DNA of 64,000 nt, from positions 35,032,001 to 35,096,000 of the forward strand of contig CM119371.1 in the NCBI GenBank assembly GCA_051294905.1. Direction: 5' to 3'. Positions 1-64,000 of this stretch are shown piece after piece (positions within the stretch are counted from its first letter, which is position 1; the number at the start of each line of letters is the position of its first letter). The DNA is from Botryllus schlosseri. Lineage: Eukaryota. The translations under genes and the position numbers were made by a program. Under the pieces are notes generated by a model. That model made no database searches. It had not been told where the DNA came from and worked only from the letters and a program-made list of their open reading frames with translations.

Positions 1-3000
1 GTTATAAGTGGAGCACTTGTCTATAATAGAAATATCGGCGTCTTTAATCCGAGAGCTATACGTGTAATTTTGCGAAAGACGTTGGCCAGGTGATGATACT
101 CGCGCTATTTCTCTGAAAAGTAGAGATGGAATTCGACTAGAACTAGACGGTAGAATTGGCTAAAACTAGGTTCGATTATGCTTTGGGACAAGCCTCGACT
201 CCTGAACGTGGTTAAAAGTGGAGCACTTGTCTATGATAGAAATATCGGCGTCTTTAATCCGAGAGCTATACGTGTAACTTTGCGAAAGACGTTGGCCAGG
301 TGATGATACTCGCGCAATTTCTATGAAAAGTAGAGATGAAATTCGACTCGAACTAGACGTTAGAATTGGCTAAAACTCGGTTCGGTTATGCTTTGGGACA
401 AGCCTCGACTCCTGAACGTGGTTAAAAGTGGAGCACTTGTATATGATAGAAATATCGGCGTCTTTAATCCGAGAGCTATACGTGTAACTTTGCGAAAGAC
501 GTTGGCCAGGTGATGATACTCGCGCAATTTCTCTGAAAAGTAGAGATGAAAATCGACTCGAACTAGACGGTAGAATTGGCTAAACTCGGTTCGGTTATGC
601 TTTGGGACAAGCCTCGACTCCTGAACGTGGTTAAAAGTGGAGCACTTGTCTATGATAGAAATATCGGCGTCTTTAATCCGAGAGCTATACGTGTAACTTT
701 GCGAAAGACGTTGGCCAGGTGATGATACTCGCGCAATTTCTCTGAAAAATAGAGATGAAATTCGACTCGAACTAGACGGTAGAATTGGCTAAAACTCGGT
801 TCGGTTATGCTTTGGGACAAGCCTCGACTCCTGAACGTGGTTAAAAGTGGAGCACTTGTATATAATAGAAATATCGGCGTCTTTAATCCGAGAGCTATAC
901 GTGTAATTTTGCGAAAGACGTTGGCCAGGTGATGATACTCGCGCAATTTCTCTGAAAAATAGAGATGAAATTCGACTCGAACTAGACGGTAGAATTGGCT
1001 AAAACTCGGTTCGGTTATGCTTTGGGACAAGCCTCGACTCCTGAACGTGGTTAAAAGTGGAGCACTTGTATATGATAGAAATATCGGCGTCTTTAATCCG
1101 AGAGCTATACGTGTAACTTTGCGAAAGACGTTGGCCAGGTGATGATACTCGCGCAATTTCTCTGAAAAATAGAGATGAAATTCGACTCGAACTAGACGGT
1201 AGAATTGGCTAAAACTCGGTTCGATTATGCTTTGGGACAAGCCTCGACTCCTGAACATGGTTAAAAGTGGAGCACTTGTATATAATAGAAATATCGGCGT
1301 CTTTAATCCGAGAGCTATACGTGTAATTTTGCGAAAGACGTTGGCCAGGTAATGATACTCGCGCTATTTCTCTGAAAAGTAGAGATGAAATTCGACTCGA
1401 ACTAGACGGTAGAATTGGCTAAAACTCGGTACGATTATGCTTTGGGACAAGCCTCGACTTCTGTACGTGGTTAAAAGTGGAGCACTTGTCTATAATAGAA
1501 ATATCGGCGTCTTTAATCCGAGAGCTATACGTGTAATTTTGCGAAAGACGTTGGCCAGGTGATGATACTCGCGCTATTTCTCTGAAAAGTAGAGATGAAA
1601 TTCGACTCGAACTAGACGGTAGAATTGGCTAAAACTCGGTTCGATTATGCTTTGGGACAAGCCTCGACTCCTTCACGTGGTTAAAAGTGGAGCACTTGTC
1701 AATAATAGAAATATCGGCGTCTTTAATCCGAGAGCTATACGTGTAATTTTGCGAAAGACGTTGGCCAGGTGATGATACTCGCGCAATTTCTCTGAAAAGT
1801 AGAGATGAAATTCGACTCGAACTAGACGGTAGAATTGGCTAAAACTAGGTTCGAGTATGCTTTGGGACAAGACTCGACTCCTGTACGTGGTTAAAAGTGG
1901 AGCACTTGTCTATAATTGAAATATCGGCGTCTTTAATCCGAGAGCTATACGTGTAATTTTGCGAAAGGCGTTGGTCAGGTGATGATACTCGCGCAATTTC
2001 TCTGAAAAGTAGAGATGAAATTCGACTCGAACTAGACGGTAGAATTGGCTAAAACTAGGTTCGATTATGCTTTGGGACAAGACTCGACTCCTGTACGTGG
2101 TTAAAAGTGGAGCACTTGTATATAATAGAAATATCGGCGTCTTTAATCGGAGAGCTATACGTGTAATTTTGCGAAAGACGTTGGCCAGGTGATGATACTC
2201 GCGCTATTTCTCTGAAAAGTAGAGATGAAATTCGACTCGAACTAGACGGTAGAATTGGCTAAAACTCGGTTCGATTATGCTTTGGGACAAGCCTCGACTC
2301 CTGTACGTGGTTATAAGTGGAGCACTTGTCTATAATAGAAATATCGGCGTCTTTAATCCGAGAGCTATACGTGTAATTTTGCGAAAGACGTTGGCCAGGT
2401 GATGATACTCGCGCTATTTCTCTGAAAAGTAGAGATGGAATTCGACTAGAACTAGACGGTAGAATTGGCTAAAACTAGGTTCGATTATGCTTTGGGACAA
2501 GCCTCGACTCCTGAACGTGGTTAAAAGTGGAGCACTTGTCTATGATAGAAATATCGGCGTCTTTAATCCGAGAGCTATACGTGTAACTTTGCGAAAGACG
2601 TTGGCCAGGTGATGATACTCGCGCAATTTCTATGAAAAGTAGAGATGAAATTCGACTCGAACTAGACGTTAGAATTGGCTAAAACTCGGTTCGGTTATGC
2701 TTTGGGACAAGCCTCGACTCCTGAACGTGGTTAAAAGTGGAGCACTTGTATATGATAGAAATATCGGCGTCTTTAATCCGAGAGCTATACGTGTAACTTT
2801 GCGAAAGACGTTGGCCAGGTGATGATACTCGCGCAATTTCTCTGAAAAGTAGAGATGAAAATCGACTCGAACTAGACGGTAGAATTGGCTAAACTCGGTT
2901 CGGTTATGCTTTGGGACAAGCCTCGACTCCTGAACGTGGTTAAAAGTGGAGCACTTGTCTATGATAGAAATATCGGCGTCTTTAATCCGAGAGCTATACG

Positions 3001-3256
3001 TGTAACTTTGCGAAAGACGTTGGCCAGGTGATGATAATCGCGCAATTTCTCTGAAAAATAGAGATGAAATTCGACTCGAACTAGACGGTAGAATTGGCTA
3101 AAACTCGGTTCGATTATGCTTTGGGACAAGCCTCGACTCCTGAACATGGTTAAAAGTGGAGCACTTGTCTATGATAGAAATATCGGCGTCTTTAATCCGA
3201 GAGCTATACGTGTAATTTTGCGAAAGACGTTGGTCAGGTGATGATACTCGCGCAAT
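1..3256. repeat. 210-bp tandem satellite array, segment 1 (continues beyond window start)
   Basis: The unit GTTAAAAGTGGAGCACTTGT...CTCGACTCCTG(A/T/C)ACGTG recurs every 210 bp, with occasional 209-bp units and few substitutions. Confidence 0.99.
3244..3256 (+). repeat. LINE target-site duplication, left copy (ATACTCGCGCAAT)
   Basis: Identical 13-mer at 4785-4797. It occurs once in an uninterrupted monomer. Confidence 0.92.
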
Positions 3257-3257
3257 A

Positions 3258-4649
3258 AATTGGGGTGCAAACAGGAGATCTCTCCTCCGCCTATACAGGT
3301 CAGTTATACGATCCATCGTAGATTATGGGATGCCAGCGTATTTTTTTGCCCCTAAGTGCCACATCAACAAAATCGAAGTCGTCCAGAACCAGGCTTTACG
3401 TCTCTGCTGCGGCGCCATGCGCAGTACACCTATTTGCGTACTTGAGGCCTCTTGTAATGAGTTTCCTCTCCATTTGAGGCATAAGTATCTTTGTAGCGTA
3501 TACCGTTGTCATCTTCTTAGACATCCACCCGGATCCCACCCGACGTTAGGACTATTAGAGGATTCATGGGAAGAAATATACAGTCTCACTAAGCCGAATT
3601 TCGTCACGTTCAATATAGTTTCCAAGTCGCCAATCTTGGCGGAATTCAGTGTTCGCCAGCGCTATCCTACTTTTCGAGAGCCGTGGTCGGTTAGCCCACT
3701 AAACGTCCACACGCAACTGTGTGGCGTGATATCCAGACTGGATACCCCACATAAAGTAAATTCTATCTTCAAAGACTTTCTGTTCGAAGTCTGTGACCAA
3801 TATATTGAAGTATACACAGACGGCTCAAAAACGTCCACTGCCACTGGTTACGGTGTTTACATACCCCAGAAGCTAATGAAATATTCGCAAACTTGCTCAC
3901 CATTGAAGTCGGTAATTACTGTTGAATTGGATGCGATCATGTATGCACTTTCATGGATAATAGAGAACGGCTTGAGCACAGACAAATTCGTCATACTTAG
4001 TGATTGCCTCAGCGCAATACAGACCATTGGCGAGCCGCTAGACATGCCTAGTCATATCCTTAATGCAATGTATCCTTATCTTGAACAGATCAAACGGGCA
4101 GGCATCGACGTAGCCATCAGCTGGATACCCAGTCACAGCGGCATTCACGGAAATGAAATTGCGGATGAATTAGCGCGGACAGCAGCCTCTCAACCTCCAC
4201 CTCTTTGGTCACCAACGATTCAGTTTTCAGATGCGAAAAGCGCGATTCGGAAGTCCATCCGATCGCGATGGGACACGGAATACAGAAACAATGAAAAAGG
4301 ATGTCACTATCGAGTTTTTCAAACTTCCATATTCGACCGAATATCGTCAGATGGAATATCGCGCCGGCATGAGAATATTTTGTTTCGCCTTCGTTCCGGT
4401 CATTGCCGGCTGAATGTGCATCTGTTTAAAATTGGGTGTATTGACTCTCCTTTATGTGATTTCTGTTTCGTACCAGACACCGTCGAACATTTTCTTTTGT
4501 CATGTTGTAAATACGCTCACCATAGACGCACGGTAAAACACTATTGTGAGGGACTACATCTTGCGTTCAGTACTTATAACCTTTTAGTTAACCCGCTACT
4601 TTTTACGGCTGTCATCGAATTTGTGGATTCTTGTAACATATTGCTATGA
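3258..4649 (+). pseudogene. 3' part of LINE ORF2 (RT thumb region, RNase H, C-terminal CCHC finger), 5'-truncated
   Basis: The frame is open from the junction (NWGANRRSLLRLYRSVIRSIVDYG precedes the Met at 3330, so that Met is internal). RNase H motifs: YTDGSK, ELDAI, ILSDC, WIPSHSGIHGNEIADELAR. C-terminal RLRSGH...CDFC...DTVEHFLLSC. The endonuclease and RT catalytic core are absent. Confidence 0.92.
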
Positions 4650-4712
4650 TTTTCTCAACCTTTTCATTTGTATTTGTCCTGAATTGACTATTCTTTACGA
4701 TTAACCTTGCAC

Positions 4713-4748
4713 GTGGTGCACCAGACCTTTATCGGTGATATGCGCCAC
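4713..4748 (+). other. Predicted 3' UTR stem-loop of the LINE
   Basis: GTGGTGCA (4713-4720) pairs with TGCGCCAC (4741-4748) with one G:U pair, and there is an inner ACC/GGT stem. It ends 19 nt before the tail. Confidence 0.65.
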
Positions 4749-4767
4749 TTCCATTTTTTACCATCTA

Positions 4768-4785
4768 TAATAATAATAATAATAA
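4768..4785 (+). repeat. (TAA)6 3' tail of the LINE
   Basis: TAATAATAATAATAATAA directly before, and overlapping by one base, the right TSD. Confidence 0.95.
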
Positions 4786-4797
4786 TACTCGCGCAAT
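4785..4797 (+). repeat. LINE target-site duplication, right copy
   Basis: Identical to 3244-3256. Its first bases (ATA) overlap the TAA-tail register, so the boundary is ambiguous by up to 3 nt. Confidence 0.9.
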
Positions 4798-7700
4798 TTC
4801 TCTGAAAAGTAGAGATGAAATTCGACTCAAACTAGACGGTAGAATTGGCTAAAACTAGGTTCGATTATGCTTTGGGACAAGACCCGACTCCTGTACGTGG
4901 TTAAAAGTGGAGCACTTGTATATAATAGAAATATCGGAGTCTTTAATCCGAGAGCTATACGTGTAATTTTGCGAAAGACGTTGGCCAGGTGATGATACTC
5001 GCGCAATTTCTCTGAAAAGTAGAGATGAAATTCGACTCGAACTAGACGGTAGAATTGGCTAAAACTCGGTTCGATTATGCTCTGGGACAAGCCTCGACTC
5101 CTGTACGTGGTTAAAAGTGGAGCACTTGTCTATAATAGAAATATCGGCGTCTTTAATCCGAGAGCTATACGTGTAATTTTGCGAAAGACGTTGGCCAGGT
5201 GATGATACTCGCGCTATTTCTCTGAAAAGTAGCGATGAAATTCGACTCGAACTAGACGGTAGAATTGGCTAAAACTCGGTTCGATTATGCTTTGGGACAA
5301 GCCTCGACTCCTGCACGTGGTTAAAAGTGGAGCACTTGTCAATAATAGAAATATCGGCGTCTTTAATCCGAGAGCTATACGTGTAACTTTGCGAAAGACG
5401 TTGGCAAGGTGATGATACTCGCGCAATTTCTCTGAAAAGTAGAGATGAAAATCGACTCGAACTAGACGGTAGAATTGGCTAAACTCGGTTCGGTTATGCT
5501 TTGGGACAAGCCTCGACTCCTGAACGTGGTTAAAAGTGGAGCACTTGTCTATGATAGAAATATCGGCGTCTTTAATCCGAGAGCTATACGTGTAACTTTG
5601 CGAAAGACGTTGGCCAGGTGATGATAATCGCGCAATTTCTCTGAAAAATAGAGATGAAATTCGACTCGAACTAGACGGTAGAATTGGCTAAAACTCGGTT
5701 CGATTATGCTTTGGGACAAGCCTCGACTCCGTCACGTGGTTAAAAGTGGAGCACTTGTCAATAATAAAAATATCGGTGTCTTTAATCCGAGAGCTATACG
5801 TGTAATTTTGCGAAAGACGTTGGCCAGGTGATGATACTCGCGCAATTTCTCTGAAAAGTAGAGATGAAATTCGACTCGAACTGGACGGTAGAATTGGCTA
5901 AAACTAGGTTCGAGTATGCTTTGGGACAAGACTCGACTCCTGTACGTGGTTAAAAGTGGAGCACTTGTCTATAATTGAAATATCGGCGTCTTTAATCCGA
6001 GAGCTATACGTGTAATTTTGCGAAAGGCGTTGGTCAGGTGATGATACTCGCGCAATTTCTCTGAAAAGTAGAGATGAAATTCGACTCGAACTAGACGGTA
6101 GAATTGGCTAAAACTAGGTTCGATTATGCTTTGGGACAAGACTCGACTCCTGTACGTGGATAAAAGTGGAGCACTTGTATATAATAGAAATATCGGCGTC
6201 TTTAATCGGAGAGCTATACGTGTAATTTTGCGAAAGACGTTGGCCAGGTGATGATACTCGCGCTATTTCTCTGAAAAGTAGAGATGGAATTCGACTAGAA
6301 CTAGACGGTAGAATTGGCTAAAACTCGGTTCGATTATGCTTTGGGACAAGCCTCGACTCCTGTACGTGGTTAAAAGTGGAGCACTTGTCTATAATAGAAA
6401 TATCGGCGTCTTTAATCCGAGAGCTATACGTGTAATTTTGCGGAAGACGTTGGCCAGGTGATGATACTCGCGCTATTTCTCTGAAAAGTAGAGATGGAAT
6501 TCGACTAGAACTAGACGGTAGAATTGGCTAAAACTAGGTTCGATTATGCTTTGGGACAAGCCTCGACTCCTGAACGTGGTTAAAAGTGGAGCACTTGTCT
6601 ATGATAGAAATATCGGCGTCTTTAATCCGAGAGCTATACGTGTAACTTTGCGAAAGACGTTGGCCAGGTGATGATACTCGCGCAATTTCTATGAAAAGTA
6701 GAGATGAAATTCGACTCGAACTAGACGTTAGAATTGGCTAAAACTCGGTTCGGTTATGCTTTGGGACAAGCCTCGACTCCTGAACGTGGTTAAAAGTGGA
6801 GCACTTGTATATAATAGAAATATCGGCGTCTTTAATCCGAGAGCTATACGTGTAACTTTGCGAAAGACGTTGGCCAGGTGATGATACTCGCGCAATTTCT
6901 CTGAAAAGTAGAGATGAAAATCGACTCGAACTAGACGGTAGAATTGGCTAAACTCGGTTCGGTTATGCTTTGGGACAAGCCTCGACTCCTGAACGTGGTT
7001 AAAAGTGGAGCACTTGTCTATGATAGAAATATCGGCGTCTTTAATCCGAGAGCTATACGTGTAACTTTGCGAAAGACGTTGGCCAGGTGATGATAATCGC
7101 GCAATTTCTCTGAAAAATAGAGATGAAATTCGACTCGAACTAGACGGTAGAATTGGCTAAAACTCGGTTCGATTATGCTTTGGGACAAGCCTCGACTCCT
7201 GAACATGGTTAAAAGTGGAGCACTTGTCTATGATAGAAATATCGGCGTCTTTAATCCGAGAGCTATACGTGTAATTTTGCGAAAGACGTTGGTCAGGTGA
7301 TGATACTCGCGCAATTTCTCTGAAAAGTAGAGATGAAATTCGACTCGAACTAGACGGTAGAATTTGCTAAAACTAGGTTCGATTATGCTTTGGGACAAGA
7401 CTCGACTCCTGTACGTGTTTAAAAGTAGAGCACTTGTATATAATAGAAATATCGGCGTCTTTAATCCGAGAGCTACACGTGTAATTTTGCGAAAGACGTT
7501 GGCCAGGTGATGATACTCGCGCAATTTCTCTGAAAAGTAGAGATGAAATTCGACTCGAACTAGACGGTAGAATTGGCTAAAACTCGGTTCGATTATGCTC
7601 TGGGACAAGCCTCGACTCCTGTACGTGGTTAAAAGTGGAGCACTTGTCTATGATAGAAATATCGGCGTCTTTAATCCGAGAGCTATACGTGTAACTTTGC

Positions 7701-10700
7701 GAAAGACGTTGGCCAGGTGATGATAATCGCGCAATTTCTCTGAAAAATAGAGATGAAATTCGACTCGAACTAGACGGTAGAATTGGCTAAAACTCGGTTC
7801 GATTATGCTTTGGGACAAGCCTCGACTCCTGAACATGGTTAAAAGTGGAGCACTTGTCTATGATAGAAATATCGGCGTCTTTAATCCGAGAGCTATACGT
7901 GTAATTTTGCGAAAGACGTTGGTCAGGTGATGATACTCGCGCAATTTCTCTGAAAAGTAGAGATGAAATTCGACTCAAACTAGACGGTAGAATTGGCTAA
8001 AACTAGGTTCGATTATGCTTTGGGACAAGACCCGACTCCTGTACGTGGTTAAAAGTGGAGCACTTGTATATAATAGAAATATCGGAGTCTTTAATCCGAG
8101 AGCTATACGTGTAATTTTGCGAAAGACGTTGGCCAGGTGATGATACTCGCGCAATTTCTCTGAAAAGTAGAGATGAAATTCGACTCGAACTAGACGGTAG
8201 AATTGGCTAAAACTCGGTTCGATTATGCTCTGGGACAAGCCTCGACTCCTGTACGTGGTTAAAAGTGGAGCACTTGTCTATAATAGAAATATCGGCGTCT
8301 TTAATCCGAGAGCTATACGTGTAATTTTGCGAAAGACGTTGGCCAGGTGATGATACTCGCGCTATTTCTCTGAAAAGTAGAGATGAAATTCGACTCGAAC
8401 TAGACGGTAGAATTGGCTAAAACTCGGTTCGATTATGCTTTGGGACAAGCCTCGACTCCTGCACGTGGTTAAAAGTGGAGCACTTGTCAATAATAGAAAT
8501 ATCGGCGTCTTTAATCCGAGAGCTATACGTGTAACTTTGCGAAAGACGTTGGCAAGGTGATGATACTCGCGCAATTTCTCTGAAAAGTAGAGATGAAAAT
8601 CGACTCGAACTAGACGGTAGAATTGGCTAAACTCGGTTCGGTTATGCTTTGGGACAAGCCTCGACTCCTGAACGTGGTTAAAAGTGGAGCACTTGTCTAT
8701 GATAGAAATATCGGCGTCTTTAATCCGAGAGCTATACGTGTAACTTTGCGAAAGACGTTGGCCAGGTGATGATAATCGCGCAATTTCTCTGAAAAATAGA
8801 GATGAAATTCGACTCGAACTAGACGGTAGAATTGGCTAAAACTCGGTTCGATTATGCTTTGGGACAAGCCTCGACTCCGTCACGTGGTTAAAAGTGGAGC
8901 ACTTGTCAATAATAAAAATATCGGTGTCTTTAATCCGAGAGCTATACGTGTAATTTTGCGAAAGACGTTGGCCAGGTGATGATACTCGCGCAATTTCTCT
9001 GAAAAGTAGAGATGAAATTCGACTCGAACTGGACGGTAGAATTGGCTAAAACTAGGTTCGAGTATGCTTTGGGACAAGACTCGACTCCTGTACGTGGTTA
9101 AAAGTGGAGCACTTGTCTATAATTGAAATATCGGCGTCTTTAATCCGAGAGCTATACGTGTAATTTTGCGAAAGGCGTTGGTCAGGTGATGATACTCGCG
9201 CAATTTCTCTGAAAAGTAGAGATGAAATTCGACTCGAACTAGACGGTAGAATTGGCTAAAACTAGGTTCGATTATGCTTTGGGACAAGACTCGACTCCTG
9301 TACGTGGATAAAAGTGGAGCACTTGTATATAATAGAAATATCGGCGTCTTTAATCGGAGAGCTATACGTGTAATTTTGCGAAAGACGTTGGCCAGGTGAT
9401 GATACTCGCGCTATTTCTCTGAAAAGTAGAGATGGAATTCGACTAGAACTAGACGGTAGAATTGGCTAAAACTCGGTTCGATTATGCTTTGGGACAAGCC
9501 TCGACTCCTGTACGTGGTTAAAAGTGGAGCACTTGTCTATAATAGAAATATCGGCGTCTTTAATCCGAGAGCTATACGTGTAATTTTGCGGAAGACGTTG
9601 GCCAGGTGATGATACTCGCGCTATTTCTCTGAAAAGTAGAGATGGAATTCGACTAGAACTAGACGGTAGAATTGGCTAAAACTAGGTTCGATTATGCTTT
9701 GGGACAAGCCTCGACTCCTGAACGTGGTTAAAAGTGGAGCACTTGTCTATGATAGAAATATCGGCGTCTTTAATCCGAGAGCTATACGTGTAACTTTGCG
9801 AAAGACGTTGGCCAGGTGATGATACTCGCGCAATTTCTATGAAAAGTAGAGATGAAATTCGACTCGAACTAGACGTTAGAATTGGCTAAAACTCGGTTCG
9901 GTTATGCTTTGGGACAAGCCTCGACTCCTGAACGTGGTTAAAAGTGGAGCACTTGTATATAATAGAAATATCGGCGTCTTTAATCCGAGAGCTATACGTG
10001 TAACTTTGCGAAAGACGTTGGCCAGGTGATGATACTCGCGCAATTTCTCTGAAAAGTAGAGATGAAAATCGACTCGAACTAGACGGTAGAATTGGCTAAA
10101 CTCGGTTCGGTTATGCTTTGGGACAAGCCTCGACTCCTGAACGTGGTTAAAAGTGGAGCACTTGTCTATGATAGAAATATCGGCGTCTTTAATCCGAGAG
10201 CTATACGTGTAACTTTGCGAAAGACGTTGGCCAGGTGATGATAATCGCGCAATTTCTCTGAAAAATAGAGATGAAATTCGACTCGAACTAGACGGTAGAA
10301 TTGGCTAAAACTCGGTTCGATTATGCTTTGGGACAAGCCTCGACTCCTGAACATGGTTAAAAGTGGAGCACTTGTCTATGATAGAAATATCGGCGTCTTT
10401 AATCCGAGAGCTATACGTGTAATTTTGCGAAAGACGTTGGTCAGGTGATGATACTCGCGCAATTTCTCTGAAAAGTAGAGATGAAATTCGACTCGAACTA
10501 GACGGTAGAATTTGCTAAAACTAGGTTCGATTATGCTTTGGGACAAGACTCGACTCCTGTACGTGTTTAAAAGTAGAGCACTTGTATATAATAGAAATAT
10601 CGGCGTCTTTAATCCGAGAGCTATACGTGTAATTTTGCGAAAGACGTTGGCCAGGTGATGATACTCGCGCTATTTCTCTGAAAAGTAGAGATGAAATTCG

Positions 10701-13700
10701 ACTCGAACTAGACGGTAGAATTGGCTAAAACTCGGTTCGATTATGCTTTGGGACAAGCCTCGACTCCCGCACGTGGTTAAAAGTGGAGCACTTGTCAATA
10801 ATAGAAATATCGGCGTCTTTAATCCGAGAGCTATACGTGTAATTTTGCGAAAGACGTTGGCCAGGTGATGATACTCGCGCAATTTCTCTGAAAAGTAGAG
10901 ATGAAATTCGACTCGAACTAGACGTTAGAATTGGCTAAAACTCGGTTCGGTTATGCTTTGGGACAAGCCTCGACTCCTGTACGTGGTTAAAAGTGGAGCA
11001 CTTGTATATGATAGAAATATCGGCGTCTTTAATCCGAGAGCTATACGTGTAACTTTGCGAAAGACGTTGGCCAGGTGATGATACTCGCGCAATTTCTCTC
11101 AAAAGTAGAGATGAAATTCGACTCGAACTAGACGGTAGAATTGGCTTAAACTCGGTTCGATTATGCTTTGGGACAAGCCTCGACTCCTGAACGTGGTTAA
11201 AAGTGGAGCACTTGTCTATGATAGAAATATCGGCGTCTTTAATCCGAGAGCTATACGTGTAATTTTGCGAAAGACGTTGGTCAGGTGATGATACTCGCGC
11301 AATTTCTCTGAAAAGTAGAGATGAAATTCGACTCGAACTAGACGGTAGAATTGGCTAAAACTCGGTTCGATTATGCTTTGGGACAAGCCTCGACTCCTGC
11401 ACGTGGTTAAAAGTGGAGCACTTGTCAATAATAGAAATATCGGCGTTTTTAATCCGAGAGCTATACGTGTAATTTTGCGAAAGACGTTGGCCAGGTGATG
11501 ATACTTGCGCAATTTCTCTGAAAAGTAGAGATGAAATTCGACTCGAACTAGACGGTAGAATTGGCTAAAACTAGGTTCGATTATGCTTTGGGACAAGACC
11601 CGACTCCTGTACGTGGTTAAAAGTGGAGCACTTGTCTATAATTGAAATATCGGCGTCTTTAATCCGAGAGCTATACGTGTAATTTTGCGAAAGACGTTGG
11701 TCAGGTGATGATACTCGCGCAATTTCTCTGAAAAGTAGAGATGAAATTCGACTTGAACTAGACGGTAGAATTGGCTAAAACTAGGTTCCATTATGCTTTG
11801 GGACAAGACTCGACTCCTGTACGTGGTTAAAAGTGGAGCACATGTATATAATAGAAATATCGGCGTCTTTAATCCGAGAGCTATACGTGTTATTTTGCGA
11901 AAGACGTTGGCCAGGTGATGATACTCGCGGTATTTCTCTGAAAAGTAGAGATGAAATTCGACTCGAACTAGACGGTAGAATTGGCTAAAACTCGGTTCGA
12001 TTATGCTTTGGGACAAGCCTCGACTCCTGTACGTGGTTAAAACTGGAGCACTTGTCTATAATAGAAATATCGGCGTCTTTAATCCGAGAGCTATACGTGT
12101 AATTTTGCGAAAGACGTTGGCCAGGTGATGATACTCGCGCAATTTCTCTGAAAAGTAGAGATGGAATTCGACTCGAACTAGACGGTAGAATTGGCTAAAA
12201 CTCGGTTCGATTATGCTTTGGGACAAGCCTCGACTCCTGAACGTGGTTAAAAGTGGAGCACTTGTCTATGATAGAAATATCGGCGTCTTTAATCCGAGAG
12301 CTATACGTGTAACATTGCGAAAGACGTTGGCCAGGTGATGATACTCGCGCAATTTCTCTGAAAAGTAGAGATGAAATTCAACTCGAACTAGACGTTAGAA
12401 TTGGCTAAAACTCGGTTCGGTTATGCTTTGGGACAAGCCTCGACTCCTGAACTTGGTTAAAAGTGGAGCACTTGTCTATGATAGAAATATCGGCGTCTTT
12501 AATCCGAGAGCTATACGTGTAACTTTGCGAAAGACGTTTGCCAGGTGATGATAATCGCGCAATTTCTCTGAAAAGTAGAGATGAAATTCGACTCGAACTA
12601 GACGGTAGAATTGGCTAGAACTCGGTTCGATTATGCTTTAGGACAAGCCTCGACTCCTGAACATGGTTAAAAGTGGAGCACTTGTCTATGATAGAAATAT
12701 CGGCGTCTTTAATCCGAGAGCTATACGTGTAATTTTGCGAAAGACGTTGGCCAGTTGATGATACTCGCGCAATTTCTCTGAAAAGTAGAGAGGAAATTCG
12801 ACTCGAACTAGACGGTAGAATTGGCTAAAACTAGGTTCGATTATGCTTTAAGACAAGACTCGACTCCTGTACGTGGTTAAAAGTGGAGCACTTGTCTATA
12901 ATAGAAATATCGGCGTCTTTAATCCGAGAGCTATACGTGTAATTTTGCGAAAGACGTTGGCCAGGTGATGATACTCGCGCTATTTCTCTGAAAAGTAGAG
13001 ATGAAATTCGACTCGAACTAGACGGTAGAATTGGCTTAAACTCGGTTCGATTATGCTTTGGGACAAGCCTCGACTCCTGAACGTGGTTAAAAGTGGAGCA
13101 CATGTCAATAATAGAAATATCGGCGTCTTTAATCCGAGAGCTATACGTGTAATTTTGCGAAAGACGTTGGCCAGGTGATGATACTCGCGCAATTTCTCTG
13201 AAAAGTAGAGATGAAATTCGACTCGAACTAGACGGTAGAATTGGCTAAAACTCGGTTCGATTATGCTTTGGGACAAGCCTCGACTCCTGTACGTGGTTAA
13301 AAGTGGAGCACTTGTATATGATAGAAATATCGGCGTCTTTAATCCGAGAGCTATACGTGTAACTTTGCGAAAGACGTTGGCCAGGTGATGATACTCGCGC
13401 AATTTCTCTCAAAAGTAGAGATGAAATTCGACTCGAACTAGACGGTAGAATTGGCTTAAACTCGGTTCGATTATGCTTTGGGACAAGCCTCGACTCCTGA
13501 ACGTGGTTAAAAGTGGAGCACTTGTCTATGATAGAAATATCGGCGTCTTTAATCCGAGAGCTATACGTGTAATTTTGCGAAAGACGTTGGTCAGGTGATG
13601 ATACTCGCGCAATTTCTCTGAAAAGTAGAGATGAAATTCGACTCGAACTAGACGGTAGAATTGGCTAAAACTCGGTTCGATTATGCTTTGGGACAAGCCT

Positions 13701-16700
13701 CGACTCCTGCACGTGGTTAAAAGTGGAGCACTTGTCAATAATAGAAATATCGGCGTTTTTAATCCGAGAGCTATACGTGTAATTTTGCGAAAGACGTTGG
13801 CCAGGTGATGATACTTGCGCAATTTCTCTGAAAAGTAGAGATGAAATTCGACTCGAACTAGACGGTAGAATTGGCTAAAACTAGGTTCGATTATGCTTTG
13901 GGACAAGACCCGACTCCTGTACGTGGTTAAAAGTGGAGCACTTGTCTATAATTGAAATATCGGCGTCTTTAATCCGAGAGCTATACGTGTAATTTTGCGA
14001 AAGACGTTGGTCAGGTGATGATACTCGCGCAATTTCTCTGAAAAGTAGAGATGAAATTCGACTTGAACTAGACGGTAGAATTGGCTAAAACTAGGTTCCA
14101 TTATGCTTTGGGACAAGACTCGACTCCTGTACGTGGTTAAAAGTGGAGCACATGTATATAATAGAAATATCGGCGTCTTTAATCCGAGAGCTATACGTGT
14201 AACTTTGCGAAAGACGTTGGCCAGGTGATGATACTCGCGCAATTTCTCTCAAAAGTAGAGATGAAATTCGACTCGAACTAGACGGTAGAATTGGCTTAAA
14301 CTCGGTTCGATTATGCTTTGGGACAAGCCTCGACTCCTGAACGTGGTTAAAAGTGGAGCACTTGTCTATGATAGAAATATCGGCGTCTTTAATCCGAGAG
14401 CTATACGTGTAATTTTGCGAAAGACGTTGGTCAGGTGATGATACTCGCGCAATTTCTCTGAAAAGTAGAGATGAAATTCGACTCGAACTAGACGGTAGAA
14501 TTGGCTAAAACTCGGTTCGATTATGCTTTGGGACAAGCCTCGACTCCTGCACGTGGTTAAAAGTGGAGCACTTGTCAATAATAGAAATATCGGCGTTTTT
14601 AATCCGAGAGCTATACGTGTAATTTTGCGAAAGACGTTGGCCAGGTGATGATACTTGCGCAATTTCTCTGAAAAGTAGAGATGAAATTCGACTCGAACTA
14701 GACGGTAGAATTGGCTAAAACTAGGTTCGATTATGCTTTGGGACAAGACCCGACTCCTGTACGTGGTTAAAAGTGGAGCACTTGTCTATAATTGAAATAT
14801 CGGCGTCTTTAATCCGAGAGCTATACGTGTAATTTTGCGAAAGACGTTGGTCAGGTGATGATACTCGCGCAATTTCTCTGAAAAGTAGAGATGAAATTCG
14901 ACTTGAACTAGACGGTAGAATTGGCTAAAACTAGGTTCCATTATGCTTTGGGACAAGACTCGACTCCTGTACGTGGTTAAAAGTGGAGCACATGTATATA
15001 ATAGAAATATCGGCGTCTTTAATCCGAGAGCTATACGTGTTATTTTGCGAAAGACGTTGGCCAGGTGATGATACTCGCGGTATTTCTCTGAAAAGTAGAG
15101 ATGAAATTCGACTCGAACTAGACGGTAGAATTGGCTAAAACTCGGTTCGATTATGCTTTGGGACAAGCCTCGACTCCTGTACGTGGTTAAAACTGGAGCA
15201 CTTGTCTATAATAGAAATATCGGCGTCTTTAATCCGAGAGCTATACGTGTAATTTTGCGAAAGACGTTGGCCAGGTGATGATACTCGCGCAATTTCTCTG
15301 AAAAGTAGAGATGGAATTCGACTCGAACTAGACGGTAGAATTGGCTAAAACTCGGTTCGATTATGCTTTGGGACAAGCCTCGACTCCTGAACGTGGTTAA
15401 AAGTGGAGCACTTGTCTATGATAGAAATATCGGCGTCTTTAATCCGAGAGCTATACGTGTAACTTTGCGAAAGACGTTTGCCAGGTGATGATAATCGCGC
15501 AATTTCTCTGAAAAGTAGAGATGAAATTCGACTCGAACTAGACGGTAGAATTGGCTAGAACTCGGTTCGATTATGCTTTAGGACAAGCCTCGACTCCTGA
15601 ACATGGTTAAAAGTGGAGCACTTGTCTATGATAGAAATATCGGCGTCTTTAATCCGAGAGCTATACGTGTAATTTTGCGAAAGACGTTGGCCAGGTGATG
15701 ATACTCGCGCAATTTCTCTGAAAAGTAGAGATGAAATTCAACTCGAACTAGACGTTAGAATTGGCTAAAACTCGGTTCGGTTATGCTTTGGGACAAGCCT
15801 CGACTCCTGAACTTGGTTAAAAGTGGAGCACTTGTCTATGATAGAAATATCGGCGTCTTTAATCCGAGAGCTATACGTGTAACTTTGCGAAAGACGTTTG
15901 CCAGGTGATGATAATCGCGCAATTTCTCTGAAAAGTAGAGATGAAATTCGACTCGAACTAGACGGTAGAATTGGCTAGAACTCGGTTCGATTATGCTTTA
16001 GGACAAGCCTCGACTCCTGAACATGGTTAAAAGTGGAGCACTTGTCTATGATAGAAATATCGGCGTCTTTAATCCGAGAGCTATACGTGTAATTTTGCGA
16101 AAGACGTTGGCCAGTTGATGATACTCGCGCAATTTCTCTGAAAAGTAGAGAGGAAATTCGACTCGAACTAGACGGTAGAATTGGCTAAAACTAGGTTCGA
16201 TTATGCTTTAAGACAAGACTCGACTCCTGTACGTGGTTAAAAGTGGAGCACTTGTCTATAATAGAAATATCGGCGTCTTTAATCCGAGAGCTATACGTGT
16301 AATTTTGCGAAAGACGTTGGCCAGGTGATGATACTCGCGCTATTTCTCTGAAAAGTAGAGATGAAATTCGACTCGAACTAGACGGTAGAATTGGCTTAAA
16401 CTCGGTTCGATTATGCTTTGGGACAAGCCTCGACTCCTGAACGTGGTTAAAAGTGGAGCACATGTCAATAATAGAAATATCGGCGTCTTTAATCCGAGAG
16501 CTATACGTGTAATTTTGCGAAAGACGTTGGCCAGGTGATGATACTCGCGCAATTTCTCTGAAAAGTAGAGATGAAATTCGACTCGAACTAGACGGTAGAA
16601 TTGGCTAAAACTCGGTTCGATTATGCTTTGGGACAAGCCTCGACTCCTGTACGTGGTTAAAAGTGGAGCACTTGTCTATAATAGAAATATCGGCGTCTTT

Positions 16701-19700
16701 AATCCGAGAGCTATACGTGTAATTTTGCGAAAGACGTTGGCCAGGTGATGATACTCGCGCTATTTCTCTGAAAAGTAGAGATGGAATTCGACTCGAACTA
16801 GACGGTAGAATTGGCTAAAACTCGGTTCGATTATGCTTTGGGACAAGCCTCGACTCCTGAACATGGTTAAAAGTGGAGCACTTGTCTATGATAGAAATAT
16901 CGGCGTCTTTAATCCGAGAGCTATACGTGTAATTTTGCGAAAGACGTTGGCCAGTTGATGATACTCGCGCAATTTCTCTGAAAAGTAGAGATGAAATTCG
17001 ACTCGAACTAGACGGTAGAATTGGCTAAAACTAGGTTCGATTATGCTTTAAGACAAGACTCGACTCCTGTACGTGGTTAAAAGTGGAGCACTTGTCTATA
17101 ATAGAAATATCGGCGTCTTTAATCCGAGAGCTATACGTGTAATTTTGCGAAAGACGTTGGCCAGGTGATGATACTCGCGCTATTTCTCTGAAAAGTAGAG
17201 ATGAAATTCGACTCGAACTAGACGGTAGAATTGGCTTAAACTCGGTTCGATTATGCTTTGGGACAAGCCTCGACTCCTGAACGTGGTTAAAAGTCGAGCA
17301 CTTGTCAATAATAGAAATATCGGCGTCTTTAATCCGAGAGCTATACGTGTAATTTTGCGAAAAACGTTGGCCAGGTGATGATACTCGCGCAATTTCTCTG
17401 AAAAGTAGAGATGAAATTCGACTCGAACTAGACGGTAGAATTGGCTAAAACTAGGTTCGATTATGCTTTGGGACAAGACCCGACTCCTGTACGTGGTTAA
17501 AAGTGGAGCACTTGTCTATAATTGAAATATCGGCGTCTTTAATCCGAGAGCTATACATGTAATTTTGCGAAAGACGTTGGCCAGGTGATGATACTCGCGC
17601 TATTTCTCTGAAAAGTAGAGATGGAATTCGACTCGAACTAGACGGTAGAATTGGCTAAAACTCGGTTCGATTATGCTTTGGGACAAGCCTCGACTCCTGA
17701 ACGTGGTTAAAAGTGGAGCACTTGTCTATGATAGAAATATCGGCGTCTTTAATCCGAGAGCTATACGTGTAACATTGCGAAAGACGTTGGCCAGGTGATG
17801 ATACTCGCGCAATTTCTCTGAAAAGTAGAGATGAAATTCGACTCGAACTAGACGTTAGAATTGGCTAAAACTCGGTTCGGTTATGCTTTGGGACAAGCCT
17901 CGACTCCTGAACGTGGTTAAAAGTGGAGCACTTGTCTATGATAGAAATATCGGCGTCTTTAATCCGAGAGCTATACGTGTAACTTTGCGAAAGACGTTTG
18001 CCAGGTGATGATAATCGCGCAATTTCTCTGAAAAGTAGAGATGAAATTCGACTCGAACTAGACGGTAGAATTGGCTAAAACTCGGTTCGATTATGCTTTG
18101 GGACAAGCCTCGACTCCTGAACATGGTTAAAAGTGGAGCACTTGTCTATGATAGAAATATCGGCGTCTTTAATCCGAGAGCTATACGTGTAATTTTGCGA
18201 AAGACGTTGGCCAGTTGATGATACTCGCGCAATTTCTCTGAAAAGTAGAGATGAAATTCGACTCGAACTAGACGGTAGAATTGGCTAAAACTAGGTTCGA
18301 TTATGCTTTAAGACAAGACTCGACTCCTGTACGTGGTTAAAAGTGGAGCACTTGTCTATAATAGAAATATCGGCGTCTTTAATCCGAGAGCTATACGTGT
18401 AATTTTGCGAAAGACGTTGGCCAGGTGATGATACTTGCGCTATTTCTCTGAAAAGTAGAGATGAAATTCGACACGAACTAGACGGTAGAATTGGCTAAAA
18501 CTCGGTTCGATTATGCTTTGGGACAAGCCTCGACTCCTGCACGTGGTTAAAAGTGGAGCACTTGTCAATAATAGAAATATCGGCGTCTTTAATCCGAGGG
18601 TTATACGTGTAATTTTGCGAAAGACGTTGGCCAGGTGATGATACTCGCGCAATTTCTCTGAAAAGTAGAGATGAAATTCGACTCGAACTAGACGTTCGAA
18701 TTGGCTAAAACTCGGTTCGGTTATGCTTTGGGACAAGCCTCGACTCCTGTACGTGGTTAAAAGTGGAGCACTTGTATATGATAGAAATATCAGCGTCTTT
18801 AATCCGAGAGCTATACGTGTAACTTTGCGAAAGACGTTGGCCAGGTGATGATACTCGCGCAATTTCTCTGAAAAGTAGAGATGAAATTCGACTCGAACTA
18901 GACGGTAGAATTGGCTTAAACTCGGTTCGATTATGCTTTGGGACAAGCCTCGACTCCTGAACGTGGTTAAAAGTGGAGCACTTGTCTATGATAGAAATAT
19001 CGGCGTCTTTAATCCGAGAGCTATACGTGTAATTTTGCGAAAGACGTTGGTCAGGTGATGATACTCGCGAAATTTCTCTGAAAAGTAGAGATGAAATTCG
19101 ACTCGAACTAGACGGTAGAATTGGCTAAAACTCGGTTCGATTATGCTTTGGGACAAGCCTCGACTCCTGCACGTGGTTAAAAGTAGAGCACTTGTCAATA
19201 ATAGAAATATCGGCGTCTTTAATCCGAGAGCTATACGTGTAATTTTGCGAAAGACGTTGGCCAGGTGATGATACTCGCGCAATTTCTCTGAAAAGTAGAG
19301 GTTAAATTCGACTCGAACTAGACGGTAGAATTGGCTAAAACTAGGTTCGATTATGCTTTGGGACAAGACCCGACTCCTGTACGTGGTTAAAAGTGGAGCA
19401 CTTGTCTATAATTGAAATATCGGCGTCTTTAATCCGAGAGCTATACGTGTAATTTTGCGAAAGACGTTGGTCAGGTGATGATACTCGCGCAATTTCTCTG
19501 AAAAGTAGAGATGAAATTCGACTTGAACTAGACGGTAGAATTGGTCAAAACTAGGTTCGATTATGCTTTGGGACCAGACTCGACTCCTGTACGTGGTTAA
19601 AAGTGGAGCACATGTATATAATAGAAATATCGGCGTCTTTAATCCGAGAGCTATACGTGTAATTTTGCGAAAGACGTTGGCCTGGTGATGATACTCGCGC

Positions 19701-22700
19701 TATTTCTCTGAAAAGTAGAGATGGAATTCGACTAGAACTAGACGTTAGAATTGGCTAAAACTCGGTTCGGTTATGCTTTGGGACAAGCCTCGACTCCTGC
19801 ACGTGGTTAAAAGTGGAGCACTTGTCAATAATAGAAATATCGGCGTCTTTAATCCGAGAGCTATACGTGTAATTTTGCGAAAGACGTTGGCCAGGTGATG
19901 ATACTCGCGCAATTTCTCTGAAAAGTAGAGATGAAATTCGACTCGAACTAGACGTTAGAATTGGCTAAAACTCGGTTCGGTTATGCTTTGGGACAAGCCT
20001 CGACTCCTGTACGTGGTTAAAAGTGGAGCACTTGTATATGATAGAAATATCGGCGTCTTTAATCCGAGAGCTATACGTGTAACTTTGCGAAAGACGTTGG
20101 CCAGGTGATGATACTCGCGCTATTTCTCTGAAAAGTAGAGATGAAATTCGACTTGAACTAGACGGTAGAATTGGCTAAAACTCGGTTCGATTATGCTTTG
20201 GGACAAGACTCGACTCCTGTACGTGGTTAAAAGTGGAGCACATGTATATAATAGAAATATCGGCGTCTTTAATCCGAGAGCTATACGTGTAATTTTGCGA
20301 AAGACGTTGGCCAGGTGATGATACTCGCGCTATTTCTCTGAAAAGTAGAGATGGAATTCGACTCGAACTAGACGGTAGAATTGGCTAAAACTCGGTTCGA
20401 TTATGCTTTGGGACAAGCCTCGACTCCTGAACGTGGTTAAAAGTGGAGCACTTGTCTATGATAGAAATATCGGCGTCTTTAATCCGAGAGCTATACGTGT
20501 AACATTGCGAAAGACGTTGGCCAGGTGATGATACTCGCGCAATTTCTCTGAAAAGTAGAGATGAAATTCGACTCGAACTAGACGTTAGAATTGGCTAAAA
20601 CTCGGTTCGGTTATGCTTTGGGACAAGCCTCGACTCCTGAACGTGGTTAAAAGTGGAGCACTTGTCTATGATAGAAATATCGGCGTCTTTAATCCGAGAG
20701 CTATACGTGTAACTTTGCGAAAGACGTTTGCCAGGTGATGATAATCGCGCAATTTCTCTGAAAAGTAGAGATGAAATTCGACTCGAACTAGACGGTAGAA
20801 TTGGCTAAAACTCGGTTCGATTATGCTTTGGGACAAGCCTCGACTCCTGAACATGGTTAAAAGTGGAGCACTTGTCTATGATAGAAATATCGGCGTCTTT
20901 AATCCGAGAGCTATACGTGTAATTTTGCGAAAGACGTTGGCCAGTTGATGATACTCGCGCAATTTCTCTGAAAAGTAGAGATGAAATTCGACTCGAACTA
21001 GACGGTAGAATTGGCTAAAACTAGGTTCGATTATGCTTTAAGACAAGACTCGACTCCTGTACGTGGTTAAAAGTGGAGCACTTGTCTATAATAGAAATAT
21101 CGGCGTCTTTAATCCGAGAGCTATACGTGTAATTTTGCGAAAGACGTTGGCCAGGTGATGATACTCGCGCTATTTCTCTGAAAAGTAGAGATGAAATTCG
21201 ACTCGAACTAGACGGTAGAATTGGCTAAAACTCGGTTCGATTATGCTTTGGGACAAGCCTCGACTCCTGCACGTGGTTAAAAGTGGAGCACTTGTCAATA
21301 ATAGAAATATCGGCGTCTTTAATCCGAGGGTTATACGTGTAATTTTGCGAAAGACGTTGGCCAGGTGATGATACTCGCGCAATTTCTCTGAAAAGTAGAG
21401 ATGAAATTCGACTCGAACTAGACGTTCGAATTGGCTAAAACTCGGTTCGGTTATGCTTTGGGACAAGCCTCGACTCCTGTACGTGGTTAAAAGTGGAGCA
21501 CTTGTATATGATAGAAATATCAGCGTCTTTAATCCGAGAGCTATACGTGTAACTTTGCGAAAGACGTTGGCCAGGTGATGATACTCGCGCAATTTCTCTG
21601 AAAAGTAGAGATGAAATTCGACTCGAACTAGACGGTAGAATTGGCTTAAACTCGGTTCGATTATGCTTTGGGACAAGCCTCGACTCCTGAACGTGGTTAA
21701 AAGTGGAGCACTTGTCTATGATAGAAATATCGGCGTCTTTAATCCGAGAGCTATACGTGTAATTTTGCGAAAGACGTTGGTCAGGTGATGATACTCGCGC
21801 AATTTCTCTGAAAAGTAGAGATGAAATTCGACTCGAACTAGACGGTAGAATTGGCTAAAACTCGGTTCGATTATGCTTTGGGACAAGCCTCGACTCCTGC
21901 ACGTGGTTAAAAGTAGAGCTCTTGTCAATAATAGAAATATCGGCGTCTTTAATCCGAGAGCTATACGTGTAATTTTGCGAAAGACGTTGGCCAGGTGATG
22001 ATACTCGCGCAATTTCTCTGAAAAGTAGAGGTTAAATTCGACTCGAACTAGACGGTAGAATTGGCTAAAACTAGGTTCGATTATTCTTTGGGACAAGACC
22101 CGACTCCTGTACGTGGTTAAAAGTGGAGCACTTGTCTATAATTGAAAAATCGGCGTCTTTAATCCGAGAGCTATACGTGTAATTTTGCGAAAGACGTTGG
22201 TCAGGTGATGATACTCGCGCAATTTCTCTGAAAAGTAGAGATGAAATTCGACTTGAACTAGACGTTAGAATTGGCTAAAACTAGGTTCGATTATGCTTTG
22301 GGACCAGACTCGACTCCTGTACGTGGTTAAAAGTGGAGCACATGTATATAATAGAAATATCGGCGTCTTTAATCCGAGAGCTATACGTGTAATTTTGCGA
22401 AAGACGTTGGCCAGGTGATGATACTCGCGCTATTTCTCTGAAAAGTAGAGATGAAATTCGACTCGAACTAGACGGTAGAATTGGCTAAAACTCGGTTCGA
22501 TTATGCTTTGGGACAAGCCTCGACTCCTGCACGTGGTTAAAAGTGGAGCACTTGTCAATAATAGAAATATCGGCGTCTTTAATCCGAGAGCTATACGTGT
22601 AATTTTGCGAAAGACGTTGGCCAGGTGATGATACTCGCGCAATTTCTCTGAAAAGTAGAGATGAAATTCGACTCGAACTAGACGTTAGAATTGGCTAAAA

Positions 22701-25700
22701 CTCGGTTCGGTTATGCTTTGGGACAAGCCTCGACTCCTGTACGTGGTTAAAAGTGGAGCACTTGTATATGATAGAAATATCGGCGTCTTTAATCCGAGAG
22801 CTATACGTGTAACTTTGCGAAAGACGTTGGCCAGGTGATGATACTCGCGCAATTTCTCTGAAAAGTAGAGATGAAATTCGACTCGAACTAGACGGTAGAA
22901 TTGGCTAAAACTAGGTTCGATTATGCTTTGGGACAAGACCCGACTCCTGTACGTGGTTAAAAGTGGAGCACTTGTCTATAATTGAAATATCGGCGTCTTT
23001 AATCCGAGAGCTATACGTGTAATTTTGCGAAAGACGTTGGTCAGGTGATGATACTCGCGCAATTTCTCTGAAAAGTAGAGATGAAATTCGACTTGAACTA
23101 GACGGTAGAATTGGCTAAAACTAGGTTCGATTATGCTTTGGGACAAGACTCGACTCCTGTACGTGGTTAAAAGTGGAGCACATGTATATAATAGAAATAT
23201 CGGCGTCTTTAATCCGAGAGCTATACGTGTAATTTTGCGAAAGACGTTGGCCAGGTGATGATACTCGCGCTATTTCTCTGAAAAGTAGAGATGAAATTCG
23301 ACTCGAACTAAACGGTAGAATTTGCTAAAACTCGGTTCGATTATGATTTGGGACAAGCCTCGACTCCTGTACGTGGTTAAAACTGGAGCACTTGTCTATA
23401 ATAGAAATATCGGCGTCTTTAATCCGAGAGCTATACGTGTAATTTTGCGAAAGACGTTGGCCAGGTGATGATACTCGCGCTATTTCTCTGAAAAGTAGAG
23501 ATGGAATTCGACTCGAACTAGACGGTAGAATTGGCTAAAACTCGGTTCGATTATGCTTTGGGACAAGCCTCGACTCCTGAACGTGGTTAAAAGTGGAGCA
23601 CTTGTCTATGATAGAAATATCGGCGTCTTTAATCCGAGAGCAATACGTGTAACATTGCGAAAGACGTTGGCCAGGTGATGATACTCGCGCTATTTCTCTG
23701 AAAAGTAGAGATGAAATTCGACTCGAACTAGACGTTAGAATTGGCTAAAACTTGGTTCGGTTATGCTTTGGGACAAGCCTCGACTCCTGAACGTGGTTAA
23801 AAGTGGAGCACTTGTCTATGATAGAAATATAGGCGTCTTTAATCCGAGAGCTATACGTGTAACTTTGCGAAAGACGTTTGCCAGGTGATAATAATCGCGC
23901 AATTTCTCTGAAAAGTAGAGATGAAATTCGACTCGAACTAGACGGTAGAATTGGCTAAAACTCGGTTCGATTAAGCTTTGGGACAAGCCTCGACTCCTGA
24001 ACATGGTTAAAAGTGGAGCACTTGTCTATGATAGAAATATCGGCGTCTTTAATCCGAGAGCTATACGTGTAATTTTGCGAAAGACGTTGGCCAGTTGATG
24101 ATACTCGCGCAATTTCTCTGAAAAGTAGAGATGAAATTCGACTCGAACTAGACGGTAGAATTGGCTAAAACTAGGTTCGATTATGCTTTAGGACAAGACT
24201 CGACTCCTGTACGTGGTTAAAAGTGGAGCACTTGTCTATGATAGAAATATCGGCGTCTTTAATCCGAGAGCTATACGTGTAATTTTGCGAAAGACGTTGG
24301 TCAGGTGATGATACTCGCGCAATTTCTCTGAAAAGTAGAGATGAAATTCGACTCGAACTAGACGGTAGAATTGGCTAAAACTCGGTTCGATTATGCTTTG
24401 GGACAAGCCTCGACTCCTGCACGTGGTTAAAAGTAGAGCACTTGTCAATAATAGAAATATCGGCGTCTTTAATCCGAGAGCTATACGTGTAATTTTGCGA
24501 AAGACGTTGGCCAGGTGATGATACTCGCGCAATTTCTCTGAGAAGTAGAGGATAAATTCGACTCGAACTAGACGGTAGAATTGGCTAAAACTCGGTTCGA
24601 TTATGCTCTGGGACAAGCCTCGACTCCTGTACGTGGTTAAAAGTGGAGCACTTGTCTATAATAGAAATATCGGCGTCTTTAATCCGAGAGCTATACGTGT
24701 AATTTTGCGAAAGACGTTGGCCAGGTGATGATACTCGCGCTATTTCTCTGAAAAGTAGAGATGAAATTCGACTCGAACTAGACGGTAGAATTGGCTAAAA
24801 CTCGGTTCGATTATGCTTTGGGACAAGCCTCGACTCCTGCACGTGGTTAAAAGTGGAGCACTTGTCAATAATAGAAATATCGGCGTCTTTAATCCGAGAG
24901 CTATACGTGTAATTTTGCGAAAGACGTTGGCCAGGTGATGATACTCGCGCAATTTCTCTGAAAAGTGGAGATGAAATTCGACTCGAACTAGACGGTAGAA
25001 TTGGCTAAAATTAGGTTCGAATATGCTTTGGGACAAGACTCGACTCCTGTACGTGGTTAAAAGTGGAGCACTTGTATATAATAGAAATATCGGCGTCTTT
25101 AATCCGAGAGCTATACGTGTAATTTTGCGAAAGACGTTGGCCAGGTAATGATACTCGCGCTATTTCTCTGAAAAGTAGAGATGAAATTCGACTCGAACTA
25201 GACGGTAGAATTGGCTAAAACTCGGTTCGATTATGCTTTGGGACAAGCCTCGACTCCTGTACGTGGTTAAAAGTGGAGCACATGTCTATAATAGAAATAT
25301 CGGCGTCTTTAATCCGAGAGCTATACGTGTAATTTTGCGAAAGACGTTGGCCAGGTGATGATACTCGCGCTATTTTTCTGAAAAGTAGAGATGAAATTCG
25401 ACTCGAACTAGACGGTAGAATTGGCTAAAACTCGGTTCGATTATGCTTTGGGACAAGCCTCGACTCCTTCACGTGGTTAAAAGTGGAGCACTTGTCAATA
25501 ATAAAAATATCGGTGTCTTTAATCCGAGAGCTATACGTGTAATTTTGCGAAAGACGTTGGCCAGGTGATGATACTCGCGCTATTTCTCTGAAAAGTAGAG
25601 ATGAAATTCGACTCGAACTAGACGGTAGAATTGGCTAAAACTCGGTTCGATTATGCTTTGGGACAAGCCTCGACTCCGTCACGTGGTTAAAAGTGGAGCA

Positions 25701-28700
25701 CTTGTCAATAATAAAAATATCGGTGTCTTTAATCCGAGAGCTATACGTGTAATTTTGCGAAAGACGTTGGCCAGGTGATGATACTCGCGCTATTTCTCTG
25801 AAAAGTAGAGATGAAATTCGACTCGAACTAGACGGTAGAATTGGCTAAAACTCGGTTCGGTTATGCTTTGGGACAAGCCTCGACTCCTTAACTTGGTTAA
25901 AAGTGGAGCACTTGTCTATGATAGAAATATCGGCGTCTTTAATCCGAGAGCTATACGTGTAACTTTGCGAAAGACGTTTGCCAGGTGATGATAATCGCGC
26001 AATTTCTCTGAAAAGTAGAGATGAAATTCGACTCGAACTAGACGGTAGAATTGGCTAAAACTCGGTTCGGTTATGCTTTGGGACAAGCCTCGACTCCTGT
26101 ACGTGGTTAAAAGTGGAGCACTTGTATATGATAGAAATATCGGCGTCTTTAATCCGAGAGCTATACGTGTAACTTTGCGAAAGACGTTGGCCAGGTGATG
26201 ATACTCGCGCTATTTCTCTGAAAAGTAGAGATGAAATTCGACTTGAACTAGACGGTAGAATTGGCTAAAACTCGGTTCGATTATGCTTTGGGACAAGACT
26301 CGACTCCTGTACGTGGTTAAAAGTGGAGCACATGTATATAATAGAAATATCGGCGTCTTTAATCCGAGAGCTATACGTGTAATTTTACGAAAGACGTTGG
26401 CCAGGTGATGATACTCGCGCTATTTCTCTGAAAAGTAGAGATGGAATTCGACTCGAACTAGACGGTAGAATTGGCTAAAACTCGGTTCGATTATGCTTTG
26501 GGACAAGCCTCGACTCCTGAACGTGGTTAAAAGTGGAGCACTTGTCTATGATAGAAATATCGGCGTCTTTAATCCGAGAGCTATACGTGTAACATTGCGA
26601 AAGACGTTGGCCAGGTGATGATACTCGCGCAATTTCTCTGAAAAGTAGAGATGAAATTCGACTCGAACTAGACGTTAGAATTGGCTAAAACTCGGTTCGG
26701 TTATGCTTTGGGACAAGCCTCGACTCCTGAACGTGGTTAAAAGTGGAGCACTTGTCTATGATAGAAATATCGGCGTCTTTAATCCGAGAGCTATACGTGT
26801 AACTTTGCGAAAGACGTTTGCCAGGTGATGATAATCGCGCAATTTCTCTGAAAAGTAGAGATGAAATTCGACTCGAACTAGACGGTAGAATTGGCTAAAA
26901 CTCGGTTCGATTATGCTTTGGGACAAGCCTCGACTCCTGAACATGGTTAAAAGTGGAGCACTTGTCTATGATAGAAATATCGGCGTCTTTAATCCGAGAG
27001 CTATACGTGTAATTTTGCGAAAGACGTTGGCCAGTTGATGATACTCGCGCAATTTCTCTGAAAAGTAGAGATGAAATTCGACTCGAACTAGACGGTAGAA
27101 TTGGCTAAAACTAGGTTCGATTATGCTTTAAGACAAGACTCGACTCCTGTACGTGGTTAAAAGTGGAGCACTTGTCTATAATAGAAATATCGGCGTCTTT
27201 AATCCGAGAGCTATACGTGTAATTTTGCGAAAGACGTTGGCCAGGTGATGATACTCGCGCTATTTCTCTGAAAAGTAGAGATGAAATTCGACTCGAACTA
27301 GACGGTAGAATTGGCTAAAACTCGGTTCGATTATGCTTTGGGACAAGCCTCGACTCCTGCACGTGGTTAAAAGTGGAGCACTTGTCAATAATAGAAATAT
27401 CGGCGTCTTTAATCCGAGGGTTATACGTGTAATTTTGCGAAAGACGTTGGCCAGGTGATGATACTCGCGCAATTTCTCTGAAAAGTAGAGATGAAATTCG
27501 ACTCGAACTAGACGTTCGAATTGGCTAAAACTCGGTTCGGTTATGCTTTGGGACAAGCCTCGACTCCTGTACGTGGTTAAAAGTGGAGCACTTGTATATG
27601 ATAGAAATATCAGCGTCTTTAATCCGAGAGCTATACGTGTAACTTTGCGAAAGACGTTGGCCAGGTGATGATACTCGCGCAATTTCTCTGAAAAGTAGAG
27701 ATGAAATTCGACTCGAACTAGACGGTAGAATTGGCTTAAACTCGGTTCGATTATGCTTTGGGACAAGCCTCGACTCCTGAACGTGGTTAAAAGTGGAGCA
27801 CTTGTCTATGATAGAAATATCGGCGTCTTTAATCCGAGAGCTATACGTGTAATTTTGCGAAAGACGTTGGTCAGGTGATGATACTCGCGCAATTTCTCTG
27901 AAAAGTAGAGATGAAATTCGACTCGAACTAGACGGTAGAATTGGCTAAAACTCGGTTCGATTATGCTTTGGGACAAGCCTCGACTCCTGCACGTGGTTAA
28001 AAGTAGAGCTCTTGTCAATAATAGAAATATCGGCGTCTTTAATCCGAGAGCTATACGTGTAATTTTGCGAAAGACGTTGGCCAGGTGATGATACTCGCGC
28101 AATTTCTCTGAAAAGTAGAGGTTAAATTCGACTCGAACTAGACGGTAGAATTGGCTAAAACTAGGTTCGATTATTCTTTGGGACAAGACCCGACTCCTGT
28201 ACGTGGTTAAAAGTGGAGCACTTGTCTATAATTGAAAAATCGGCGTCTTTAATCCGAGAGCTATACGTGTAATTTTGCGAAAGACGTTGGTCAGGTGATG
28301 ATACTCGCGCAATTTCTCTGAAAAGTAGAGATGAAATTCGACTTGAACTAGACGTTAGAATTGGCTAAAACTAGGTTCGATTATGCTTTGGGACCAGACT
28401 CGACTCCTGTACGTGGTTAAAAGTGGAGCACATGTATATAATAGAAATATCGGCGTCTTTAATCCGAGAGCTATACGTGTAATTTTGCGAAAGACGTTGG
28501 CCAGGTGATGATACTCGCGCTATTTCTCTGAAAAGTAGAGATGAAATTCGACTCGAACTAGACGGTAGAATTGGCTAAAACTCGGTTCGATTATGCTTTG
28601 GGACAAGCCTCGACTCCTGCACGTGGTTAAAAGTGGAGCACTTGTCAATAATAGAAATATCGGCGTCTTTAATCCGAGAGCTATACGTGTAATTTTGCGA

Positions 28701-31700
28701 AAGACGTTGGCCAGGTGATGATACTCGCGCAATTTCTCTGAAAAGTAGAGATGAAATTCGACTCGAACTAGACGTTAGAATTGGCTAAAACTCGGTTCGG
28801 TTATGCTTTGGGACAAGCCTCGACTCCTGTACGTGGTTAAAAGTGGAGCACTTGTATATGATAGAAATATCGGCGTCTTTAATCCGAGAGCTATACGTGT
28901 AACTTTGCGAAAGACGTTGGCCAGGTGATGATACTCGCGCAATTTCTCTGAAAAGTAGAGATGAAATTCGACTCGAACTAGACGGTAGAATTGGCTAAAA
29001 CTAGGTTCGATTATGCTTTGGGACAAGACCCGACTCCTGTACGTGGTTAAAAGTGGAGCACTTGTCTATAATTGAAATATCGGCGTCTTTAATCCGAGAG
29101 CTATACGTGTAATTTTGCGAAAGACGTTGGTCAGGTGATGATACTCGCGCAATTTCTCTGAAAAGTAGAGATGAAATTCGACTTGAACTAGACGGTAGAA
29201 TTGGCTAAAACTAGGTTCGATTATGCTTTGGGACAAGACTCGACTCCTGTACGTGGTTAAAAGTGGAGCACATGTATATAATAGAAATATCGGCGTCTTT
29301 AATCCGAGAGCTATACGTGTAATTTTGCGAAAGACGTTGGCCAGGTGATGATACTCGCGCTATTTCTCTGAAAAGTAGAGATGAAATTCGACTCGAACTA
29401 AACGGTAGAATTTGCTAAAACTCGGTTCGATTATGATTTGGGACAAGCCTCGACTCCTGTACGTGGTTAAAACTGGAGCACTTGTCTATAATAGAAATAT
29501 CGGCGTCTTTAATCCGAGAGCTATACGTGTAATTTTGCGAAAGACGTTGGCCAGGTGATGATACTCGCGCTATTTCTCTGAAAAGTAGAGATGAAATTCG
29601 ACTTGAACTAGACGTTAGAATTGGCTAAAACTAGGTTCGATTATGCTTTGGGACCAGACTCGACTCCTGTACGTGGTTAAAAGTGGAGCACATGTATATA
29701 ATAGAAATATCGGCGTCTTTAATCCGAGAGCTATACGTGTAATTTTGCGAAAGACGTTGGCCAGGTGATGATACTCGCGCTATTTCTCTGAAAAGTAGAG
29801 ATGAAATTCGACTCGAACTAGACGGTAGAATTGGCTAAAACTCGGTTCGATTATGCTTTGGGACAAGCCTCGACTCCTGCACGTGGTTAAAAGTGGAGCA
29901 CTTGTCAATAATAGAAATATCGGCGTCTTTAATCCGAGAGCTATACGTGTAATTTTGCGAAAGACGTTGGCCAGGTGATGATACTCGCGCAATTTCTCTG
30001 AAAAGTAGAGATGAAATTCGACTCGAACTAGACGTTAGAATTGGCTAAAACTCGGTTCGGTTATGCTTTGGGACAAGCCTCGACTCCTGTACGTGGTTAA
30101 AAGTGGAGCACTTGTATATGATAGAAATATCGGCGTCTTTAATCCGAGAGCTATACGTGTAACTTTGCGAAAGACGTTGGCCAGGTGATGATACTCGCGC
30201 AATTTCTCTGAAAAGTAGAGATGAAATTCGACTCGAACTAGACGGTAGAATTGGCTAAAACTAGGTTCGATTATGCTTTGGGACAAGACCCGACTCCTGT
30301 ACGTGGTTAAAAGTGGAGCACTTGTCTATAATTGAAATATCGGCGTCTTTAATCCGAGAGCTATACGTGTAATTTTGCGAAAGACGTTGGTCAGGTGATG
30401 ATACTCGCGCAATTTCTCTGAAAAGTAGAGATGAAATTCGACTTGAACTAGACGGTAGAATTGGCTAAAACTAGGTTCGATTATGCTTTGGGACAAGACT
30501 CGACTCCTGTACGTGGTTAAAAGTGGAGCACATGTATATAATAGAAATATCGGCGTCTTTAATCCGAGAGCTATACGTGTAATTTTGCGAAAGACGTTGG
30601 CCAGGTGATGATACTCGCGCTATTTCTCTGAAAAGTAGAGATGAAATTCGACTCGAACTAAACGGTAGAATTTGCTAAAACTCGGTTCGATTATGATTTG
30701 GGACAAGCCTCGACTCCTGTACGTGGTTAAAACTGGAGCACTTGTCTATAATAGAAATATCGGCGTCTTTAATCCGAGAGCTATACGTGTAATTTTGCGA
30801 AAGACGTTGGCCAGGTGATGATACTCGCGCTATTTCTCTGAAAAGTAGAGATGGAATTCGACTCGAACTAGACGGTAGAATTGGCTAAAACTCGGTTCGA
30901 TTATGCTTTGGGACAAGCCTCGACTCCTGAACGTGGTTAAAAGTGGAGCACTTGTCTATGATAGAAATATCGGCGTCTTTAATCCGAGAGCAATACGTGT
31001 AACATTGCGAAAGACGTTGGCCAGGTGATGATACTCGCGCTATTTCTCTGAAAAGTAGAGATGAAATTCGACTCGAACTAGACGTTAGAATTGGCTAAAA
31101 CTTGGTTCGGTTATGCTTTGGGACAAGCCTCGACTCCTGAACGTGGTTAAAAGTGGAGCACTTGTCTATGATAGAAATATAGGCGTCTTTAATCCGAGAG
31201 CTATACGTGTAACTTTGCGAAAGACGTTTGCCAGGTGATAATAATCGCGCAATTTCTCTGAAAAGTAGAGATGAAATTCGACTCGAACTAGACGGTAGAA
31301 TTGGCTAAAACTCGGTTCGATTAAGCTTTGGGACAAGCCTCGACTCCTGAACATGGTTAAAAGTGGAGCACTTGTCTATGATAGAAATATCGGCGTCTTT
31401 AATCCGAGAGCTATACGTGTAATTTTGCGAAAGACGTTGGCCAGTTGATGATACTCGCGCAATTTCTCTGAAAAGTAGAGATGAAATTCGACTCGAACTA
31501 GACGGTAGAATTGGCTAAAACTAGGTTCGATTATGCTTTAGGACAAGACTCGACTCCTGTACGTGGTTAAAAGTGGAGCACTTGTCTATGATAGAAATAT
31601 CGGCGTCTTTAATCCGAGAGCTATACGTGTAATTTTGCGAAAGACGTTGGTCAGGTGATGATACTCGCGCAATTTCTCTGAAAAGTAGAGATGAAATTCG

Positions 31701-34700
31701 ACTCGAACTAGACGGTAGAATTGGCTAAAACTCGGTTCGATTATGCTTTGGGACAAGCCTCGACTCCTGCACGTGGTTAAAAGTAGAGCACTTGTCAATA
31801 ATAGAAATATCGGCGTCTTTAATCCGAGAGCTATACGTGTAATTTTGCGAAAGACGTTGGCCAGGTGATGATACTCGCGCAATTTCTCTGAGAAGTAGAG
31901 GATAAATTCGACTCGAACTAGACGGTAGAATTGGCTAAAACTCGGTTCGATTATGCTCTGGGACAAGCCTCGACTCCTGTACGTGGTTAAAAGTGGAGCA
32001 CTTGTCTATAATAGAAATATCGGCGTCTTTAATCCGAGAGCTATACGTGTAATTTTGCGAAAGACGTTGGCCAGGTGATGATACTCGCGCTATTTCTCTG
32101 AAAAGTAGAGATGAAATTCGACTCGAACTAGACGGTAGAATTGGCTAAAACTCGGTTCGATTATGCTTTGGGACAAGCCTCGACTCCTGCACGTGGTTAA
32201 AAGTGGAGCACTTGTCAATAATAGAAATATCGGCGTCTTTAATCCGAGAGCTATACGTGTAATTTTGCGAAAGACGTTGGCCAGGTGATGATACTCGCGC
32301 AATTTCTCTGAAAAGTGGAGATGAAATTCGACTCGAACTAGACGGTAGAATTGGCTAAAATTAGGTTCGAATATGCTTTGGGACAAGACTCGACTCCTGT
32401 ACGTGGTTAAAAGTGGAGCACTTGTATATAATAGAAATATCGGCGTCTTTAATCCGAGAGCTATACGTGTAATTTTGCGAAAGACGTTGGCCAGGTAATG
32501 ATACTCGCGCTATTTCTCTGAAAAGTAGAGATGAAATTCGACTCGAACTAGACGGTAGAATTGGCTAAAACTCGGTTCGATTATGCTTTGGGACAAGCCT
32601 CGACTCCTGTACGTGGTTAAAAGTGGAGCACATGTCTATAATAGAAATATCGGCGTCTTTAATCCGAGAGCTATACGTGTAATTTTGCGAAAGACGTTGG
32701 CCAGGTGATGATACTCGCGCTATTTTTCTGAAAAGTAGAGATGAAATTCGACTCGAACTAGACGGTAGAATTGGCTAAAACTCGGTTCGATTATGCTTTG
32801 GGACAAGCCTCGACTCCTTCACGTGGTTAAAAGTGGAGCACTTGTCAATAATAAAAATATCGGTGTCTTTAATCCGAGAGCTATACGTGTAATTTTGCGA
32901 AAGACGTTGGCCAGGTGATGATACTCGCGCTATTTCTCTGAAAAGTAGAGATGAAATTCGACTCGAACTAGACGGTAGAATTGGCTAAAACTCGGTTCGA
33001 TTATGCTTTGGGACAAGCCTCGACTCCGTCACGTGGTTAAAAGTGGAGCACTTGTCAATAATAAAAATATCGGTGTCTTTAATCCGAGAGCTATACGTGT
33101 AATTTTGCGAAAGACGTTGGCCAGGTGATGATACTCGCGCTATTTCTCTGAAAAGTAGAGATGAAATTCGACTCGAACTAGACGGTAGAATTGGCTAAAA
33201 CTCGGTTCGGTTATGCTTTGGGACAAGCCTCGACTCCTTAACTTGGTTAAAAGTGGAGCACTTGTCTATGATAGAAATATCGGCGTCTTTAATCCGAGAG
33301 CTATACGTGTAACTTTGCGAAAGACGTTTGCCAGGTGATGATAATCGCGCAATTTCTCTGAAAAGTAGAGATGAAATTCGACTCGAACTAGACGGTAGAA
33401 TTGGCTAGAACTCGGTTCGATTATGCTTTAGGACAAGCCTCGACTCCTGAACATGGTTAAAAGTGGAGCACTTGTCTATGATAGAAATATCGGCGTCTTT
33501 AATCCGAGAGCTATACGTGTAATTTTGCGAAAGACGTTGGCCAGTTGATGATACTCGCGCAATTTCTCTGAAAAGTAGAGATGAAATTCGACTCGAACTA
33601 GACGGTAGAATTGGCTAAAACTAGGTTCGATTATGCTTTAAGACAAGACTCGACTCCTGTACGTGGTTAAAAGTGGAGCACTTGTCTATAATAGAAATAT
33701 CGGCGTCTTTAATCCGAGAGCTATACGTGTAATTTTGCGAAAGACGTTGGCCAGGTGATGATACTCGCGCTATTTCTCTGAAAAGTAGAGATGAAATTCG
33801 ACTCGAACTAGACGGTAGAATTGGCTTAAACTCGGTTCGATTATGCTTTGGGACAAGCCTCGACTCCTGAACGTGGTTAAAAGTGGAGCACATGTCAATA
33901 ATAGAAATATCGGCGTCTTTAATCCGAGAGCTATACGTGTAATTTTGCGAAAGACGTTGGCCAGGTGATGATACTCGCGCAATTTCTCTGAAAAGTAGAG
34001 ATGAAATTCGACTCGAACTAGACGGTAGAATTGGCTAAAACTAGGTTCGATTATGCTTTGGGACAAGACCCGACTCCTGTACGTGGTTAAAAGTGGAGCA
34101 CTTGTCTATAATTGAAATATCGGCGTCTTTAATCCGAGAGCTATACGTGTAATTTTGCGAAAGACGTTGGTCAGGTGATGATACTCGCGCAATTTCTCTG
34201 AAAAGTAGAGATGAAATTCGACTTGAACTAGACGGTAGAATTGGCTAAAACTAGGTTCGATTATGCTTTGGGACAAGACTCGACTCCTGTACGTGGTTAA
34301 AAGTGGAGCACATGTATATAATAGAAATATCGGCGTCTTTAATCCGAGAGCTATACGTGTAATTTTGCGAAAGACGTTGGCCAGGTGATGATACTCGCGC
34401 TATTTCTCTGAAAAGTAGAGATGAAATTCGACTCGAACTAGACGGTAGAATTGGCTAAAACTCGGTTCGATTATGCTTTGGGACAAGCCTCGACTCCTGT
34501 ACGTGGTTAAAAGTGGAGCACTTGTCTATAATAGAAATATCGGCGTCTTTAATCCGAGAGCTATACGTGTAATTTTGCGAAAGACGTTGGCCAGGTGATG
34601 ATACTCGCGCTATTTCTCTGAAAAGTAGAGATGGAATTCGACTCGAACTAGACCGTAGAATTGGCTAAAACTCGGTTCGATTATGCTTTGGGACAAGCCT

Positions 34701-37700
34701 CGACTCCTGAACATGGTTTAAAGTGGAGCACTTGTCTATTATAGAAATATCGGCGTCTTTAATCCGAGAGCTATACGTGTAATTTTGCGAAAGACGTTGG
34801 CCAGTTGATGATACTCGCGCAATTTCTCTGAAAAGTAGAGATGAAATTCGACTCGAACTAGACGGTAGAATTGGCTAAAACTAGGTTCGATTATGCTTTA
34901 AGACAAGACTCGACTCCTGTACGTGGTTAAAAGTGGAGCACTTGTCTATAATAGAAATATCGGCGTCTTTAATCCGAGAGCTATAAGTGTAATTTTGCGA
35001 AAGACGTTGGCCAGGTGATGATACTCGCGCTATTTCTCTGAAAAGTAGAGATGAAATTCGACTCGAACTAGACGGTAGAATTGGCTTAAACTCGGTTCGA
35101 TTATGCTTTGGGACAAGCCTCGACTCTTGAACGTGGTTAAAAGTGGAGCACTTGTCAATAATAGAAATATCGGCGTCTTTAATCCGAGAGCTATACGTGT
35201 AATTTTGCGAAAGACGTTGGCCAGGTGATGATACTCGCGCAATTTCTCTGAAAAGTAGAGATGAAATTCGACTCGAACTAGACGGTAGAATTGGCTAAAA
35301 CTAGGTTCGATTATGCTTTGGGACAAGACCCGACTCCTGTACGTGGTTAAAAGTGGAGCACTTGTCTATAATTGAAATATCGGCGTCTTTAATCCGAGAG
35401 CTATACGTGTAATTTTGCGAAAGACGTTGGCCAGGTGATGATACTCGCGCTATTTCTCTGAAAAGTAGAGATGGAATTCGACTCGAACTAGACCGTAGAA
35501 TTGGCTAAAACTCGGTTCGATTATGCTTTGGGACAAGCCTCGACTCCTGAACGTGGTTAAAAGTGGAGCACTTGTCTATGATAGAAATATCGGCGTCTTT
35601 AATCCGAGAGCTATACGTGTAACATTGCGAAAGACGTTGGCCAGGTGATGATACTCGCGCAATTTCTCTGAAAAGTAGAGATGAAATTCGACTCGAACTA
35701 GACGTTAGAATTGGCTAAAACTCGGTTCGGTTATGCTTTGGGACAAGCCTCGACTCCTGAACGTGGTTAAAAGTGGAGCACTTGTCTATGATAGAAATAT
35801 CGGCGTCTTTAATCCGAGAGCTATACGTGTAACTTTGCGAAAGACGTTTGCCAGGTGATGATAATCGCGCAATTTCTCTGAAAAGTAGAGATGAAATTCG
35901 ACTCGAACTAGACGGTAGAATTGGCTAAAACTCGGTTCGATTATGCTTTGGGACAAGCCTCGACTCCTGAACATGGTTAAAAGTGGAGCACTTGTCTATG
36001 ATAGAAATATCGGCGTCTTTAATCCGAGAGCTATACGTGTAATTTTGCGAAAGACGTTGGCCAGTTGATGATACTCGCGCAATTTCTCTGAAAAGTAGAG
36101 ATGAAATTCGACTCGAACTAGACGGTAGAATTGGCTAAAACTAGGTTCGATTATGCTTTAAGACAAGACTCGACTCCTGTACGTGGTTAAAAGTGGAGCA
36201 CTTGTCTATAATAGAAATATCGGCGTCTTTAATCCGAGGGTTATACGTGTAATTTTGCGAAAGACGTTGGCCAGGTGATGATACTCGCGCAATTTCTCTG
36301 AAAAGTAGAGATGAAATTCGACTCGAACTAGACGTTCGAATTGGCTAAAACTCGGTTCGGTTATGCTTTGGGACAAGCCTCGACTCCTGTATGTGGTTAA
36401 AAGTGGAGCACTTGTATATGATAGAAATATCAGCGTCTTTATTCCGAGAGCTATACGTGTAATTTGGCGAAAGACGTTGGCCAGGTGATGATACTCGCGC
36501 AATTTCTCTGAAAAGTAGAGATGAAATTCGACTCGAACTAGACGGTAGAATTGGCTTAAACTCGGTTCGATTATGCTTTGGGACAAGCCTCGACTCCTGA
36601 ACGTGGTTAAAAGTGGAGCACTTGTCTATGATAGAAATATCGGCGTCTTTAATCCGAGAGCTATACGTGTAATTTTGCGAAAGACGTTGGTCAGGTGATG
36701 ATACTCGCGCAATTTCTCTGAAAAGTAGAGATGAAATTCGACTCGAACTAGACGGTAGAATTGGCTAAAACTCGGTTCGATTATGCTTTGGGACAAGCCT
36801 CGACTCCTGCACGTGGTTAAAAGTAGAGCACTTGTCAATAATAGAAATATCGGCGTCTTTAATCCGAGAGCTATACGTGTAATTTTGCGAAAGACGTTGG
36901 CCAGGTGATGATACTCGCGCAATTTCTCTGAAAAGTAGAGGTTAAATTCGACTCGAACTAGACGGTAGAATTGGCTAAAACTAGGTTCGATTATGCTTTG
37001 GGACAAGACCCGACTCCTGTACGTGGTTAAAAGTGGAGCACTTGTCTATAATTGAAATATCGGCGTCTTTAATCCGAGAGCTATACGTGTAATTTTGCGA
37101 AAGACGTTGGTCAGGTGATGATACTCGCGCAATTTCTCTGAAAAGTAGAGATGAAATTCGACTTGAACTAGACGGTAGAATTGGCTAAAACTAGGTTCGA
37201 TTATGCTTTGGGACCAGACTCGACTCCTGTACGTGGTTAAAAGTGGAGCACATGTATATAATAGAAATATCGGCGTCTTTAATCCGAGAGCTATACGTGT
37301 AATTTTGCGAAAGACGTTGGCCAGGTGATGATACTCGCGCTATTTCTCTGAAAAGTAGAGATGAAATTCGACTCGAACTAGACGGTAGAATTGGCTAAAA
37401 CTCGGTTCGATTATGCTTTGGGACAAGCCTCGACTCCTGCACGTGGTTAAAAGTGGAGCACTTGTCAATAATAGAAATATCGGCGTCTTTAATCCGAGAG
37501 CTATACGTGTAATTTTGCGAAAGACGTTGGCCAGGTGATGATACTCGCGCAATTTCTCTGAAAAGTAGAGATGAAATTCGACTCGAACTAGACGTTAGAA
37601 TTGGCTAAAACTCGGTTCGGTTATGCTTTGGGACAAGCCTCGACTCCTGTACGTGGTTAAAAGTGGAGCACTTGTCTATAATTGAAATATCGGCGTCTTT

Positions 37701-40700
37701 AATCCGAGAGCTATACGTGTAATTTTGCGAAAGACGTTGGTCAGGTGATGATACTCGCGCAATTTCTCTGAAAAGTAGAGATGAAATTCGACTTGAACTA
37801 GACGGTAGAATTAGCTAAAACTAGGTTCGATTATGCTTTGGGACCAGACTCGACTCCTGTACGTGGTTAAAAGTGGAGCACATGTATATAATAGAAATAT
37901 CGGCGTCTTTAATCCGAGAGCTATACGTGTAATTTTGCGAAAGACGTTGGCCAGGTGATGATACTCGCGCTATTTCTCTGAAAAGTAGAGATGAAATTCG
38001 ACTCGAACTAGACGGTAGAATTGGCTAAAACTCGGTTCGATTATGCTTTGGGACAAGCCTCGACTCCTGCACGTGGTTAAAAGTGGAGCACTCGTCAATA
38101 ATAGAAATATCGGCGTCTTTAATCCGAGAGCTATACGTGTAATTTTGCGAAAGACGTTGGCCAGGTGATGATACTCGCGCAATTTCTCTGAAAAGTAGAG
38201 ATGAAATTCGACTCGAACTAGACGTTAGAATTGGCTAAAACTCGGTTCGGTTATGCTTTGGGACAAGCCTCGACTCCTGTACGTGGTTAAAAGTGGAGCA
38301 CTTGTATATGATAGAAATATCGGCGTCTTTAATCCGAGAGCTATACGTGTAATTTTGCGAAAGACGTTGGCCAGGTGATGATACTCGCGCAATTTCTCTG
38401 AAAAGTAGAGATGAAATTCGACTCGAACTAGACGTTAGAATTGGCTAAAACTCGGTTCGGTTATGCTTTGGGACAAGCCTCGACTCCTATACGTGGTTAA
38501 AAGTGGAGCACTTGTATATGATAGAAATATCGGCGTCTTTAATCCGAGAGCTATACGTGTAACTTTGCGAAAGACGTTGGCCAGGTGATGATACTCGCGC
38601 AATTTCTCTGAAAAGTAGAGATGAAATTCGACTCGAACTAGACGGTAGAATTGGCTAAAACTAGGTTCGATTATGCTTTGGGACAAGACCCGACTCCTGT
38701 ACGTGGTTAAAAGTGGAGCACTTGTCTATAATTAAAATATCGGCGTCTTTAATCCGAGAGCTATACGTGTAATTTTGCGAAAGACGTTGGTCAGGTGATG
38801 ATACTCGCGCAATTTCTCTGAAAAGTAGATATGAAATTCGACTTGAACTAGACGGTAGAATTGGCTAAAACTAGGTTCGATTATGCTTTGGGACAAGACT
38901 CGACTCCTGTACGTGGTTAAAAGTGGAGCACATGTATATAATAGAAATATCGGCGTCTTTAATCCGAGAGCTATACGTGTAATTTTGCGAAAGACGTTGG
39001 CCAGGTGATGATACTCGCGCTATTTCTCTGAAAAGTAGAGATGAAATTCGACTCGAACTAAACAGTAGAATTGGCTAAAACTCGGTTCGATTATGCTTTG
39101 GGACAAGCCTCGACTCCTGTACGTGGTTAAAACTGGAGCACTTGTCTATAATAGAAATATCGGCGTCTTTAATCCGAGAGCTATACGTGTAATTTTGCGA
39201 AAGACGTTGGCCAGGTGATGATACTCGCGCTATTTCTCTGAAAAGTAGAGATGGAATTCGACTCGAACTAGACGGTAGAATTGGCTAAAACTCGGTTCGA
39301 TTATGCTTTGGGACAAGCCTCGACTCCTGAACGTGGTTAAAAGTGGAGCACTTGTCTATGATAGAAATATCGGCGTCTTTAATCCGAGAGCAATACGTGT
39401 AACATTGCGAAAGACGTTGGCCAGGTGATGATACTCGCGCAATTTCTCTGAAAAGTAGAGATGAAATTCGACTCGAACTAGACGTTAGAATTGTTTAAAA
39501 CTTGGTTCGGTTATGCTTTGGGACAAGCCTCGACTCCTGAACGTGGTTAAAAGTGGAGCACTTGTCTATGATAGAAATATAGGCGTCTTTAATCCGAGAG
39601 CTATACGTGTAACTTTGCGAAAGACGTTTGCCAGGTGATGATAATCGCGCAATTTCTCTGAAAAGTAGAGATGAAATTCGACTCGAACTAGACGGTAGAA
39701 TTGGCTAAAACTCGGTTCGATTATGCTTTGGGACAAGCCTCGACTCCTGAACATGGTTAAAAGTGGAGCACTTGTCTATGATAGAAATATCGGCGTCTTT
39801 AATCCGAGAGCTATACGTGTAATTTTGCGAAAGACGTTGGCCAGTTGATGATACTCGCGCAATTTCTCTGAAAAGTAGAGATGAAATTCGACTCGAACTA
39901 GACGGTAGAATTGGCCAAAACTAGGTTCGATTATGCTTTAGGACAAGACTCGACTCCTGTACGTGGTTAAAAGTGGAGCACTTGTCTATAATAGAAATAT
40001 CGGCGTCTTTAATCCGAGAGCTATACGTGTAATTTTGCGAAAGACGTTGGCCAGGTGATGATACTCGCGCTATTTCTCTGAAAAGTAGAGATGAAATTCG
40101 ACTCGAACTAGACGGTAGAATTGGCTAAAACTCGGTTCGATTATGCTTTGGGACAAGCCTCGACTCCTGAACGTGGTTAAAAGTGGAGCACTTGTCTATG
40201 ATAGAAATATCGGCGTCTTTAATCCGAGAGCTATACGTGTAACTTTGCTAAAGACGGTGGCCAGGTGATGATACTCGCGCAATTTCTCTGAAAAGTAGAG
40301 ATGAAATTCGACTCGAACTAGACGGTAGAATTGGCTAAAACTCGGTTCGATTATGCTTTGGGACAAGCCTCGACTCCTGAACGTGGTTAAAAGTGGAGCA
40401 CTTGTCTATGATAGAAATATCGGCGTCTTTAATCCGAGAGCTATACGTGTAATTTTGCGAAAGACGTTGGTCAGGTGATGATACTCGCGCTATTTCTCTG
40501 AAAAGTAGAGATGAAATTCGACTCGAACTAGACGGTAGAATTGGCTAAAACTAGGTTCGATTATGCTTTGGGACAAGACTCGACTCCTGTACGTGGTTAA
40601 AAGTGGAGCACTTGTATATAATAGAAATATCGGCGTCTTTAATCCGAGAGCTATACGTGTAATTTTGCGAAAGACGTTGGCCAGGTGATGATACTCGCGC

Positions 40701-43700
40701 TATTTCTCTGAAAAGTAGAGATGAAATTCGACTCGAACTAGACGGTAGAATTGGCTAAAACTCGGTTCGATTATGCTTTGGGACAAGCCTCGACTCCTGT
40801 TCGTGGTTAAAAGTGGAGCACTTGTCTATAATAGAAATATCGGCGTCTTTAATCCGAGAGCTATACGTGTAATTTGGCGAAAGACGTTGGCCAGGTGATG
40901 ATACTCGCGCTATTTCTCTGAAAAGTAGAGATGAAATTCGACTCGAACTAGACGGTAGAATTGGCTAAAACTCGGTTCGATTATGCTTTGGGACAAGCCT
41001 CGACTCCTGTTCGTGGTTAAAAGTGGAGCACTTGACTATAATAGAAATATCGGCGTCTTTAATCCGAGAGCTATACGTGTAATTTGGCGAAAGACGTTGG
41101 CAAGGTGATGATACTCGCGCTATTTCTCTGAAAAGTAGAGATGAAATTCGACTCGAACTAGACGGAAGAATTGGCTAAAACTCGGTTCGATTATGCTTTG
41201 GGACAAGCCTCGACTCCTGCACGTGGTTAAAAGTGGAGCACTTGTAAATAATAGAAATATCAGCGTCTTTAATCCGAGAGCTATACGTGTAATTTTGCGA
41301 AAGACGTTGGCCAGGTGATGATACTCGCGCAATTTCTCTGAAAAGTAGAGATGAAATTCGACTCGAACTAGACGGTAGAATTGGCTAAAACTAGGTTCGA
41401 TTATGCTTTGGGACAAGACTCGACTCCTGTACGTGGTTAAAAGTGGAGCACTTGTCTATAATAGAAATATCGGCGTCTTTAATCCGAGAGCTATACGTGT
41501 AATTTTGCGAAAGACGTTGGTCAGGTGATGATACTCGCGCAATTTCTCTGAAAAGTAGAGATGAAATTCGACTCGAACTAGACGGTAGAATTGGCTAAAA
41601 CTCGGTTCGATTATGCTTTGGGACAAGCCTCGACTCCTGTACGTGGTTAAAAGTGGAGCACTTGTCTATGATAGAAATATCGGCGTCTTTAATCCGAGAG
41701 CTATACGTGTAACTTTGCGAAAGACGTTTGCCAGGTGATGATAATCGCGCAATTTCTCTGAAAAGTAGAGATGAAATTCGACTCGAACTAGACGGTAGAA
41801 TTGGCTAAAACTCGGTTCGATTATGCTTTGGGACAAGCCTCGACTCCTGAACATGGTTAAAAGTGGAGCACTTGTCTATGATAGAAATATCGGCGTCTTT
41901 AATCCGAGAGCTATACGTGTAATTTTGCGAAAGACGTTGGCCAGGTGATGATACTCGCGCAATTTCTCTGAAAAGTAGAGATGAAATTCGACTCGAACTA
42001 GACGGTAGAATTGGCTAAAACTAGGTTCGATTATGCTTTAGGACAAGACTCGACTCCTGTACGTGGTTAAAAGTGGAGCACTTGTATATAATAGAAATAT
42101 CGGCGTCTTTAATCCGAGAGCTATACGTGTAATTTTGCGAAAGACGTTGGCCAGGTGATGATACTCGCGCTATTTCTCTGAAAAGTAGAGATGAAATTCG
42201 ACTCGAACTAGACGGTAGAATTGGCTAAAACTCGGTTCGATTATGCTTTGGGACAAGCCTCGACTCCTGTTCGTGGTTAAAAGTGGAGCACTTGTCTATA
42301 ATAGAAATATCGGCGTCTTTAATCCGAGAGCTATACGTGTAATTTGGCGAAAGACGTTGGCCAGGTGATGATACTCGCGCTATTTCTCTGAAAAGTAGAG
42401 ATGAAATTCGACTCGAACTAGACGGTAGAATTGGCTAAAACTCGGTTCGATTATGCTTTGGGACAAGCCTCGACTCCTGTTCGTGGTTAAAAGTGGAGCA
42501 CTTGACTATAATAGAAATATCGGCGTCTTTAATCCGAGAGCTATACGTGTAATTTGGCGAAAGACGTTGGCCAGGTGATGATACTCGCGCTATTTCTCTG
42601 AAAAGTAGAGATGAAATTCGACTCGAACTAGACGGAAGAATTGGCTAAAACTCGGTTCGATTATGCTTTGGGACAAGCCTCGACTCCTGCACGTGGTTAA
42701 AAGTGGAGCACTTGTAAATAATAGAAATATCAGCGTCTTTAATCCGAGAGCTATACGTGTAATTTTGCGAAAGACGTTGGCCAGGTGATGATACTCGCGC
42801 AATTTCTCTGAAAAGTAGAGATGAAATTCGACTCGAACTAGACGGTAGAATTGGCTAAAACTCGGTTCGATTATGCTTTGGGACAAGCCTCGACCCCTGT
42901 TCGTGGTTAAAAGTGGAGCACTTGTCTATAATAGAAATATCGGCGTCTTTAATCCGAGAGCTATACGTGTAATTTTGCGAAAGACGTTGGTCAGGTGATG
43001 ATACTCGCGCAATTTCTCTGAAAAGTAGAGATGAAATTCGACTCGAACTAGACGGTAGAATTGGCTAAAACTCGGTTCGATTATGCTTTGGGACAAGCCT
43101 CGACTCCTGTACGTGGTTAAAAGTGGAGCACTTGTCTATGATAGAAATATCGGCGTCTTTAATCCGAGAGCTATACGTGTAACTTTGCGAAAGACGTTTG
43201 CCAGGTGATGATAATCGCGCAATTTCTCTGAAAAGTAGAGATGAAATTCGACTCGAACTAGACGGTAGAATTGGCTAAAACTCGGTTCGATTATGCTTTG
43301 GGACAAGCCTCGACTCCTGAACATGGTTAAAAGTGGAGCACTTGTCTATGATAGAAATATCGGCGTCTTTAATCCGAGAGCTATACGTGTAATTTTGCGA
43401 AAGACGTTGGCCAGGTGATGATACTCGCGCAATTTCTCTGAAAAGTAGAGATGAAATTCGACTCGAACTAGACGGTAGAATTGGCTAAAACTAGGTTCGA
43501 TTATGCTTTAGGACAAGACTCGACTCCTGTACGTGGTTAAAAGTGGAGCACTTGTCTATAATAGAAATATCGGCGTCTTTAATCCGAGAGCTATACGTGT
43601 AATTTTGCGAAAGACGTTGGCCAGGTGATGATACTCGCGCTATTTCTCTGAAAAGTAGAGATGAAATTCGACTCGAACTAGACTGAAGAATTGGCTAAAA

Positions 43701-46700
43701 CTCGGTTCGATTATGCTTTGGGACAAATCTCGACTCTTGCACGTGGTTAAAAGTGGAGCACTTGTCAATAATAGAAATATCGGCGTCTTTAATCCGAGAG
43801 CTATACGTGTAATTTTGCGAAAGACGTTGGCCAGGTGATGATACTCGCACTATTTCTCTGAAAAGTAGAGATGAAATTCGACTCGAACTAGACGGTAGAA
43901 TTGGCTAAAACTCGGTTCGATTATGCTTTGGGACAAGCCTCGACTCCTGTTCGTGGTTAAAAGTGGAGCACTTGACTATAATAAAAATATCGGCGTCTTT
44001 AATCCGAGAGCTATACGTGTAATTTGGCGAAAGACGTTGGCCAGGTGATGATACTCGCGCTATTTCTCTGAAAAGTAGAGATGAAATTCGACTCGAACTA
44101 GACGGTAGAATTGGCTAAAACTCGGTTCGATTATGCTTTGGGACAAGCCTCGACTCCTGCACGTGGTTAAAAGTGGAGCACTTGTAAATAATAGAAATAT
44201 CGGCGTCTTTAATCCGAGAGCTATACGTGTAATTTTGCGAAAGACGTTGGCCAGGTGATGATACTCGCGCAATTTCTCTGAAAAGTAGAGATGAAATTCG
44301 ACTCGAACTAGACGGTAGAATTGGCTAAAACTAGGTTCGATTATGCTTTAGGACAAGACTCGACTCCTGTACGTGGTTAAAAGTGGAGGACTTGTCTATA
44401 ATAGAAATATCGGCGTCTTTAATCCGAGAGCTATACGAGTAATTTTGCGAAAGACGTTGGTCAGGTGATGATACTCGCGCAATTTCTTTGAAAAGTAGAG
44501 ATGAAATTCGACTCGAACTAGACGGTAGAATTGGCTAAAACTCGGTTCGATTATGCTTTGGGACAAGCCTCGACTCCTGTACGTGGTTAAAAGTGGAGCA
44601 CTTGTCTATGATGGAAATATCGGCGTCTTTAATCCGAGAGCTATACGTGTAACTTTGCGAAAGACGTTTGCCAGGTGATGATAATCGCGCAATTTCTCTG
44701 AAAAGTAGAAATGAAATTCGACTCGAACTAGACGGTAGAATTGGCTAAAACTCGGTTCGATTATGCTTTGGGACAAGCCTCGACTCCTGAACATGGTTAA
44801 AAGTGGAGCACTTGTCTATGATAGAAATATCGGCGTCTTTAATCCGAGAGCTATACGTGTAATTTTGCGAAAGACGTTGGCCAGGTGATGATACTCGCGC
44901 AATTTCTCTGAAAAGTAGAGATGAAATTCGACTCGAACTAGACGGTAGAATTGGCTAAAACTAGGTTCGATTATGCTTTAGGACAAGACTCGACTCCTGT
45001 ACGTGGTTAAAAGTGGAGCACTTGTCTATAATAGAAATATCGGCGTCTTTAATCCGAGAGCTATACGTGTAATTTTGCGAAAGACGTTGGCCAGGTGATG
45101 ATACTCGCGCTATTTCTCTGAAAAGTAGAGATGAAATTCGACTCGAACTAGACGTAAGAATTGGCTAAAACTCGGTTCGATTATGCTTTGGGAAAAATCT
45201 CGACTCCTGCACGTGGTTAAAAGTGGAGCACTTGTCAATAATAGAAATATCGGCGTCTTTAATCCGAGAGCTATACGTGTAATTTTGCGAAAGACGTTGG
45301 CCAGGTGATGATACTCGCGCAATTTCTCTGAAAAGTAGAGATGAAATTCGACTCGAACTAAACGGTAGAATTGGCTAAAACTAGGTTCGATTATGCTTTG
45401 GGACAAGACTCGACTCCTGTACGTGGTTAAAAGTGGAGCACTTGTCTATAATAGAAATATCGGCGTCTTTAATCCGAGAGCTATACGTGTAATTTTGCGA
45501 AAGACGTTGGCCAGGTGATGATACTCGCGCTATTTCTCTGAAAAGTAGAGATGAAATTACACTCGAACTAGACGGTAGAATTGGCTAAAACTCGGTTCGA
45601 TTATGCTTTTGGACAAGCCTCGACTCCTGCACGTGGTTAAAAGTGGAGCACTTGTCAATAATAGAAATATCGGCGTCTTTAATCCGAGAGCTATACGTGT
45701 AATTTTGCGAAAGACGTTGGCCAGGTGATGATACTCGCGCAATTTCTCTGAAAAGTAGAGGTGAAATTCGACTCGAACTAGACGGTAGAATTGGCTAAAA
45801 CTCGGTTCGATTTTGCTTTGGGACAAGCCTCGACTCCTGCACGTGGTTAAAAGTGGAGCACTTGTAAATAATAGAAATATCGGCGTCTTTAATCCGAGAG
45901 CTATACGTGTAATTTTGCGAAAGACGTTGGCCAGGTGATGATACTCGCGCAATTTCTCTGAAAAGTTGAGATGAAATTCGACTCGAACTAGACGGTAGAA
46001 TTGGCTAAAACTAGGTTCGATTATGCTTTGGAACAAGACTCGACTCTTGTACGTGGTTAAAAGTGGAGGACTTGTCTATAATAGAAATATCGGCGTCTTT
46101 AATCCGAGAGCTATACGTGTAATTTTGCGAAAGACGTTGGTCAGGTGATGATACTCGCGCAATTTCTCTGAAAAGTAGAGATGAAATTCGACTCGAACTA
46201 GACGGTAGAATTGGCTAAAACTCGGTTCGATTATGCTTTGGGACAAGCCTCGACTCCTGTACGTGGTTAAAAGTGGAGCACTTGTCTATGCTGGAAATAT
46301 CGGCGTCTTTAATCCGAGAGCTATACGTGTAACTTTGCGAAAGACGTTTGCCAGGTGATGATAATCGCGCAATTTCTCTGAAAAGTAGAGATGAAATTCG
46401 ACTCGAACTAGACGGTAGAATTGGCTAAAACTCGGTTCGATTATGCTTTGGGACAAGCCTCGACTCCTGAACATGGTTAAAAGTGGAGCACTTGTCTATG
46501 ATAGAAATATCGGCGTCTTTAATCCGAGAGCTATACGTGTAATTTTGCGAAAGACGTTGGCCAGGTGATGATACTCGCGCAATTTCTCTGAAAAGTAGAG
46601 ATGAAATTCGACTCGAACTAGACGGTAGAATTGGCTAAAACTAGGTTCGATTATGCTTTAGGACAAGACTCGACTCCTGTACGTGGTTAAAAGTGGAGCA

Positions 46701-49700
46701 CTTGTCTATAATAGAAATATCGGCGTCTTTAATCCGAGAGCTATACGTGTAATTTTGCGAAAGACGTTGGCCAGGTGATGATACTCGCGCTATTTCTCTG
46801 AAAAGTAGAGATGAAATTCGACTCGAACTAGACGGAAGAATTGGCTAAAACTCGGTTCGATTATGCTTTGGGACAAATCTCGACTCCTGCACGTGGTTAA
46901 AAGTGGAGCACTTGTCAATAATAGAAATATCGGCGTCTTTAATCCGAGAGCTATACGTGTAATTTTGCGAAAGACGTTGGCCAGGTGATGATACTCGCGC
47001 AATTTCTCCGAAAAGTAGAGATGAAATTCGACTCGAACTAAACGGTAGAATTGGCTAAAACTAGGTTCGATTATGCTTTGGGACAAGACTCGACTCCTGT
47101 ACGTGGTTAAAAGTGGAGCACTTGTCTATAATAGAAATATCGGCGTCTTTAATCCGAGAGCTATACGTGTAATTTTGCGAAAGACGTTGGCCAGGTGATG
47201 ATACTCGCGCTATTTCTCTGAAAAGTAGAGATGAAATTACACTCGAACTAGACGGTAGAATTGGCTAAAACTCGGTTCGATTATGCTTTTGGACAAGCCT
47301 TGACTCCTGCACGTGGTTAAAAGTGGAGCACTGGTCACTAATAGAAATATCGGCGTCTTTAATCCGAGAGCTATACGTGTAATTTTGCGAAAGACGTTGG
47401 CCAGGTGATGATACTCGCGCAATTTCTCTGAAAAGTAGAGGTGAAATTCGACTCGAACTGGACGTTAGAATTGGCTAAAACTCGGTTCGGTTATGCTTTG
47501 GGACAAGCCTCGACTCCTGAACGTGGTTAAAAGTGAAGCACTTGTATATGATAGAAATATCGGCGTCTTTAATCCGAGAGCTATACGTGTAACTTTGCGA
47601 AAGACGTTGGCCAGGTGATGATACTCGCGCAATTTCTCTGAAAAGTAGAGATGAAATTCGACTCGAACTAGATGGTAGAATTGGCTAAAACTAGGTTCGA
47701 TTATGCTTTGGGACAAGACTCGACTCCTGTACGTGGTTAAAAGTGGAGCACTTGTCTTTAATAGAAATATCGGCGTCTTTAATCCGAGAGCTATACGTGT
47801 AATTTTGCGAAAGACGTTAACCAGGTGATGATACTCGCGCAATTTCTCTGAAAAGTAGAGATGAAATTCGACTCGAACTAGACGGTAGAATTGGCTAAAA
47901 CTAGGTTCGATTATGCTTTGGGACAAGACTCGAATCCTGTACGTGGTTAAAAGTGGAGCATTTGTATATAATAGAAATATCGGCGTCTTTAATCCGAGAG
48001 CTATACGTGTAATTTTGCGAAAGACGTTGGCCAGGTGATGATACTCGCGCTATTTCTCTGAAAAGTAGAGATGAAATTCGACTCGAACTAGACGGTAGAA
48101 TTGGCTAAAACTCGGTTCTATTATGCTTTGGGACAAGCCTCGACTCCTGTTCGTGGTTAAAAGTGGAGCACTTGTCTATGATAGAAATATCGGCGTCTTA
48201 AATCCGAGAGCTATACGTGTAATTTTGCGAAAGACGTTGGTCAGGTGATGATACTCGCGCAATTTCTCTGAAAAGTAGAGATGAAATTCGACTCGAACTA
48301 GACGGTAGAATTGGCTAAAACTAGGTTCGATTATGCTTTGGGACAAGACTCGACTCCTGTACGTGGTTAAAAGTGGAGCATTTGTATATAATAGAAATAT
48401 CGGCGTCTTTAATCCGAGAGCTATACGTGTAATTTTGCGAAAGACGTTGGCCAGGTGATGATACTGGCGCTATTTCTCTGAAAAGTAGAGATGAAATTCG
48501 ACTCGAACTAGACGGTAGAATTGGCTAAAACTCGGTTCTATTATGCTTTGGGAAGAGCCTCGACTCCTGTTCGTGGTTAAAAGTGGAGCACTTGTCTATA
48601 ATAGAAATATCGGCGTCTTTAATCCAAGAGCTATACGTGTAATTTGGCGAAAGACGTTGGCCAGGTGATGATACTCGCGCTATTTCTCTGAAAAGTAGAG
48701 ATGAAATTCGACTCGAACTAGACGGTAGAATTGGCTAAAACTCGGTTCGATTATGCTTTGGGACAAGCCTCGACTCCTGCACGTGGTTAAAAGTGGAGCA
48801 CTTGTCAATAATAGAAATATCGGCGTCTTTAATCCGAGAGCTATACGTGTAATTTTGCGAAAGACGTTTGCCAGGTGATGATAATCGCGCAATTTCTCTG
48901 AAAAGTAGAGATGAAATTCGACTCGAACTAGACGGTAGAATTGGCTAAAACTAGGTTCGATTATGCTTTGGGACAAGACTCGACTCCTGTACGTGGTTAA
49001 AAGTGGAGCACTTGTATATAATAGAAATATCGGCGTCTTTAATCCGAGAGCTATACGTGTAATTTTGCGAAAGACGTTGGCCAGGTGATGACACTCGCGC
49101 TATTTCTCTGAAAAGTAGAGATGAAATTCGACTCGAACTAGACGGTAGAATTGGGTAAAACTCGGTTCGATTATGCTTTGGGACAAGCCTCGACTCCTGT
49201 TCGTGGTTAAAAGTGGAGCACTTGTCTATAATAGAAATATCGGCGTCTTTAATCCGAGAGCTATACGTGTAATTTGGCGAGAGACGTTGGCCAGGTGATG
49301 ATACTCGCGCTATTTCTCTGAAAAGTAGAGATGAAATTCGACTCGAACTAGACTGTAGAATTGGCTAAAACTCGGTTCGATTATGCTTTGGGACAAGCCT
49401 CGACTCCTGTTTGTGGTTAAAAGTGGAGCACTTGACTATAATAGAAATATCGGCGTCTTTAATCCGAGAGCTATACGTGTAATTTGGCGAAAGACGTTGG
49501 CCAGGTGATGATACTCGCGCTATTTTTCTGAAAAGTAGAGATGAAATTCGACTCGAACTAGACGGAAGAATTGGCTAAAACTCGGTTCGATTATGCTTTG
49601 GGACAAGCCTCGACTCCTGCACGTGGTTAAAAGTGGAGCACTTGTCTATAATAGAAATATCGGCGTCTTTAATCCGAGAGCTATACGTGTAATTTTGCGA

Positions 49701-52624
49701 AAGACGTTGGCCAGGTGATGATACTCGCGCAATTTCTCTGAAAAGTAGAGATGAAATTCGACTCGAACTGGACGGTAGAATTGGCTAAAACTAGGTTCGA
49801 TTATGCTTTGGGACAAGCCTCGACTCCTGTACGTGGTTAAAAGTGGAGCACTTGTCTATAATAGAAATATCGGCGTCTTTAATCCGAGAGCTATACGTGT
49901 AATTTTGCGAAAGACGTTGGTCAGGTGATGATACTCGCGCAATTTCTCTGAAAATTAGAGATGAAATTCGACTCGAACTAGACGGTAGAATTGGCTAAAA
50001 CTCGGTTCGATTATGCTTTGGGACAAGCCTCGACTCCTGTACGTGAATAAAAGTGGAGCACTTGTCTATGATAGAAATATCGGCGTCTTTAATCCGAGAG
50101 CTATACGTGTAACTTTGCGAAAGACGTTTGCCAGGTGATGATAATCGCGCAATTTCTCTGAAAAGTAGAGATGAAATTCGACTCGAACTAGACTGAAGAA
50201 TTGGCTAAAACTCGGTTCGATTATGCTTTGGGACAAGCCTCGACTCCTGAACATGGTTAAAAGTGGAGCACTTGTCTATGATAGAAATATCGGCGTCTTT
50301 AATCCGAGAGCTATACGTGTAATTTTGCGAAAGACGTTGGCCAGGTGATGATACTCGCGCAATTTCTCTGAAAAGTAGAGATGAAATTCGACTCGAACTA
50401 GACGGTAGAATTGGCTAAAACTAGGTTCGATTATGCTTTAGGACAAGACTCGACTCCTGTACGTGGTTAAAAGTGGAGCACTTGTCTATAATAGAAATAT
50501 CGGCGTCTTTAATCCGAGAGCTATACGTGTAATTTTGCGAAAAACGTTGGCCAGGTGATGATACTCGCGCTATTTCTCTGAAAAGTAGAGATGAAATTCG
50601 ACTCGAACTAGACTGAAGAATTGGCTAAAACTCGGTTCGATTATGCTTTGGGACAAATCTCGACTCTTGCACGTGGTTAAAAGTGGAGCACTTGTCAATA
50701 ATAGAAATATCGGCGTCTTTAATCCGAGAGCTATACGTGTAATTTTGCGAAAGACGTTGGCCAGGTGATGATACTCGCGCTATTTCTCTGAAAAGTAGAG
50801 ATGAAATTCGACTCGAACTAGACGGTAGAATTGGCTAAAACTCGGTTCGATTATGCTTTGGGACAAGCCTTGACTCCTGTTCGTGGTTAAAAGTGGAGCA
50901 CTTGACTATAATAGAAATATCGGCGTCTTTAATCCGAGAGCTATACGTGTAATTTGGCGAAAGACGTTGGCCAGGTGATGATACTCGCGCTATTTCTCTG
51001 AAAAGTAGAGATGAAATTCGACTCGAACTAGACGGTAGAATTGGCTAAAACTCGGTTCGATTATGCTTTGGGACAAGCCTCGACTCCTGCACGTGGTTAA
51101 AAGTGGAGCACTTGTAAATAATAGAAATATCGGCGTCTTTAATCCGAGAGCTATACGTGTAATTTTGCGAAAGACGTTGGCCAGGTGATGATACTCGCGC
51201 AATTTCTCTGAAAAGTAGAGATGAAATTCGACTCGAACTAGACGGTAGAATTGGCTAAAACTAGGTTCGATTATGCTTTGGGACAAGACTCGACTCCTGT
51301 ACGTGGTTAAAAGTGGAGGACTTGTCTATAATAGAAATATCGGCGTCTTTAATCCGAGAGCTATACGTGTAATTTTGCGAAAGACGTTGGTCAGGTGATG
51401 ATACTCGCGCAATTTCTCTGAAAAGTAGAGATGAAATTCGACTCGAACTAGACGGTAGAATTGGCTAAAACTCGGTTCGATTATGCTTTGGGACAAGCCT
51501 CGACTCCTGTACGTGGTTAAAAGTGGAGCACTTGTCTATGATGGAAATATCGGCGTCTTTAATCCGAGAGCTATACGTGTAACTTTGCGAAAGACGTTTG
51601 CCAGGTGATGATAATCGCGCAATTTCTCTGAAAAGTAGAGATGAAATTCGACTCGAACTAGACGGTAGAATTGGCTAAAACTCGGTTCGATTATGCTTTG
51701 GGACAAGCCTCGACTCCTGCACGTGGTTAAAAGTGGAGCACTTGTAAATAATAGAAATATCGGCGTCTTTAATCCGAGAGCTATACGTGTAATTTTGCGA
51801 AAGACGTTGGCCAGGTGATGATACTCGCGCAATTTCTCTGAAAAGTAGAGATGAAATTCGACTCGAACTAGACGGTAGAATTGGCTAAAATTAGGTTCGA
51901 TTATGCTTTGGGACAAGACTCGACTCCTGTACGTGGTTAAAAGTGGAGGACTTGTCTATAATAGAAATATCGGCGTCTTTAATCCGAGAGCTATACGTGT
52001 AATTTTGCGAAAGACGTTGGTCAGGTGATGATACTCGCGCAATTTCTCTGAAAAGTAGAGATGAAATTCGACTCGAACTAGACGGTAGAATTGGCTAAAA
52101 CTCGGTTCGATTATGCTTTGGGACAAGCCTCGACTCCTGTACGTGGTTAAAAGTGGAGCACTTGTCTATGATGGAAATATCGGCGTCTTTAATCCGAGAG
52201 CTATACGTGTAACTTTGCGAAAGACGTTTGCCAGGTGATGATAATCGCGCAATTTCTCTGAAAAGTAGAGATGAAATTCGACTCGAACTAGACGGTAGAA
52301 TTGGCTAAAACTAGGTTCGATTATGCTTTGGGACAAGACTCGACTCCTGTACGTGGTTAAAAGTGGAGCACTTGTCTATAATAGAAATATCGGCGTCTTT
52401 AATCCGAGAGCTATACGTGTAATTTTGCGAAAGACGTTGGTCAGGTGATGATACTCGCGCAATTTCTCTGAAAAGTAGAGATGAAATTCGACTCGAACTA
52501 GACGGTAGAATTGGCTGAAACTCGGTTCGATTATGCTTTGGGACAAGCCTCGACTCCTGTACGTGAATAAAAGTGGAGCACTTGTCTATGATAGAAATAT
52601 CGGCGTCTTTAATCCGAGAGCTAT

Positions 52625-52629
52625 ACGTG
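52625..52629 (+). repeat. LTR element TSD, left copy (ACGTG)
   Basis: Repeated at 56776-56780. Removing the element and one copy restores the satellite sequence CTATACGTGTAACTTTGCG. Confidence 0.95.
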
Positions 52630-52832
52630 TGTGGTGATCCGCAATTAGGCAATAATTACTTTTCTCTGATTAGTTACGTTGTACAGTACAGTGTCGCCTT
52701 ATCGTTACCGTGTCATTCTATTCTCTTCTGTTCTGCTGTCAGTTGTGTTCTATGTTGCTTAAAGCCACATTGGTTACCTTTGCTTTAATAAAGCTTCAGT
52801 TAGTCATTCAATGCAATAGTCAGTTTACGACA
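52630..52832 (+). repeat. 5' LTR (203 bp)
   Basis: TGTGGTGATCC...TTTACGACA. Identical by eye to 56573-56775. Confidence 0.97.
52739..52744 (+). promoter_or_regulatory. Candidate initiator (Inr) and transcription start in the 5' LTR
   Basis: TCAGTT matches the TCAKTY Inr consensus and lies upstream of the LTR AATAAA. Other matches exist (52713, 52796, 52820), so the start site is tentative. Confidence 0.45.
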
Positions 52833-52833
52833 A

Positions 52834-52849
52834 TTTAAGCAACATAGAA
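52834..52849 (+). other. Primer-binding-site position, complementary to the element's own LTR (putative self-priming PBS)
   Basis: TTTAAGCAACATAGAA, 1 nt after the LTR's terminal CA, is the exact reverse complement of TTCTATGTTGCTTAAA at 52748-52763. It does not begin with TGG as a canonical tRNA PBS does. Confidence 0.8.
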
Positions 52850-52851
52850 TT

Positions 52852-55800
52852 ATGGCAGAAAGGATTCTGAAACCAGACAAGCTCGATATCAGTCCGGACT
52901 CCGTCTCTGCTGAAAAACAGTACAAGCATTGGAAGAAGACCTTCGATAATTTTCTTTCATCATTTGATCAAGATACACAGATTGACAAGCTGAAGATCTT
53001 AACGAATTTCGTGTCGTCGTCTGTCTATTCCTATTTTGAAGAAAGTTCGACTTACGATACCGCAATAGAACTTCTCGACAAAATTTATATCAAGCAAAAG
53101 AACGAAATCTTCGTCCGCCACATGCTAGTAACCCGTATTCAGAAGCCCGAAGAGACGATCGAGGAATTTTCCCGCGCCTTGGCAGATCTAGCGAAAGATT
53201 GCACATTCAAGACTCTCTCGGCGGAAGATCATCGCAAGGAGTCCATCCGCGACGCTTTCGTTACTGGTCTCCGATCAAACGTTATCAGACAGAGATTATT
53301 AGAAAGTGACGGGGCTGTAACCCTCGAAATGGCGATCTCAAAAGCCCGCTCATTAGAATTCGCCCAGCGAAGCTCTAGTATCTATTGCAGCACTCCATGT
53401 TCATCTGTCGGCGTCGAACCGCTGGAAAAATCTTTGAATCCTGAAGTCGAACTATCATCCGCAGAAACTCACAGTCGACTCAACGCAATGAGCAAAACAA
53501 TCAAACCTAATCGGAAGTGCTTTTTTTGCGGTCAGTCATTCCACTCCCGATATAAATGTCCAGCGAAACGGAGCGAGTGTGGCTATTGTGGAGCCCTAGG
53601 TCATTATGAGGTGGTTTGCATGAGAAAGGCCACCGACAACAGGAGAACAGTAACTGCAATGATCTCATACTTCAGCGCCATCGGAGTACCCAAATGTCTC
53701 ATAAAAGCAAGAATCGTGGTTAAGATCGGCTGCCACATAACATTTGCTTTAATCGACTCCGGTTCCGCGGAAAGCTTCATAAGCACTGCATACGCCAACG
53801 AAATTGACCTGAAATCAACTCCGTACTCCTCTACGGTTACATTTGCTTCCAAATCCCATTCCCGCAAGATTGAAGAACTCTACAGACCAGACATTCTTGT
53901 AAACGAAACGAAATATACGGAATTCCCTCTTAAAGGAATGGAAGATTTGTGCGCTGATGTGGTGCTTGGTCTCGATTTCATGAACTTGCATAAACGAGTC
54001 ATTTTCAATATGGACGGAGATAGAGATACCTTGGAACTCCCTCGAGATCAGAAGTACAGTGTATGCGGAGTTGCTCAAGCGTGTGTCGAAGCACCGCAAA
54101 TTTTCAAGTTTATGACACCGAATTGTAAACCGATTGCCACTAAATCCAGAAGATACAGCGAAGCCGATCTACATTTCATTAAAGCGGAAGTTGCGAAACT
54201 CGAGAAGGAAGGAATCATCGAGCCGTCCTCATCGCCTTGGCGAGCACAGGTTCTTGTTGTAAATGACGGTCGACACAAGAAGCGCATGGTCATCGACTTC
54301 TCTCAGACGGTCAACAGGTACACCTTACTAGACGCCTATCCTTTACCAAGGATCGATGACCAAGTCAACAACATCGCCCGTTTCAAAGTTTTCAGTACGT
54401 TAGATCTGAAGTCCGCGTATTATCAAGTGGCTCTATCACCTGATGATCGTCCGTATACGGCATTCGAAGCCGCTGGAAATCTTTACCAATACCGTCGATT
54501 GCCATTTGGAGTCACCAACGGAGTTTCGGCATTCCAAAGAATAATAGACAACGTCATAAAAGACAACAAGCTCACTGGCACCTTCGCTTATCTGGATAAT
54601 ATTACTGTTTGCGGTATGGATAAGGACGACCACGATCGGAATCTCGACGCGTTTCTCAATGCTGCTCAGCGATTCAGCCTCACTTTCAATCATTCGAAGT
54701 CGATCATCCGTTCTACGGAAATAGACTTGCTCGGTTATCGCGTGTCGCATGGCGTGATCAAACCGGACCCAGAAAGACTAAAGCCGTTAATCGATTTATT
54801 GCCGCCACGCAACAACCCAGAACTAAAACGAGTGTGTGGCATGTTTGCCTACTATGCCAAATGGTTGCCCAACTTTTCCGACAAAATCCGTCCTTTGTAT
54901 TCAGTCGAAAAATTTCCGCTTTCCGAAAATGCATCTATCGCATTTAACGATTTAAAACGCGAGTTAGTTGACGCGTCTCTTGGTAGGATCGACGAGACAA
55001 GTCCGTTCACAATAGAGTGTGATGCTTCTAATGCAGCCATTGCAGCTATCCTTAGTCAAAACGGTCGACCGGTCGCGTTCATGTCAAAAGCACTATCGCC
55101 AAGTGAAATACGCTACTCCTCTGTTGAGAAAGAAGCGTCCTCAATTATCGCGGCAGTTCGTAAATGGGCTCATTTTTTACATGGCAGACATTTCACTCTT
55201 GTTACTGACCAGAGATCTGTCGCGTTTATGTTTGACGGCAAATCTAAAGGTAAAATCAAAAATACCAAAATCCAACTGTGGCGTGTCGAACTTGGTCAAT
55301 TTTCGTATGATATCGTACACAAACCGGGGGCACTGAATGTTGCGGCTGATATGTTTTCGCGGACCACATCTTCGTATTGCGCATCGATCTCACCCTGTGA
55401 GTTGGGTTCTAATCTAAATCGCATACACGACACTCTGGGTCATCCAGGAGTCACAAGGCTGCATCATTTCGTTCGTTCGAAAAATCTCTCGTTCTCCCTA
55501 AATGACGTCCGTGAGACCTGCGCTCGTTGCCGCATTTGTGCTCAAATCAAACCAAATTTTTACAAATGCAATCCGCAAGTGCTTGTGAAAGCAACGAAAC
55601 CTTGGGAAAGAATCAACGTAGACTTCAAAGGGCCTTTGAAATCTAACAAATCCCCTTTCATGTTCGTTGTCATAGACGAATATAGTCGTTTTCCGTTCGC
55701 CTTTCCATGTCGCAACACTTCCGCGCTAACCGTCGTTTCGTGTTTGTCGACACTATTCGCTGTTTTTGGACTTCCGGGATACGTTCACAGTGACCGAGGC

Positions 55801-56172
55801 ACCGCTTTCGTGTCCAAGGAAGTCAAGGATTATTTACATTCTCGCGGGGTTGCAACTAGCTTCACTACTCCTTACCACCCAACAGGAAATTCGCAGTGCG
55901 AACGCCTTAATCAAACATTATGGCGAACCATCAAACTTATTTTGAAATCAACCGGGGTCTCAGAATCATGTTGGGCTGACGCCCTTCCTCATGCGCTACA
56001 TTCAGTTCGATCGCTACTTTGCACGTCAACTAATTCAACACCGCATGACCGATTTTTTTCCTTTCCAAGAAAAAGTATGGTGGGGAATAGCGTGCCATCC
56101 TGGCTATTGACACCGGGGCCAGTTTTCTTACGCAAATTCGTCAGAAACAAGGGCGACGAACTATGTTCTTAG
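52852..56172 (+). CDS. Gag-Pol polyprotein (gag with two CCHC knuckles, aspartic protease, RT, RNase H, integrase), ending at a probable premature TAG
   Basis: 1106-aa ORF. Two CX2CX4HX4C knuckles (53518-53619). Protease LIDSGS. RT motifs SPW, LDLKSAYYQV, LPFG, YLDN. RNase H motifs CDAS, EKE, TDQ, ADMFSR. Integrase HDTLGH...CRIC, VDFKGP, HSDRG, GNSQCER. Confidence 0.95.
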   Translation: MAERILKPDKLDISPDSVSAEKQYKHWKKTFDNFLSSFDQDTQIDKLKILTNFVSSSVYSYFEESSTYDTAIELLDKIYIKQKNEIFVRHMLVTRIQKPEETIEEFSRALADLAKDCTFKTLSAEDHRKESIRDAFVTGLRSNVIRQRLLESDGAVTLEMAISKARSLEFAQRSSSIYCSTPCSSVGVEPLEKSLNPEVELSSAETHSRLNAMSKTIKPNRKCFFCGQSFHSRYKCPAKRSECGYCGALGHYEVVCMRKATDNRRTVTAMISYFSAIGVPKCLIKARIVVKIGCHITFALIDSGSAESFISTAYANEIDLKSTPYSSTVTFASKSHSRKIEELYRPDILVNETKYTEFPLKGMEDLCADVVLGLDFMNLHKRVIFNMDGDRDTLELPRDQKYSVCGVAQACVEAPQIFKFMTPNCKPIATKSRRYSEADLHFIKAEVAKLEKEGIIEPSSSPWRAQVLVVNDGRHKKRMVIDFSQTVNRYTLLDAYPLPRIDDQVNNIARFKVFSTLDLKSAYYQVALSPDDRPYTAFEAAGNLYQYRRLPFGVTNGVSAFQRIIDNVIKDNKLTGTFAYLDNITVCGMDKDDHDRNLDAFLNAAQRFSLTFNHSKSIIRSTEIDLLGYRVSHGVIKPDPERLKPLIDLLPPRNNPELKRVCGMFAYYAKWLPNFSDKIRPLYSVEKFPLSENASIAFNDLKRELVDASLGRIDETSPFTIECDASNAAIAAILSQNGRPVAFMSKALSPSEIRYSSVEKEASSIIAAVRKWAHFLHGRHFTLVTDQRSVAFMFDGKSKGKIKNTKIQLWRVELGQFSYDIVHKPGALNVAADMFSRTTSSYCASISPCELGSNLNRIHDTLGHPGVTRLHHFVRSKNLSFSLNDVRETCARCRICAQIKPNFYKCNPQVLVKATKPWERINVDFKGPLKSNKSPFMFVVIDEYSRFPFAFPCRNTSALTVVSCLSTLFAVFGLPGYVHSDRGTAFVSKEVKDYLHSRGVATSFTTPYHPTGNSQCERLNQTLWRTIKLILKSTGVSESCWADALPHALHSVRSLLCTSTNSTPHDRFFSFPRKSMVGNSVPSWLLTPGPVFLRKFVRNKGDELCS

Positions 56173-56520
56173 GTCGAACTTCTTGAAGCCAACCCGACTT
56201 ACGCACGTGTTCGTTTTCCTAACGGCCGCGAGTCCAACGTCTCACTCAACGATTTGGCCCGTTTTCCTACTGGAGAAGAAACACCGTCGACTAATCCTGA
56301 AACGAAACAAGCTGAACCTTGTTCTGTTGATGTCGATGGCCACGAGCCAATTCGCGAAGTTTCTAACGTTGAGTTGAAGTCATCTGATGAAGAGCCTCAA
56401 GAATCTAACCATTCAGAGGATGTACCAGATGATTCGAGTAGAAATCTAGACGTCGAGCTTCGGCGTTCAACTAGAGTTAGGCGCCAGCCGGAACGGTATG
56501 GTAATTTTGTTAGTCATTGA
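56173..56520 (+). pseudogene. In-frame continuation of the integrase C-terminus beyond the TAG (115 codons)
   Basis: Same frame as gag-pol: VELLEANPTYARVRFPNGRESNVSLNDLARFP, then an acidic linker, then LRRSTRVRRQPERYGNFVSH*. The basic RRSxR..P tail is typical of Gypsy integrase ends. Confidence 0.85.
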
Positions 56521-56559
56521 TATTTTTGTGTCATTTTTATATGTGAATTTACAAAATGC

Positions 56560-56572
56560 AAGGGGGGTAGAA
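56560..56572 (+). other. Polypurine tract (plus-strand primer)
   Basis: AAGGGGGGTAGAA abuts the TG of the 3' LTR. Confidence 0.9.
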
Positions 56573-56775
56573 TGTGGTGATCCGCAATTAGGCAATAATT
56601 ACTTTTCTCTGATTAGTTACGTTGTACAGTACAGTGTCGCCTTATCGTTACCGTGTCATTCTATTCTCTTCTGTTCTGCTGTCAGTTGTGTTCTATGTTG
56701 CTTAAAGCCACATTGGTTACCTTTGCTTTAATAAAGCTTCAGTTAGTCATTCAATGCAATAGTCAGTTTACGACA
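56573..56775 (+). repeat. 3' LTR (203 bp)
   Basis: Direct repeat of 52630-52832, preceded by the polypurine tract and followed by the TSD. Confidence 0.97.
56730..56735 (+). terminator. Polyadenylation signal AATAAA in the 3' LTR (5' LTR copy at 52787-52792)
   Basis: AATAAA 40 nt before the LTR end, within the small dyad GCTTT-AAT-AAAGC. Confidence 0.65.
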
Positions 56776-56780
56776 ACGTG
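56776..56780 (+). repeat. LTR element TSD, right copy (ACGTG)
   Basis: Matches 52625-52629. Confidence 0.95.
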
Positions 56781-59700
56781 TAACTTTGCGAAAGACGTTT
56801 GCCAGGTGATGATAATCGCGCAATTTCTCTGAAAAGTAGAGATGAAATTCGACTCGAACTAGACGGTAGAATTGGCTAAAACTCGGTTCGATTATGCATT
56901 GGGACAAGCCTCGACTCCTGAACATGGTTAAAAGTGGAGCACTTGTCTATGATAGAAATATCGGCGTCTTTAATCCGAGAGCTATACGTGTAACTTTGCG
57001 AAAGACGTTTGCCAGGTGATGATAATCGCGCAATTTCTCTGAAAAGTAGAGATGAAATTCGACTCGAACTAGACGGTAGAATTGGCTAAAACTCGGTTCG
57101 ATTATGCTTTGGGACAAGCCTCGACTCCTGAACATGGTTAAAAGTGGAGCACTTGTCTATGATAGAAATATCGGCGTCTTTAATCCGAGAGCTATACGTG
57201 TAATTTTGCGAAAGACGTTGGCCAGGTGATGATACTCGCGCAATTTCTCTGAAAAGTAGAGATGAAATTCGACTCGAACTAGACGGTAGAATTGGCTAAA
57301 ACTAGGTTCGATTATGCTTTAGGACAAGACTCGACTCCTGTACGTGGTTAAAAGTGGAGCACTTGTCTATAATAGAAATATCGGCGTCTTTAATCCGAGA
57401 GCTATACGTGTAATTTTGCGAAAAACGTTGGCCAGGTGATGATACTCGCGCTATTTCTCTGAAAAGTAGAGATGAAATTCGACTCGAACTAGACTGAAGA
57501 ATTGGCTAAAACTCGGTTCGATTATGCTTTGGGACAAATCTCGACTCTTGCACGTGGTTAAAAGTGGAGCACTTGTCAATAATAGAAATATCGGCGTCTT
57601 TAATCCGAGAGCTATACGTGTAATTTTGCGAAAGACGTTGGCCAGGTGATGATACTCGCGCTATTTCTCTGAAAAGTAGAGATGAAATTCGACTCGAACT
57701 AGACGGTAGAATTGGCTAAAACTCGGTTCGATTATGCTTTGGGACAAGCCTTGACTCCTGTTCGTGGTTAAAAGTGGAGCACTTGACTATAATAGAAATA
57801 TCGGCGTCTTTAATCCGAGAGCTATACGTGTAATTTGGCGAAAGACGTTGGCCAGGTGATGATACTCGCGCTATTTCTCTGAAAAGTAGAGATGAAATTC
57901 GACTCGAACTAGACGGTAGAATTGGCTAAAACTCGGTTCGATTATGCTTTGGGACAAGCCTCGACTCCTGCACGTGGTTAAAAGTGGAGCACTTGTAAAT
58001 AATAGAAATATCGGCGTCTTTAATCCGAGAGCTATACGTGTAATTTTGCGAAAGACGTTGGCCAGGTGATGATACTCGCGCAATTTCTCTGAAAAGTAGA
58101 GATGAAATTCGACTCGAACTAGACGGTAGAATTGGCTAAAACTAGGTTCGATTATGCTTTGGGACAAGACTCGACTTCTGTACGTGGTGAAAAGTGGAGG
58201 ACTTGTCTATAATAGAAATATCGGCGTCTTTAATCCGAGAGCTATACGTGTAATTTTGCGAAAGACGTTGGTCAGGTGATGATACTCGCGCAATTTCTCT
58301 GAAAAGTAGAGATGAAATTCGACTCGAACTAGACGGTAGAATTGGCTAAAACTCGGTTCGATTATGCTTTGGGACAAGCCTCGACTCCTGTACGTGGTTA
58401 AAAGTGGAGCACTTGTCTATGATGGAAATATCGGCGTCTTTAATCCGAGAGCTATACGTGTAACTTTGCGAAAGACGTTTGCCAGGTGATGATAATCGCG
58501 CAATTTCTCTGAAAAGTAGAGATGAAATTCGACTCGAACTAGACGGTAGAATTGGCTAAAACTAGGTTCGATTATGCTTTGGGACAAGACTCGACTCCTG
58601 TACGTGGTTAAAAGTGGAGCACTTGTCCATAATAGAAATATCGGCGTCTTTAATCCGAGAGCTATACGTGTAATTTTGCGAAAGACGTTGGTCAGGTGAT
58701 GATACTCGCGCAATTTCTCTGAAAAGTAGAGATGAAATTCGACTCGAACTAGACGGTAGAATTGGCTGAAACTCGGTTCGATTATGCTTTGGGACAAGCC
58801 TCGACTCCTGTACGTGGTTAAAAGTGGAGCACTTGTCTATAATAGAAATATCGGCGTCTTTAATCCGAGAGCTATACGTGTAACTTTGCGAAAGACGTTT
58901 GCCAGGTGATGATAATCGCGCAATTTCTCTAAAAAGTAGAGATGAAATTCGACTCGAACTAGACGGTAGAATTGGCTAAAACTCGGTTCGATTATGCTTT
59001 GGGACAAGCCTCGACTCCTGAACATGGTTAAAAGTGGAGCACTTGTCTATGATAGAAATATCGGCGTCTTTAATCCGAGAGCTATACGTGTAATTTTGCG
59101 AAAGACGTTGGCCAGGTGATGATACTCGCGCAATTTCTCTGAAAAGTAGAGATGAAATTCGACTCGAACTAGACGGTAGAATTGGCTAAAACTAGGTTCG
59201 ATTATGCTTTAGGACAAGACTCGACTCCTGTACGTGGTTAAAAGTGGAGCACTTGTCTATAATAGAAATATCGGCGTCTTTAATCCGAGAGCTATACGTG
59301 TAATTTTGCGAAAGACGTTGGCCAGGTGATGATACTCGCGCCATTTCTCTGAAAAGTAGAGATGAAATTCGACTCGAACTAGACTGAAGAATTGGCTAAA
59401 ACTCGGTTCGATTATGCTTTGGGACAAATCTCGACTCTTGCACGTGGTTAAAAGTGGAGCACTTGTCAATAATAGAAATATCGGCGTCTTTAATCCGAGA
59501 GCTATACGTGTAATTTTGCGAAAGACGTTGGCCAGGTGATGATACTCGCGCTATTTCTCTGAAAAGTAGAGATGAAATTCGACTCGAACTAGACGGTAGA
59601 ATTGGCTAAAACTCGGTTCGATTATGCTTTGGGACAAGCCTTGACTCCTGTTCGTGGTTAAAAGTGGAGCACTTGACTATAATAGAAATATCGGCGTCTT

Positions 59701-62700
59701 TAATCCGAGAGCTATACGTGTAATTTGGCGAAAGACGTTGGCCAGGTGATGATACTCGCGCTATTTCTCTGAAAAGTAGAGATGAAATTCGACTCGAACT
59801 AGACGGTAGAATTGGCTAAAACTCGGTTCGATTATGCTTTGGGACAAGCCTCGACTCCTGCACGTGGTTAAAAGTGGAGCACTTGTAAATAATAGAAATA
59901 TCGGCGTCTTTAATCCGAGAGCTATACGTGTAATTTTGCGAAAGACGTTGGCCAGGTGATGATACTCGCGCAATTTCTCTGAAAAGTAGAGATGAAATTC
60001 GACTCGAACTAGACGGTAGAATTGGCTAAAACTAGGTTCGATTATGCTTTGGGACAAGACTCGACTTCTGTACGTGGTGAAAAGTGGAGGACTTGTCTAT
60101 AATAGAAATATCGGCGTCTTTAATCCGAGAGCTATACGTGTAATTTTGCGAAAGACGTTGGTCAGGTGATGATACTCGCGCAATTTCTCTGAAAAGTAGA
60201 GATGAAATTCGACTCGAACTAGACGGTAGAATTGGCTAAAACTCGGTTCGATTATGCTTTGGGACAAGCCTCGACTCCTGTACGTGGTTAAAAGTGGAGC
60301 ACTTGTCTATGATGGAAATATCGGCGTCTTTAATCCGAGAGCTATACGTGTAACTTTGCGAAAGACGTTTGCCAGGTGATGATAATCGCGCAATTTCTCT
60401 GAAAAGTAGAGATGAAATTCGACTCGAACTAGACGGTAGAATTGGCTAAAACTAGGTTCGATTATGCTTTGGGACAAGACTCGACTCCTGTACGTGGTTA
60501 AAAGTGGAGCACCTGTCCATAATAGAAATATCGGCGTCTTTAATCCGAGAGCTATACGTGTAATTTTGCGAAAGACGTTGGTCAGGTGATGATACTCGCG
60601 CAATTTCTCTGAAAAGTAGAGATGAAATTCGACTCGAACTAGACGGTAGAATTGGCTGAAACTCGGTTCGATTATGCTTTGGGACAAGCCTCGACTCCTG
60701 TACGTGGTTAAAAGTGGAGCACTTGTCTATAATAGAAATATCGGCGTCTTTAATCCGAGAGCTATACGTGTAACTTTGCGAAAGACGTTTGCCAGGTGAT
60801 GATAATCGCGCAATTTCTCTAAAAAGTAGAGATGAAATTCGACTCGAACTAGACGGTAGAATTGGCTAAAACTCGGTTCGATTATGCTTTGGGACAAGCC
60901 TCGACTCCTGAACATGGTTAAAAGTGGAGCACTTGTCTATGATAGAAATATCGGCGTCTTTAATCCGAGAGCTATACGTGTAATTTTGCGAAAGACGTTG
61001 GCCAGGTGATGATACTCGCGCAATTTCTCTGAAAAGTAGAGATGAAATTCGACTCGAACTAGACGGTAGAATTGGCTAAAACTAGGTTCGATTATGCTTT
61101 AGGACAAGACTCGACTCCTGTACGTGGTTAAAAGTGGAGCACTTGTCTATAATAGAAATATCGGCGTCTTTAATCCGAGAGCTATACGTGTAATTTTGCG
61201 AAAGACGTTGGCCAGGTGATGATACTCGCGCCATTTCTCTGAAAAGTAGAGATGAAATTCGACTCGAACTAGACTGAAGAATTGGCTAAAACTCGGTTCG
61301 ATTATGCTTTGGGACAAATCTCGACTCTTGCACGTGGTTAAAAGTGGAGCACTTGTCAATAATAGAAATATCGGCGTCTTTAATCCGAGAGCTATACGTG
61401 TAATTTTGCGAAAGACGTTGGCCAGGTGATGATACTCGCGCTATTTCTCTGAAAAGTAGAGATGAAATTCGACTCGAACTAGACGGTAGAATTGGCTAAA
61501 ACTCGGTTCGATTATGCTTTGGGACAAGCCTTGACTCCTGTTCGTGGTTAAAAGTGGAGCACTTGACTATAATAGAAATATCGGCGTCTTTAATCCGAGA
61601 GCTATACGTGTAATTTGGCGAAAGACGTTGGCCAGGTGATGATACTCGCGCTATTTCTCTGAAAAGTAGAGATGAAATTCGACTCGAACTAGACGGTAGA
61701 ATTGGCTAAAACTCGGTTCGATTATGCTTTGGGACAAGCCTCGACTCCTGCACGTGGTTAAAAGTGGAGCACTTGTAAATAATAGAAATATCGGCGTCTT
61801 TAATCCGAGAGCTATACGTGTAATTTTGCGAAAGACGTTGGCCAGGTGATGATACTCGCGCAATTTCTCTGAAAAGTAGAGATGAAATTCGACTCGAACT
61901 AGACGGTAGAATTGGCTAAAACTAGGTTCGATTATGCTTTGGGACAAGACTCGACTCCTGTACGTGGTTAAAAGTGGAGGACTTGTCTATAATAGAAATA
62001 TCGGCGTCTTTAATCCGAGAGCTATACGTGTAATTTTGCGAAAGACGTTGGTCAGGTGATGATACTCGCGCAATTTCTCTGAAAAGTAGAGATGAAATTC
62101 GACTCGAACTAGACGGTAGAATTGGCTAAAACTCGGTTCGATTATGCTTTGGGACAAGCCTCGACTCCTGTACGTGGTTAAAAGTGGAGCACTTGTCTAT
62201 GATGGAAATATCGGCGTCTTTAATCCGAGAGCTATACGTGTAACTTTGCGAAAGACGTTTGCCAGGTGATGATAATCGCGCAATTTCTCTGAAAAGTAGA
62301 GATGAAATTCGACTCGAACTAGACGGTAGAATTGGCTAAAACTAGGTTCGATTATGCTTTGGGACAAGACTCGACTCCTGTACGTGGTTAAAAGTGGAGC
62401 ACTTGTCTATAATAGAAATATCGGCGTCTTTAATCCGAGAGCTATACGTGTAATTTTGCGAAAGACGTTGGTCAGGTGATGATACTCGCGCTATTTCTCT
62501 GAAAAGTAGAGATGAAATTCGACTCGAACTAGACGGTAGAATTGGCTGAAACTCGGTTCGATTATGCTTTGGGACAAGCCTCGACTCCTGTACGTGGTTA
62601 AAAGTGGAGCACTTGTCTATAATAGAAATATCGGCGTCTTTAATCCGAGAGCTATACGTGTAACTTTGCGAAAGACGTTTGCCAGGTGATGATAATCGCG

Positions 62701-64000
62701 CAATTTCTCTAAAAAGTAGAGATGAAATTCGACTCGAACTAGACGGTAGAATTGGCTAAAACTCGGTTCGATTATGCTTTGGGACAAGCCTCGACTCCTG
62801 AACATGGTTAAAAGTGGAGCACTTGTCTATGATAGAAATATCGGCGTCTTTAATCCGAGAGCTATACGTGTAATTTTGCGAAAGACGTTGGCCAGGTGAT
62901 GATACTCGCGCAATTTCTCTGAAAAGTAGAGATGAAATTCGACTCGAACTAGACGGTAGAATTGGCTAAAACTAGGTTCGATTATGCTTTAGGACAAGAC
63001 TCGACTCCTGTACGTGGTTAAAAGTGGAGCACTTGTCTATAATAGAAATATCGGCGTCTTTAATCCGAGAGCTATACGTGTAATTTTGCGAAAGACGTTG
63101 GCCAGGTGATGATACTCGCGCCATTTCTCTGAAAAGTAGAGATGAAATTCGACTCGAACTAGACTGAAGAATTGGCTAAAACTCGGTTCGATTATGCTTT
63201 GGGACAAATCTCGACTCTTGCACGTGGTTAAAAGTGGAGCACTTGTCAATAATAGAAATATCGGCGTCTTTAATCCGAGAGCTATACGTGTAATTTTGCG
63301 AAAGACGTTGGCCAGGTGATGATACTCGCGCTATTTCTCTGAAAAGTAGAGATGAAATTCGACTCGAACTAGACGGTAGAATTGGCTAAAACTCGGTTCG
63401 ATTATGCTTTGGGACAAGCCTCGACTCCTGTTCGTGGTTAAAAGTGGAGCACTTGACTATAATAGAAATATCGGCGTCTTTAATCCGAGAGCTATACGTG
63501 TAATTTGGCGAAAGACGTTGGCCAGGTGATGATACTCGCGCTATTTCTCTGAAAAGTAGAGATGAAATTCGACTCGAACTAGACGGTAGAATTGGCTAAA
63601 ACTCGGTTCGATTATGCTTTGGGACAAGCCTCGACTCCTGCACGTGGTTAAAAGTGGAGCACTTGTAAATAATAGAAATATCGGCGTCTTTAATCCGAGA
63701 GCTATACGTGTAATTTTGCGAAAGACGTTGGCCAGGTGATGATACTCGCGCAATTTCTCTGAAAAGTAGAGATGAAATTCGACTCGAACTAGACGGTAGA
63801 ATTGGCTAAAACTAGGTTCGATTATGCTTTGGGACAAGACTCGACTCCTGTACGTGGTTAAAAGTGGAGGACTTGTCTATAATAGAAATATCGGCGTCTT
63901 TAATCCGAGAGCTATACGTGTAATTTTACGAAAGACGTTGGTCAGGTGATGATACTCGCGCAATTTCTCTGAAAAGTAGAGATGAAATTCGACTCGAACT
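56776..64000. repeat. 210-bp tandem satellite array, segment 3 (continues beyond window end), largely a 9-mer higher-order repeat
   Basis: Same monomer, resuming in register after the LTR element. Variant patterns recur every 1890 bp. Confidence 0.99.

Follow-up and report, generated by a model that had tools for sequence, protein, structure and literature searches.

Which RNA primes minus-strand DNA synthesis in an LTR retrotransposon whose 5' LTR is followed by no TGG-type tRNA site? This question is raised by an element lying at positions 52630-56775 of a 64,000-nt stretch of the Botryllus schlosseri genome (hereafter the window, to which all coordinates refer). It is a 4.1-kb single-ORF Ty3/gypsy LTR retrotransposon inserted into satellite DNA. 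A first-pass annotation of the window had proposed that this element dispenses with tRNA and primes from its own RNA. The results presented here lead us to consider it probable that the element's own RNA primes minus-strand DNA in the manner of Tf1.

Anatomy of the element and of its primer-binding site

The features on which the argument relies are the following.

52625..52629, + strand: left target-site duplication ACGTG; repeated immediately behind the 3' LTR, and present once in an uninterrupted satellite unit
52630..52832, + strand: 5' LTR, 203 nt, TG...CA, 100% identical to the 3' LTR
52748..52763, + strand: LTR arm of 16 nt with an AAA end, the proposed self-primer
52764..52774, + strand: short hairpin (GCCA/TGGT) starting with GCC, immediately 3' of the arm; recurrent, statistically weak
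52787..52792, + strand: AATAAA poly(A) signal
52833, + strand: spacer A, 1 nt, between the CA end of the LTR and the primer-binding site
52834..52849, + strand: putative primer-binding site (PBS), reverse complement of the LTR arm
52852..56172, + strand: gag-pol ORF, 1106 aa, ending early at an in-frame TAG (56170-56172)
53518..53559 and 53578..53619, + strand: two CCHC zinc knuckles of Gag
53722..53985, + strand: aspartic protease (PF13975, residues 291-378)
54274..54744, + strand: reverse transcriptase (PF00078), catalytic box YLDN at 54589-54600
54925..55302, + strand: RNase H (PF17919/PF17917)
55414..55881, + strand: integrase zinc-binding and catalytic core domains (PF17921, PF00665)
56173..56520, + strand: continuation of the pol frame past the TAG, 115 codons and a stop, integrase C-terminal tail (read through with X to 56517)
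56560..56572, + strand: polypurine tract AAGGGGGGTAGAA, adjoining the 3' LTR
56573..56775, + strand: 3' LTR, with the second arm copy at 56691-56706
56776..56780, + strand: right target-site duplication ACGTG

The domain order, Gag and then PR-RT-RNase H-IN within one element, is that of Ty3/gypsy elements (Metaviridae), as are the TG..CA direct LTRs, the target-site duplication and the polypurine tract, a purine-rich tract being found at the equivalent place in all other families. The limits of the LTR are given by 16 other copies, whose flanks diverge exactly at its boundary. Identity between the direct repeats extends over 204 nt, and we assign A52833 to a 1-nt spacer because the LTRs end in TG..CA and are flanked by the 5-bp duplication. 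With its identical LTRs and with perfect arm:PBS pairing in 14 of 17 copies, the window copy is young and its family has been recently active. The premature TAG that interrupts the pol frame had been overlooked in the earlier annotation.

Several claims of that annotation concern the leader and can be read directly from the letters, which bear them out. The end of the 5' LTR is separated from the gag ATG at 52852 by 19 nt, the Inr-like TCAGTT lies at 52739-52744, the AATAAA and the two knuckles of Gag are in place, and the 16 nt of the putative PBS are the exact reverse complement of the arm. A G:U pair between 52747 and 52850 could lengthen the helix further. The complement lies at the one position that a minus-strand primer has to occupy. 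When the 24 nt 3' of the LTR were shuffled (test run on the same-family copies L034, L036, L039 and L052), none of 200 shuffles reached 16 nt, the shuffled mean being about 6. For the leader (52741-52860), folding gives -30.4 kcal/mol (z = -3.1), and the minimum-energy structure contains the arm:PBS helix.

Conservation of the pairing among relatives

If the complementarity serves in priming, it should be found again in homologues with compensatory changes, a check that the first-pass annotation had itself put forward. In the same genome, 22 of 25 analysable elements, belonging to eight families with 45-54% protein identity to our query (P0037), carry a perfect complement of 12-16 nt that begins at the second base after the LTR; for 23 of the 25, none of 200 shuffles equals the observed complement length. 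Among metagenome relatives, 16 of 24 assessable loci have a perfect match of at least 12 nt in the equivalent position; at 6 further loci the complement is interrupted by point mismatches. The sequences of arm and PBS differ between families while their position stays the same.

We aligned the arms and sites of 23 representatives, among which are the close relatives L066/L069, L075/L071 and L064/L061. Paired cells amount to 94.6%, against 69.9% after shuffling, a percentage that is partly high by construction because the rows were picked by a complementarity search. Of the 16 pairs, 14 are altered on both sides in one representative or another, with 80 double-changed cells against 20 in shuffles (0/500 shuffles match), and one-sided changes are limited to 4/368 cells. 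Sliding the partners by 1-3 columns leaves only 30-49% of cells paired, and pairing drops to random at positions 17-18. The sisters L075 and L071 are one compensatory pair apart. The helix appears in 23/23 unconstrained folds. A chance origin of the complementarity was considered and rejected, given the outcome of the shuffles of the leader (0/200) and of the covariation (0/500).

The complementarity is kept at a fixed position with compensatory changes throughout the clade, and this covariation supports the earlier idea of a self-complementary, tRNA-independent primer site. Judged from these sequences, the complementarity characterises the clade as a whole. By the hosts in which relatives were found (nematode, shrimp, copepod, tunicate, molluscs and sea anemone), this clade is spread across animal phyla.

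Other features accompany the pairing. The arm always ends with AAA, a nearly invariant RCC follows it directly in the different families, and the LTR end and spacer read CAA in 23/23 representatives. AATAAA or ATTAAA lies inside the arm in 14/23 of them; the hexamer is outside the arm in the window family and inside it in most other families. The hairpin starting at the RCC is present in about 19/23 folds, with stems of at least 4 bp in 17/23, mostly not above shuffles. A recognition rule for the clade can be drawn from these regularities, LTR ...WAAA|RCC ... CA-A-complement, by which the start and cleavage sites are predicted to the nucleotide. A scan of the families for promoter motifs 5' of the arm found none with a constant spacing, and the TCAGTT situated 7 nt upstream of the arm in the window element is not conserved in the other families.

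Probable priming by the element's own RNA and alternative readings

Experimental precedent for self-priming comes from Tf1 and Tf2, according to the available text of the reports (PMC5341516, PMC10085805). Transposed to the window element, it suggests the following path. Transcription would start within the LTR, either at 52747/52748 or a little before it, and the first 13-16 nt of the RNA, that is the arm with its AAA end, would fold back onto the site one base past the LTR. The RT/RNase H of the element, whose RNase H domain is consistent with such a step, would cut the arm from the conserved RCC at 52763|52764. The 3'-OH of the arm would then be extended through the spacer and U5 up to the cut, giving a strong-stop DNA of about 70 nt, which would transfer to the 3' R. 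Since plus-strand strong-stop synthesis would copy the attached primer, the site would be rewritten from the arm at each cycle, and this rewriting would explain why arm and site are perfectly complementary with almost no wobble intermediates. As the arm carries the poly(A) hexamer in most families, the pairing could also hide the 5' copy of that signal. We also considered that the arm might pair while belonging to a 3' end with a poly(A) tail, and rejected this, as the spacer and the LTR end mismatch such a tail.

RNA reads from four runs displayed no pile-up of starts or ends, and most of the coverage of the LTR traces back to a copy of it that forms part of another transcript. The bulk RNA run X24 contributed 10 reads, of which 9 overlap the stretch in part only; the Logan contigs of X1 are broken at variant sites and thereby uninformative on starts; none of the sequencing datasets listed for the stretch is recorded as RNA. 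Four reads of one single-cell run carry an apparent template-switch adaptor just before 52790, a faint hint that an RNA begins 3' of the arm, possibly in a different copy.

These reads have to be weighed with the idea of a transcription start beyond the arm, at the RCC or 3' of it. The arm would then belong to U3 and be found only near the RNA 3' end, and the complementarity would reflect a long-range 5'-3' contact aiding strand transfer, or priming, in cis or in trans, by the 3' copy. Besides the reads, the hexamer inside the arm in most families, as in retroviruses that have their signal in U3, and the near invariance of the RCC would suit such an arrangement, which we nevertheless hold to be improbable. 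Under the standard scheme, priming from the 3' U3 would join sense U3 RNA to antisense U5-R DNA and give no normal LTR-LTR product. Moreover, transcription usually starts at a pyrimidine-purine step, and here a G preceded by an A would break this rule. The reads themselves are four, come from one run and may belong to another copy, and the available text on Tf2 describes primer-less transcripts that start downstream and are non-replicative (PMC5341516). It is still less probable, to the point of being hardly credible, that a host tRNA, a tRNA fragment or another small RNA primes and that the match to the LTR is secondary. Half-tRNA priming does exist in Ty1/copia lineages, as the accessible part of one survey reports (PMC6317226), but the site varies at at least 10 positions among families and hosts and always matches its own LTR, and it lacks the TGG of a tRNA site. 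The longest complement to 20 sampled tRNA genes, all of Lys, Ala, Arg or Ser type, is 5-8 nt; an Rfam tRNA search of the genome listed 63 matches, and the restriction to these four isoacceptor types leaves this alternative some room. Nor was a non-LTR source of the 16-mer found among the genomic copies examined: outside its normal LTR/PBS context it occurs 5 times in the 495-Mb genome, one occurrence being the known LTR copy L029, and the copy inspected from each of the two remaining contigs proved to be a diverged LTR; all the 16-mer copies examined are members of this family.

The helix could alternatively be a conserved RNA structure with another job, such as masking the poly(A) signal near the promoter, serving in packaging or dimerisation, or regulating the translation of gag, the primer being something else. 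We regard this as unlikely, if less so than the two preceding proposals. In its favour, the hexamer falls within the arm in the 14 representatives mentioned above, and in many families a few nt at most lie between the end of the helix and the start codon (ATG 0-55 nt behind). Yet the annealing position of a primer is fixed, immediately 3' of the LTR, and in every family the covarying site fills that place; any primer would need the sequence of the arm, which among the examined copies is found only in the LTR/PBS context. The window family and four others retain the helix with the hexamer outside the arm, and the scarcity of wobble intermediates (4 cells in 368) suits copying better than slow compensatory selection. 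Such a job of the helix and self-priming could coexist.

Relation to known elements

To our knowledge, the only demonstrated cases of self-primed reverse transcription are Tf1/Tf2 of fission yeast; elsewhere, in Tf1/sushi chromoviruses and a few plant lineages, it is inferred. To these the present work adds a clade of tiny Gypsy elements, lacking a chromodomain and found in many animal phyla, which is marked by the same architecture with strong covariation. No report of self-priming in animal elements of such kind was found in the literature searched, whose coverage ends short of Levin 1995, Lin & Levin 1998 and SURL 1991. If self-priming is true of this clade, pipelines based on tRNA sites would mis-score its members as having no primer site, and their mobility would be free of tRNA and out of reach of tRNA fragments that silence elements through their primer sites, a mechanism reported for mammalian elements (PMC7472051, PMC12853362).

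As the first-pass annotation had stated, the element has no chromodomain: PF00385 is missing from the window ORF, from its read-through tail and from six full-length relatives (7 proteins scanned, E <= 0.1), and precomputed domains place it in 0/120 listed relatives. By description, the 203-nt LTRs, the metazoan spread and the Gag with two CCHC knuckles would agree with a placement in the Mag lineage; the cluster names of six relatives gave no information on this. The available parts of the literature present this lineage, especially its C-clade with SURL of sea urchins, as widespread in metazoans, as outnumbering all other Gypsy clades in molluscs and as having LTRs that are very short (mean of 174 nt in a training set) (PMC6238403, PMC8220671, PMC3601003). 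Those parts hold no statement on priming, the original descriptions of SURL, mag and Jule being outside the coverage. Should the assignment be right, few LTR elements of molluscs and annelids would be as common as those described here. A broader proposal, which we put forward tentatively and with rather less than even confidence, is that a pan-metazoan, very abundant non-chromoviral Gypsy clade, probably the Mag C-clade, replicates without host tRNA; that its self-primer of 13-16 nt doubles as poly(A) signal and is rewritten each cycle; that this way of priming arose, or was retained, separately from Tf1/sushi; and that it puts the clade beyond defences directed at tRNA sites, such as 3'-tRNA fragments.

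The closest solved structures are those of Ty3 of Saccharomyces cerevisiae (7q5b, E = 1.2e-61; 4ol8, E = 6.2e-50). Superfamily and domain order are shared with Ty3, and the protein similarity is at superfamily level only. Ty3 primes with tRNA.

The view that self-priming is confined to the Tf1/sushi group is outdated. The accessible text of one survey predicts it, from LTR/PBS complementarity alone, for plant Tcn1 chromoviruses and for the TAR lineage of Ty1/copia (Houba, Osr-1) (PMC6317226). As for the window clade, the trait is predicted here outside the original fungal and vertebrate set, which makes it a scattered one; unlike that clade, these elements belong to another superfamily or clade and live in plant hosts. 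The parts of this literature that were available do not cover animal non-chromoviral Gypsy elements.

The nearest parallel remains that of Tf1 and Tf2, in which the RNase H of the RT cuts off an upstream LTR segment that then primes the minus strand, as described in the text available (PMC5341516, PMC4600332, PMC10085805). In Tf1/Tf2, Tj1 and the Tf1/sushi group, as in the window element, there is no tRNA site and the sequence following the LTR complements an upstream LTR segment; the Tf1/sushi group also shares the single-ORF polyprotein and its domain order. The window element differs from Tf1/sushi by its lack of a chromodomain, by a clade found in animal hosts of many phyla and by a size of only 4.1 kb. 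The self-priming duplex of Tf1 is about 11 nt, and the corresponding duplex of the clade measures 13-16 bp. The Tf1 'pretzel', made of three duplexes, is not evident here, and of the two extra duplexes only the RCC hairpin is a candidate, weakly supported as it is. What distinguishes the window clade from Tf1/sushi is the invariant single-A spacer and the AAA arm end placed before a conserved RCC, usually overlapping the poly(A) hexamer; this overlap of proposed primer and poly(A) signal makes a compact design not described for Tf1.

Satellite setting and anatomy of the element

The whole 64-kb window is filled with a 210-bp satellite array (at least 278 units, about 95% alike), which is broken twice, by a 1.5-kb insertion near 3257-4784 and by the LTR element. 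The insertion is unrelated to the LTR element; given the (TAA)n run at its end and the repeat of satellite bases at its flanks, it looks like a 5'-truncated non-LTR retrotransposon. The direct repeats of the LTR element measure 204 nt with 100% identity. Since ACGTG is present on both flanks of the element and occurs only once in an intact satellite unit, insertion was precise, with a 5-bp target duplication. Its features are as follows (forward strand):

52630-52832, 5' LTR with the usual TG...CA ends
52852-56172, single ORF of 1106 aa: Gag with two CCHC knuckles, protease, reverse transcriptase (RT), RNase H and integrase
56560-56572, polypurine tract adjoining the 3' LTR
56573-56775, 3' LTR with the usual TG...CA ends

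In this young copy, with its identical LTRs, an in-frame TAG at 56170-56172 truncates the ORF in the integrase region. With X in place of the TAG, the frame stays open for another 115 codons, as far as 56517, and this stretch has matches in the C-terminal ends of relatives. Unlike the window copy, several other family copies found in the genome search have no internal stop. The closest solved structures to the protein are those of Ty3. The RT catalytic box (54589-54600) is YLDN rather than YxDD, and the second acidic position is N in nine of 12 aligned clade members and D in three. As the family is clearly recently active, its RT works with one Asp replaced.

Complementarity between the LTR and the primer site

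The first-pass annotation had proposed, from sequence alone, that this element primes without a tRNA, and every sequence statement behind that proposal is correct. The primer-binding site 52834-52849 is a perfect 16-nt reverse complement of LTR bases 52748-52763 (hereafter the arm); A52833 is the sole base between LTR and site, the ATG comes next at 52852, no TGG of a tRNA-type primer site lies behind the 5' LTR, and TCAGTT and AATAAA occupy 52739-52744 and 52787-52792. This complementarity is real and far beyond chance: when the 24 nt behind the LTR were shuffled, 0 of 200 shuffles reached 16 nt (mean about 6), and the leader fold contains the arm:site helix (-30.4 kcal/mol, z = -3.1). Perfect pairing is kept in 14 of the 17 family copies with 5' LTR and leader, the other three being older copies with one-sided point changes.

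Priming by a host molecule was also considered. Complements between 20 sampled tRNA genes, of four types only, and 23 sites reach at most 5-8 nt; a shared host primer is ruled out on logic as well, since the site differs between families in step with the LTR of each. Outside its normal LTR/site context the 16-mer occurs five times in 495 Mb, once in a known LTR copy; one copy retrieved from each of the other two contigs is a diverged LTR. On contig G000:C14 of this genome, LTR copies at 17180715, 17190634 and 17200553 share one point change and lie exactly 9,919 bp apart, which indicates a probable tandemly repeated block holding an LTR of the window family.

Database searches gave 1411 relatives of the polyprotein at a cut-off of E <= 0.001. 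The top 120 share about 50% identity with it, measure about 1200 aa and in many cases lie on ~4-kb contigs; the named hosts among them are a nematode, a shrimp, a copepod, a tunicate, two molluscs and a sea anemone. With one such relative as query, the same genome yielded 30 loci. Five were set aside: L035, the window copy, because the satellite confounds it; L037, in which no pair of LTRs turned up; and L038, L042 and L059, whose LTR pair was wrongly called. The 25 analysable ones form eight families, their LTRs spanning 158-260 nt and the whole elements 4.0-5.1 kb. The longest perfect complement between each LTR and the 24 nt that follow was scored; in 22 of 25 it measures 12-16 nt, starting from the second base past the terminal CA, and in the exceptions (L032, L048, L056) one arm has point changes. 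Scanning metagenomes added 65 loci; 31 of them include the gag start, and 24 of these 31 have at least 120 nt upstream. At the same place, 16 of the 24 have 12-18 perfect nt and six pair with mismatches (L061, L070, L072, L111, L113, L122), while pairing was not found in L089, a rearranged contig, and L107, with only 125 nt upstream. Judged from these sequences, the pairing is a character of an animal-wide clade. The short contig L078 terminates exactly in an arm matching its own site. The ~4-kb metagenome contigs L078, L062, L079 and L089 each hold one element in circularly permuted form with just one LTR; both the LTR repeat and the inverted repeat of arm and site seem to bring assemblers to a halt.

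For covariation, 23 rows were aligned (the window, seven same-genome families and 15 metagenome loci, including three pairs of close relatives), from 18 nt before the arm end to 18 nt into the site. In the 16-bp helix, 94.6% of cells are paired versus 69.9 +/- 1.5% in shuffles, a percentage that is partly by construction because rows were located via a complementarity search; no such reservation attaches to the fixed position, the invariant context or the double changes. Both-sided changes occur in 14 of 16 helix pairs and double-changed cells number 80 versus 20 in shuffles, none of 500 shuffles attaining the observed value on any of the three measures. Of 368 cells, just 4 are changed on one side alone. 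Pairing falls to 30-49% when the partner is shifted by 1-3 columns, and at positions 17-18 it is down to random. The invariant context consists of the AAA at the arm end and of the CA at the LTR end with a single A between it and the site, this CAA being present in all 23 representatives; the RCC behind the arm is nearly invariant. The elements L075 and L071, nearly identical and from one metagenome, differ in the helix (region about 4923-5000 in each) by a single fully compensated pair, G:C versus T:A, apparently capturing arm and site as they change together.

Proposed self-priming and the start of the RNA

Self-priming as in the fission-yeast elements Tf1/Tf2 is the best-supported reading. 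There, the self-primer in R pairs with the site and is cut off by RT, and the resulting cDNA, copied from U5 and R, is transferred to the 3' end (PMC5341516, PMC10085805, PMC4600332). In the window element the cut is predicted at 52763|52764, with a strong-stop DNA of about 70 nt, whose 3' end the conserved RCC would make rich in G+C for strand transfer. Plus-strand strong-stop synthesis would copy the primer, so that the site would be rewritten from the arm in each cycle; such renewal fits both the perfect complementarity and the missing wobble intermediates. If so, the 5' limit of complementarity, 52747/52748, would probably mark the RNA 5' end.

Between the arm and the LTR end lie 21-69 nt. 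AATAAA or ATTAAA lies inside the arm in 14 of 23 representatives, and further downstream in the other families, including the window's. Unconstrained folds form the helix in all 23, usually with a short hairpin starting at RCC; the stems are mostly no better than shuffles, and this predicted hairpin is suggestive only.

LTR read coverage is even in two single-cell RNA runs, X22 and X23. After 52832, 67 reads (51 in X22, 16 in X23) pass from the LTR into a single unrelated sequence, so an expressed host transcript from another place in the genome includes a solo or 3' LTR of the family. Four X22 reads have adaptor-like loose letters, which we take to be the template-switch adaptor, directly before 52790. 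On this thin evidence an RNA would have its 5' end within AATAAA, downstream of the arm, which to that extent counts against the self-priming model. No promoter motif at a fixed distance from the arm was found across families. In Tf2, a downstream start giving RNA unable to self-prime is known (PMC5341516).

Comparison with known groups

The core of the first-pass interpretation, a tRNA-independent, self-complementary primer site, is borne out: the feature covaries across the whole animal-wide clade, which makes the evidence stronger than could be known from one sequence. Its claims on start site and lineage were overstated, as was uniqueness, since there were earlier predictions of self-priming outside Tf1/sushi, for the Tcn1 and Ty1/copia TAR elements of plants (PMC6317226). 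Searches of full-text literature, outside which lie the original SURL, mag and Jule papers, gave no paper in which self-priming is ascribed to animal Gypsy elements outside the chromoviruses, those of Mag type included. The element differs from chromoviruses, hence from Tf1/sushi, by the absence of their defining chromodomain, which was found neither in the ORF and its read-through tail nor in six relatives or the precomputed annotations of the best 120 of 1411 relatives. An independent origin of self-priming, as put forward in the first-pass annotation, would be possible, as would placement in the Mag C-clade (SURL), with whose published descriptions the short LTRs, two-knuckle Gag and metazoan spread agree (PMC3601003, PMC6238403, PMC8220671).

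Follow-up and report, generated by a model that had tools for sequence, protein, structure and literature searches.

What the third catalytic Asp of reverse transcriptase (RT), the last residue of the YxDD motif, does is a long-standing question. The residue hardly ever varies; Ty1 and Ty3 can carry out the chemistry without it, yet they need it to transpose. A Ty3/Gypsy element in a 64,000-nucleotide stretch of the Botryllus schlosseri genome (the window) carries Asn at this position, which raises the question of whether its polymerase is damaged or is a natural form of the enzyme. The original prediction allowed for both, a single G>A lesion in this copy or a lineage-wide YxDN polymerase, and its reading of the motif was confirmed: TAT CTG GAT AAT at 54589-54600 encodes YLDN in frame within the open reading frame (ORF) 52804-56172, aligned with YLDD of Ty3 RT, in place of the canonical YxDD typical of other Gypsy clades. 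The upstream Asp in LDLKSAY, described as intact, is indeed present. The codon at 54598-54600 is covered by contigs of four independent runs from four studies, none of which has another letter there. The element has the following parts.

52630-56775, plus strand: whole Ty3/Gypsy element, 4146 bp, with ends TG...CA
52630-52832, plus strand: 5' LTR, 203 bp, with no difference from the 3' LTR
56573-56775, plus strand: 3' LTR, 203 bp
52625-52629 (left) and 56776-56780 (right), plus strand: target-site duplication (TSD) ACGTG, 5 bp
52748-52763, plus strand: LTR segment complementary to the primer-binding site, the predicted self-primer, followed by a conserved RCC
52787-52792, plus strand: AATAAA, likely poly(A) signal
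52834-52849, plus strand: primer-binding site (PBS), 1 nt past the LTR, without a TGG start
52852-56172, plus strand: single gag-pol ORF, stopping at an in-frame stop private to the window copy
53518 and 53578, plus strand: two CCHC knuckles in the gag-pol ORF
53755, plus strand: protease DSG in the gag-pol ORF
54232-54249, plus strand: clade signature SPWRAQ, whose R and Q are absent from other Gypsy RTs
54403-54405, plus strand: first catalytic Asp of RT, in LDLKSAY, which begins at 54400
54502-54525, plus strand: RT motif B, PFGVTNGV, a candidate permissive background; in other Gypsy RTs it mostly ends in P
54589-54600, plus strand: RT motif C, YLDN, with Asn for the second Asp at 54598-54600
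54604-54606, plus strand: Thr at +2 past motif C, a candidate permissive residue
55021, 55132, 55207 and 55348, plus strand: RNase H acidic residues
within the gag-pol ORF: integrase, with spacing D-57-D-35-E
56173-56520, plus strand: remaining 115 codons, the integrase tail beyond the in-frame stop at 56170-56172
56558-56572, plus strand: polypurine tract (PPT)

Direct LTRs with TG...CA ends, the TSD and the PPT are hallmarks of Ty3/Gypsy, and the domain order by Pfam is gag-PR-RT-RH-IN. A Pfam scan of 52852-56169, which leaves the last 115 codons outside, contained no chromodomain. The in-frame stop was absent in all 13 sister copies in which its place was located. Among solved structures Ty3 RT was the best sequence match (E 1.5e-50); an alignment-based AlphaFold model gave an RT fold (pLDDT 85) with motif C at the hairpin turn between two strands, and CaMV and Ty3 RT ranked top when this model was compared by fold.

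The host sequence that the element interrupts is a 210-bp satellite, possibly centromeric, which covers nearly all of positions 1-64000, with copies 95-99% alike in 44000-64000. To the right of the element lies an apparent higher-order repeat of ~1890 bp (9 units), and the G skew is steady. The satellite also contains a 5'-truncated LINE piece, likely of the I group, at 3247-4788, with a 466-codon open frame bearing RNase H (Pfam), a (TAA)n tail and a TSD of ~13 bp. In runs labelled as two other organisms (X15-X17), 64-73% of the words of the element were present and the part compared was 98-99% identical, which may reflect a mixed sample, a close relative or horizontal transfer.

Sister copies in the same genome distinguish a lesion from an inherited state. 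Among the matches listed, 18 of the 19 other copies at ≥84% RT identity read YLDN with the codon AAT, the remaining one being too broken to read at the motif, and the Leu codon beside AAT varies between close copies (CTG or CTC). The sisters and the wider homologues described below are therefore not all YLDD: the former read YLDN and the latter mix DN and DD. Lone switches of single copies do occur, with one YLDN among the 4 copies of an Asp family and one YLDD among the 13 of an Asn family, but AAT in the sister copies and in the four runs leaves a private lesion or sequencing error with practically no chance of explaining the window. YLDN is the fixed state of the window element's family. 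Such single copies of opposite state include L083 and L125, one with YLDD among the members of an Asn family, the other with YLDN, and identical LTRs, among those of an Asp family.

The search of the B. schlosseri genome gave at least 150 matches, of which 100 loci were taken for analysis, with close copies and longer open frames preferred. Together with the window these 101 loci comprised 58 YLDN, 39 YLDD and 4 other or unreadable motifs, Asn being encoded by AAT (45) or AAC (15). The 84 loci with a stop-free RT-RNase H grouped into 12 families, six with Asn and six with Asp, each almost uniform for its residue. The Asn families are young, with recent insertions at many loci: 21 of 38 full-length Asn copies (of the 101 loci) have identical LTRs and 33 have LTRs at least 99% identical, and identical LTRs were found in 15 of 25 full-length Asp copies. 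We then compared coding differences, counting as shared those present in two or more copies, which went through replication. Within RT-RNase H of the window family, the shared differences were 16 synonymous and 0 non-synonymous, so that this Asn enzyme is under purifying selection. Judged by such counts, this selection is as strong as in the Asp families: four Asn families had 105 synonymous and 19 non-synonymous shared differences, five Asp families 85 and 17, and private differences were far less skewed (188 to 163 and 120 to 133, respectively).

The state extends well beyond this genome. The best 120 of 1138 homologues comprised 104 DN, 15 DD and 1 NN, with Asn in matches from the trematodes Trichobilharzia and Clonorchis, the shrimp Palaemon and the coral Pocillopora, bearing out the original suggestion that YLDN recurs in invertebrate elements, and with Asp in matches from Ischnura, Armadillidium and Apostichopus. 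To lessen bias, we also took the best 150 representatives after clustering at 50% identity, which split at an identity gap into 99 clade proteins covering the motif and 103 other Gypsy RT domains in 49 proteins. The clade representatives had 53 DN, 43 DD and 3 other motifs, so nearly only Asp or Asn stands at the last position, whereas the other domains had 102 DD, no DN and one that did not align. WRxQ of the SPWRAQ signature was found in 91 of the 99 clade members and none of the 103 other domains; Thr at +2 was found in 73 of the 99, with none listed among the 103. Metagenome loci (n=80) gave 57 DN, 19 DD and 4 other, and a search for relatives among viral contigs found none. The YLDN state belongs to a metazoan Ty3/Gypsy clade marked by SPWRAQ. 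The lineage-wide natural YxDN of the original prediction is upheld by the sister copies, the selection on the family and the DN representatives.

To follow the history of the residue, trees were built with the motif residue masked and without a chromovirus reference. A branch with full support separates the clade from other Gypsy RTs. In the RT-only tree all 48 Asn rows fall inside a 72-row group and the 24 rows outside it are all Asp, which makes Asp the likely ancestral residue of the last motif position, although the node confining Asn to this subclade has a modest 82% SH-aLRT. A 122-row tree requires 12 Asp/Asn changes (shuffled mean 19.6), of which at least 3 are forced by strong branches, and contains a 47-row all-Asn group spanning deep divergence. 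A 31-row bootstrap tree forces at least 5 changes and rejects a single Asn clade (AU p 2e-5), which is not a clean test because its rows were selected after the first tree to include switches. Taken together, the trees indicate that Asn and Asp were exchanged several times within the clade.

These observations make it very probable that YLDN is fixed in the window family and that this family is part of a Ty3/Gypsy clade, widespread in animals, whose RT bears Asp or Asn and likely works with both. Conservation in the catalytic core suggests that the Asn RT is likely active: the first two catalytic Asp are invariant in the relatives compared, 101 with Asn and 21 with Asp, and so is the fingers Arg in the 101 Asn rows. 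The two retained Asp would bind the catalytic metals, and the last motif position would need a side chain of the size of Asp or Asn rather than its charge. Yeast mutants suggest the same. In the accessible text of PMC5371799, Ty3 D151N and D213N abolish synthesis, and D214N polymerises with low processivity and does not transpose; in that of PMC2148107, Ty1 D211N keeps in vitro polymerase with a 223-fold lower kpol and no transposition, D211E is inactive, and D211N regains 5-10% through RNase H suppressors. The statement that such Ty mutants retain some polymerase activity is accordingly sound. RNase H inactivation as a Ty1-like suppressor was rejected for the clade, whose Asn and Asp members alike retain the acidic residues of RNase H at 94-100%.

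The clade-wide substitutions WRAQ, NGV of motif B, Thr at +2 and TDQ of RNase H might compensate for the loss of rate or processivity that blocks Ty1 and Ty3. These residues are candidates, shared by descent and only enriched. The motif B Gly (G573) occurs in 46 of 53 Asn rows and 21 of 43 Asp rows, and Thr or Ser at +2 in 46 of 53 and 25 of 43, an enrichment that reflects shared descent as much as function. Among the 21 nearest Asp/Asn pairs no column tracks the switch, the best other column scoring 8 vs 1 of 21. The RNase H motif at 55204-55212 is TDQ in 96-100% of the clade and TDH in five other Gypsy rows; TDQ may have to do with tolerating Asn or with cleaving the primer.

The PBS was likewise unusual. 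As originally noted, it is self-complementary: the 16 nt of 52834-52849 pair perfectly with LTR positions 52748-52763, compared with a mean of 6.3 and a maximum of 11 in 300 shuffled LTRs, and the PBS-LTR region folds at z = -3.2. Among full-length copies, 36 of the 38 with Asn and 21 of the 25 with Asp have a PBS match of at least 10 nt to the own LTR; some of the copies lacking it are boundary miscalls or deletions, and TGG starts the PBS in none of the 63. As controls, 17 of 20 other Gypsy loci of the genome had callable LTRs; all showed a self-match of 4-6 nt, and 15 of the 17 start with TGG. Across families the own LTR is the longest match to the PBS, or ties for it, in 11 of 12, and the PBS complement covaries with the LTR. 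The helix is 12-20 bp long and begins 1-2 nt past the LTR end; its pairs 1-11 are kept in all 11 families examined, with both sides changed at most positions, and one two-sided change was seen within a family. In metagenomes, 13 of 13 full-length elements (12 Asn, from three assemblies, and 1 Asp; 10 elements come from one assembly, two of these apparently duplicates) show a self-match of 10-17 nt. By analogy with Tf1, the likely primer of minus-strand DNA in these elements is their own RNA. In many cases an initiator-like T(C/T)AGT is located 11-12 nt ahead of the end of the helix, a distance near the length of the Tf1 primer, which is 11 nt.

In 8 of 12 families A(A/T)TAAA lies within the LTR segment that pairs with the PBS, and in 10 of 11 this segment is followed by RCC. 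This overlap of the primer segment with the poly(A) hexamer, seen in L050, L062, L068, L072, L091, L105, L114 and L123, means that the helix may also hide the signal of the 5' LTR. Hiding it could conceivably be the only role of the helix, with priming by something else, and three RNA runs of low depth inside the element (3-6% of reads examined) showed no 5' pile-up to mark a transcript start. Among the listed runs that contain the element, none is registered as RNA. Most LTR reads (52 and 16) continue past 52832 into unrelated sequence, pointing to an LTR copy elsewhere in a transcribed host locus. We regard this explanation as unlikely, since the hexamer lies outside the helix in two families, the window family included, the helix starts just where a primer must sit, and TGG starts the PBS in none of the 63 copies but is usual in the other Gypsy elements of the genome. 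The primer role and the hiding role may both hold.

Two further explanations concern the Asn itself. It could be an adaptation to self-priming, the two traits together defining a clade, as the original prediction proposed; the PBS is self-complementary in all six Asn families of this genome and in all 12 full-length Asn elements from three other assemblies. But Asp copies carry the same PBS (21 of 25 here, and the one in the metagenomes) and the Asn rows are not one clade, which refutes a one-to-one link and makes the adaptation quite unlikely, though self-priming could still be a precondition for Asn. Since the PBS type occurs with both residues it marks the clade rather than the Asn state: self-priming is a separate clade trait, independent of Asp or Asn, and a better definition of the clade rests on the PBS together with other RT residues, the switching taking place within it. 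The PBS comparison covers elements with nucleotide sequence, the basal all-Asp rows being proteins only. Alternatively, the Asn families could have a crippled polymerase and be copied in trans by the RT of Asp families, with Pol maintained for the sake of its remaining domains. The B. schlosseri genome harbours six Asp families of the clade, so that help in trans is possible in principle, and the yeast Asn mutants fail to transpose, with the large loss of kpol in Ty1 (PMC2148107 and PMC5371799, in their accessible parts). Against this stand the complete conservation of the fingers Arg and of both remaining catalytic Asp in the 101 Asn rows, the deep divergence of the 47-row all-Asn group, selection on RT-RNase H equal to that of the Asp families, and the distance of the nearest Asp family, only 54-58% identical to the window family; we consider such copying very unlikely. 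Rather than any of these, we lean somewhat towards a fuller account of the natural Asn enzyme, in which changes to the polymerase site would have made the clade able to do without the third carboxylate, separately from nematode BEL/Pao, and the clade would then have toggled between Asp and Asn many times across animal phyla while fully mobile; the permissive features would be clade-wide residues of the fingers, motif B and the neighbourhood of motif C, and the helix used for self-priming would conceal the 5' poly(A) signal as well.

A clade that switches between Asp and Asn offers natural matched enzymes for probing the role of the third Asp, with sisters 70-76% identical, and a short list of residues that possibly allow Asn. 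If YxDN is annotated as a sign of an inactive RT, half of the clade's families, which are young and abundant, would be misjudged.

In size the window element presumably matches Cigr-1 (245-bp LTRs, 3.6-kb ORF). It shares with the Cigr-1/Mag lineage, as described in the accessible parts of PMC6238403 and PMC3286476, a single ORF of ~1200 codons, short LTRs, a 5-bp TSD and two CCHC knuckles. The clade is probably already named, perhaps as Cigr-1 or a MolGy clade (MolGy1/2 or others), a comparison made by description (PMC6238403, in part). The Mag elements described for the mosquito Culex differ in having a PBS for tRNA Ser, Leu or Arg, against no TGG start in the 63 copies here. Compared by description, Saci-2/lennie do not fit in their 4-bp TSD and tRNA primers (PMC12471100, accessible text), nor do Kuafuorterviruses, with an xADD motif and 5-6 kb (PMC11673190, accessible text). 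The accessible parts of PMC6934838, PMC3670739 and PMC8220671 contain nothing on the window clade. Our search, to which Repbase, GyDB and subscription journals were external, found no paper reporting YxDN in Ty3/Gypsy or switching within a clade, and no animal self-priming clade of this kind was found in the literature searched; natural YxDN was known before in BEL/Pao, and Asn in Gypsy with Asp/Asn switching is apparently unreported.

Tf1/Tf2, Tj1 and the Tf1/sushi group resemble the window clade in having a PBS complementary to their own LTR and no tRNA site (PMC4600332, accessible text). In contrast to them, the window clade has a helix of 12-20 bp, usually with the poly(A) hexamer and then RCC, and consists of compact animal elements, 4-4.3 kb long, that carry two zinc knuckles. 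For Asn itself, the natural counterpart is YVDN in Cer7-Cer12 of C. elegans and in the hookworm Atlas virus, both BEL/Pao (PMC554778 and PMC9094657, accessible parts); the activity of these enzymes is called undetermined in that part of PMC554778. The nematode BEL/Pao (Belpaoviridae) likewise have a natural Asn for the second Asp in apparently intact elements, but their YVDN is described there as a fixed lineage feature, whereas the window clade alternates Asp and Asn. BEL/Pao is another superfamily, so that its Asn arose independently of the window clade. Its triple Cys-His gag, BEL-type RT and, in Atlas, env are not found in the window element, which has two CCHC knuckles, a Gypsy-type RT-RH and, at 4.1 kb, no room for env. 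The closest laboratory parallels are Ty1 D211N and Ty3 D214N, the same substitution at the same position; these mutants do not transpose, whereas the natural Asn families show young insertions and purifying selection.
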